Assembly: GCF_003334305.1 (NCBI RefSeq) | Contig: NZ_QOWS01000006.1 | Length of the DNA stretch: 64,000 bases | Origin: Escherichia coli | GTDB taxonomy: Bacteria; Pseudomonadota; Gammaproteobacteria; Enterobacterales; Enterobacteriaceae | Strand: one strand, 5' to 3' | Made by a program: the position numbers and the translations under genes | Notes under the pieces: generated by a model | Databases searched by the model: none | Told to the model about the DNA's origin: nothing | Seen by the model: only the letters and a program-made list of their open reading frames with translations | Part shown: in pieces, positions 1-64,000 of the stretch | Layout of the letters: every line of letters begins with the position of its first letter | Position numbering within the stretch: position 1 is the first letter of the stretch

Positions 1-1347
<1,347 letters not shown>

Positions 1348-2226
1348 ATGGCTGAAGCGCAAAATGATCCCCTGCTGCCGGGATACTCGTTTAACGCCCA
1401 TCTGGTGGCGGGTTTAACGCCGATTGAGGCCAACGGTTATCTCGATTTTTTTATCGACCGACCGCTGGGAATGAAAGGTTATATTCTCAATCTCACCATT
1501 CGCGGTCAGGGGGTGGTGAAAAATCAGGGACGAGAATTTGTCTGCCGACCGGGTGATATTTTGCTGTTCCCGCCAGGAGAGATTCATCACTACGGCCGTC
1601 ATCCGGAGGCTCGCGAATGGTATCACCAGTGGGTTTACTTTCGTCCGCGCGCCTACTGGCATGAATGGCTTAACTGGCCGTCAATATTTGCCAATACGGG
1701 TTTCTTTCGCCCGGATGAAGCGCACCAGCCGCATTTCAGCGACTTGTTTGGGCAAATCATTAACGCCGGGCAAGGGGAAGGGCGCTATTCGGAGCTGCTG
1801 GCGATAAATCTGCTTGAGCAATTGTTACTGCGGCGCATGGAAGCGATTAACGAGTCGCTCCATCCACCGATGGATAATCGGGTACGCGAGGCTTGTCAGT
1901 ACATCAGCGATCATCTTGCTGACAGCAATTTTGATATCGCCAGCGTCGCACAGCATGTTTGCCTGTCGCCGTCGCGTCTGTCACATCTTTTCCGCCAGCA
2001 GTTAGGGATTAGCGTCTTAAGCTGGCGCGAGGACCAACGCATTAGTCAGGCGAAGCTGCTTTTGAGCACCACCCGGATGCCTATCGCTACCGTCGGTCGC
2101 AATGTTGGTTTTGACGATCAACTCTATTTCTCGCGAGTATTTAAAAAATGCACCGGGGCCAGCCCGAGCGAGTTCCGTGCCGGTTGTGAAGAAAAAGTGA
2201 ATGATGTAGCCGTCAAGTTGTCATAA
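1348..2226 (+). CDS. araC: Arabinose operon regulator AraC (AraC/XylS family)
   Basis: 292-aa product [35 protein letters not shown]... Start is internal to ORF 1297..2226 at the ATG at 1348. Confidence 0.97.
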
Positions 2227-2311
2227 TTGGTAACGAATCAGACAATTGACGGCTTGACGGAGTAGCATAGGGTTTGCAGAATCCCTGCTTCGTCCATTTG
2301 ACAGGCACATT

Positions 2312-3076
2312 ATGCAAGCATTGCTGGAACACTTTATTACCCAATCCACCGTGTATTCATTGATGGCGGTGGTGTTGGTGGCCTTTCTGGAGTCGCTGGC
2401 GCTGGTCGGTTTGATTCTACCCGGTACGGTGCTGATGGCGGGGCTGGGAGCGCTGATTGGCAGCGGCGAGTTAAGTTTCTGGCACGCCTGGCTGGCAGGG
2501 ATCGTCGGTTGCCTGCTGGGCGACTGGATCTCCTTCTGGCTGGGCTGGCGTTTTAAAAAGCCGTTGCATCGCTGGTCATTTCTGAAGAAAAACAAAGCAT
2601 TACTCGATAAAACTGAACATGCGTTGCATCAACACAGCATGTTCACCATTCTGGTCGGTCGCTTTGTTGGCCCGACGCGTCCGCTGGTGCCAATGGTGGC
2701 GGGAATGCTGGATCTGCCGGTGGCAAAATTCATTACGCCGAATATTATCGGCTGCCTGCTGTGGCCACCGTTTTACTTCCTGCCTGGGATTCTGGCGGGC
2801 GCGGCGATCGATATTCCAGCCGGAATGCAGAGCGGCGAGTTTAAATGGTTGCTGCTGGCGACGGCGGTATTTTTGTGGGTTGGTGGCTGGCTGTGCTGGC
2901 GGTTATGGCGCAGCGGTAAAGCAACCGATCGTTTAAGTCATTATTTGTCGCGCGGCCGTTTGTTGTGGCTGACGCCGTTAATTTCTGCCATCGGCGTGGT
3001 GGCGCTGGTGGTGTTAATTCGCCACCCGTTGATGCCGGTGTATATCGATATTTTGCGTAAAGTGGTTGGGGGTTAG
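2312..3076 (+). CDS. yabI: DedA-family inner membrane protein YabI
   Basis: 254-aa hydrophobic protein MQALLEHFITQSTVYSLMAVVLVAFLESLALVGLILPGTVLMAG..., typical DedA/SNARE-associated fold. Confidence 0.9.
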   Translation: MQALLEHFITQSTVYSLMAVVLVAFLESLALVGLILPGTVLMAGLGALIGSGELSFWHAWLAGIVGCLLGDWISFWLGWRFKKPLHRWSFLKKNKALLDKTEHALHQHSMFTILVGRFVGPTRPLVPMVAGMLDLPVAKFITPNIIGCLLWPPFYFLPGILAGAAIDIPAGMQSGEFKWLLLATAVFLWVGGWLCWRLWRSGKATDRLSHYLSRGRLLWLTPLISAIGVVALVVLIRHPLMPVYIDILRKVVGG

Positions 3077-3096
3077 GAGATAGTCTTGTGCGGGTT

Positions 3097-3183
<87 letters not shown>

Positions 3184-3189
3184 TGCATA

Positions 3190-3888
3190 CTAACCCGTAA
3201 TCCCCAATAGTGCCGAAGCACTCGCCTTACCGCTCAACAACTCATTGGTCTTACCCTGCCAGGCGATGCGCCCGTCGGCGACCACCACCGAGCGTGTGGC
3301 GATCCGCGCCGCATCTTCCACACTGTGCGACACCATCAATAGCGTCATTTTTTGCTGCTGGCAGCTCGTGCTCACCAGCGTCAGCATCTCCTGACGTAAC
3401 GCCGGATCGAGCGCAGAGAACGGTTCATCGAGCAATAAAATCGGCTGTTCGCGCACCAGACAACGCGCTAACGCCACGCGCTGTCGCTGACCGCCGGAAA
3501 GCTCGCCCGGTAACCGCGCCATTAAATTATCAATCCCCATCTGGCGGGCGATAGCGTGCATTTTCTCCTGCTGCGCCGCGTTCAGCTTCAATCCCGGATT
3601 AAGCCCCAGCCCGATGTTCTGCGCGACCGTCAGGTGGCTGAACAGGTTGTTCTCCTGAAACAGCATCGATACCGGACGGCGTGACGGCGGCGTCGTGGTG
3701 TGATCAACGCTGTCGATAGTCAGCGAACCGCTGGCTGGCGTCAGAAAACCGGCAATCAAATTCAGCAGGGTACTTTTACCCGCGCCGCTTGGCCCGAGGA
3801 TTGCCACCTGCTCGCCGCGTTCTACCGTTAAGCTAAAACGCATCGGCAAATGGTGATAAAGCCAGGTGATATCAGTCAGTTTTAACAT
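3190..3888 (-). CDS. thiQ: Thiamine ABC transporter ATP-binding protein ThiQ
   Basis: [48 protein letters not shown]... with Walker A and ABC signature LSGGQRQR. Start chosen at the internal ATG (3886-3888) rather than ORF-track 3909. Confidence 0.93.
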
Positions 3889-5482
3889 TTCGCCCCGGTA
3901 GTTTTTCAATCACGGTAAACAGCAGAAAACAGAGTAGTAGCAGAATTAACGCGGTGACCGCGCCGTCCTGGCTGCGATAGGAGCCAATTTGCTGGTAGAG
4001 ATAAAACGGCAGGGTACGGAAATCATCGTTACCGAACAACGCCACTACGCCAAAATCACCAATCGACAGCACGCAGGCAAAAGCCAGCGCCTGCGCCAGT
4101 GGACGTTTCAGGGCGTGCAGCTCGACCACTTTTAAGCGCGACCAGCCTTCAATGCCCAGCGACTGACACAATATACTGTAGCGGGCGGTGATATCGCGCA
4201 TCGGGTTTTCCAGTACTTTCAGCGCATAAGGGATCGCCATTAACGCATTGGTGAAAATCACAATGCCGTCAGCAGATTGTGGCAGGCCGATAGTGTTGTT
4301 GAGCAGTAAAAAGAAGCCGGTAGCCAGCACAATCCCCGGCATGGCGAGGATCAACATGCCGCTCATCTCCAGCGCCTGACCCGCCAGCATTTTCTGCCGC
4401 GCCCGCAGTTCGCGACTGCTCCATAGCAGCATCATGGTCAGCACTACGCACAATACACCTGCCGCCAGCGCAATACGCAACGAGGTCCACAGCGCCTGCC
4501 ACAGCACCGGTTGTGCCAGCACTTCCGGCAACTGGCGATTTACGCCATCGACGATCACCGCCAGCAACGGTGGCAGCAACAGCAGCAGCGCCAGCACTAT
4601 TAACACCGTGTCGCAAATGCGGCTATGCAGACGATCGTCCGGATCGCGCCAGCCTTGCAGCAGCGTGGTACCGGGCGCAATGGCCTTACTTAGTCGCTGA
4701 CTCAACAGCACCAGCCCAAGGCAACACACCATCTGGAGCAGCGCCAGCATCGCCGCGCGGGCAGGATCGTAGTCGTAACTCAGCGCCTGATAAATAGCCA
4801 GCTCGATAGTAGTTGCCTGCGGACCGCCGCCCAGCGATAGCACGGTGGCGAAGCTGGCGAAACAGAGCATAAAGATAAGCGCGGCAACCGGCGGGATTTG
4901 TCGCCGTAGCCACGGCCATTCGACGAAGCGGAAAAAATGCCAGCCGCGCATCCCAAGCTGGGCGGCAAGCTGACGTTGTTCGCCGGGAATGTTTTCCAGT
5001 GCCTGGAGTAATAAGCGGCTCGCCATCGGCAGATTAAAAAATACGTGCGCCAGCAAAATGCCTTGCAGGCCGTAGGGCGAAAAGGTCCACTCCAGACCGA
5101 GCGATTGGCAGAGCGATGCCAGCCAGCCCTGACGACCATAGACGCTAAGAATGCCGAAAACAGCAACTAGCACCGGGAGGATCAAGGTCATTGCGCACAG
5201 ACGCAACAGCGCCAGCCGACCCGGAAAGCGCCTGCGATAGAGGGCGCGGGCGAGGAATATCGCGGGTACGACAGAGAGTAGCGCCGAGAGAAACGCCTGC
5301 CAGAAGGAGAAGCGCACCACATGCCACAGGTAGCTGTCCTGCCAGACTGCCACCCAGTTACCCTGCGGCGCGTTCCACCACAGGGCGAGAAACGCCGCGA
5401 GCGCAACCGCTACCACCAGCGTGGCGGCGCTTACACCTGGAATTAACCAGCCGGGAATTAACGGCTGACGGCGCGTTGCCAT
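3872..5482 (-). CDS. thiP: Thiamine ABC transporter permease ThiP
   Basis: 536-aa polytopic membrane protein; overlaps thiQ start and thiB stop (operon thiBPQ). Confidence 0.93.
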
Positions 5483-6441
5483 TCGCTAATCCATGCCTGA
5501 CGTTGTGCCGCCACTTCAGCTGGTGTGAACTCCAGCGTGGTGGCCGGTTTGGTCAATTGTTCAAACCCGGCAGGCAGCGTGACATTTGCCACCGGATACA
5601 TCCAGTTACCGGTTGGGATCGCATTCTGAAAAGCCGGAGAAACCATAAACTGGAGGAATTTTTGCGCCAGCTCCGGCTGCTTGCTGGCAGCGGTGCGGGC
5701 GGCGACTTCCACCTGCAGATAGTGACCTTCGCTAAAGTTCGCGGCGGCGTAGTTATCTTTTTTCTCTTCGAGAATGTGATAAGCCGGAGAGGTGGTGTAA
5801 CTCAGTACCAGATCGCTTTCACCTTTTAAAAACAGGCCGTAGGCTTCGCTCCAGCCTTTGGTGACCGTGACGGTTTTCTTCGCCAGTTTTTGCCAGGCTT
5901 GTGGGGCGTCATCGCCATAGACTTTTTGCATCCACAACAGCAGGCCCAGCCCCGGCGTACTGGTGCGCGGATCCTGATAAATCACCCGCCAGTTTTGATC
6001 GCTCTCAACCAATTCTTTCAGGCTTTGCGGCGGGTTTTTCAGTTTGTTCTTGTCATAGACGAAGGCGAAATAGCCGTAATCAAACGGGACGAAAGTGTCA
6101 TTATTCCAGCCGCCGGGAACGTTAACGGCATCCGCTGCCACACCGCTTTTGGCAAATAGTCCGGTTTTACTGGCGGCGTCTAACAGATTGTTATCCAGCC
6201 CCAGCACCACATCGGCTTTACTATTTTTGCCTTCCATCCGTAGACGGTTGAGAAGCGAAACGCCATCTTCCAGCGCCACCAGTTTCAGTTCGCAGTTACA
6301 GTCGGCTTCAAAAGCTTTTTTGATCTTTGGACCAGGCCCCCAGTCGGCGGCGAAGGAATCGTAGGTATAAACAGTCAGAACGGGTTTAGCGAAAACGGGC
6401 GCTGTGCACAGCAACAGCAGGGGAAGACATTTTTTTAACAC
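5458..6441 (-). CDS. thiB: Thiamine/TPP periplasmic binding protein ThiB (TbpA)
   Basis: MLKKCLPLLLLCTAPVFAKPVLTVYTYDSFAADWGPGPKIKKAFEADC..., signal peptide plus SBP fold. Start at the internal ATG, not ORF-track 6453. Confidence 0.93.
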   Translation of the reverse strand: MLKKCLPLLLLCTAPVFAKPVLTVYTYDSFAADWGPGPKIKKAFEADCNCELKLVALEDGVSLLNRLRMEGKNSKADVVLGLDNNLLDAASKTGLFAKSGVAADAVNVPGGWNNDTFVPFDYGYFAFVYDKNKLKNPPQSLKELVESDQNWRVIYQDPRTSTPGLGLLLWMQKVYGDDAPQAWQKLAKKTVTVTKGWSEAYGLFLKGESDLVLSYTTSPAYHILEEKKDNYAAANFSEGHYLQVEVAARTAASKQPELAQKFLQFMVSPAFQNAIPTGNWMYPVANVTLPAGFEQLTKPATTLEFTPAEVAAQRQAWISEWQRAVSR

Positions 6442-6469
6442 TTTGCACCTCAAAAAAGAGTGGCAAAGG

Positions 6470-6595
6470 ACTTGAGAAGGAGCCTCAAATCCCTTCGCCG
6501 GCGTTATCCGGATCAGGTTCGACGGGTATTTTCTCAGCGCACGCGTTTGCGTGGCACCCCGTTGAGAACGGCGTTAGTGTAGTGATTTTGTTATC
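6470..6595 (-). promoter_or_regulatory. sroA: TPP riboswitch (THI-box) in the thiBPQ leader; corresponds to the SroA RNA fragment
   Basis: Minus-strand sequence ctgagaaaatacccgtcgaacctgatccggataacgccggcgaagg carries the conserved THI-box CUGAGA...ACCUGAUC-GGAUAAUGCC-GCGAAGG, directly upstream of thiB. Boundaries approximate. Confidence 0.85.
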
Positions 6596-6604
6596 TACCA
6601 GCAA

Positions 6605-8260
6605 TCATGGATCCGGCGGCGCAAACCACGCTGATTTAAAATCGAACCAGCCGAGGGTATTCATACGCAGGCCGCGCATACTGCGTTGTCCCTGAATGAT
6701 CAGCCAGTGGTGGATAAGCGGCACCATTGCTTTACTGGCGACCAGTTGCTGGCACCAGTTCGCCAGGTTCATTTCGCCATTGCGCCAGCGGGCGGCGTCG
6801 GCTTGCCAGTCGATCGGAATACAGTGTTGGAGCAGCGGCACCTCGCACAAGTGCGCGAACAGCGAAAAATCCAGCGGCAGCGTAAAGTTGGCGCTATTAA
6901 GCCAGATATCGCTCTCGATCTCTCCTTCATGCCACTGATCGTAGTCGATCTCTTTGATTTCCAGCGTGACCTGGTGGCTTGCCAGAATCTGCTGCATGAT
7001 CCCGGCAATCACCCGATGCTCACTGTGATCCTGATAAAAGGTCAGGGTGAGGCTTTCCAGACCAGCCGGTTTTTCGCTCTTTATGGTGCGGGCATGGTGC
7101 CAACGGGGGAGCAGTCCATAAGCCGGGAACCACAGTTGCTGGTACTGTTCCTCAGCGAAATAGACCAGATTAGTTGGAGAAAGCACATAGCTTACCCAGT
7201 CCCTGACTTGCTGATTCGCACCGCGATGGGTGCGGCTGTCGAATAGTAAATAGTAGCAACCTTCCTCCAGGCGGCTTTCAATCTCTTTTTCCTCGCCCTG
7301 TGGACCTTTTAGCATCAGACCTCCAGCTGGCTCGTCGGCAATTTCCGGCAGAACCCAGACGTTAACTTCATCGATTAATGCCCGGTAACCGAAGAAGTCA
7401 TCGAATGCCTGAATTTTCAGTTGATTGGTGGTGTTGCGGATCACCGCATACGGACCGGTGCCGATGGGATGGCTGGCAAAGTTACTGAGGGTTTCCCATT
7501 CGCGCGGCAGGATCATCGCCGGAACTTGCCCCAGCAGTAACGGTAACCAGCGGTCCGGTTGCGTGAGATGGATATCCAGCGTCCAGGGCGTCGGCGACAC
7601 AATGTCCGCAATATGCGAATAGAGCGGCAGCGTATTGATTCGTTTTAAAGAGGCGATCACGTCGTCCATTTCCAGTTCACGACCATGATGAAAATGGACT
7701 CCTGGACGCAAAAAGAAACGCCAGTGAAGCGGTGATATTTGCTGCCAGTGGTGGGCGATGTCTGCTTCCAGTTCCCCATTTTCCTCATTTATGCGCGTTA
7801 GCGAACTGAAGATTTGCCGGGCAATATGGGTTTCGGAACGGCGCAATGCGCTGCCAGGTAGCAGATTACGCAACGGACGATAGTAGAGCACGCGCAGGAT
7901 GTGCCGCCCCTGGCGGAAGCTGCGGCCCAGATGAGAAACCAGCATTTGCCGCACAGTCGCTTTGTCGCCAACCAACTGCACTAGTTGGTCGATACGATCC
8001 TGCTCCAGCAGGTCTTCCGCCCGCTGTTGCTGAAGCGCCAGCCCGGTATAGAGGAATGTCAGACGCGAGCGTTTACCACGCCCGACTTCCGCTTCCCACG
8101 TCAGCCAGCCGCGATCCTGCATGGTGTTGAGCAGGGTGCGCATATGACGACGCGAGCAGCTCAATAACGCTGCCAGTTCGTTGAGCGTTGTGTCCTGCGA
8201 TTTACCCTCGCAGCATTGCCACAGGCGGATGAACTGTTGTTGCAGACGAGCAGATGGCAT
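6605..8260 (-). CDS. sgrR: Sugar-phosphate stress transcriptional regulator SgrR
   Basis: 551-aa product [45 protein letters not shown]... (N-terminal HTH plus solute-binding-like domain); divergent from sgrS. Confidence 0.93.
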
Positions 8261-8327
8261 AAAAGGGGAACTCCTGTGCAAAAGACAGCAATTTTATTTT
8301 CCCTATATTAAGTCAATAATTCCTAAC

Positions 8328-8554
8328 GATGAAGCAAGGGGGTGCCCCATGCGTCAGTTTTATCAGCACTATTTTACCGCGACAGCGAAGTTGTGCTGGT
8401 TGCGTTGGTTAAGCGTCCCACAACGATTAACCATGCTTGAAGGACTGATGCAGTGGGATGACCGCAATTCTGAAAGTTGACTTGCCTGCATCATGTGTGA
8501 CTGAGTATTGGTGTAAAATCACCCGCCAGCAGATTATACCTGCTGGTTTTTTTT
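8328..8554 (+). ncRNA. sgrS: SgrS small RNA (dual-function: base-pairing sRNA plus sgrT mRNA)
   Basis: Divergent from sgrR; contains the sgrT ORF; 3' end has the conserved seed region (gtgtgactgagtattggtg) and an intrinsic terminator ccagcag-attatac-ctgctgg followed by an 8-T run (8526-8554). The 5' end is from memory of the annotation. Confidence 0.85.
8349..8480 (+). CDS. sgrT: SgrT, 43-aa inhibitor of glucose transporter PtsG, encoded within SgrS
   Basis: ATG at 8349 gives MRQFYQHYFTATAKLCWLRWLSVPQRLTMLEGLMQWDDRNSES. Confidence 0.85.
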   Translation: MRQFYQHYFTATAKLCWLRWLSVPQRLTMLEGLMQWDDRNSES

Positions 8555-8581
8555 ATTCTCGCCGCGCTAAAAAGGGAACGT

Positions 8582-9760
8582 ATGATCTGGATAATGACGA
8601 TGGCTCGCCGTATGAACGGTGTTTACGCGGCATTTATGCTGGTCGCTTTTATGATGGGGGTGGCCGGGGCGCTACAGGCTCCTACATTGAGCTTATTTCT
8701 GAGTCGTGAGGTTGGCGCGCAACCTTTCTGGATCGGACTCTTTTATACGGTGAATGCTATTGCTGGGATCGGCGTAAGCCTCTGGTTGGCAAAACGTTCT
8801 GACAGTCAGGGCGATCGGCGAAAACTGATTATATTTTGCTGTTTGATGGCTATCGGCAATGCGCTATTGTTTGCATTTAATCGTCATTATCTGACGCTTA
8901 TCACCTGTGGTGTGCTTCTGGCATCTCTGGCCAATACGGCAATGCCACAGTTATTTGCTCTGGCGCGGGAATATGCGGATAACTCGGCGCGAGAAGTGGT
9001 GATGTTTAGCTCGGTGATGCGTGCGCAGCTTTCTCTGGCATGGGTTATCGGTCCACCGTTGGCCTTTATGCTGGCGTTGAATTACGGCTTTACGGTGATG
9101 TTTTCGATTGCCGCCGGGATATTCACACTCAGTCTGGTATTGATTGCATTTATGCTTCCGTCTGTGGCGCGGGTAGAACTGCCGTCGGAAAATGCTTTAT
9201 CAATGCAAGGTGGCTGGCAGGATAGTAACGTACGGATGTTATTTGTCGCCTCGACGTTAATGTGGACCTGCAACACCATGTACATTATTGATATGCCGTT
9301 GTGGATCAGTAGCGAGTTAGGATTGCCAGACAAACTGGCGGGTTTCCTGATGGGGACGGCAGCTGGACTGGAAATACCAGCAATGATTCTGGCTGGCTAC
9401 TATGTCAAACGTTATGGTAAGCGGCGAATGATGGTCATAGCAGTGGCGGCAGGAGTACTGTTTTACACCGGATTGATTTTCTTTCATAGCCGTATGGCGT
9501 TGATGACGCTGCAACTTTTTAACGCTGTATTTATCGGCATTGTTGCGGGTATTGGGATGCTATGGTTTCAGGATTTAATGCCTGGAAGAGCGGGGGCAGC
9601 TACCACCTTATTTACTAACAGTATTTCTACCGGGGTAATTCTGGCTGGCGTTATTCAGGGAGCAATTGCACAAAGTTGGGGGCACTTTGCTGTCTACTGG
9701 GTAATTGCGGTTATTTCTGTTGTCGCATTATTTTTAACCGCAAAGGTTAAAGACGTTTGA
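8582..9760 (+). CDS. setA: Sugar efflux transporter SetA (MFS)
   Basis: 392-aa 12-TM MFS protein MIWIMTMARRMNGVYAAFMLVAFMMGVAGALQAPTLSLFLS... Confidence 0.93.
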   Translation: MIWIMTMARRMNGVYAAFMLVAFMMGVAGALQAPTLSLFLSREVGAQPFWIGLFYTVNAIAGIGVSLWLAKRSDSQGDRRKLIIFCCLMAIGNALLFAFNRHYLTLITCGVLLASLANTAMPQLFALAREYADNSAREVVMFSSVMRAQLSLAWVIGPPLAFMLALNYGFTVMFSIAAGIFTLSLVLIAFMLPSVARVELPSENALSMQGGWQDSNVRMLFVASTLMWTCNTMYIIDMPLWISSELGLPDKLAGFLMGTAAGLEIPAMILAGYYVKRYGKRRMMVIAVAAGVLFYTGLIFFHSRMALMTLQLFNAVFIGIVAGIGMLWFQDLMPGRAGAATTLFTNSISTGVILAGVIQGAIAQSWGHFAVYWVIAVISVVALFLTAKVKDV

Positions 9761-9808
9761 TGACGTGGACGATAGCGGAAAGCCCGGTCATTTGACCGGG
9801 CAAGGGGA

Positions 9809-11825
<2,017 letters not shown>

Positions 11826-11827
11826 GA

Positions 11828-14490
<2,663 letters not shown>

Positions 14491-14533
14491 GGTTTGGGTC
14501 CTTGTCTCTTTTAGAGCGCCTCGCTTCGGGCAT

Positions 14534-14564
14534 AAAAAAACCCGCGCAATGGCGCGGGTTTTTT
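14534..14564 (-). terminator. leu operon attenuator (intrinsic terminator between leuL and leuA)
   Basis: On the transcribed minus strand: hairpin cccgcgccattgcgcggg followed by a 7-U run; lies between the leader peptide stop and leuA start. Confidence 0.85.
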
Positions 14565-14582
14565 GTTTGACTGCGTGCTGGC

Positions 14583-14669
14583 TTAATGCTGGATGCCGCT
14601 CACTCGTCTACCGCGCAAAGAAGATGCGTTTAGTAGTAGTAGACCGATAAAGCGAACGATGTGAGTCAT
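14583..14669 (-). CDS. leuL: leu operon leader peptide LeuL (28 aa, four consecutive Leu codons)
   Basis: [28 protein letters not shown]; the four Leu are consecutive CUA codons (complement of tagtagtagtag at 14631-14642). Confidence 0.9.
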
Positions 14670-14774
14670 TAAATCAGCTCCAGATGAATGCGATATGCTT
14701 TTAGAGTTACTGGATACAAAAACGGATGTCAACCCTGACGCAATAAAAACGTCCCGCCAGCGTGAGTTCTGCAT

Positions 14775-15328
14775 CCGTAAAATTAGCTAATTGTGCTGCG
14801 GTGGTTAAAGTAAGCGATATTAATTTCTGCTTAACTACCGACGCTTTTCATCGGTTGACATATTTCAGCATAAATTTTTGCATCTAATCAACGAGGAAAA
14901 AGGGGACAAAATGCACGCGTTGCAAAACCTATCCTGATGATTTGTATTGAATTATATGTTTTGCGATTTTTTTTGATATTGATTTGGTGAATATTATTGA
15001 TCAATTAATGTTAAGAATTAATGCATTAAATATATAAATTAATTATTAAATAAGCACATTTAATCCATTTTGTAGATGATTGAGTATTCGCGGTAGTTAT
15101 GATTAGATTGTTTTCGCAACAAAAACATTATGGATTATTATGCTGTGGTAAATGACTCATTCCACGGCAATGGATTCTGTTTTTATCAGAACCCGTATCT
15201 TTATGTTTTCCGAATTTTACTCATTTTGCTTTTTCTTATTTTATATGCATGATAAATCATATTCTTCAGGATTATTTCTCTGCATTCCAATAAGGGAAAG
15301 GGAGTTAAGTGTGACAGTGGAGTTAAGT
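14775..15328. promoter_or_regulatory. AT-rich leuLABCD/leuO divergent regulatory region (leu promoter, leuO promoter, H-NS-bound AT tract)
   Basis: About 550 bp of very AT-rich DNA (e.g. attaatgttaagaattaatgcattaaatatataaattaattattaaataagc) between divergent leuL and leuO. H-NS silencing of leuO here is established for E. coli/Salmonella. Confidence 0.7.
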
Positions 15329-16273
15329 ATGCCAGAGGTACAAACAGATCATTCAGAGACGGCGGAGTTAAGCAAGCCACAGCTACGCATGGTCGATCTC
15401 AACTTATTAACCGTTTTCGATGCCGTGATGCAGGAGCAAAACATTACCCGTGCCGCTCATGTTCTGGGTATGTCGCAACCTGCGGTCAGTAACGCTGTTG
15501 CACGCCTGAAGGTGATGTTTAATGACGAGCTTTTTGTTCGTTATGGCCGTGGTATTCAACCGACTGCTCGCGCATTTCAACTTTTTGGCTCAGTTCGTCA
15601 GGCATTGCAACTAGTACAAAATGAATTGCCTGGTTCAGGTTTTGAACCCGCGAGCAGTGAACGTGTATTTCATCTTTGTGTTTGCAGCCCGTTAGACAGC
15701 ATTCTGACCTCGCAGATTTATAATCACATTGAGCAGATTGCGCCAAATATACATGTTATGTTCAAGTCTTCATTAAATCAGAACACTGAACATCAGCTGC
15801 GTTATCAGGAAACGGAGTTTGTGATTAGTTATGAAGACTTCCATCGTCCTGAATTTACCAGCGTGCCATTATTTAAAGATGAAATGGTGCTGGTAGCCAG
15901 CAAAAATCATCCAACAATTAAGGGCCCGTTACTGAAACATGATGTTTATAACGAACAACATGCGGCGGTTTCGCTCGATCGTTTCGCGTCATTTAGTCAA
16001 CCTTGGTATGACACGGTAGATAAGCAAGCCAGTATCGCGTATCAGGGCATGGCAATGATGAGCGTACTTAGCGTGGTGTCGCAAACGCATTTGGTCGCTA
16101 TTGCGCCGCGTTGGCTGGCTGAAGAGTTCGCTGAATCCTTAGAATTACAGGTATTACCGCTGCCGTTAAAACAAAACAGCAGAACCTGTTATCTCTCCTG
16201 GCATGAAGCTGCCGGGCGCGATAAAGGCCATCAGTGGATGGAAGAACAATTAGTCTCAATTTGCAAACGCTAA
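15329..16273 (+). CDS. leuO: LysR-family global regulator LeuO
   Basis: 314-aa product [61 protein letters not shown]... (LysR HTH). Start internal to ORF-track 15152. Confidence 0.93.
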
Positions 16274-16278
16274 CTGAA

Positions 16279-16326
16279 TGCAGAATAGGCCAGACATGAA
16301 TGTCTGGTTTATTCTGCATTTTTTAT
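16279..16326 (+). terminator. leuO intrinsic terminator
   Basis: Extended inverted repeat tgcagaatagg-ccagacat/atgtctgg-tttattctgca followed by ttttttatt. Confidence 0.7.
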
Positions 16327-16590
16327 TGAATGTAGAATTTTATTCTGAATGTGTGTGCTCTCTATTTTAGGATTAATTAAAAAAATAGAGAAATTGCTGT
16401 AAGTTGTGGGATTCAGCCGATTTATTGTCAATTTAATCCTTCGTAATGGAGGATTTTATCGTTTCTTTTCACCTTTCCTCCTGTTTATTCTTATTACCCT
16501 GCGTTTATGTCTCTGGCTGCCAATTGCTTAAGCAAGATCGGACGGTTAATGTGTTTTACACATTTTTTCCGTCAAACAGTGAGGCAGGCC
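16327..16590 (+). promoter_or_regulatory. ilvIH promoter/leader region (Lrp-regulated)
   Basis: AT-rich region with repeated tgaatg/tagaat motifs upstream of ilvI. Lrp control of ilvIH is established; individual sites were not mapped by me. Confidence 0.5.
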
Positions 16591-18315
16591 ATGGAGATGT
16601 TGTCTGGAGCCGAGATGGTCGTCCGATCGCTTATCGATCAGGGCGTTAAACAAGTATTCGGTTATCCCGGAGGCGCAGTCCTTGATATTTACGATGCATT
16701 GCATACCGTGGGTGGTATTGATCATGTATTAGTTCGTCATGAGCAGGCGGCGGTGCATATGGCCGATGGCCTGGCGCGTGCGACCGGGGAAGTCGGCGTC
16801 GTGCTGGTAACGTCGGGTCCAGGGGCGACCAATGCGATTACCGGCATCGCCACCGCTTATATGGATTCCATTCCATTAGTTGTCCTTTCCGGGCAGGTAG
16901 CGACCTCGTTGATAGGTTACGATGCCTTTCAGGAGTGCGACATGGTGGGGATTTCGCGACCGGTGGTTAAACACAGTTTTCTGGTTAAGCAAACGGAAGA
17001 CATTCCGCAGGTGCTGAAAAAGGCTTTCTGGCTGGCGGCAAGTGGTCGTCCTGGACCAGTAGTCGTTGATTTACCGAAAGATATTCTTAATCCGGCGAAC
17101 AAATTACCCTATGTCTGGCCGGAGTCGGTTAGTATGCGTTCTTACAATCCCACTACTACCGGACATAAAGGGCAAATTAAGCGTGCTCTGCAAACGCTGG
17201 TGGCGGCAAAAAAACCGGTTGTCTACGTAGGCGGTGGGGCAATCACGGCGGGCTGCCATCAGCAGTTGAAAGAAACGGTGGAGGCGTTGAATCTGCCCGT
17301 TGTTTCCTCATTGATGGGCCTGGGGGCATTTCCGGCAACGCATCGTCAGGCGCTGGGCATGCTGGGAATGCACGGCACCTACGAAGCCAATATGACGATG
17401 CATAACGCGGATGTGATTTTCGCCGTCGGGGTAAGATTTGATGACCGAACGACGAATAATCTGGCAAAGTACTGCCCAAATGCCACTGTTCTGCATATCG
17501 ATATTGATCCTACTTCCATTTCTAAAACCGTGACTGCTGATATCCCGATTGTGGGGGATGCTCGCCAGGTCCTCGAACAAATGCTTGAACTCCTGTCGCA
17601 AGAATCCGCCCATCAACCGCTGGATGAGATCCGCGACTGGTGGCAGCAGATTGAACAGTGGCGCGCTCGTCAGTGCCTGAAATATGACACTCACAGTGAA
17701 AAGATTAAACCGCAGGCGGTGATCGAGACTCTTTGGCGGTTGACGAAGGGAGACGCTTACGTGACGTCCGATGTCGGGCAGCACCAGATGTTTGCTGCAC
17801 TTTATTATCCATTCGACAAACCGCGTCGCTGGATCAATTCCGGTGGCCTCGGCACGATGGGTTTTGGTTTACCTGCGGCACTGGGCGTCAAAATGGCGTT
17901 GCCAGAAGAAACCGTGGTTTGCGTCACTGGCGACGGCAGTATTCAGATGAACATCCAGGAACTGTCTACCGCGTTGCAATACGAGTTGCCGGTACTGGTG
18001 GTGAATCTCAATAACCGCTATCTGGGGATGGTGAAACAGTGGCAGGACATGATCTATTCCGGCCGTCATTCACAATCTTATATGCAATCACTACCCGATT
18101 TCGTCCGTCTGGCGGAAGCCTATGGTCACGTCGGGATCCAGATCTCTCATCCGCATGAGCTGGAAAGCAAACTTAGCGAGGCGCTGGAACAGGTGCGCAA
18201 TAATCGCCTGGTGTTTGTTGATGTTACCGTCGATGGCAGTGAGCACGTCTACCCGATGCAGATTCGCGGGGGCGGAATGGATGAAATGTGGTTAAGCAAA
18301 ACGGAGAGAACCTGA
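16591..18315 (+). CDS. ilvI: Acetolactate synthase III large subunit IlvI
   Basis: [38 protein letters not shown]... TPP-dependent enzyme, 574 aa; start internal to ORF-track 16507. Confidence 0.96.
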
Positions 18316-18317
18316 TT

Positions 18318-18809
18318 ATGCGCCGGATATTATCAGTCTTACTCGAAAATGAATCAGGCGCGTTATCCCGCGTGATTGGCCTTTTTTCCCAGCGTGGCTA
18401 CAACATTGAAAGCCTGACCGTTGCGCCAACCGACGATCCGACATTATCGCGTATGACCATCCAGACCGTGGGCGATGAAAAAGTGCTTGAGCAGATCGAA
18501 AAGCAATTACACAAGCTGGTCGATGTCTTGCGCGTGAGTGAGTTGGGGCAGGGCGCGCATGTTGAGCGGGAAATCATGCTGGTGAAAATTCAGGCCAGCG
18601 GTTACGGGCGTGACGAAGTGAAACGTAATACGGAAATATTCCGTGGGCAAATTATCGATGTCACCCCCTCGCTTTATACCGTTCAATTAGCAGGCACCAG
18701 CGATAAGCTTGATGCATTTTTAGCATCGATTCGCGATGTGGCGAAAATTGTGGAAGTTGCTCGCTCTGGTGTGGTCGGACTTTCGCGCGGCGATAAAATA
18801 ATGCGTTGA
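18318..18809 (+). CDS. ilvH: Acetolactate synthase III small (regulatory) subunit IlvH
   Basis: [40 protein letters not shown]... ACT domain, 163 aa. Confidence 0.96.
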
Positions 18810-18834
18810 GAATGATCTCAGTGCGCAATTTGCA

Positions 18835-18862
18835 GCCCAACATGTCACGTTGGGCTTTTTTT
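18835..18862 (+). terminator. ilvIH intrinsic terminator
   Basis: Hairpin gcccaac-atgtcac-gttgggc followed by a T7 run. Confidence 0.8.
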
Positions 18863-18988
18863 GCGAAATCAGTGGGAACCTGGAATAAAAGCAGTTGCCG
18901 CAGTTAATTTTCTGCGCTTAGATGTTAATGAATTTAACCCATACCAGTACAATGGCTATGGTTTTTACATTTTACGCAAGGGGCAATT

Positions 18989-19993
18989 GTGAAACTGGAT
19001 GAAATCGCTCGGCTGGCGGGAGTGTCGCGGACCACTGCAAGCTATGTTATTAACGGCAAAGCGAAGCAATACCGTGTGAGCGACAAAACCGTTGAAAAAG
19101 TCATGGCTGTGGTGCGTGAGCACAATTACCACCCGAACGCCGTGGCAGCTGGGCTTCGTGCTGGACGCACACGTTCTATTGGTCTTGTGATCCCCGATCT
19201 GGAGAACACCAGCTATACCCGCATCGCTAACTATCTTGAACGCCAGGCGCGGCAACGGGGTTATCAACTGCTAATTGCCTGCTCAGAAGATCAGCCAGAC
19301 AACGAAATGCGCTGTATTGAGCACCTTTTACAGCGTCAGGTCGATGCCATTATTGTTTCGACGTCGTTGCCTCCTGAGCATCCTTTTTATCAACGCTGGG
19401 CTAACGACCCGTTCCCGATTGTCGCGCTGGACCGCGCCCTCGATCGTGAACACTTCACCAGCGTGGTTGGTGCCGATCAGGATGATGCCGAAATGCTGGC
19501 GGAAGAGTTACGTAAGTTTCCCGCCGAGACGGTGCTTTATCTTGGCGCGCTGCCGGAGCTTTCTGTCAGCTTCCTGCGTGAACAAGGTTTCCGTACTGCC
19601 TGGAAAGATGATCCGCGCGAAGTGCATTTCCTGTATGCCAACAGCTATGAGCGGGAGGCGGCTGCCCAGTTATTCGAAAAATGGCTGGAAACGCATCCGA
19701 TGCCGCAGGCGCTGTTCACAACGTCGTTTGCGTTGTTGCAAGGGGTGATGGATGTAACGCTACGTCGCGATGGTAAACTGCCTTCTGACCTGGCAATTGC
19801 CACCTTTGGCGATAACGAACTGCTCGACTTCTTACAGTGCCCGGTGCTGGCAGTGGCTCAACGTCACCGCGATGTCGCAGAGCGTGTGCTGGAGATTGTC
19901 CTGGCAAGCCTGGACGAACCGCGTAAGCCAAAACCTGGTTTAACGCGCATTAAACGTAATCTCTATCGTCGCGGTGTGCTCAGCCGTAGCTAA
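18989..19993 (+). CDS. cra: Catabolite repressor/activator Cra (FruR), LacI family
   Basis: GTG start; (M)[56 protein letters not shown]... Confidence 0.95.
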
Positions 19994-20499
19994 GCCGCGA
20001 ACAAAAATACGCGCCAGGTGAATTTCCCTCTGGCGCGTAGAGTACGGGAATGGACATCAATATCCTTAAAGTAAATAAGACTATTCCTGACTATTATTGA
20101 TAAGTTCTTTTAAACCCGCCCGTTAATTAACTCACCAGCTGAAATTCACAATAATTAAGTGATATCGACAGCGCGTTTTTGCATTATTTTGTTACATGCA
20201 GAGATGAATTGCCGATTTAACAAGCACTTTTCTTTGCTTTTGCGCAAACCCGCTGGCATCAAGCGCCACACAGACGCAACAGGGACTGTTAACCGGGGAA
20301 GATATGTCCTAAAATGCCGCTCGCGTCGCAAACTGACACTTTATATTTGCTGTGGAAAATAGTGAGTCATTTTAAAACGGTGATGACGATGAGGGATTTT
20401 TTCTTACAGCTATTCATAACGTTAATTTGCTGCGCACGTTGGACGTAAAATAAACAACGCTGATATTAGCCGTAAACATCGGGTTTTTTACCTCGGTAT

Positions 20500-20594
20500 G
20501 CCTTGTGACTGGCTTGACAAGCTTTTCCTCCGCTCCGTAAACTCCTTTCAGTGGGAAATTGTGGGGCAAAGTGGGAATAAGGGGTGAGGCTGGC
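20500..20594 (+). promoter_or_regulatory. Pmra promoter of the dcw cluster with MraZ-binding direct repeats
   Basis: TTGACA at ~20513-20518, then three direct repeats with a 10-bp period (GTGGGaaattGTGGGgcaaaGTGGGaataag, ~20550-20580) immediately upstream of mraZ. MraZ binding to GTGGG repeats is established. Confidence 0.75.
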
Positions 20595-21053
20595 ATGTTC
20601 CGGGGAGCAACGTTAGTCAATCTCGACAGCAAAGGGCGCTTATCAGTGCCTACCCGTTACCGGGAACAGCTGCTTGAGAACGCTGCCGGTCAAATGGTTT
20701 GCACCATTGACATTCATCACCCGTGCCTGCTGCTTTACCCCCTGCCTGAATGGGAAATTATCGAGCAAAAATTATCGCGTCTGTCGAGCATGAACCCGGT
20801 TGAGCGCCGTGTGCAGCGCCTACTGTTAGGTCATGCCAGCGAATGTCAGATGGATGGCGCAGGTCGATTGTTAATCGCGCCAGTACTGCGGCAACATGCC
20901 GGGCTGACAAAAGAAGTGATGCTGGTTGGACAGTTCAACAAGTTTGAGCTGTGGGATGAAACAACCTGGCATCAACAGGTCAAGGAAGATATCGACGCAG
21001 AGCAGTTGGCTACCGGAGACTTATCGGAGCGACTGCAGGACTTGTCTCTATAA
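20595..21053 (+). CDS. mraZ: Transcriptional regulator MraZ
   Basis: [60 protein letters not shown]..., 152 aa; start internal to ORF-track 20559. Confidence 0.95.
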
Positions 21054-21054
21054 A

Positions 21055-21996
21055 ATGATGGAAAACTATAAACATACTACGGTGCTGCTGGATGAAGCCG
21101 TTAATGGCCTCAATATCCGTCCTGATGGCATCTACATTGATGGGACTTTTGGTCGCGGTGGTCACTCACGTCTGATCCTCTCGCAGCTTGGCGAAGAGGG
21201 GCGTTTGCTGGCGATCGATCGCGACCCGCAGGCTATCGCCGTTGCGAAGACTATTGATGATCCGCGCTTCTCCATCATCCACGGACCTTTCTCCGCGCTG
21301 GGCGAATACGTTGCCGAGCGCGATCTTATCGGCAAGATCGACGGCATTCTCCTCGATCTTGGCGTCTCTTCACCGCAACTTGATGATGCTGAGCGCGGCT
21401 TTTCCTTTATGCGCGATGGTCCGCTGGACATGCGTATGGACCCAACCCGTGGGCAGTCAGCCGCTGAATGGCTACAAACCGCAGAAGAAGCCGATATCGC
21501 CTGGGTATTGAAAACCTATGGTGAAGAGCGTTTTGCCAAACGCATTGCCCGCGCCATTGTCGAGCGTAATCGCGAACAGCCGATGACCCGCACCAAAGAA
21601 CTGGCGGAAGTCGTGGCTGCTGCAACGCCGGTGAAAGATAAGTTTAAACATCCCGCGACTCGTACCTTCCAGGCGGTGCGCATTTGGGTAAACAGTGAAC
21701 TGGAGGAGATAGAGCAGGCGCTAAAAAGCTCGCTCAACGTGCTGGCCCCGGGAGGGCGGCTTTCGATCATCAGCTTCCACTCGCTGGAAGACCGTATTGT
21801 GAAACGTTTTATGCGTGAAAACAGCCGCGGTCCGCAAGTTCCGGCAGGGTTACCGATGACTGAAGAGCAGCTCAAAAAACTGGGTGGCCGTCAGCTGCGA
21901 GCATTAGGCAAGTTAATGCCGGGCGAAGAAGAGGTGGCTGAGAATCCTCGTGCCCGTAGTTCAGTTCTGCGTATCGCAGAGAGGACGAACGCATGA
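21055..21996 (+). CDS. rsmH: 16S rRNA m4C1402 methyltransferase RsmH (MraW)
   Basis: [45 protein letters not shown]..., 313 aa; ATG 2 nt after the mraZ stop. Confidence 0.95.
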
Positions 21997-22358
21997 TCAG
22001 CAGAGTGACAGAAGCTCTAAGCAAAGTTAAAGGATCGATGGGAAGCCACGAGCGCCATGCATTGCCTGGTGTTATCGGTGACGATCTTTTGCGATTTGGG
22101 AAGCTGCCACTCTGCCTGTTCATTTGCATTATTTTGACGGCGGTGACCGTGGTAACCACGGCGCACCATACCCGTTTACTGACCGCTCAGCGCGAACAAC
22201 TGGTGCTGGAGCGAGATGCTTTAGACATTGAATGGCGCAACCTGATCCTTGAAGAGAATGCGCTCGGCGACCATAGCCGGGTGGAAAGGATCGCCACGGA
22301 AAAGCTGCAAATGCAGCATGTTGATCCGTCACAAGAAAATATCGTAGTGCAAAAATAA
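21993..22358 (+). CDS. ftsL: Cell division protein FtsL
   Basis: 121 aa, [63 protein letters not shown]... Overlaps rsmH stop (ATGA). Confidence 0.95.
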
Positions 22359-22373
22359 GGATAAACGCGACGC

Positions 22374-24140
22374 ATGAAAGCAGCGGCGAAAACGCAGAAA
22401 CCAAAACGTCAGGAAGAACATGCCAACTTTATTAGTTGGCGTTTTGCGTTGTTATGCGGCTGTATTCTCCTGGCGCTGGCTTTTCTGCTCGGACGCGTAG
22501 CGTGGTTACAAGTTATCTCCCCGGATATGCTGGTGAAAGAGGGCGACATGCGTTCTCTTCGCGTTCAGCAAGTTTCCACCTCCCGCGGCATGATTACTGA
22601 CCGTTCTGGTCGCCCGTTAGCGGTGAGCGTGCCGGTAAAAGCGATTTGGGCTGACCCGAAAGAAGTGCATGACGCTGGCGGTATCAGCGTCGGTGACCGC
22701 TGGAAGGCGCTGGCTAACGCGCTCAATATTCCGCTGGATCAGCTTTCTGCCCGCATTAACGCCAACCCGAAAGGGCGCTTTATTTATCTGGCGCGTCAGG
22801 TAAACCCTGACATGGCGGACTACATCAAAAAATTGAAACTGCCGGGGATTCATCTGCGTGAAGAATCTCGCCGTTATTATCCATCCGGCGAAGTGACTGC
22901 TCACCTCATCGGCTTTACTAACGTCGATAGTCAGGGGATTGAGGGCGTTGAGAAGAGTTTCGATAAATGGCTTACCGGGCAGCCGGGTGAGCGCATTGTG
23001 CGTAAAGACCGCTATGGTCGCGTAATTGAAGATATTTCTTCTACTGACAGCCAGGCGGCGCACAACCTGGCGTTGAGTATTGATGAACGCTTGCAGGCGC
23101 TGGTTTATCGCGAACTGAACAACGCGGTGGCCTTTAACAAGGCTGAATCCGGTAGCGCCGTGCTGGTGGATGTCAACACCGGTGAAGTGCTGGCGATGGC
23201 TAACAGCCCGTCATACAACCCTAACAATCTGAGCGGCACGCCGAAAGAGGCGATGCGTAACCGTACCATCACCGACGTGTTTGAACCGGGCTCAACGGTT
23301 AAACCGATGGTGGTAATGACCGCGTTGCAACGTGGCGTGGTGCGGGAAAACTCGGTACTCAATACCATTCCTTATCGAATTAACGGCCACGAAATCAAAG
23401 ACGTGGCACGCTACAGCGAATTAACCCTGACCGGGGTATTACAGAAGTCGAGTAACGTCGGTGTTTCCAAGCTGGCGTTAGCGATGCCGTCCTCAGCGTT
23501 AGTAGATACTTACTCACGTTTTGGACTGGGAAAAGCGACCAATTTGGGGTTGGTCGGAGAACGCAGTGGCTTATATCCTCAAAAACAACGGTGGTCTGAC
23601 ATAGAGAGGGCCACCTTCTCTTTCGGCTACGGGCTAATGGTAACACCGTTACAGTTAGCGCGAGTCTACGCAACTATCGGCAGCTACGGCATTTATCGCC
23701 CACTGTCGATTACCAAAGTTGACCCCCCGGTTCCCGGTGAACGTGTCTTCCCGGAATCCATTGTTCGCACCGTGGTGCATATGATGGAAAGCGTGGCGCT
23801 ACCAGGCGGCGGCGGCGTGAAAGCGGCGATTAAAGGCTATCGTATCGCCATTAAAACCGGTACCGCGAAAAAGGTCGGGCCGGACGGTCGCTACATCAAT
23901 AAATATATTGCTTATACCGCAGGCGTTGCGCCTGCGAGTCAGCCGCGCTTCGCGCTGGTTGTTGTTATCAACGATCCGCAGGCGGGTAAATACTACGGCG
24001 GCGCCGTTTCCGCGCCGGTCTTTGGTGCCATCATGGGCGGCGTATTGCGTACCATGAACATCGAGCCGGATGCGCTGACAACGGGCGATAAAAATGAATT
24101 TGTGATTAATCAAGGCGAGGGGACAGGTGGCAGATCGTAA
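22374..24140 (+). CDS. ftsI: Peptidoglycan D,D-transpeptidase FtsI (PBP3)
   Basis: 588 aa with the STVK active-site motif (…[12 protein letters not shown]…), SSN and KTG motifs. Confidence 0.97.
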
Positions 24141-25614
24141 TTTGCGCGACCTTCTTGCTCCGTGGGTGCCAGACGCACCTTCGCGAGCACTGCGAGAGAT
24201 GACACTCGACAGCCGTGTGGCTGCGGCGGGCGATCTCTTTGTAGCTGTAGTAGGTCATCAGGCGGACGGGCGTCGATATATCCCGCAGGCGATAGCGCAA
24301 GGTGTGGCTGCCATTATTGCAGAGGCGAAAGGTGAGGCGACCGACGGTGAAATCCGTGAAATGCACGGCGTACCGGTCATCTATCTCAGCCAGCTCAACG
24401 AGCGTTTATCTGCACTGGCGGGCCGCTTTTACCATGAACCCTCTGACAATTTACGTCTCGTAGGCGTAACGGGCACCAACGGCAAAACCACGACTACCCA
24501 GCTGCTGGCGCAGTGGAGCCAACTGCTTGGCGAAACCAGCGCGGTAATGGGCACCGTTGGTAACGGTCTGCTGGGGAAAGTGATCCCGACAGAAAATACC
24601 ACCGGTTCGGCAGTCGATGTTCAGCATGAGCTGGCGGGGCTGGTGGATCAGGGCGCGACGTTTTGCGCAATGGAAGTTTCCTCCCACGGGCTGGTACAGC
24701 ACCGTGTGGCGGCATTGAAATTTGCGGCGTCGGTCTTTACCAACTTAAGCCGCGATCACCTTGATTATCATGGTGATATGGAACACTACGAAGCCGCGAA
24801 ATGGCTGCTTTATTCTGAACATCATTGTGGTCAGGCGATTGTTAACGCCGACGATGAAGTGGGCCGCCGCTGGCTGGCAAAACTGCCGGACGCGGTTGCG
24901 GTATCAATGGAAGATCATATCAATCCGAACTGTCACGGACGCTGGTTGAAAGCGACCGAAGTGAACTATCACGACAGCGGCGCGACCATTCGCTTTAGTT
25001 CAAGTTGGGGCGATGGCGAAATTGAAAGCCATCTGATGGGCGCTTTTAACGTCAGCAACCTGCTGCTCGCGCTGGCGACACTGCTGGCACTTGGCTACCC
25101 GCTGGCTGATCTGTTAAAAACCGCCGCGCGTCTGCAACCGGTTTGCGGACGTATGGAAGTGTTCACTGCGCCAGGCAAACCGACGGTGGTGGTGGATTAC
25201 GCGCATACGCCGGATGCACTGGAAAAAGCCTTACAGGCGGCGCGCCTGCACTGTGCGGGCAAGCTGTGGTGCGTCTTTGGCTGTGGTGGCGATCGCGATA
25301 AAGGTAAGCGTCCACTGATGGGCGCAATTGCCGAAGAGTTTGCTGACGTGGCGGTGGTGACGGACGATAACCCGCGTACCGAAGAACCGCGTGCCATCAT
25401 CAACGATATTCTGGCGGGAATGTTAGATGCCGGACATGCCAAAGTGATGGAAGGCCGTGCTGAAGCGGTGACTTGCGCCGTTATGCAGGCTAAAGAGAAT
25501 GATGTGGTACTGGTCGCGGGCAAAGGCCATGAGGATTACCAGATTGTTGGCAATCAGCGTCTGGACTACTCCGATCGCGTCACGGTGGCGCGTCTGCTGG
25601 GGGTGATTGCATGA
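24127..25614 (+). CDS. murE: UDP-MurNAc-tripeptide synthetase (meso-DAP adding) MurE
   Basis: 495 aa, GTG start overlapping the ftsI 3' end; Mur ligase motifs ([11 protein letters not shown]). Confidence 0.96.
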
Positions 25615-26969
25615 TTAGTGTAACCCTTAGCCAACTTACCGATATTCTCAACGGTGAACTGCAAGGTGCAGATATCACCCTTGATGCTGTAACCACTGAT
25701 ACCCGAAAACTGACGCCGGGCTGCCTGTTTGTTGCCCTGAAAGGCGAACGTTTTGATGCCCACGATTTTGCCGACCAGGCGAAAGCTGGCGGCGCAGGCG
25801 CACTACTGGTTAGCCGTCCGCTGGACATCGACCTGCCGCAGTTAATCGTCAAGGATACGCGTCTGGCGTTTGGTGAACTGGCTGCATGGGTTCGCCAGCA
25901 AGTTCCGGCGCGCGTGGTTGCTCTGACGGGGTCCTCCGGCAAAACCTCCGTTAAAGAGATGACGGCGGCGATTTTAAGCCAGTGCGGCAACACGCTTTAT
26001 ACGGCAGGCAATCTCAACAACGACATCGGTGTACCGATGACGCTGTTGCGCTTAACGCCGGAATACGATTACGCAGTTATTGAACTTGGCGCGAACCATC
26101 AGGGCGAAATAGCCTGGACTGTGAGTCTGACTCGCCCGGAAGCTGCGCTGGTCAACAACCTGGCAGCGGCGCATCTGGAAGGTTTTGGCTCGCTTGCGGG
26201 TGTCGCGAAAGCGAAAGGTGAAATCTTTAGCGGCCTGCCGGAAAACGGTATCGCCATTATGAACGCCGACAACAACGACTGGCTGAACTGGCAGAGCGTA
26301 ATTGGCTCACGCAAAGTGTGGCGTTTCTCACCCAATGCCGCCAACAGCGATTTCACCGCCACCAATATCCATGTGACCTCGCACGGTACGGAATTTACCC
26401 TACAAACCCCAACCGGTAGCGTCGATGTTCTGCTGCCGTTGCCGGGGCGTCACAATATTGCGAATGCGCTGGCAGCCGCTGCGCTCTCCATGTCCGTGGG
26501 CGCAACGCTTGATGCTATCAAAGCGGGGCTGGCAAATCTGAAAGCTGTTCCAGGCCGTCTGTTCCCCATCCAACTGGCAGAAAACCAGTTGCTGCTCGAC
26601 GACTCCTACAACGCCAATGTCGGTTCAATGACCGCCGCTGTTCAGGTACTGGCTGAAATGCCGGGCTACCGCGTGCTGGTGGTGGGCGATATGGCGGAAC
26701 TGGGCGCTGAAAGCGAAGCCTGCCATGTACAGGTGGGCGAAGCGGCAAAAGCTGCTGGTATTGACCGCGTGTTAAGCGTGGGTAAACAAAGCCATGCTAT
26801 CAGCACCGCCAGCGGCGTTGGCGAACATTTTGCTGATAAAACTGCGTTAATTACGCGTCTTAAATCACTGATTGCTGAGCAACAGGTAATTACGATTTTA
26901 GTTAAGGGTTCACGTAGTGCCGCCATGGAAGAGGTAGTACGCGCATTACAGGAGAATGGGACATGTTAG
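25611..26969 (+). CDS. murF: UDP-MurNAc-pentapeptide synthetase MurF
   Basis: 452 aa; Mur ligase P-loop ([13 protein letters not shown]); overlaps murE stop. Confidence 0.96.
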
Positions 26970-28045
26970 TTTGGCTGGCCGAACATTTGGTCAAATATTA
27001 TTCCGGCTTTAACGTCTTTTCCTATCTGACGTTTCGCGCCATCGTCAGCCTGCTGACCGCGCTGTTCATCTCATTGTGGATGGGCCCGCGTATGATTGCT
27101 CATTTGCAAAAACTTTCCTTTGGTCAGGTGGTGCGTAACGACGGTCCTGAATCACACTTCAGCAAGCGCGGTACGCCGACCATGGGCGGGATTATGATCC
27201 TGACGGCGATTGTGATCTCCGTACTGCTGTGGGCTTACCCGTCCAATCCGTACGTCTGGTGCGTGTTGGTGGTGCTGGTAGGTTACGGTGTTATTGGCTT
27301 TGTTGATGATTATCGCAAAGTGGTGCGTAAAGACACCAAAGGGTTGATCGCTCGTTGGAAGTATTTCTGGATGTCGGTCATTGCGCTGGGTGTCGCCTTC
27401 GCCCTGTACCTTGCCGGCAAAGACACGCCCGCAACGCAGCTGGTGGTCCCATTCTTTAAAGATGTGATGCCGCAGTTGGGGCTGTTCTACATTCTGCTGG
27501 CTTACTTCGTCATTGTGGGTACTGGCAACGCGGTAAACCTGACCGATGGTCTCGACGGCCTGGCAATTATGCCGACCGTATTTGTCGCCGGTGGTTTTGC
27601 GCTGGTGGCGTGGGCGACCGGCAATATGAACTTTGCCAGCTACTTGCATATACCGTATCTGCGACACGCCGGGGAACTGGTCATTGTCTGCACGGCGATA
27701 GTCGGGGCAGGACTGGGCTTCCTGTGGTTTAACACCTATCCGGCGCAGGTCTTTATGGGCGATGTAGGTTCGCTGGCGTTAGGTGGTGCGTTAGGCATTA
27801 TCGCCGTACTGCTACGTCAGGAATTCCTGCTGGTGATTATGGGGGGCGTGTTCGTGGTAGAAACGCTTTCTGTCATCCTGCAGGTCGGCTCCTTTAAACT
27901 GCGCGGACAACGTATTTTCCGCATGGCACCGATTCATCACCACTATGAACTGAAAGGCTGGCCGGAACCGCGCGTCATTGTGCGTTTCTGGATTATTTCG
28001 CTGATGCTGGTTCTGATTGGTCTGGCAACGCTGAAGGTACGTTAA
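26963..28045 (+). CDS. mraY: Phospho-MurNAc-pentapeptide translocase MraY
   Basis: 360-aa polytopic membrane protein [38 protein letters not shown]... Confidence 0.96.
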
Positions 28046-28047
28046 TC

Positions 28048-29364
28048 ATGGCTGATTATCAGGGTAAAAATGTCGTCATTATCGGCCTGGGCCTCACCGG
28101 GCTTTCCTGCGTGGACTTTTTCCTCGCTCGCGGTCTGACGCCGCGCGTTATGGATACGCGTATGACACCGCCTGGCCTGGATAAATTACCCGAAGCCGTA
28201 GAACGCCACACGGGCAGTCTGAATGATGAATGGCTGATGGCGGCAGATCTGATTGTCGCCAGTCCCGGTATTGCACTGGCGCATCCATCCTTAAGCGCTG
28301 CCGCTGATGCCGGAATCGAAATCGTTGGCGATATCGAGCTGTTCTGTCGCGAAGCACAAGCACCGATTGTGGCGATTACCGGTTCTAACGGCAAAAGCAC
28401 GGTCACCACGCTAGTGGGTGAAATGGCGAAAGCGGCGGGGGTTAACGTTGGTGTGGGTGGCAATATTGGCCTGCCAGCGTTGATGCTGCTTGATGCTGAG
28501 TGCGAACTGTACGTGCTGGAACTGTCGAGCTTCCAGCTGGAAACCACCTCCAGCTTACAGGCGGTAGCAGCGACCATTCTGAACGTGACTGAAGATCATA
28601 TGGATCGCTATCCGTTTGGTTTACAACAGTATCGTGCAGCAAAACTGCGCATTTACGAAAACGCGAAAGTTTGCGTGGTTAATGCTGATGATGCCTTAAC
28701 AATGCCGATTCGCGGTGCGGATGAACGCTGCGTCAGCTTTGGCGTCAACATGGGTGACTATCACCTGAATCATCAGCAGGGAGAAACCTGGCTGCGGGTT
28801 AAAGGCGAGAAAGTGCTGAATGTGAAAGAGATGAAACTTTCCGGGCAGCATAACTACACCAATGCGCTGGCAGCACTGGCACTGGCAGACGCAGCTGGTT
28901 TACCGCGCGCCAGCAGCCTGAAAGCGTTAACCACCTTCACCGGTCTGCCGCATCGCTTTGAAGTGGTGCTGGAGCACAATGGCGTACGCTGGATTAACGA
29001 TTCGAAAGCCACTAACGTCGGCAGTACGGAAGCGGCGTTGAATGGCTTGCAGGTAGACGGCACGCTGCATTTGTTGCTGGGCGGCGATGGTAAATCGGCG
29101 GACTTCAGTCCACTGGCGCGCTATCTGAATGGCGACAACGTGCGTTTGTACTGTTTTGGTCGTGACGGTGCGCAGCTGGCGGCGCTACGCCCGGAAGTGG
29201 CAGAACAAACCGAAACCATGGAACAAGCGATGCGCTTGCTGGCTCCGCGTGTTCAGCCGGGCGATATGGTTCTGCTCTCCCCGGCCTGTGCCAGCCTTGA
29301 TCAGTTCAAGAACTTTGAACAACGAGGCAATGAGTTTGCCCGTCTGGCGAAGGAGTTAGGTTGA
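28048..29364 (+). CDS. murD: UDP-MurNAc-L-Ala--D-Glu ligase MurD
   Basis: 438 aa; [29 protein letters not shown]..., Mur ligase motif ([13 protein letters not shown]). Confidence 0.96.
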
Positions 29365-30608
29365 TGCGTTTATCTCTCCCTCGCCTGAAAATGCCGCGCC
29401 TGCCAGGATTCAGTATCCTGGTCTGGATCTCCACGGCGCTAAAAGGCTGGGTGATGGGCTCGCGGGAAAAAGATACCGACAGCCTGATCATGTACGATCG
29501 CACCTTACTGTGGCTGACCTTCGGCCTTGCGGCGATTGGCTTTATCATGGTGACCTCGGCGTCAATGCCCATAGGGCAACGCTTAACCAACGATCCGTTC
29601 TTCTTCGCGAAGCGTGATGGCGTCTATCTGATCCTGGCATTCATTCTGGCGATCATTACGCTGCGTCTGCCGATGGAGTTCTGGCAACGCTACAGTGCCA
29701 CGATGCTGCTCGGATCTATCATCCTGCTGATGATCGTGCTGGTAGTGGGTAGCTCGGTTAAAGGGGCATCGCGTTGGATCGATCTCGGTTTGCTGCGTAT
29801 CCAGCCTGCGGAGCTGACAAAACTGTCGCTGTTTTGTTATATCGCCAACTATCTGGTGCGTAAAGGCGACGAAGTACGTAATAACCTGCGCGGCTTCCTG
29901 AAACCGATGGGCGTGATTCTGGTGTTGGCAGTGTTACTGCTGGCACAGCCAGACCTTGGTACGGTGGTGGTGTTGTTTGTGACTACGCTGGCGATGTTGT
30001 TCCTGGCGGGAGCGAAATTGTGGCAGTTCATTGCCATTATCGGTATGGGCATTTCAGCGGTTGTGTTGCTGATACTCGCCGAACCGTACCGTATCCGCCG
30101 TGTTACCGCATTCTGGAACCCGTGGGAAGATCCCTTTGGCAGCGGCTATCAGTTAACGCAATCGCTGATGGCGTTTGGTCGCGGCGAACTTTGGGGACAA
30201 GGTTTAGGTAACTCGGTACAAAAACTGGAGTATCTGCCGGAAGCGCACACTGACTTTATTTTCGCCATTATCGGCGAAGAACTGGGGTATGTCGGTGTGG
30301 TGCTGGCACTTTTAATGGTATTCTTCGTCGCTTTTCGCGCGATGTCGATTGGCCGCAAAGCGTTAGAAATTGACCACCGTTTTTCCGGTTTTCTCGCCTG
30401 TTCTATTGGCATCTGGTTTAGCTTCCAGGCGCTGGTTAACGTAGGCGCGGCGGCGGGGATGTTACCGACCAAAGGTCTGACATTGCCGCTGATCAGTTAC
30501 GGTGGTTCGAGCTTACTGATTATGTCGACAGCCATCATGATGCTGTTGCGTATTGATTATGAAACGCGTCTGGAGAAAGCGCAGGCGTTTGTACGAGGTT
30601 CACGATGA
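29364..30608 (+). CDS. ftsW: Peptidoglycan glycosyltransferase / lipid II flippase-family protein FtsW (SEDS)
   Basis: [53 protein letters not shown]..., 414 aa; start overlaps murD stop (TGATG). Confidence 0.95.
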
Positions 30609-31672
30609 GTGGTCAAGGAAAGCGATTAATGGTGATGGCAGGCGGAACCGGTGGACATGTATTCCCGGGACTGGCGGTTGCGCACCATCTAATGGCTCAG
30701 GGTTGGCAAGTTCGCTGGCTGGGGACTGCCGACCGTATGGAAGCGGACTTAGTGCCAAAACATGGCATCGAAATTGATTTCATTCGTATCTCTGGTCTGC
30801 GTGGAAAAGGTATAAAAGCACTGATAGCTGCGCCGCTGCGTATCTTCAACGCCTGGCGTCAGGCGCGGGCGATTATGAAAGCGTACAAACCTGACGTGGT
30901 ACTCGGTATGGGCGGCTATGTATCAGGTCCAGGTGGTCTGGCCGCGTGGTCGTTAGGCATTCCGGTTGTACTTCATGAACAAAACGGTATTGCGGGCTTA
31001 ACCAATAAATGGCTGGCGAAGATTGCCACCAAAGTGATGCAGGCGTTTCCAGGCGCTTTCCCTAATGCGGAAGTGGTGGGTAACCCGGTGCGTACCGATG
31101 TGCTGGCGCTGCCGTTGCCGCAGCAACGTTTGGCTGGACGTGAAGGTCCGGTTCGTGTGCTGGTAGTGGGTGGTTCCCAGGGCGCACGCATTCTTAACCA
31201 GACAATGCCGCAGGTTGCTGCGAAACTGGGTGATTCAGTCACTATCTGGCATCAGAGCGGTAAAGGTTCGCAACAATCCGTTGAACAGGCGTATGCCGAA
31301 GCGGGGCAACCGCAGCATAAAGTGACGGAATTTATTGATGATATGGCGGCGGCGTATGCGTGGGCGGATGTCGTCGTTTGCCGCTCCGGTGCTTTAACGG
31401 TGAGTGAAATCGCCGCGGCAGGACTACCGGCGTTGTTTGTGCCGTTTCAACATAAAGACCGCCAGCAATACTGGAATGCGCTACCGCTGGAAAAAGCGGG
31501 CGCAGCCAAAATTATCGAGCAGCCACAGCTTAGCGTGGATGCTGTCGCCAACACCCTGGCCGGGTGGTCGCGAGAAACCTTATTAACCATGGCAGAACGC
31601 GCCCGCGCTGCATCCATTCCGGATGCCACCGAGCGAGTGGCAAATGAAGTGAGCCGGGCTGCCCGGGCGTAA
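30605..31672 (+). CDS. murG: UDP-GlcNAc:lipid I GlcNAc transferase MurG
   Basis: 355 aa; [41 protein letters not shown]... Confidence 0.96.
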
Positions 31673-31725
31673 TTGTAGCGATGCCTTTTGCATCGTATGA
31701 ATTTAAGAAGTTAATGGCGTAAAGA

Positions 31726-34114
<2,389 letters not shown>

Positions 34115-34115
34115 T

Positions 34116-34946
34116 ATGTCGCAGGCTGCTCTGAACACGCGAAACAGTGAAGAAGAGGTTTCTTCTCGCCGCAATAATGGAACGCGTCTGGCGGGGATCC
34201 TTTTCCTGCTGACCGTTTTAACGACAGTGTTGGTGAGCGGCTGGGTCGTGTTGGGCTGGATGGAAGATGCGCAACGCCTGCCGCTCTCAAAGCTGGTGTT
34301 GACCGGTGAACGCCATTACACGCGTAATGACGATATCCGGCAGTCGATCCTGGCATTGGGTGAGCCGGGTACCTTTATGACCCAGGATGTCAACATCATT
34401 CAGACGCAAATAGAACAACGCCTGCCGTGGATTAAGCAGGTGAGCGTCAGAAAGCAGTGGCCTGATGAATTGAAGATTCATCTGGTTGAATATGTGCCGA
34501 TTGCGCGGTGGAATGATCAACACATGGTAGACGCGGAAGGAAACACCTTCAGCGTGCCGCCAGATCGCACCAGCAAGCAGGTGCTTCCAATGCTGTATGG
34601 CCCGGAAGGCAGCGCCAATGAAGTGTTGCAGGGCTATCGCGAAATGGGGCAGATGCTGGCAAAGGACAGATTTACTCTGAAGGAAGCGGCGATGACCGCG
34701 CGGCGTTCCTGGCAGTTGACGCTGAATAACGATATTAAGCTCAATCTTGGCCGGGGCGATACGATGAAACGTTTGGCTCGCTTTGTAGAACTTTATCCGG
34801 TTTTACAGCAGCAGGCGCAAACCGATGGCAAACGGATTAGCTACGTTGATTTGCGTTATGACTCTGGAGCGGCAGTAGGCTGGGCGCCCTTGCCGCCAGA
34901 GGAATCTACTCAGCAACAAAATCAGGCACAGGCAGAACAACAATGA
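34116..34946 (+). CDS. ftsQ: Cell division protein FtsQ
   Basis: 276 aa; single TM plus POTRA; [48 protein letters not shown]... Confidence 0.95.
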
Positions 34947-36205
34947 TCAAGGCGACGGACAGAAAACTGGTAGTAGGACTGGAGATTGGTACCGCGAAGG
35001 TTGCCGCTTTAGTAGGGGAAGTTCTGCCCGACGGTATGGTCAATATCATTGGCGTGGGCAGCTGCCCGTCACGTGGTATGGATAAAGGCGGGGTGAACGA
35101 CCTCGAATCCGTGGTCAAGTGCGTACAACGCGCCATTGACCAGGCAGAATTGATGGCAGATTGTCAGATCTCTTCGGTATATCTGGCGCTTTCTGGTAAG
35201 CACATCAGCTGCCAGAATGAAATTGGTATGGTGCCTATTTCTGAAGAAGAAGTGACGCAAGAAGATGTGGAAAACGTCGTCCATACCGCGAAATCGGTGC
35301 GTGTGCGCGATGAACATCGTGTGCTGCATGTGATCCCGCAAGAGTATGCGATTGACTATCAGGAAGGGATCAAGAATCCGGTAGGACTTTCGGGCGTGCG
35401 GATGCAGGCAAAAGTGCACCTGATCACATGTCACAACGATATGGCGAAAAACATCGTCAAAGCGGTTGAACGTTGTGGGCTGAAAGTTGACCAACTGATA
35501 TTTGCCGGACTGGCATCAAGTTATTCGGTATTGACGGAAGATGAACGTGAACTGGGTGTCTGCGTCGTCGATATCGGTGGTGGTACAATGGATATCGCCG
35601 TTTATACCGGTGGGGCATTGCGCCACACTAAGGTAATTCCTTATGCTGGCAATGTCGTGACCAGTGATATCGCTTACGCCTTTGGCACGCCGCCAAGCGA
35701 CGCCGAAGCGATTAAAGTTCGCCACGGTTGTGCGCTGGGTTCCATCGTTGGAAAAGATGAGAGCGTGGAAGTGCCGAGCGTAGGCGGTCGTCCGCCACGG
35801 AGTCTGCAACGTCAGACCCTGGCAGAGGTGATCGAGCCGCGCTATACCGAGCTGCTCAACCTGGTCAACGAAGAGATATTGCAGTTGCAGGAAAAGCTTC
35901 GCCAACAAGGGGTTAAACATCACCTGGCGGCAGGCATTGTATTAACCGGTGGCGCAGCGCAGATCGAAGGTCTTGCAGCCTGTGCTCAGCGCGTGTTTCA
36001 TACGCAAGTGCGTATCGGCGCGCCGCTGAACATTACCGGTTTAACGGATTATGCTCAGGAGCCGTATTATTCGACGGCGGTGGGATTGCTTCACTATGGG
36101 AAAGAGTCACATCTTAACGGTGAAGCTGAAGTAGAAAAACGTGTTACAGCATCAGTTGGCTCGTGGATCAAGCGACTCAATAGTTGGCTGCGAAAAGAGT
36201 TTTAA
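34943..36205 (+). CDS. ftsA: Cell division protein FtsA (actin-like ATPase)
   Basis: 420 aa; [57 protein letters not shown]... Confidence 0.97.
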
Positions 36206-36265
36206 TTTTTATGAGGCCGACGATGATTACGGCCTCAGGCGACAGGCACAAATCGGAGAGAAACT

Positions 36266-37417
36266 ATGTTTGAACCAATGGAACTTACCAATGACGCGGT
36301 GATTAAAGTCATCGGCGTCGGCGGCGGCGGCGGTAATGCTGTTGAACACATGGTGCGCGAGCGCATTGAAGGTGTTGAATTCTTCGCGGTAAATACCGAT
36401 GCACAAGCGCTGCGTAAAACAGCGGTTGGACAGACGATTCAAATCGGTAGCGGTATCACCAAAGGACTGGGCGCTGGCGCTAATCCAGAAGTTGGCCGCA
36501 ATGCGGCTGATGAGGATCGCGATGCATTGCGTGCGGCGCTGGAAGGTGCAGACATGGTCTTTATTGCTGCGGGTATGGGTGGTGGTACCGGTACAGGTGC
36601 AGCACCAGTCGTCGCTGAAGTGGCAAAAGATTTGGGTATCCTGACCGTTGCTGTCGTCACTAAGCCTTTCAACTTTGAAGGCAAGAAGCGTATGGCATTC
36701 GCGGAGCAGGGGATCACTGAACTGTCCAAGCATGTGGACTCTCTGATCACTATCCCGAACGACAAACTGCTGAAAGTTCTGGGCCGCGGTATCTCCCTGC
36801 TGGATGCGTTTGGCGCAGCGAACGATGTACTGAAAGGCGCTGTGCAAGGTATCGCTGAACTGATTACTCGTCCGGGTTTGATGAACGTGGACTTTGCAGA
36901 CGTACGCACCGTAATGTCTGAGATGGGCTACGCAATGATGGGTTCTGGCGTGGCGAGCGGTGAAGACCGTGCGGAAGAAGCTGCTGAAATGGCTATCTCT
37001 TCTCCGCTGCTGGAAGATATCGACCTGTCTGGCGCGCGCGGCGTGCTGGTTAACATCACGGCGGGCTTCGACCTGCGTCTGGATGAGTTCGAAACGGTAG
37101 GTAACACCATCCGTGCATTTGCTTCCGACAACGCGACTGTGGTTATCGGTACTTCTCTTGACCCGGATATGAATGACGAGCTGCGCGTAACCGTTGTTGC
37201 GACAGGTATCGGCATGGACAAACGTCCTGAAATCACTCTGGTGACCAATAAGCAGGTTCAGCAGCCAGTGATGGATCGCTACCAGCAGCATGGGATGGCT
37301 CCGCTGACCCAGGAGCAGAAGCCGGTTGCTAAAGTCGTGAATGACAATGCGCCGCAAACTGCGAAAGAGCCGGATTATCTGGATATCCCAGCATTCCTGC
37401 GTAAGCAAGCTGATTAA
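36266..37417 (+). CDS. ftsZ: Cell division GTPase FtsZ
   Basis: 383 aa; tubulin signature GGGTGTG (…[20 protein letters not shown]…). Confidence 0.98.
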
Positions 37418-37496
37418 GAATTGACTGGAATTTGGGTTTCGAGGCTCTTTGTGCTAAACTGGCCCGCCGAATGTATAGTACACTTCGGTTGGATAG

Positions 37497-38435
<939 letters not shown>

Positions 38436-38497
38436 CGACATTTATACTGTCGTATAAAATTCGACTGGCAAATCTGGCACTCTCTCCGGCCAGGTGA

Positions 38498-39178
<681 letters not shown>

Positions 39179-39239
39179 CAACAATAAACCTTTACTTCAT
39201 TTTATTAACTCCGCAACGCGGGGCGTTTGAGATTTTATT

Positions 39240-41945
39240 ATGCTAATCAAATTGTTAACTAAAGTTTTCGGTAGTCGTAACGATCGCACCCTGCGCCGGA
39301 TGCGCAAAGTGGTCAACATCATCAATGCCATGGAACCGGAGATGGAAAAACTCTCCGACGAAGAACTGAAAGGGAAAACCGCAGAGTTTCGTGCACGTCT
39401 GGAAAAAGGCGAAGTGCTGGAAAATCTGATCCCGGAAGCTTTCGCCGTGGTACGTGAGGCAAGTAAGCGCGTCTTTGGTATGCGTCACTTCGACGTTCAG
39501 TTACTCGGCGGTATGGTTCTTAACGAACGCTGCATCGCCGAAATGCGTACCGGTGAAGGTAAAACCCTGACCGCAACGCTGCCTGCTTACCTGAACGCAC
39601 TAACCGGTAAAGGCGTGCACGTAGTTACCGTCAACGACTACCTGGCGCAACGTGACGCCGAAAACAACCGTCCGCTGTTTGAATTCCTTGGCCTGACTGT
39701 CGGTATCAACCTGCCGGGCATGCCAGCACCGGCAAAGCGCGAAGCTTACGCATCTGACATCACTTACGGTACGAACAACGAATACGGCTTTGACTACCTG
39801 CGCGACAATATGGCGTTCAGCCCTGAAGAACGTGTACAGCGTAAACTGCACTATGCGCTGGTGGACGAAGTGGACTCCATCCTGATCGATGAAGCGCGTA
39901 CACCGCTGATCATTTCCGGCCCGGCAGAAGACAGCTCGGAAATGTATAAACGCGTGAATAAAATTATTCCGCACCTGATCCGTCAGGAAAAAGAAGACTC
40001 CGAAACCTTCCAGGGCGAAGGCCACTTCTCGGTGGACGAAAAATCTCGCCAGGTGAACCTGACCGAACGTGGTCTGGTGCTGATTGAAGAACTGCTGGTG
40101 AAAGAGGGCATCATGGATGAAGGGGAGTCTCTGTACTCTCCGGCCAACATCATGCTGATGCACCACGTAACGGCGGCGCTGCGCGCTCATGCGCTGTTTA
40201 CCCGCGACGTCGACTACATCGTTAAAGATGGTGAAGTTATCATCGTTGACGAACACACCGGTCGTACCATGCAGGGCCGTCGCTGGTCCGATGGTCTGCA
40301 CCAGGCTGTGGAAGCGAAAGAAGGTGTGCAGATCCAGAACGAAAACCAAACGCTGGCTTCGATCACCTTCCAGAACTACTTCCGTCTGTATGAAAAACTG
40401 GCGGGGATGACCGGTACTGCTGATACCGAAGCTTTCGAATTTAGCTCCATCTACAAGCTGGATACCGTCGTTGTTCCGACCAACCGTCCAATGATTCGTA
40501 AAGATCTGCCGGACCTGGTCTACATGACTGAAGCGGAAAAAATTCAGGCGATCATTGAAGATATCAAAGAACGTACTGCGAAAGGCCAGCCGGTGCTGGT
40601 GGGTACTATCTCCATCGAAAAATCGGAGCTGGTGTCAAACGAACTGACCAAAGCCGGTATTAAGCACAACGTCCTGAACGCCAAATTCCACGCCAACGAA
40701 GCGGCGATTGTTGCTCAGGCAGGTTATCCGGCTGCGGTGACTATCGCGACCAATATGGCGGGTCGTGGTACAGATATTGTGCTCGGTGGTAGCTGGCAGG
40801 CAGAAGTTGCCGCGCTGGAAAATCCGACCGTAGAGCAAATTGAAAAAATTAAAGCCGACTGGCAGGTACGTCACGATGCGGTACTGGAAGCAGGTGGCCT
40901 GCATATCATCGGTACCGAGCGTCACGAATCCCGTCGTATCGATAACCAGTTGCGCGGTCGTTCTGGTCGTCAGGGGGATGCTGGTTCTTCCCGTTTCTAC
41001 CTGTCGATGGAAGATGCGCTGATGCGTATTTTTGCTTCCGACCGAGTATCCGGCATGATGCGTAAACTGGGTATGAAGCCAGGCGAAGCCATTGAACACC
41101 CGTGGGTGACTAAAGCGATTGCCAACGCCCAGCGTAAAGTTGAAAGCCGTAACTTCGACATTCGTAAGCAACTGCTGGAATATGATGACGTGGCTAACGA
41201 TCAGCGTCGCGCCATTTACTCCCAGCGTAACGAACTGCTGGATGTCAGCGATGTGAGCGAAACCATCAACAGCATTCGTGAAGATGTGTTCAAAGCGACC
41301 ATTGATGCCTACATTCCGCCACAGTCACTGGAAGAAATGTGGGATATTCCGGGGCTGCAGGAACGTCTGAAGAACGATTTCGACCTCGATTTGCCAATTG
41401 CCGAGTGGCTGGATAAAGAACCAGAACTGCATGAAGAGACGCTGCGTGAGCGAATTCTGGCGCAGTCCATCGAAGTGTATCAGCGTAAAGAAGAAGTGGT
41501 TGGTGCTGAGATGATGCGTCACTTCGAGAAAGGCGTCATGCTGCAAACGCTTGACTCCCTGTGGAAAGAGCACCTGGCAGCGATGGACTATCTGCGTCAG
41601 GGTATCCACCTGCGTGGCTATGCACAGAAAGATCCGAAGCAGGAATACAAACGTGAATCGTTCTCCATGTTTGCAGCGATGCTGGAGTCGTTAAAATATG
41701 AAGTTATCAGCACGCTGAGCAAAGTCCAGGTACGTATGCCTGAAGAGGTTGAGGAGCTGGAACAACAGCGTCGTATGGAAGCCGAGCGTTTAGCGCAAAT
41801 GCAGCAGCTTAGCCATCAGGATGACGACTCTGCAGCCGCAGCTGCACTGGCGGCGCAAACCGGTGAGCGCAAAGTAGGACGTAACGATCCTTGCCCGTGC
41901 GGTTCTGGTAAAAAATACAAGCAGTGCCATGGTCGCCTGCAATAA
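39240..41945 (+). CDS. secA: Preprotein translocase ATPase SecA
   Basis: 901 aa; [47 protein letters not shown]...; C-terminal zinc-binding [14 protein letters not shown]. Confidence 0.98.
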
Positions 41946-41962
41946 AAGCTAACAGTTGAAGT

Positions 41963-41991
41963 AAAAGGCGCAGGATTCTGCGCCTTTTTTA
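41963..41991 (+). terminator. Intrinsic terminator-like hairpin after secA, upstream of mutT
   Basis: ggcgcag-gattc-tgcgcc followed by a T6 run, 14 nt before the mutT ATG. Confidence 0.65.
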
Positions 41992-42004
41992 TAGGTTTAA
42001 GACA

Positions 42005-42480
<476 letters not shown>

Positions 42481-42493
42481 CATCAGACAAATG

Positions 42494-42691
42494 TCACTGC
42501 TTTGGCTCTTCGCTCCAGTCATCGCTTTCGGAAAGATCGCCACTGCTGGGGATTCGTTTTTCTTCAGCAGCCCATTCTCCGAGGTCGATCAGCTGACAAC
42601 GTTTGGAGCAAAATGGCCGAAACGGGCTGATTTCACCCCACACCACCGTTTTCCCGCAGGTTGGGCAATTCACCGTAATAGTTTCTGACAT
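42494..42691 (-). CDS. yacG: DNA gyrase inhibitor YacG (zinc-finger protein)
   Basis: [50 protein letters not shown]... (C4 zinc finger CPTC...CSKRC). The ORF track offers a start 2 codons upstream (42697); either is possible. Confidence 0.88.
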
Positions 42692-42700
42692 TTTCACTCC

Positions 42701-43444
42701 TTAGCAACAGGCCAGTTCGAAATCCAGACGTTCCGGTACCTGTCCGTTTTCAGTGTCCAGCGGCATAAAACGAATGGCAAAACGGCTCTTATGTCCGGAA
42801 ATTTGCGGATAAAGCTGTGAATCGAGCGACAGATTCAGGCGCAGCAAGTCGGCATCGCCACCGTTATCCTGATAAAAACCATTCAGGCTGGTTTGTTTAC
42901 GGAAGGGGGCCGACTGGCGAATTAAATCCAGCACCATGGTAAGTGCCTGGGTGAGCGGGTTCAGGCTGGCAATCCAGGTTTCTACCTGGCTGTCGCGCTG
43001 CGCCTGGGGTAGATGCAGCCAAATGTGCAATGTAGGTAAATCAAAGCTGCAACAGCCGCCTGGGATGCTCAGTCGCTGACGCACCAGAGCAATCAAACGA
43101 TCTTCACGCAGAAATTGCCCGATACGCGGCGCGGAAATTAATACGCTCCCCGCCGCTTTTAACTGCTGAATTAATGCTTCAATACGGCTCTGGTCCACGC
43201 CAGGCACGCCAATCCAGGTCTGGAGTTTACGTTGCTGCCGGTCAAGTTCTTTCAACAGCTCAGTGCGGACTTCGCCGCGCTCGAAAACATCCAGTAATTC
43301 ACTGACATTACGGAAGAAATGCAGCGCGCCAGCGTGGTCAACGATGGGTAAATTAACGGTGAGTTGCTGAATCAAAAACTCAATGCGCAGCCATGTACGC
43401 ATTTTTTCATTTAGTGGATGTTCAAAAAGGACCTGGGTCTGCAT
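42701..43444 (-). CDS. zapD: Cell division factor ZapD (YacF)
   Basis: 247 aa; [57 protein letters not shown]... Confidence 0.93.
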
Positions 43445-44064
43445 TACGGTTTTTCCTGTGAGACAAACTGCGACGCAAGCTGCAAATAGTGTGCGTGCAG
43501 GCGGGCAACATCCGATGCGATAGCATCCGGTGCGCCGTTATTATCAATGACGTCATCTGCCACGGCAAGGCGGGCTTCGCGCGTTGCCTGAGCAGCAAGG
43601 ATTTGTTCGACATGCTCGCGAGTTACATCATCGCGCTGCATGGTGCGCTTAAGTTGCGTTTCTGGGCTGACATCCACCACCAGCACTCGATTCGCTTTTT
43701 TATACAGTGAGTTTTCTACCAGCAATGGCACAACCCACAGTACATAGGGGGAAGTAGCTTGCTGGATCTGGTGTTGCGTCTCTTGCTGAATCAGCGGATG
43801 CAGCAGGGCGTTAAGCCAGTTTTTCTCTTCCGGGTTGGCGAAGATCCGCTCGCGCAAGGCCCGGCGCTGCAATGTTCCATCAGCAGCAATCATGTTAGCG
43901 CCAAAGTGATCAGCAATGGCATGTAGCGCAGGTGCACCTGGTTCAACCACCTGACGCGCAATAATATCGGCATCAATGACGTTAATTCCGAGATCAGCAA
44001 ACGCATTGGCAACGGTACTCTTGCCACTGCCAATGCCTCCCGTTAAGGCAACTATATACCTCAT
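43444..44064 (-). CDS. coaE: Dephospho-CoA kinase CoaE
   Basis: 206 aa; P-loop [38 protein letters not shown]...; overlaps zapD start by 1 nt. Confidence 0.95.
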
Positions 44065-44288
44065 AATTTATATTCCCGGGAATTCATCATGATTATCAAA
44101 ACGTTAAAAATGAGTGCACGAAAGCGAAATTGATGAAACGTTCGCTCACTATTTACCAGGTAAATTTATGGGATTGTAGCGTAAAAAAAGACAATTTCGC
44201 AGTCTTGCGCCGCATTGATTAGTGCGTATGATAGCGTCACTGGAGTTGCGCTCTTACCCTTATAGCCATTAACCCCAGGAATCCGCAC

Positions 44289-45332
44289 ATGCGTATTGAA
44301 GAAGATCTGAAGTTAGGTTTTAAAGACGTTCTCATCCGCCCTAAACGCTCCACTCTTAAAAGCCGTTCCGATGTTGAACTGGAACGTCAATTCACCTTCA
44401 AACATTCAGGTCAGAGCTGGTCCGGCGTGCCGATTATCGCCGCAAATATGGACACCGTAGGTACATTTTCTATGGCCTCTGCGCTGGCTTCTTTTGATAT
44501 TTTGACTGCTGTGCATAAACACTATTCTGTCGAAGAGTGGCAAGCGTTTATCAACAATTCTTCCGCTGATGTGCTGAAACATGTGATGGTTTCTACCGGT
44601 ACGTCTGATGCGGATTTCGAAAAAACTAAACAGATTCTCGACCTGAACCCGGCATTAAACTTCGTTTGTATTGATGTGGCGAATGGTTATTCCGAACACT
44701 TCGTGCAGTTCGTTGCGAAAGCGCGTGAAGCGTGGCCGACCAAAACCATTTGTGCGGGCAACGTAGTGACTGGTGAAATGTGTGAGGAGCTTATCCTCTC
44801 CGGTGCTGATATCGTTAAAGTTGGCATTGGCCCAGGTTCTGTTTGTACAACTCGTGTCAAAACAGGCGTCGGTTATCCGCAGCTTTCTGCGGTAATCGAA
44901 TGTGCCGATGCGGCGCACGGTCTGGGCGGAATGATCGTCAGCGACGGTGGCTGCACCACGCCGGGCGATGTCGCGAAAGCCTTTGGCGGCGGTGCCGATT
45001 TCGTCATGCTTGGCGGCATGCTGGCGGGCCACGAAGAGAGCGGCGGTCGCATCGTTGAGGAGAACGGCGAGAAATTTATGCTGTTCTACGGCATGAGCTC
45101 CGAGTCTGCGATGAAACGTCACGTTGGCGGCGTTGCGGAATATCGCGCAGCAGAAGGTAAAACCGTTAAGCTGCCGCTGCGAGGCCCGGTTGAAAATACC
45201 GCGCGTGATATTTTGGGCGGCTTGCGTTCAGCTTGTACATACGTTGGGGCTTCACGCCTGAAAGAACTGACCAAGCGCACCACGTTTATTCGGGTGCAGG
45301 AACAAGAAAACCGCATCTTCAACAACCTGTAA
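44289..45332 (+). CDS. guaC: GMP reductase GuaC
   Basis: 347 aa; [60 protein letters not shown]... (IMPDH/GMPR family). Confidence 0.96.
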
Positions 45333-45338
45333 TCTCCC

Positions 45339-45368
45339 AACGCTGGCGTGGAGCAACACGCCAGCGTT
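45339..45368. terminator. Hairpin between convergent guaC and hofC (candidate bidirectional terminator)
   Basis: aacgctggcgtg-gagcaa-cacgccagcgtt, a 12-bp perfect stem; overlaps the hofC 3' end; no strong T-run. Confidence 0.5.
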
Positions 45369-46569
45369 ATCCCATCCCACTCATCGCATCGCCTAAATGG
45401 AAAATTGGCAGATACATCGCCACCACCAGCGTACCGATAATTCCTCCCGTTATGATCAGCAACGCCGGTTCCAGTAAGGCTGCGAGGTTATCCGCCAGCG
45501 CCATTGTGTTATCCCGATGATGATGGGCGAGGTTGTCTAACATGAGATCCAGCGAGCCGGATGCCTCTCCCGTTCTCACTAATTGCAAACAGAGCGGGCT
45601 AAACTCACCGGCATTTTTTAGCGCCAGCCAGATGGGATGACCGTTACTGATATCGTGCTGGATTTGTGTCAGAAGTTGCACCCAGTACGGGCAGCGCATT
45701 GTTTCTCTGACGCTCTCTACGCCCTGTAAAAAAGTAATGCCTGCACTTTGTGTCAGCGCCAGAATCGTAAAGATCTGCGTGAGTTTTTGTCCCCTCATCA
45801 GTGAACCCATAATCGGGATTCGTAACAACAATTTCTGCCGCGCGATAAGCCAGGTAGGTCGGCGCATCAGCAACTTATTGGCTATCGCCAGCAGAAAGCC
45901 GAACAACACCAGCAGCCAGCTCCATTCGCCACTAAAGTCTGCCAGCGTCATGATCCCCTGCGTTAGTGCCGGTAGTGGGGTGTTGAAGGTCTTATAGATA
46001 GCGGCAAACTCCGGCAGAACAAAATGCAGCATTGCCACAACCACCATGATTGCCATCGCTAAAATGATGATGGGATAACGTAACGCTGATTTCACTTTGT
46101 CGGTCAACTGACGCTGGGCTTTTTGCTGACGCGCCAGTTCAAAGCAGCATTCATCCAGCTTACCGGTCAGTTCACCCGTGCGGATCATCGCCTGATAGAG
46201 TGGCGGAAATACCTCTGACCAGGGTAATAAGGCATTGGAAAAAGCAATGCCCTGTTCGAGATCGTGCGCCAGCGATTGCAGCAACGCTTGCCATTGCTTA
46301 CAGGGATGCTGTTCCGCCAGCAGTGCCAGCCCTTCAGAAAGCGTTAACCCGGCTTTGAGTAGCGTCGCCAGTTGATGAATGACTTCCGCGCTTTTATCTC
46401 CTCGCCACTGCGCAGAATTGATGGCGATTCGCTTCAGGCTAAGTGGGGTAACCATCTGTTGCTGTAGTGCCATGAGCAGCAAAGCACGGCTCTCTGCCCA
46501 TAGCATCCCATCTTGCGCATTGCCGTCGCCGGTTATGCCATGCCAGCGCCAGAGTTGCTTACTCGCCAT
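45367..46569 (-). CDS. hofC: Type IV pilus / type II secretion platform protein HofC (GspF/PilC family)
   Basis: 400-aa polytopic protein; third gene of the ppdD-hofB-hofC operon. Confidence 0.92.
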   Translation of the reverse strand: MASKQLWRWHGITGDGNAQDGMLWAESRALLLMALQQQMVTPLSLKRIAINSAQWRGDKSAEVIHQLATLLKAGLTLSEGLALLAEQHPCKQWQALLQSLAHDLEQGIAFSNALLPWSEVFPPLYQAMIRTGELTGKLDECCFELARQQKAQRQLTDKVKSALRYPIIILAMAIMVVVAMLHFVLPEFAAIYKTFNTPLPALTQGIMTLADFSGEWSWLLVLFGFLLAIANKLLMRRPTWLIARQKLLLRIPIMGSLMRGQKLTQIFTILALTQSAGITFLQGVESVRETMRCPYWVQLLTQIQHDISNGHPIWLALKNAGEFSPLCLQLVRTGEASGSLDLMLDNLAHHHRDNTMALADNLAALLEPALLIITGGIIGTLVVAMYLPIFHLGDAMSGMG

Positions 46570-47944
46570 GCGGCATCCCCAGTACGCGGATTAACTCTTC
46601 AAAGGTGGTTAAGCCTTGCTCCACGGCCAGGCAGCCGTTTTCAAAAAGCGTACGCATACCCGCCTGTCGTGCGTGCGTTTCCAGCGATTCAACGTCGGTA
46701 TTAGCGGAAATAAGCTGACGAATGACCGGCGTTATGGGCAGAACTTCAAATAAGGCCGTACGACCATAAAAACCGTGGTAGCAATGTACACAACCGGGTG
46801 CCTGCCAGTGGGGCAGCGGCGATGGCCATACATTGTCTGGAATGTGGATGGGCTCCCCTTGCTGCCGGCGACAATGTGGGCAAAGTTTGCGTACCAGACG
46901 CTGGGCTATTACCAGCGTAAGCGCCGATGATAGCATCCAGCGGGCGACCCCCATTTGCTGTAAACGTACCAGCGTTTCGCAGGTGGAATTAGTGTGTAGG
47001 GTAGACAACACCAGGTGACCAGTTTGCGCCGCTTTAATAGCGATCTCTGCTGTTTCGCCATCGCGGATCTCTCCGATCATGATGACGTCAGGATCCTGGC
47101 GCAATAACGCACGCAACACGCCCTGAAAGGTGAGTCCGGCACGCGGATGGATTTGCGTCTGGTTTAGTCCGGCTATGGGGATCTCAACCGGATCTTCGAC
47201 GCTACAAATATTAATGTCAGCGGTATTCAGCGTTTGCAGGGCACTATAAAGCGTGACCGTTTTGCCGCTGCCTGTAGGGCCAGTTACCAGCACCAGTCCC
47301 TGTGGTTGTTGCAAGGCATGAGCAAAGTCCGCCAGTTGTAACGGCTGCATTCCAAGCGTGTTGACATCCAGTGCCTGGCTCACCTGCTGTAACAACCTTA
47401 ATACCACCTTTTCACCACCCCGACATGGTAAGGTCGCAATACGAAATGAGACGGCGTTTCCTGCCAGTTCGACAGTGAATTGCCCGTCCTGCGGCAGGCG
47501 ATGTTCCGCAATATCCAGGTTTCCCAGCACTTTTAATCTGGCGGTTAATGCGACTCCGGCATCCGGTGAAACATCCGGTAAAGGATGCAATACGCCGTCG
47601 ATACGCAAGCGGATGCGGTAGGCATTGTCCGCTGGTTCGATATGAATATCAGACGCGCGTTGTTCCAGCGCAGATTGTAACGTTCGAGTTAGCAACTCTG
47701 CTTTGGGCTGATGCTTCTCCTGAACAGCTACGGGCAATGTCTGTTGTGTGCGACTGGCGTGACCTTCCATTTGTTGGCGCGTCCAGCAGGTGATCTCAAT
47801 ACGTTTGGTGGTAGCGAAATGCAATGCGTCCAGTAGCTCATGCGAAGGTGCATCGACTACCGCAACATGAACCACCTCTTCGCTGGCATCCAGCAAGACT
47901 CCATGATAACGCAGACACAGGGCAGTGAGCTGTGGAATATTCAT
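46559..47944 (-). CDS. hofB: Type IV pilus assembly ATPase HofB (GspE/PilB family)
   Basis: 461 aa; Walker A LVTGPTGSGKT and C-terminal tetracysteine motif (CPHC...C..C). Confidence 0.93.
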   Translation of the reverse strand: MNIPQLTALCLRYHGVLLDASEEVVHVAVVDAPSHELLDALHFATTKRIEITCWTRQQMEGHASRTQQTLPVAVQEKHQPKAELLTRTLQSALEQRASDIHIEPADNAYRIRLRIDGVLHPLPDVSPDAGVALTARLKVLGNLDIAEHRLPQDGQFTVELAGNAVSFRIATLPCRGGEKVVLRLLQQVSQALDVNTLGMQPLQLADFAHALQQPQGLVLVTGPTGSGKTVTLYSALQTLNTADINICSVEDPVEIPIAGLNQTQIHPRAGLTFQGVLRALLRQDPDVIMIGEIRDGETAEIAIKAAQTGHLVLSTLHTNSTCETLVRLQQMGVARWMLSSALTLVIAQRLVRKLCPHCRRQQGEPIHIPDNVWPSPLPHWQAPGCVHCYHGFYGRTALFEVLPITPVIRQLISANTDVESLETHARQAGMRTLFENGCLAVEQGLTTFEELIRVLGMPHGE

Positions 47945-47953
47945 TGCCGCTCC

Positions 47954-48394
47954 TTAGTTGGCGTCATCAAAGCGGAAGACATCTTCGCAGGCTTGATGCA
48001 ATGCGCTGTCACTTTGAATATTGCAGTTGCGCGTCCAGCCGGTGACGCCGTTTGCGTTATCCCAACCCGGTGTCATGACGACGCTTAGCCCATTGAGACT
48101 TTCTTGCCCGGTCAGCGACACCACGCCCTTTGCCACACTCATGGCTGAAACATAGCGGGTGGTGGTAGGCGAGGGAATGCCATTGCTGCCACCGTCGCAG
48201 GTATCTAATCCACCATGTTCCAGCGCGCACAACTCTACGGCGGTACGGTAAGGCACAAAGGTTTGTAGCATGTCGGTGAGTGCGGCTTTGCGCAGGTAGT
48301 TTTGATAAGCGGGAATACCAATGGCGCTTAAAATGGCAATGATGCCAATAACCACCATCAGTTCGATAAGTGTAAAACCGCGTTGCTTGTCCAT
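47954..48394 (-). CDS. ppdD: Prepilin-like protein PpdD (type IV pilin)
   Basis: 146 aa; class III signal MDKQRGFTLIELMVVIGIIAILSAIGIPAYQNYLRKA (G/F cleavage site, conserved E+5). Confidence 0.93.
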   Translation of the reverse strand: MDKQRGFTLIELMVVIGIIAILSAIGIPAYQNYLRKAALTDMLQTFVPYRTAVELCALEHGGLDTCDGGSNGIPSPTTTRYVSAMSVAKGVVSLTGQESLNGLSVVMTPGWDNANGVTGWTRNCNIQSDSALHQACEDVFRFDDAN

Positions 48395-48596
48395 CTGTTT
48401 CGCTCCTTGATTTGGTTGGCGCTACTTTGGCAAACGCCATCAGCACAGGCGAGGGGCAAAAAACGAAACGGGAAAGCAGATTCCGAGGTTTTTTATTTCG
48501 TTGCAGCGAAAGACAAGAAATTTGCGAGGCGTTACGAAGAAAGTTGGGGAAGGGGAGATTATCCGCCCGCGATGGAGCGGATAAATCTGTCAACTA

Positions 48597-49550
<954 letters not shown>

Positions 49551-49577
49551 TTAGCACCACATATAAGGAGATCCTGC

Positions 49578-50129
49578 ATGTTGTTAGAACAGGGGTGGCT
49601 GGTTGGCGCGCGCCGCGTTCCCTCACCACATTACGATTGCCGCCCGGATGACGAAACACCCACCCTGCTGGTGGTGCACAATATTAGCCTGCCGCCAGGC
49701 GAGTTTGGCGGTCCGTGGATCGACGCATTATTCACTGGAACTATTGATCCGCAGGCACATCCTTTCTTTGCTGAGATCGCCCATTTGCGCGTCTCCGCTC
49801 ACTGTTTGATTCGCCGTGATGGTGAAATAGTCCAGTATGTTCCTTTCGATAAACGTGCATGGCATGCGGGAGTCTCTCAGTATCAGGGGCGCGAACGCTG
49901 CAATGATTTTTCTATTGGGATTGAGCTTGAAGGCACCGATACGCTGGCGTATACCGATGCGCAGTATCAACAGCTTGCGGCGGTTACGCGGGCACTGATT
50001 GATTGCTATCCGGATATCGCTAAAAACATGACGGGCCATTGTGATATTGCGCCGGATCGGAAAACCGATCCCGGTCCTGCATTTGATTGGGCACGGTTTC
50101 GTGTGCTGGTCAGCAAGGAGACAACATGA
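49578..50129 (+). CDS. ampD: 1,6-anhydro-N-acetylmuramyl-L-alanine amidase AmpD
   Basis: 183 aa; [52 protein letters not shown]... Confidence 0.95.
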
Positions 50130-50980
50130 CGCTATTTACAACCTTACTGGTGTTAATTTTCGAGCGCCTGTTTAAGTTGGGCGAGCACTGGCAGCTTGAT
50201 CATCGTCTTGAAGCGTTCTTTCGGCGGGTGAAACATTTTTCTCTCGGGCGCACGTTAGGCATGACCATTATTGCGATGGGCGTGACTTTTTTACTGTTAC
50301 GCGCATTGCAGGGAGTATTGTTCAACGTTCCCACGCTACTGGTGTGGCTGCTGATTGGTTTGCTGTGTATTGGCGCAGGTAAAGTTCGTCTTCATTATCA
50401 TGCTTATCTGACAGCTGCTTCACGTAATGATAGCCATGCCCGTGCCACGATGGCTGGCGAACTCACCATGATTCACGGCGTCCCGGCAGGCTGCGACGAA
50501 CGTGAGTATTTGCGTGAGCTGCAAAATGCATTGCTGTGGATTAACTTTCGTTTTTATCTTGCACCGCTGTTCTGGCTGATTGTGGGGGGAACCTGGGGAC
50601 CCGTTACGCTGATGGGGTATGCGTTTTTGCGTGCATGGCAATACTGGCTGGCGCGATATCAGACGCCGCATCATCGTTTACAGTCCGGCATTGATGCCGT
50701 GCTTCATGTACTGGATTGGGTGCCGGTTCGTCTTGCGGGTGTGGTATATGCCTTGATCGGTCATGGTGAGAAAGCGTTACCGGCCTGGTTTGCTTCGCTG
50801 GGTGATTTCCATACTTCGCAGTATCAGGTGTTAACGCGTCTGGCGCAGTTCTCTCTGGCGCGTGAACCGCATGTCGATAAGGTGGAGACGCCGAGGGCAG
50901 CGGTTTCAATGGCGAAGAAAACCTCGTTCGTGGTCGTGGTGGTGATTGCACTACTGACGATTTACGGGGCGTTGGTGTAA
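50126..50980 (+). CDS. ampE: Membrane protein AmpE
   Basis: [53 protein letters not shown]..., 284 aa; ATG overlaps ampD stop (ATGA). Confidence 0.93.
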
Positions 50981-50988
50981 AGATTATT

Positions 50989-51013
50989 GCCCTCACCCTG
51001 TACGGGTGAGGGC
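50989..51013. terminator. Bidirectional terminator hairpin between convergent ampE and aroP
   Basis: gccctcaccc-tgtac-gggtgagggc, a 10-bp perfect GC-rich stem. Confidence 0.7.
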
Positions 51014-51022
51014 GTAGAGAGA

Positions 51023-52396
51023 TTAATGCGCTTTTACGGCTTTGGCGGTTTTCTCTTTAAACAGATAGCCGATACCTAACACGATCAGCCATACCGGGAT
51101 CAGGTATACCGAAATCGCCATTCCTGGGGTCATCAGCATAATCACCAGTACCGCCGCCATAAACAGCAGGCAGATCCAGTTACCCAGCGGATAAAGCAGA
51201 GCAGGGAAGCGAGTTACCACGCCTTGTTCCTGCTTGGCGCGACGGAATTTCATATGCGCCAGGCTAATCATCGCCCAGTTGATTACCAGTGCAGATACCA
51301 CCAGCGCCATTAACAGTCCGAAAGCGGACTCTGGGGCAAGGTAGTTAATCAGTACGCACAACGCCGTTACCAGTGCAGACACCAGAATGGTATTTACTGG
51401 TACACCACGTTTATCGACAGACGCCAGCGCTTTTGGCGCATTACCCTGTTGTGCCAGACCAAACAGCATACGGCTGTTGCAATATACGCAGCTGTTGTAC
51501 ACGGAGAGCGCCGCAGTCAGTACCACGATGTTCAGCGCATTCGCCACAAAGGTATCGCCTAACTCGTGGAAGATCAGCACAAACGGACTGGTATCGGCGG
51601 TAACGCGGGTCCACGGCATCAGTGAGAGCAGAACGGCTAACGAACCAATATAGAAAATCAGGATGCGGTAGATAACCTGGTTAGTTGCTTTCGGTATACT
51701 TTGCTCCGGGTTATCAGCTTCTGCTGCGGTGATCCCCACCAGTTCCAGACCACCGAACGAGAACATGATAATCGCCATCATCATCACCAGCCCGGTGAAG
51801 CCGTGCGGCAGGAAACCACCCTGATCCCACAGGTTGCTAACGGTCGCCTGCGGGCCGCCGTTGCCACTGAATAGCAGCCAGCCGCCGAAGATGATCATCG
51901 CTACCACCGCGATAACTTTGATAATGGCAAACCAGAACTCCATCTCGCCAAACACTTTAACGTTGGTCAGGTTGATGGCGTTAATCACCACAAAGAATAC
52001 GGCGGCAGAAACCCAGGTGGGGATTTCCGGATACCAGAACTGAATGTATTTACCCACGGCAGTCAGCTCAGCCATGGCAACTAAAACGTACAGTACCCAG
52101 TAGTTCCAGCCAGAGGCGAAACCGGCAAAACTGCCCCAGTATTTATAAGCAAAGTGGCTAAAGGAGCCTGCGACAGGTTCTTCGACCACCATTTCACCCA
52201 GCTGACGCATGATCAGAAAGGCGATAAAACCAGCAATGGCGTAACCCAGGATAATCCCTGGCCCTGCGGACTGTATTACGGAGGCGCTACCCAGGAATAA
52301 CCCGGTCCCTATCGCGCCACCCAGCGCGATAAGCTGAATATGGCGGTTTTTAAGGCCGCGCTTTAGCTGCTCGCCGTGCTGTTGACCTTCCATCAT
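51023..52396 (-). CDS. aroP: Aromatic amino acid:H+ symporter AroP (APC family)
   Basis: 457 aa; MMEGQQHGEQLKRGLKNRHIQLIALGGAIGTGLFLGSASVIQSAGPGIILGYAIAGFIAFLIMRQLGEMVV... Confidence 0.96.
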   Translation of the reverse strand: MMEGQQHGEQLKRGLKNRHIQLIALGGAIGTGLFLGSASVIQSAGPGIILGYAIAGFIAFLIMRQLGEMVVEEPVAGSFSHFAYKYWGSFAGFASGWNYWVLYVLVAMAELTAVGKYIQFWYPEIPTWVSAAVFFVVINAINLTNVKVFGEMEFWFAIIKVIAVVAMIIFGGWLLFSGNGGPQATVSNLWDQGGFLPHGFTGLVMMMAIIMFSFGGLELVGITAAEADNPEQSIPKATNQVIYRILIFYIGSLAVLLSLMPWTRVTADTSPFVLIFHELGDTFVANALNIVVLTAALSVYNSCVYCNSRMLFGLAQQGNAPKALASVDKRGVPVNTILVSALVTALCVLINYLAPESAFGLLMALVVSALVINWAMISLAHMKFRRAKQEQGVVTRFPALLYPLGNWICLLFMAAVLVIMLMTPGMAISVYLIPVWLIVLGIGYLFKEKTAKAVKAH

Positions 52397-52466
52397 GAAA
52401 CCTCGTGCGGTGGTTGTTTTTTTGATCTACGCAGTGATGCGTGTGTAAGTTTGCAATTCCGTTTGT

Positions 52467-52484
52467 TGTATTAATTTGTTTACA
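52467..52484. promoter_or_regulatory. Candidate TyrR box upstream of aroP
   Basis: TGTATT-aatttg-TTTACA resembles the TyrR box TGTAAA-N6-TTTACA, ~70 bp upstream of the aroP start. Confidence 0.5.
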
Positions 52485-52888
52485 TCAAAGAAGTTTGAAT
52501 TGTTACAAAAAGACTTCCGTCAGATCAAGAATAATGGTATGAGGCAGCGAATGCACCCGCTTTATGCATGGTTGAAGATGAGTTGCTTAAAAAGAAACCG
52601 TTTGTAAAGCTCAGCCTCAACCCCTCTCAATATGTAGAATGAATTTAAATTCGTTTTAATTGAATTAAAAATCACAAAATTGGTAAGTGAATCGGTTCAA
52701 TTCGGATTTTTATAGTTTAATAATCGTTAAAAAACTCCTTTCCTACGTAAAGTCTACATTTGTGCATAGTTACAACTTTGAAACGTTATATATGTCAAGT
52801 TGTTAAAATGTGCACAGTTTCATGATTTCAATCAAAACCTGTATGGACATAAGGTGAATACTTTGTTACTTTAGCGTCACAGACATGA

Positions 52889-52905
52889 AATTGGTAAGAC
52901 CAATT
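52889..52905. promoter_or_regulatory. PdhR operator (autoregulatory site of the pdhR-aceEF-lpd operon)
   Basis: Palindrome AATTGGTAAGACCAATT, ~30 bp upstream of the pdhR start; matches the established PdhR box. Confidence 0.85.
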
Positions 52906-52936
52906 GACTTCGGCAAGTGGCTTAAGACAGGAACTC

Positions 52937-53701
52937 ATGGCCTACAGCAAAATCCGCCAACCAAAACTCTCCGATGTGATTGAGCAGCAACTGGAGTTTT
53001 TGATCCTCGAAGGCACTCTCCGCCCGGGCGAAAAACTCCCACCGGAACGCGAACTGGCAAAACAGTTTGACGTCTCCCGTCCCTCCTTGCGTGAGGCGAT
53101 TCAACGTCTCGAAGCGAAGGGCTTGTTGCTTCGTCGCCAGGGTGGCGGCACTTTTGTCCAGAGCAGCCTATGGCAAAGCTTCAGCGATCCGCTGGTGGAG
53201 CTGCTCTCCGACCATCCTGAGTCACAGTATGACTTGCTCGAAACACGACACGCCCTGGAAGGTATCGCCGCTTATTACGCCGCGCTGCGTAGTACCGATG
53301 AAGACAAGGAACGCATCCGTGAACTCCACCACGCCATAGAGCTGGCGCAGCAGTCTGGCGATCTGGACGCGGAATCAAACGCCGTACTCCAGTATCAGAT
53401 TGCCGTCACCGAAGCGGCCCACAATGTGGTTCTGCTTCATCTGCTAAGGTGTATGGAGCCGATGTTGGCCCAGAATGTCCGCCAGAACTTCGAATTGCTC
53501 TATTCGCGTCGCGAGATGCTGCCGCTGGTGAGTAGTCACCGCACCCGCATATTTGAAGCGATTATGGCCGGTAAGCCGGAAGAAGCGCGCGAAGCATCGC
53601 ATCGCCATCTGGCCTTTATCGAAGAAATTTTGCTCGACAGAAGTCGTGAAGAGAGCCGCCGTGAGCGTTCTCTGCGTCGTCTGGAGCAACGAAAGAATTA
53701 G
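52937..53701 (+). CDS. pdhR: Pyruvate dehydrogenase complex repressor PdhR (GntR/FadR family)
   Basis: [64 protein letters not shown]..., 254 aa; start internal to ORF-track 52904. Confidence 0.95.
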
Positions 53702-53861
53702 TGATTTTTCTGGTAAAAATTATCCAGAAGATGTTGTAAATCAAGCGCATATAAAAGCGCGGCAACTAAACGTAGAACCTGTCTTATTGAGCTTTCCGGC
53801 GAGAGTTCAATGGGACAGGTTCCAGAAAACTCAACGTTATTAGATAGATAAGGAATAACCC

Positions 53862-56525
53862 ATGTCAGAACGTTTCCCAAATGACGTGGATCCGATCGAA
53901 ACTCGCGACTGGCTCCAGGCGATCGAATCGGTCATCCGTGAAGAAGGTGTTGAGCGTGCTCAGTATCTGATCGACCAACTGCTTGCTGAAGCCCGCAAAG
54001 GCGGTGTAAACGTAGCCGCAGGCACAGGTATCAGCAACTACATCAACACCATCCCCGTTGAAGAACAACCGGAGTATCCGGGTAATCTGGAACTGGAACG
54101 CCGTATTCGTTCAGCTATCCGCTGGAACGCCATCATGACGGTGCTGCGTGCGTCGAAAAAAGACCTCGAACTGGGCGGCCATATGGCGTCCTTCCAGTCT
54201 TCCGCAACCATTTATGATGTGTGCTTTAACCACTTCTTCCGTGCACGCAACGAGCAGGATGGCGGCGACCTGGTTTACTTCCAGGGCCACATCTCCCCGG
54301 GCGTGTACGCTCGTGCTTTCCTGGAAGGTCGTCTGACTCAGGAGCAGCTGGATAACTTCCGTCAGGAAGTTCACGGCAATGGCCTCTCTTCCTATCCGCA
54401 CCCGAAACTGATGCCGGAATTCTGGCAGTTCCCGACCGTATCTATGGGTCTGGGGCCGATTGGTGCTATTTACCAGGCTAAATTCCTGAAATATCTGGAA
54501 CACCGTGGCCTGAAAGATACCTCTAAACAGACCGTTTACGCGTTCCTCGGCGACGGTGAAATGGACGAACCGGAATCCAAAGGTGCGATCACCATCGCTA
54601 CCCGTGAAAAACTGGATAACCTGGTCTTCGTTATCAACTGTAACCTGCAGCGTCTTGACGGCCCGGTCACCGGTAACGGCAAGATCATCAACGAACTGGA
54701 AGGCATCTTCGAAGGTGCTGGCTGGAACGTGATCAAAGTGATGTGGGGTAGCCGTTGGGATGAACTGCTGCGTAAAGATACCAGCGGTAAACTGATCCAG
54801 CTGATGAACGAAACCGTTGACGGCGACTACCAGACCTTCAAATCGAAAGATGGTGCGTACGTTCGTGAACACTTCTTCGGTAAATATCCTGAAACCGCAG
54901 CACTGGTTGCAGACTGGACTGACGAGCAGATCTGGGCACTGAACCGTGGTGGTCACGATCCGAAGAAAATCTACGCTGCATTCAAGAAAGCGCAGGAAAC
55001 CAAAGGCAAAGCGACAGTAATCCTTGCTCATACCATTAAAGGTTACGGCATGGGCGACGCGGCTGAAGGTAAAAACATCGCGCACCAGGTTAAGAAAATG
55101 AACATGGACGGCGTGCGTCACATCCGCGACCGTTTCAATGTGCCGGTGTCTGATGCAGATATCGAAAAACTGCCGTACATCACCTTCCCGGAAGGTTCTG
55201 AAGAGCATACCTATCTGCACGCACAGCGTCAGAAACTGCACGGTTATCTGCCAAGCCGTCAGCCGAACTTCACCGAGAAGCTTGAGCTGCCGAGCCTGCA
55301 AGACTTCGGCGCGCTGCTGGAAGAGCAGAGCAAAGAGATCTCTACCACTATCGCTTTCGTTCGTGCCCTGAACGTAATGCTGAAGAACAAGTCGATCAAA
55401 GATCGTCTGGTACCGATCATCGCCGACGAAGCGCGTACTTTCGGTATGGAAGGTCTGTTCCGTCAGATTGGTATTTACAGCCCGAACGGTCAGCAGTACA
55501 CCCCGCAGGACCGCGAGCAGGTTGCTTACTATAAAGAAGACGAGAAAGGTCAGATTCTGCAGGAAGGGATCAACGAGTTGGGCGCAGGTTGTTCCTGGCT
55601 GGCAGCGGCGACCTCTTACAGCACCAACAATCTGCCGATGATTCCGTTCTACATCTATTACTCGATGTTCGGCTTCCAGCGTATCGGCGATCTGTGCTGG
55701 GCGGCTGGCGACCAGCAAGCGCGTGGCTTCCTGATCGGCGGTACTTCCGGTCGTACCACCCTGAACGGTGAAGGTCTGCAGCACGAAGATGGTCACAGCC
55801 ACATTCAGTCGCTGACTATCCCGAACTGTATCTCTTACGACCCGGCTTACGCTTACGAAGTTGCTGTCATTATGCATGACGGTCTGGAGCGTATGTACGG
55901 TGAAAAACAAGAGAACGTTTACTACTACATCACTACGCTGAACGAAAACTACCACATGCCGGCAATGCCGGAAGGTGCTGAGGAAGGTATCCGTAAAGGT
56001 ATCTACAAACTCGAAACCATTGAAGGTAGCAAAGGTAAAGTTCAGCTGCTGGGCTCCGGTTCCATCCTGCGTCACGTCCGTGAAGCGGCAGAGATCCTGG
56101 CGAAAGATTACGGCGTAGGTTCTGACGTTTATAGCGTGACCTCCTTCACCGAACTGGCGCGAGATGGTCAGGATTGTGAACGCTGGAACATGCTGCACCC
56201 GCTGGAAACTCCGCGCGTTCCGTATATCGCTCAGGTGATGAACGACGCTCCGGCAGTGGCATCTACCGACTATATGAAACTGTTCGCTGAGCAGGTCCGT
56301 ACTTACGTACCGGCTGACGACTACCGCGTACTGGGTACTGATGGCTTCGGTCGTTCCGACAGCCGTGAGAACCTGCGTCACCACTTCGAAGTTGATGCTT
56401 CCTACGTGGTTGTAGCGGCGCTGGGCGAACTGGCTAAACGTGGCGAAATCGATAAGAAAGTGGTTGCTGACGCAATCGCCAAATTCAACATCGATGCAGA
56501 TAAAGTTAACCCGCGTCTGGCGTAA
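53862..56525 (+). CDS. aceE: Pyruvate dehydrogenase E1 component AceE
   Basis: 887 aa; [48 protein letters not shown]... Confidence 0.98.
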
Positions 56526-56539
56526 GAGGTAAAAGAATA

Positions 56540-58432
56540 ATGGCTATCGAAATCAAAGTACCGGACATCGGGGCTGATGAAGTTGAAATCACCGAGATCC
56601 TGGTCAAAGTGGGCGACAAAGTTGAAGCCGAACAGTCGCTGATCACCGTAGAAGGCGACAAAGCCTCTATGGAAGTTCCGTCTCCGCAGGCGGGTATCGT
56701 TAAAGAGATCAAAGTCTCTGTTGGCGATAAAACCCAGACCGGCGCACTGATTATGATTTTCGATTCCGCCGACGGTGCAGCAGACGCTGCACCTGCTCAG
56801 GCAGAAGAGAAGAAAGAAACAGCTCCGGCAGCAGCACCAGCGGCTGCAGCGGCAAAAGACGTTAACGTTCCGGATATCGGCAGCGACGAAGTTGAAGTGA
56901 CCGAAATCCTGGTGAAAGTTGGCGATAAAGTTGAAGCTGAACAGTCGCTGATCACCGTAGAAGGCGATAAAGCTTCTATGGAAGTTCCGGCTCCGTTTGC
57001 TGGCACCGTGAAAGAGATCAAAGTGAACGTGGGTGACAAAGTGTCTACCGGCTCGCTGATTATGGTCTTCGAAGTCGCGGGTGAAGCAGGCGCGGCAGCT
57101 CCGGCGGCTAAACAGGAAGCGGCTCCGGCAGCGGCCCCTGCACCAGCGGCTGGCGTGAAAGAAGTTAACGTTCCGGATATCGGCGGTGACGAAGTTGAAG
57201 TGACCGAAGTGATGGTGAAAGTGGGCGACAAAGTTGCCGCTGAACAGTCACTGATCACCGTAGAAGGCGACAAAGCTTCTATGGAAGTTCCGGCGCCGTT
57301 TGCAGGCGTCGTGAAGGAACTGAAAGTCAACGTTGGCGATAAAGTGAAAACTGGCTCGCTGATTATGATCTTCGAAGTTGAAGGCGCAGCGCCTGCGGCA
57401 GCTCCTGCGAAACAGGAAGCGGCAGCGCCGGCTCCGGCAGCAAAAGCTGAAGCTCCGGCAGCAGCACCGGCTGCGAAAGCGGAAGGCAAATCTGAATTTG
57501 CAGAAAACGACGCTTACGTTCACGCGACTCCGCTGATCCGCCGTCTGGCACGCGAGTTTGGCGTTAACCTGGCGAAAGTGAAGGGCACTGGCCGTAAAGG
57601 TCGTATCCTGCGCGAAGACGTTCAGGCTTACGTGAAAGAAGCTATCAAACGTGCAGAAGCAGCTCCGGCGGCGACTGGCGGCGGTATCCCAGGCATGCTG
57701 CCGTGGCCGAAGGTGGACTTCAGCAAGTTTGGTGAAATCGAAGAAGTGGAACTGGGCCGTATCCAGAAAATTTCTGGTGCGAACCTGAGCCGTAACTGGG
57801 TGATGATCCCGCATGTTACTCACTTCGACAAAACCGATATCACCGAGCTGGAAGCGTTCCGTAAACAGCAGAACGAAGAAGCGGCGAAACGTAAGCTGGA
57901 TGTGAAGATCACCCCGGTTGTCTTCATCATGAAAGCCGTTGCTGCAGCTCTTGAGCAGATGCCTCGCTTCAACAGTTCGTTGTCGGAAGACGGTCAGCGT
58001 CTGACCCTGAAGAAATACATCAACATCGGTGTGGCGGTGGATACCCCGAACGGTCTGGTTGTTCCGGTATTCAAAGACGTCAACAAGAAAGGCATCATCG
58101 AGCTGTCTCGCGAGCTGATGACTATTTCTAAGAAAGCGCGTGACGGTAAGCTGACTGCGGGCGAAATGCAGGGCGGTTGCTTCACCATCTCCAGCATCGG
58201 CGGCCTGGGTACTACCCACTTCGCGCCGATTGTGAACGCGCCGGAAGTGGCTATCCTCGGCGTTTCCAAGTCCGCGATGGAGCCGGTGTGGAATGGTAAA
58301 GAGTTCGTGCCGCGTCTGATGCTGCCGATTTCTCTCTCCTTCGACCACCGCGTGATCGACGGTGCTGATGGTGCCCGTTTCATTACCATCATTAACAACA
58401 CGCTGTCTGACATTCGCCGTCTGGTGATGTAA
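56540..58432 (+). CDS. aceF: Dihydrolipoamide acetyltransferase E2 AceF (three lipoyl domains)
   Basis: 630 aa; three repeats of ...[37 protein letters not shown]... separated by Ala/Pro-rich linkers, then a catalytic domain with DHRVIDG. Confidence 0.98.
56546..57420 (+). repeat. Three tandem ~300-bp DNA repeats encoding the AceF lipoyl domains
   Basis: Near-identical segments beginning gaagttgaa(a/g)t(c/g)accga at 56579, 56888 and 57191 (periods 309 and 303 bp). Confidence 0.85.
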
Positions 58433-58435
58433 GTA

Positions 58436-58465
58436 AAAGAGCCGGCCCAACGGCCGGCTTTTTTC
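58436..58465 (+). terminator. Intrinsic terminator after aceF
   Basis: gccggcc-caac-ggccggc followed by a T6 run. Confidence 0.8.
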
Positions 58466-58639
58466 TGGTAATCTCATGAATGTATTGAGGTTATTAGCGA
58501 ATAGACAAATCGGTTGCCGTTTGTTGTTTAAAAATTGTTAACAATTTTGTAAAATACCGACGGATAGAACGACCCGGTGGATAATGGGCGTCATAAAAAA
58601 AACGTCAGACCCGCCGGAGATAAATATATAGAGGTCATG

Positions 58640-64000: not shown

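What the first reader, a model, noticed from the sequence alone, without database searches (positions are those of the whole stretch)
56546..57420. Triplicated ~300-bp repeats in aceF (lipoyl domains)
Three near-identical DNA repeats in tandem inside an essential metabolic gene. The number of lipoyl domains varies among bacteria, and these repeats are substrates for in-frame deletion or duplication. They can also confuse assembly, so read-level verification is worthwhile.
Basis: partly seen in the sequence, partly recalled or inferred. Interest (0 to 1): 0.25.

Follow-up and report, generated by a model that had tools for sequence, protein, structure and literature searches.

The report
Three lipoyl-domain repeats in E. 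coli aceF
The three tandem ~300-bp repeats are real, but they are the long-known three lipoyl "swinging-arm" domains of the E. coli pyruvate dehydrogenase E2 subunit, so the finding is ordinary and this window shows no sign of misassembly.

Summary
aceF (56540-58432, +) starts with three in-frame tandem units: 56543-56851, 56852-57154 and 57155-57457. Each encodes one Pfam Biotin_lipoyl domain plus an Ala/Pro-rich linker. [quoted passage not shown]

"Near-identical" is overstated. DNA identity is 78-86% in the domain cores and 62-72% in the linkers. The longest exact shared run is 29 nt, and no 31-mer is shared.

The gene is canonical E. coli aceF in the pdhR-aceE-aceF-lpd operon and is 100% identical to strain H15. 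The three-copy layout occurs in 5,415 of the 5,424 complete E. coli genomes that carry aceF. Assembly collapse or expansion in this window is very unlikely.

- Eight complete genomes carry intact two-domain genes, with junctions at the longest shared runs.
- One genome has an out-of-register 192-bp deletion.
- Four-domain forms that match the expected reciprocal products occur in other assemblies.
- Whether these rare forms are real alleles or assembler mis-joins needs read-level checks.

A separate group of 31 genomes carries a foreign (Citrobacter-like) recombinant tract but still has three domains.

Verdict: already known, low interest.

The parts
56540..58432 (+). aceF CDS, 630 aa: dihydrolipoyllysine-residue acetyltransferase (E2p) of the pyruvate dehydrogenase complex
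   Evidence: ORF. 100% identical to aceF of E. coli H15. NCBIfam NF008814 scores 1101 bits against a cut-off of 722. Matches PDB 7b9k over its full length.
56543..56851 (+). Repeat unit 1: lipoyl domain 1 (Pfam aa 4-73 = nt 56549-56758) plus Ala/Pro-rich linker 1 (about 56771-56851)
56852..57154 (+). Repeat unit 2: lipoyl domain 2 (aa 107-176 = nt 56858-57067) plus linker 2 (about 57074-57154)
   Evidence: The core is 78% identical to unit 1 and 86% to unit 3.
57155..57457 (+). Repeat unit 3: lipoyl domain 3 (aa 207-277 = nt 57158-57370) plus the start of linker 3
   Evidence: Matches the solved innermost lipoyl domain, PDB 1qjo.
56660..56662 (+). Codon of lipoyl-lysine K41 (GDKAS motif), domain 1
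   Evidence: Motif positions 41, 144 and 245; AAA read.
56969..56971 (+). Codon of lipoyl-lysine K144, domain 2
57272..57274 (+). Codon of lipoyl-lysine K245, domain 3
56630..56658 (+). 29-nt run GAACAGTCGCTGATCACCGTAGAAGGCGA, repeated exactly at 56939-56967. It is the longest exact repeat between units and the crossover site of the 527-aa lip1/lip2 hybrid variants.
   Evidence: run at columns 88-116. One search places the crossover between columns 87 and 117 in strains 01_3327 and 03_3013.
57386..57409 (+). 12-bp tandem duplication (GCAGCGCCTGCG x2) in linker 3. It is polymorphic: the 626-aa allele differs from this one by a 4-aa (AAPA, 12-bp) deletion that aligns at this repeat.
   Evidence: Strain EBJ003 has the 4-aa (AAPA) deletion. 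The 626-aa allele is on at least 1000 contigs.
57518..57625 (+). Peripheral-subunit (E1/E3) binding domain, aa 327-362
   Evidence: Pfam E3_binding, E 7.5e-16.
57734..58426 (+). Catalytic acyltransferase / core-forming domain, aa 399-629, containing the DHRVIDG active-site motif
   Evidence: Pfam 2-oxoacid_dh, E 3.4e-80; motif visible in the translation.
53862..56525 (+). aceE (E1p), upstream operon partner
   Evidence: annotated as aceE in the matching genomes.
58640..60064 (+). lpd (E3), downstream operon partner
   Evidence: the true start, MSTEIK, is at 58640; annotated lpdA in the matching genomes.

Best explanation
The repeats are the coding sequence for the three tandem lipoyl domains, each followed by a flexible Ala/Pro-rich linker, at the N-terminus of E. 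coli AceF. [quoted passage not shown]

Each domain carries a lysine in a GDKAS turn (K41, K144, K245). That lysine is lipoylated and swings between the E1 (AceE), E2 catalytic and E3 (Lpd) active sites carrying the acetyl group. Lipoylation and the swinging-arm mechanism are established knowledge, not tested here.

The triplication is old. The copies have diverged to 78-86% DNA identity, mostly at third codon positions, and each is closer to its Salmonella orthologue than to its E. coli paralogues. The repeat is therefore a protein-level feature kept by selection, not a recent or homogenised DNA repeat.

Short runs of exact identity remain between units. They are 23-29 nt in this allele and up to 53 nt in other alleles. 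Occasional in-register unequal recombination or slippage at these runs would yield the two- and four-domain alleles seen at low frequency. That step is inferred from junction positions only.
For: Identity and architecture:
- Pfam gives three Biotin_lipoyl domains, then E3_binding and 2-oxoacid_dh.
- NCBIfam equivalogs PRK11854 (1101 bits, cut-off 722) and TIGR01348 (1038 bits, cut-off 552) are both exceeded.
- There is a full-length match to the E. coli E2p structure 7b9k and to lipoyl-domain structures 1qjo and 2k7v.
- The operon order is pdhR-aceE-aceF-lpd.
- The gene is 100% identical to E. coli H15 aceF, and a full-length aceF is present in 5,424 of 5,426 complete genomes.

Age and selection:
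- Protein identity between paralogous domains is 75-87%. Identity to the Salmonella orthologues is 96%, 93% and 91%.
- 20-31 of the 31-49 nucleotide differences per pair lie at third codon positions.

Copy number in complete genomes:
- Probing with a lipoyl-domain-2 query gives a median of 3 and a maximum of 3 places per genome. The total is 16,264 places against 16,272 expected.

Recombination products:
- Eight intact two-domain genes (527-530 aa) were found.
- Their junctions lie in the 29-nt unit 1/unit 2 run, in the unit 2/unit 3 shared stretch at columns 97-149, or at an exact 13-nt (GCACCAGCGGCTG) or a short imperfect shared stretch between linkers 1 and 2.
- Proteins P0032 (733 aa) and P0036 (731 aa) have exactly the layouts expected for the reciprocal duplications.

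Literature:
- The three domains are 73% identical and act redundantly (PMC8421416).
- E2 chains carry one to three lipoyl domains (PMC10849603).
- One domain suffices in vitro, per Guest et al. 1985 as cited in PMC5013485.
- Lowering domain content lowers growth rate and yield, per Dave, Guest and Attwood 1995 as cited in PMC10579247.
Against: Nothing contradicts the identification.

The recombination step is inferred from junction positions only. A de Bruijn-graph mis-join at a shared k-mer would give the same junctions. The commonest two-domain form (527 aa) is recorded mostly on short contigs of 2-20 kb, some from metagenome assemblies.

No four-domain allele occurs among the 5,426 complete E. 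coli genomes.

Lipoylation of all three lysines was not tested here.
Confidence: 0.97

Rival explanations
1. The three copies in this window are an assembly artefact, a collapse or an expansion. The true copy number in the sequenced strain differs.
For: The region is a tandem repeat. Rare two- and four-copy versions exist in public assemblies.
Against: - The units share no 31-mer, and the longest exact shared run is 29 nt. Ordinary reads and k-mers resolve them.
- The sequence is 100% identical over 1,893 bp to a complete genome, H15.
- Three copies are the state in 5,415 of 5,424 complete genomes.
- The reading frame is intact, and the length equals the solved 630-aa protein 7b9k.
Confidence: 0.01
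2. The repeats are recent duplicates, or are kept alike by ongoing gene conversion (concerted evolution). That would explain their similarity and make them highly unstable.
For: Units 2 and 3 are more alike (86%) than either is to unit 1. Some allelic SNPs change a base to the one found in a paralogous unit.
Against: - Each E. coli domain is closer to its Salmonella orthologue (91-96%) than to its own paralogues (75-87%). The triplication therefore predates the split of the two genera, and the copies diverge independently.
- Hybrid-unit queries found no three-domain genome with a large conversion tract.
- 99.8% of complete genomes keep three units.
Confidence: 0.03
3. The DNA repeat has a function of its own, apart from coding for the domains. 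Candidates are a structured RNA, a regulatory element, or the long antisense ORFs (56797-57489 and 57248-58477, minus strand).
For: the ORF listing shows antisense ORFs of 230 and 409 aa across the region.
Against: - Differences between units concentrate at third codon positions of the sense frame, as expected for protein-level selection only.
- The antisense ORFs translate to low-complexity Ala/Gly/Ser/Thr strings, typical of the reverse strand of a GC-rich, codon-biased gene. An equally long antisense ORF (757 aa) runs through non-repetitive aceE.
- Annotated genomes list nothing there except aceF.
Confidence: 0.01

Closest known systems
E. coli K-12 AceF (E2p, 630 aa; structures 7b9k, 4n72, 1qjo)
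   Same: It has the same gene, operon and length, the same layout of three lipoyl domains, PSBD and catalytic domain, and the same GDKAS lipoyl-lysine motifs. K-12-derived genomes match unit 2 at 98-99% DNA identity.
   Different: Only allelic SNPs differ. For example, this allele has T94 in linker 1 where several compared alleles have A94.
Salmonella and Citrobacter AceF
   Same: They have three position-specific orthologous lipoyl domains, 91-96% identical to the E. coli domains at the same position for Salmonella.
   Different: The two examples retrieved here are themselves four-domain variants: P0068 (723 aa, on a 4.47-Mb contig) and P0070 (731 aa). The same instability therefore appears in sister genera.
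E2 chains with fewer lipoyl domains (E. coli SucB has one; other bacteria have one- or two-domain E2p; Serratia symbiotica AceF is reduced to one or two)
   Same: They share the lipoyl-domain fold, the linker, PSBD and catalytic-core design, and the swinging-arm mechanism (PMC10849603, PMC5013485).
   Different: Copy number differs. This window has the full enterobacterial set of three.
Engineered E. coli aceF alleles with one to nine lipoyl domains (Guest laboratory; the nine-domain constructs are recalled from memory, not read here)
   Same: The natural 527-530-aa and 731-733-aa alleles found here have the same kind of in-frame domain loss or gain.
   Different: Those alleles were built in vitro. 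The ones found here sit in genome assemblies of isolates, with junctions at native shared runs.

Membership tests
AceF / E2p long form (NCBIfam NF008814 PRK11854; TIGR01348) | Whole-protein score above the curated equivalog cut-off | tested here: met
   NF008814 scores 1101 bits (cut-off 722). TIGR01348 scores 1038 bits (cut-off 552).
AceF / E2p long form | Domain order: N-terminal lipoyl domain(s), peripheral-subunit-binding domain, C-terminal 2-oxoacid acyltransferase domain | tested here: met
   Pfam gives PF00364 three times, then PF02817, then PF00198, in that order.
AceF / E2p long form | Catalytic DHRxxDG motif in the C-terminal domain | tested here: met
   [12 protein letters not shown] is present near the C-terminus of the translation.
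AceF / E2p long form | Genomic context pdhR-aceE-aceF-lpd | tested here: met
   ORFs; aceE and lpdA flank aceF in the matching annotated genomes.
AceF / E2p long form | Acetyltransferase activity and assembly into a 24-mer core | not testable with these tools
   Inferred from the full-length match (1,322 bits, residues 1-630 of both) to the solved E. coli E2p chain, 7b9k.
Lipoyl domain (Pfam PF00364 Biotin_lipoyl) | Significant profile match for each of the three repeats | tested here: met
   E values are 1.3e-21, 5.4e-23 and 4e-22, each covering 72 of 73 model positions.
Lipoyl domain (Pfam PF00364 Biotin_lipoyl) | Target lysine in the conserved D-K-A turn | tested here: met
   GDKAS occurs at K41, K144 and K245.
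Lipoyl domain (Pfam PF00364 Biotin_lipoyl) | Lipoylation of that lysine in vivo | not testable with these tools
   Established for E. coli E2p in the literature (PMC8421416, PMC2753649); not measured here.
Recombination-prone tandem repeat | Exact identity runs long enough for homologous exchange (about 25-30 nt in E. coli, from general knowledge) | tested here: inconclusive
   This allele has runs of 29, 26 and 23 nt, which is borderline. Other alleles reach 32-53 nt between units 2 and 3.
Recombination-prone tandem repeat | Copy-number variants with junctions inside the shared runs | tested here: met
   There are eight two-domain complete genomes and four-domain proteins with matching hybrid units. 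Whether each is biological or an assembly error was not testable.

The most novel reading that the evidence does not exclude
Lipoyl-domain number in AceF may be a naturally segregating polymorphism within E. coli and its relatives, with two, three or four domains. It would arise repeatedly by in-register unequal exchange at runs of about 20-50 nt of identity (longer in some alleles than in this window) and persist at about 0.1-0.2% because two domains are nearly neutral. No report of this was found in the searched literature. The window itself carries the ordinary three-domain allele.
Probability: 0.6. Interest if true: 0.3.

Novelty: already known. Interest (0 to 1): 0.1.

Why it matters
The finding matters little in itself. 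The triplicated lipoyl domains of E. coli AceF have been textbook material since the gene was sequenced in the 1980s, and their redundancy has been tested by engineering.

Three practical points follow:
- The repeat in this window needs no special verification.
- Annotation pipelines can mislabel intact two-domain alleles. PGAP marks the 527-aa form as a partial pseudogene.
- Anyone who sees an aceF of about 527-530 or 731-733 aa should check the reads before calling it either a real allele or an error. Both recombination and low-k assembly join at the same shared runs.

The survey of 5,426 genomes also puts a number on how stable a 78-86% identical tandem triplication is in nature. About 0.17% of genomes (9 of 5,424) deviate from it.

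Tried and rejected
1. Puzzle: 33 genomes whose best match to unit 2 is only 80-90%.
- I first suspected gene conversion or hybrid units.
- Queries built as unit 2/3, unit 1/2, linker 1 + unit 3, and linker 2 + unit 3/2 hybrids recovered only the eight two-domain genomes. No three-domain conversion class appeared, so that idea was rejected.
- An internal indel of about 24 nt in domain 2 was considered next; one search looked for direct repeats that could mediate one. The later data did not support it.
- Sub-segment queries localised the divergence to linker 1 plus columns 1-177 of unit 2.
- The aceE 3' query showed no separate identity class. Its weakest hit, strain AB_24_S34, turned out to be a member of the group.
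- The group consists of exactly 31 genomes with a Citrobacter-like recombinant tract. It has nothing to do with repeat copy number.

2. Strains 210205630 and 2017-02-2CC ranked high with the unit 1/2 hybrid query. They proved to be ordinary SNP alleles.

3. Protein P0055 (697 aa) looks like a chimeric metagenome contig. P0069 (680 aa, duplication in the PSBD region) and P0072 (668 aa, partial duplication inside domain 2) are singletons. None was pursued.

4. A literature search for natural aceF lipoyl-domain deletions in isolates returned nothing relevant.

5. The genome contigs and metagenome scans, structure prediction and Rfam were not used. The identification was already unambiguous.

Full report
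**What is there**

The window region 52.9-60.1 kb holds pdhR (52904-53701), aceE (53862-56525), aceF (56540-58432) and lpd (58640-60064). All four are on the + strand, with aroP upstream and yacH downstream on the - strand. The aceF CDS is 100% identical over 1,893 bp to aceF of E. coli strain H15. A full-length match exists in 5,424 of 5,426 complete E. coli genomes.

The 630-aa product has:
- Three Pfam Biotin_lipoyl domains (aa 4-73, 107-176, 207-277).
- An E3_binding domain (aa 327-362).
- A 2-oxoacid_dh catalytic domain (aa 399-629).

It exceeds the curated cut-offs of the AceF equivalog models PRK11854 and TIGR01348. It also matches the solved E. coli E2p chain 7b9k end to end.

**The observation**

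Tandem Repeats Finder reports one array, 56561-57423, with period 303, 2.8 copies, 79% matches and score 985. The repeat finder gives three 300-nt copies spaced 309 and 303 nt apart.

In a self-comparison of the CDS, only offsets 303, 309 and 612 give high identity (85%, 76% and 75% in 240-nt windows). Every other in-frame offset stays at or below 45%. Codon-shuffled controls reach at most 0.446, so z is about 43. The repeat is real and far beyond chance.

The units in register are 56543-56851, 56852-57154 and 57155-57457. Each is a lipoyl domain of about 75 codons followed by an Ala/Pro-rich linker of about 27 codons.

**How alike the copies are**

They are not near-identical.
- Domain cores: 78%, 78% and 86% identical.
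- Linkers: 62-72%.
- Whole units: 74-82%.
- Longest exact shared runs: 29 nt (units 1/2), 26 nt (1/3) and 23 nt (2/3).
- No 31-mer is shared between any two units.

Most differences lie at third codon positions: 31 of 48, 30 of 49 and 20 of 31. At the protein level the paralogous domains are 75-87% identical. Each is 91-96% identical to the Salmonella domain at the same position. The triplication therefore predates the split of Escherichia and Salmonella. The copies have diverged independently under selection on the protein, not through strong concerted evolution.

**What it does**

This part rests on established knowledge. Each domain carries a lysine in a GDKAS turn (K41, K144, K245). The lysine is lipoylated and carries the acetyl group between the E1, E2 and E3 active sites on the flexible linkers.

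The literature held here says:
- E2 chains have one to three lipoyl domains (PMC10849603).
- The three E. coli domains are 73% identical and act redundantly (PMC8421416).
- One domain suffices for activity, per Guest et al. 1985 as cited in PMC5013485.
- Fewer domains reduce growth rate and yield, per Dave, Guest and Attwood 1995 as cited in PMC10579247.

The finding is a textbook feature.

**Is the copy number in the window trustworthy?**

Yes. With unit 2 as query, complete genomes have a median and a maximum of 3 places. The total is 16,264 places against 16,272 expected for three per genome. The window equals a finished genome base for base, and the units share no long k-mers. I see no reason to suspect collapse or expansion here.

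**Are the repeats substrates for deletion and duplication?**

I built hybrid-unit queries so that rearranged genomes would rank first. They recovered all eight genomes with only two places.

| Strains | Change | Product | Junction |
|---|---|---|---|
| C2, C4, Rb-50, VTB97379v | 303-bp in-register loss | 529 aa, lip2/lip3 hybrid | Shared stretch at columns 97-149 |
| 01_3327, 03_3013 | 309-bp loss | 527 aa, lip1/lip2 hybrid | Inside the 29-nt identical run |
| DSM 103263 | 306-bp linker 1-linker 2 deletion | 528 aa | Exact 13-nt shared run GCACCAGCGGCTG |
| FDAARGOS_1283 | 300-bp linker 1-linker 2 deletion | 530 aa | Short imperfect shared stretch |

All are intact ORFs with the normal start codon. 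PGAP nevertheless labels the 527-aa form a partial pseudogene.

A ninth genome, strain 463, has an out-of-register 192-bp deletion between the two VGDKV-coding motifs of domains 2 and 3. It gives a 566-aa protein with a malformed fused domain.

No complete E. coli genome has four copies. However, the protein database holds E. coli AceF forms of 733 and 731 aa. Their extra unit is a lip2/lip1 hybrid or a lip3/lip2 hybrid respectively. These are the reciprocal products of the two deletion types. Four-domain forms also occur in Salmonella and Citrobacter.

The variant proteins recur in public assemblies. They appear on 454, 182, 22, 17, 6 and 2 contigs for the 527-, 529- (C2 type), 530-, 529- (VTB type), 566- and 528-aa forms.

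**Caveat on the variants**

A junction at the longest shared k-mer is what unequal recombination predicts. It is also what a low-k de Bruijn-graph mis-join predicts. The 527-aa form is recorded mostly on contigs of 2-20 kb, some from metagenome assemblies. I cannot see reads, so the share of real alleles is unknown.

Other alleles have longer identical runs between units 2 and 3 than this window does: 32, 38 and 53 nt against 23 nt. Both recombination and mis-assembly should therefore be easier in those backgrounds.

**A side puzzle, resolved**

Thirty-three genomes matched unit 2 at only 80-90%. Four of these are two-domain genomes (DSM 103263, FDAARGOS_1283, 01_3327, 03_3013). The remainder belong to a group of 31 genomes that keep three places each.

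Hybrid and sub-segment queries excluded paralogue conversion. They localised the divergence to linker 1 and the first 177 nt of unit 2.

Strain AB_24_S34 proved to be a member of the group. Its allele differs from the window as follows:

| Segment | Differences |
|---|---|
| Domain 1 | 10 of 221 |
| Linker 1 | 11 of 88 |
| Unit 2, columns 1-87 | 16 of 87 |
| Unit 2, columns 88-177 | 6 of 90 |
| Last ~500 nt of aceE | About 25 |
| Downstream of column 177 | Almost none |

Its amino-acid changes are Q66E, A69K, D78E, D82A, Q87P, D107E, S115G, K130T and E132A. They reproduce the Citrobacter-type sequence P0070.

Exactly 31 complete genomes carry this tract at 100% identity, including NC101, NGF1, M-17 and PSUO2. 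All other genomes fall at 80-90%, with nothing in between. This is an interspecies homologous-recombination import of about 0.9 kb. It is not a repeat rearrangement, and these genomes still have three domains.

**Verdict**

- The interpretation as aceF lipoyl domains is correct and already known.
- The deletion/duplication idea is supported by population data.
- The assembly concern does not apply to this window.
- Interest is low.

Noticed in passing
L013 (NZ_CM185171.1 AB_24_S34), locus 2000-2960; corresponds to window ~56050-57000: Thirty-one complete E. coli genomes (NC101, NGF1, M-17, PSUO2 and others) share a mosaic aceE-3'/aceF-5' allele. It has a tract of about 0.9 kb that is 5-18% divergent from other E. 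coli and Citrobacter-like at the protein level. The tract ends inside lipoyl domain 2. It looks like an interspecies recombination import.
   Followed up: yes
L011 and L012 (strains 01_3327, 03_3013), locus 1798-3381: RefSeq/PGAP annotates the two-domain aceF as a pseudogene ('partial in the middle of a contig; missing N-terminus'). The 527-codon ORF is in fact intact, with the normal ATG and ribosome-binding context.
   Followed up: yes
window 57386-57409: A 12-bp tandem duplication in linker 3 is polymorphic. A common 626-aa allele (for example EBJ003, on at least 1000 contigs) differs from this allele by a 4-aa (AAPA) deletion that aligns at this repeat.
   Followed up: yes
window 58581-58611 (aceF-lpd spacer) versus L003 2927-3073: Several strains (C2, VTB97379v, 210205630, 01_3327) have an aceF-lpd spacer about 117 bp longer than this window's. 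The extra DNA contains AATCCCCAGGAGCTTAC...GTAAGTGAC, which from memory resembles the core of an ERIC/IRU intergenic repeat. The window lacks it.
   Followed up: partly
L001 (strain 463), locus 1689-3389: An out-of-register 192-bp in-frame deletion joins the second VGDKV motif of domain 2 to the first VGDKV motif of domain 3. The 566-aa product would have a malformed fused domain. The same protein is seen on 6 contigs.
   Followed up: partly
window 54111-56384 (-), 56797-57489 (-), 57248-58477 (-): Long antisense ORFs (757, 230 and 409 aa) run through aceE and aceF. They translate to low-complexity sequence and are not annotated in any matching genome. They are most likely by-products of codon bias.
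   Followed up: partly
window 56537-56557 and 58637-58657: The starts of aceF and lpd are alike at the DNA level: ATAATGGCTATCGAAATCAAA against ATGATGAGTACTGAAATCAAA, 76% identical, encoding MAIEIK and MSTEIK. This is probably coincidence.
   Followed up: no
protein collection, cluster 3: The 90%-identity cluster that holds the 630-aa AceF also lists 887-aa AceE proteins and has an 887-aa representative. This looks like a clustering artefact in the database, so cluster sizes there should not be read as AceF counts.
   Followed up: no
P0070 (Citrobacter sp., 731 aa) and P0068 (Salmonella enterica, 723 aa, 4.47-Mb contig): Four-lipoyl-domain AceF forms also occur in sister genera. The Citrobacter one has a shuffled order of hybrid domains (1/2 hybrid, 3/1 hybrid, 2, 3), which could be a complex rearrangement or an assembly error.
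   Followed up: partly
H255 (NZ_CM165891.1 strain N41) and others, linker 2 region: With a probe for the unit 2 C-terminus plus linker 2, ten genomes gave no match, of which seven are explained above. Four more matched only partially; N41, for example, covers 1-80 of 126 nt. This suggests further rare linker 2 indels.
   Followed up: no

Follow-up and report, generated by a model that had tools for sequence, protein, structure and literature searches.

The aceF–lpd spacer of the window, by which we mean the whole stretch of 64,000 nucleotides that was analyzed, very probably represents an ERIC-free, ancestral-type allele. In this allele the apex of a small hairpin in the lpd leader is a 31-nt segment, which is replaced in K-12 by an ERIC-bearing block, and the consequence of the exchange for expression is expected to be small or neutral. 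Our alignments indicate that nothing has been deleted in this strain, and that it is K-12 which instead carries the ERIC-bearing block. The term ancestral-type is used here as a description of the sequence and not of a resolved history.

The spacer extends from position 58433 to position 58639 and is 207 bp long, as defined by the TAA stop codon of aceF (58430-58432) and the ATG of lpd (58640) in the list of open reading frames. This confirms the length given in the original prediction. In MG1655 (NC_000913.3) aceF ends at position 127587 and lpd starts at position 127912, which results in a spacer of 324 bp. The K-12 value of about 324 bp quoted in the prediction is therefore right, and the reference does not share the spacer of about 207 bp. 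The difference in length amounts to exactly 117 bp. Direct comparison of the window with the MG1655 aceF–lpd region, by pairwise as well as multiple alignment, shows that the two spacers are base-for-base the same outside a single block. This block comprises 31 bp in the window (58580-58610, GATAATGGGCGTCATAAAAAAAACGTCAGAC) and 148 bp in MG1655; the alignment leaves 1 nt of freedom in placing its left edge and 3 nt in placing its right edge. It had been proposed that the strain is devoid of roughly 117 bp of the lpd leader. The size of the gap and its position in the leader stand, but the change has the opposite polarity and is of a different nature, as the window has a 31-bp outgroup-like segment of its own at this site.

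Upstream of the spacer, on the plus strand, lies the aceF coding sequence (56540-58432), which according to the open reading frame list and the megablast annotation encodes the 630-aa E2 subunit of pyruvate dehydrogenase. Its C-terminus (...DIRRLVM) is the same as in all relatives compared. The stop codon is followed by a plus-strand hairpin, AGCCGGCC-CAAC-GGCCGGCT, and a T-run (58440-58465), which we read from the sequence as the aceF terminator. The scan reports its 8-pair stem on the minus strand only, and the plus-strand reading was made manually from the T-run. The element is identical in both alleles, and the alignment shows that the hairpin is kept across Enterobacteriaceae. When the window spacer and the MG1655 locus were scanned against Rfam at permissive E-values, no family reached its gathering score. 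Sub-threshold hits, for example OrzO-P on the aceF terminator (31.9 bits, with 60 needed) and CssrA on a portion of the MG1655 ERIC (26 bits, with 93 needed), were rejected as chance matches.

Promoter scans predict the same lpd promoter in the window and in MG1655, consisting of a -35 hexamer (TTTAAA, 58527-58532), a 17-bp spacer and a -10 hexamer (TAAAAT, 58550-58555) on the plus strand, and both hexamers are identical in the two strains. A passage in PMC2759082 places the K-12 lpd promoter 195 nt from the lpd ATG. If this transcription start is projected onto the window by alignment, it falls on position 58562 (plus strand), 7 nt after the -10 hexamer, and the lpd leader would be 78 nt long here compared to 195 nt in K-12. 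The replaced block would thus occupy positions +19 to +49 of the leader. The sequence from 58433 to 58579, which includes the upstream operator region reported to bind ArcA (Cunningham et al., 1998), is identical to K-12. On the other side of the block the last 29 nt of the leader are identical in both alleles, including the Shine-Dalgarno sequence (AGAGGU, 58630-58635) in front of the ATG (58640-58642, plus strand). The original prediction had also considered that the lpd promoter itself may be shorter. This is not the case, since the -35 and -10 hexamers and everything else from the aceF stop codon to +18 match K-12. The promoter keeps its length, and the transcribed leader alone differs.

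The lpd (lpdA) coding sequence itself (58640-60064, plus strand, from the open reading frame list) specifies a protein of 474 aa starting with MSTEIKTQ and is 100% identical in nucleotide sequence to lpd of CFT073. In the short allele there is no stop codon between the ATG of lpd and an in-frame GTG at position 58577 (58577-58639), which results in a mechanical open reading frame call of 495 aa instead of 474 aa. This call is an annotation trap, and there is no evidence for an extended protein.

RNA folding places the exchanged block within a hairpin of the leader. Its basal 7-bp stem, which is common to both alleles, is formed by a 5' arm (CCGGUGG, 58574-58580) and a 3' arm (CCGCCGG, 58611-58617), both on the plus strand. 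In the window it encloses the ERIC-free apical segment on the same strand, which is delimited by the alignments, by outgroup homology and by the fold, and which contains an inner stem of GGCGU (58587-58591) and ACGUC (58602-58606). In the predicted fold of the K-12 leader the same basal stem also closes the ERIC hairpin. The folding energy of the short leader is ordinary (z = -0.7). The K-12 leader forms a long hairpin of -81.8 kcal/mol (z = -5.3), and none of 200 shuffled sequences folds as well.

ERIC elements, also termed IRU or RU-1, are reportedly 127-bp imperfect palindromes of Enterobacteriaceae with MITE-like features, and are said to have been described by Sharples and Lloyd in 1990, by Hulton and colleagues in 1991 and by Wilson and Sharp in 2006. 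The 148-bp block of MG1655 is composed of 21 bp (GTGGTTAGGGTATTACTTCAC), a 125-nt ERIC stretch and a final GA. In a gap-free alignment of the ERIC stretch (MG1655 127756-127880) with positions 2-126 of the ERIC consensus, 100 of 125 positions are identical (80%); the consensus used is the 127-bp E. coli consensus of Wilson & Sharp in the form reproduced in Table 1a of PMC2759123. The core of the block matches the joined ERIC1R-rc and ERIC2 primer sequences at 41 of 44 positions. Moreover, at megablast sensitivity the block is found at 23805 places in 4902 genomes, with a median of five per genome, and other ERIC copies are present in the examined loci of other genera. Because of the match to the consensus, the conserved core, the long hairpin and the multiple dispersed copies, we assign the K-12-type block to the ERIC/IRU repeats of 125-127 bp.

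The relevant sections of PMC2759123 and PMC3184786 describe TA at both termini and a TA target duplication for ERIC elements. At the K-12 copy, neither TA termini nor a flanking TA duplication is found; its ends read CATACCC...GGGTATG, and the target has lost 31 bp. The copy may be old or rearranged, which leaves its assignment to the family by sequence unaffected. The 21 bp to its left (MG1655 127735-127755, L001:736-756) contain TAGGGTAT, the inverted complement of the left end of the ERIC (ATACCCTA). This motif may have been left behind by an ERIC terminus, or it may serve as another partner for pairing. In 'Enterobacter sp. 10-1' (L066) the equivalent pairing is kept by means of a U-G wobble.

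The window spacer (58433-58639) lacks any ERIC similarity, its best local score being 20-21 compared to 150 for K-12, and no ERIC2-like site with three or fewer mismatches was detected anywhere in the 64-kb window. Presence or absence of ERIC elements between E. coli strains as such is documented (PMC10969869, in a passage citing Wilson & Sharp, 2006). Among the papers covered by full-text searches combining ERIC or IRU with lpd and aceF, nothing relevant on an ERIC between aceF and lpd was returned.

The ancestral state was assessed in an outgroup survey, in which the first 26 nt of lpd were used to scan one genome per species, yielding 75 loci from Enterobacteriaceae and relatives. Most of the approximately 70 genomes of other Enterobacteriaceae species that were measured have ERIC-free spacers of 196-214 bp, examples being Salmonella (201-202 bp), Citrobacter (199-212 bp) and Klebsiella (206-207 bp). 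At the position of the 31-bp segment, 25 of 31 bases are identical in Citrobacter freundii and in Atlantibacter, and 27 of 31 in Franconibacter as well as in Escherichia sp. MOD1-EC7003. Klebsiella, too, has a segment homologous to the 31 bp of the window at this position. The start of the K-12 block, in contrast, matches the segment at only 7 of 31 positions. Deletion of an ERIC cannot recreate 31 bp that resemble those of the outgroups, and thus the window holds the ancestral-type allele. The alignments point to an origin of the K-12 form in which an ERIC-containing block replaced the apex of the small leader hairpin. All 34 distinct ERIC-free leaders retain the basal stem of this hairpin (CCGGUGG/CCGCCGG), and the changes seen in it affect one side only and preserve the pairing. 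Since all changes are one-sided, the stem is supported by conservation and not by compensatory change.

The survey also revealed other variation in this region. The hairpin apex measures 48 nt in Siccibacter, 73-74 nt in Tenebrionibacter and LSJC7, and 77 nt in Edwardsiella. In one metagenome-assembled genome (L064) it is occupied by an unrelated insert of about 220 bp, with a spacer of 396 bp. Three Buttiauxella species do not have the leader hairpin, and their spacer is 153 bp long. Finally, Escherichia sp. MOD1-EC7003 (L073) has an ERIC-free apex but carries a REP-like insert of about 150 bp directly after the aceF stop codon, in a spacer of 359 bp.

Within E. coli both alleles are common. 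Among 5426 complete genomes the short 207-bp allele is present in 1992 (36.7%) and the 324-bp ERIC allele in 3434 (63.3%). The short allele is found in CFT073, Sakai and IAI39, which represent phylogroups B2, E and F, respectively, and the ERIC allele in MG1655 and HS of phylogroup A and in IAI1 of phylogroup B1. In a comparison spanning 25 kb, the nearest matches of the window are E. coli A7, NCTC9088 and their relatives; at the local scale the window resembles Sakai and CFT073 more closely than K-12. RefSeq flags aceF of CFT073 (L078:8043-9936) as a frameshifted pseudogene, which is probably a sequencing error in an old assembly, because the gene is essential in central metabolism.

How the two alleles came to be distributed in this way bears on a further reading, which we regard as possible, if somewhat doubtful. 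It holds that this is a recombining two-allele locus, at which short-patch homologous recombination, acting among Escherichia lineages or even across genus boundaries, either re-introduced the short allele or spread the ERIC allele. Apart from the block, window and K-12 are free of SNPs over 57981-58887 (about 900 bp), next to 13 SNPs per 500 bp in adjacent aceF. SNP-poor stretches are, however, common in the region (e.g., 52000-54000). The long form is carried by genomes (H91-H95) that agree with the window at 99.8% of positions across 25 kb, as would be expected if the alleles had been exchanged. The six reference strains, on the other hand, sort cleanly, the ERIC allele in A and B1 and the short one in B2, E and F, which fits simple vertical inheritance within E. 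coli. Outside this species, ERIC blocks that are 98.6-100% identical to that of K-12 occur in E. albertii, E. whittamii and Escherichia sp. E1V33, and those of E. albertii and E1V33 are 100% identical to it despite differing flanks. The presence of the ERIC in these three relatives means that it could be the older state within the genus, with the short allele persisting in E. coli only as a retained polymorphism or after re-import by recombination. Moreover, the ERIC variant of K-12 is found at the same leader junction in Raoultella terrigena (L045:1-60) and in 'Enterobacter sp. 10-1' (L066:3324-3450), which has Klebsiella-like flanks. This Raoultella-like copy has 25 of 27 consensus differences in common with the K-12 copy and matches it at 119 of 127 positions overall. 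Within Klebsiella, the ERIC-free apex is found in K. pneumoniae, K. oxytoca, K. grimontii and K. spallanzanii. This pattern suggests either transfer of the allele between genera or site-specific insertion. For Escherichia itself, polymorphism that has been retained, introgression, or recombination spreading one of the alleles may account for the distribution. In each case, the window carries the ERIC-free, ancestral-type sequence.

What this allele would mean for expression can be outlined as follows. In this strain lpd would rely on the sigma-70 promoter that also serves K-12, with an unchanged upstream region, and it would also be reached by read-through from pdhR-aceEF. The 148-bp block of K-12 replaces the 31-nt apex of a leader hairpin conserved in Enterobacteriaceae, of which the 7-bp basal stem is predicted to be retained. 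In K-12-type mRNA the ERIC duplex may affect how RNases process the lpd mRNA and the aceEF-lpd read-through transcript, or the half-lives of these RNAs. By this analysis the only plausible functional difference between the alleles would be post-transcriptional, at the level of mRNA processing or stability. According to sections of PMC3184786 and PMC10969869, transcribed ERICs in Yersinia expose an RNase E site within a terminal inverted repeat and in this way alter the level of the mRNA. Such RNase E-dependent decay is the sole mechanism documented for an effect of a transcribed ERIC on expression.

This route is the basis of a stronger claim, namely that presence or absence of the ERIC is a regulatory switch. 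The duplex would alter the stability or processing of lpd mRNA through RNase E or RNase III, so that phylogroups would differ in the amount of Lpd supplied to the 2-oxoglutarate dehydrogenase and glycine-cleavage complexes. We consider this unlikely. Besides the Yersinia precedent, the very stable duplex in the K-12 leader and the 98.6-100% conservation of the block across Escherichia species are in its favor. Predicted accessibility of the translation start, however, is the same in both alleles. In partition-function folding of the short and the ERIC allele, the unpaired probability is 0.47 and 0.47 for the Shine-Dalgarno sequence, and 0.54 and 0.54 for the region from -20 to +15. A scan of the MG1655 locus further showed that the ERIC contributes neither promoter-like nor terminator-like sites. 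Both alleles are also common in successful lineages, and the Buttiauxella species do without the hairpin altogether. We think that the effect of the allele on lpd expression would be small or neutral.

A more speculative extension, to which we give little credence, views the apex of the leader hairpin as a preferred landing or exchange site for palindromic repeats, where the ERIC and the 31-nt apex may be kept as alternative alleles in different species and genera, both in Escherichia and in Raoultella-like bacteria. Recombination would maintain the two alleles, possibly together with balancing selection acting on the dosage of Lpd. If this were true, the locus would be a natural allele pair for testing a transcribed ERIC.

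A 117-bp deletion in this strain or its lineage, which would have removed part of the lpd leader, is very improbable. The net difference of exactly 117 bp is what such an event would leave behind, and the ERIC alleles of E. albertii and the cryptic Escherichia clades mean that the repeat may be old in the genus. Yet the 31 bp of the window, which K-12 is missing, are identical to those of other genera at 25-27 of 31 positions and match the start of the K-12 block at only seven. Deletion was rejected, since loss of the ERIC cannot regenerate a segment homologous to the outgroups. Finally, collapse of the palindromic repeat during sequencing or assembly can be dismissed almost outright: long palindromes can drop out of assemblies, but the short form contains unique sequence absent from the long one, and it is shared, identical and contiguous, by 1992 independent complete genomes, including Sakai, CFT073 and IAI39.

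For practical purposes, K-12 lpd leader coordinates (a 195-nt 5' UTR) do not transfer to strains of phylogroups B2, E and F such as CFT073, O157:H7 Sakai and IAI39, in which the projected leader would be 78 nt. The allele should be considered in primer design, reporter fusions, annotation of transcription start sites and the interpretation of ERIC-PCR bands at this locus. The natural pair of alleles would also be well suited to studies of whether the fate of mRNA in E. coli depends on a transcribed ERIC. There is otherwise no sign of an unusual biological feature, and the difference matters little.

Other differences are found nearby. The mutT-yacG spacer (window 42380-42480) has one REP/BIME-like unit and that of MG1655 two in tandem, a difference of 116 bp as determined by BLAST and alignment. 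The length of the yacH product (60135-61892, minus strand) varies: it is 585 aa both in the window and in IAI1, 593 aa in CFT073, and 617 aa in MG1655, Sakai and HS. A cluster of SNPs relative to K-12 is located at 60067-60486, with 20 in 500 bp.

Three known systems provide a frame for these results. Compared to the ERIC/IRU family, the K-12 block has the expected ungapped 125 nt, core, long hairpin and multiple copies, and it is intergenic and predicted to be transcribed. It differs in being a divergent copy (80%), in its 21 extra bases on the left, in having neither TA ends nor a TA duplication and in replacing 31 bp, and the window itself has no ERIC. The Yersinia ERICs that modulate mRNA decay via RNase E (De Gregorio et al., 2005) resemble the K-12-type ERIC in that the element is transcribed and adjoins a coding region. 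They are, however, situated at 3' ends or between cistrons, whereas the ERIC of K-12 lpd lies in the 5' leader, and the window is without the element. Finally, the window shares with the sigma-70-dependent, ArcA-repressed lpd promoter of K-12 the entire sequence from the aceF stop codon to +18, including the hexamers and the aceF terminator, and differs from it in a leader that would be 78 nt instead of 195 nt. The ERIC-free spacer is thus an ordinary feature, the unoccupied allele of an already-known kind of strain polymorphism.
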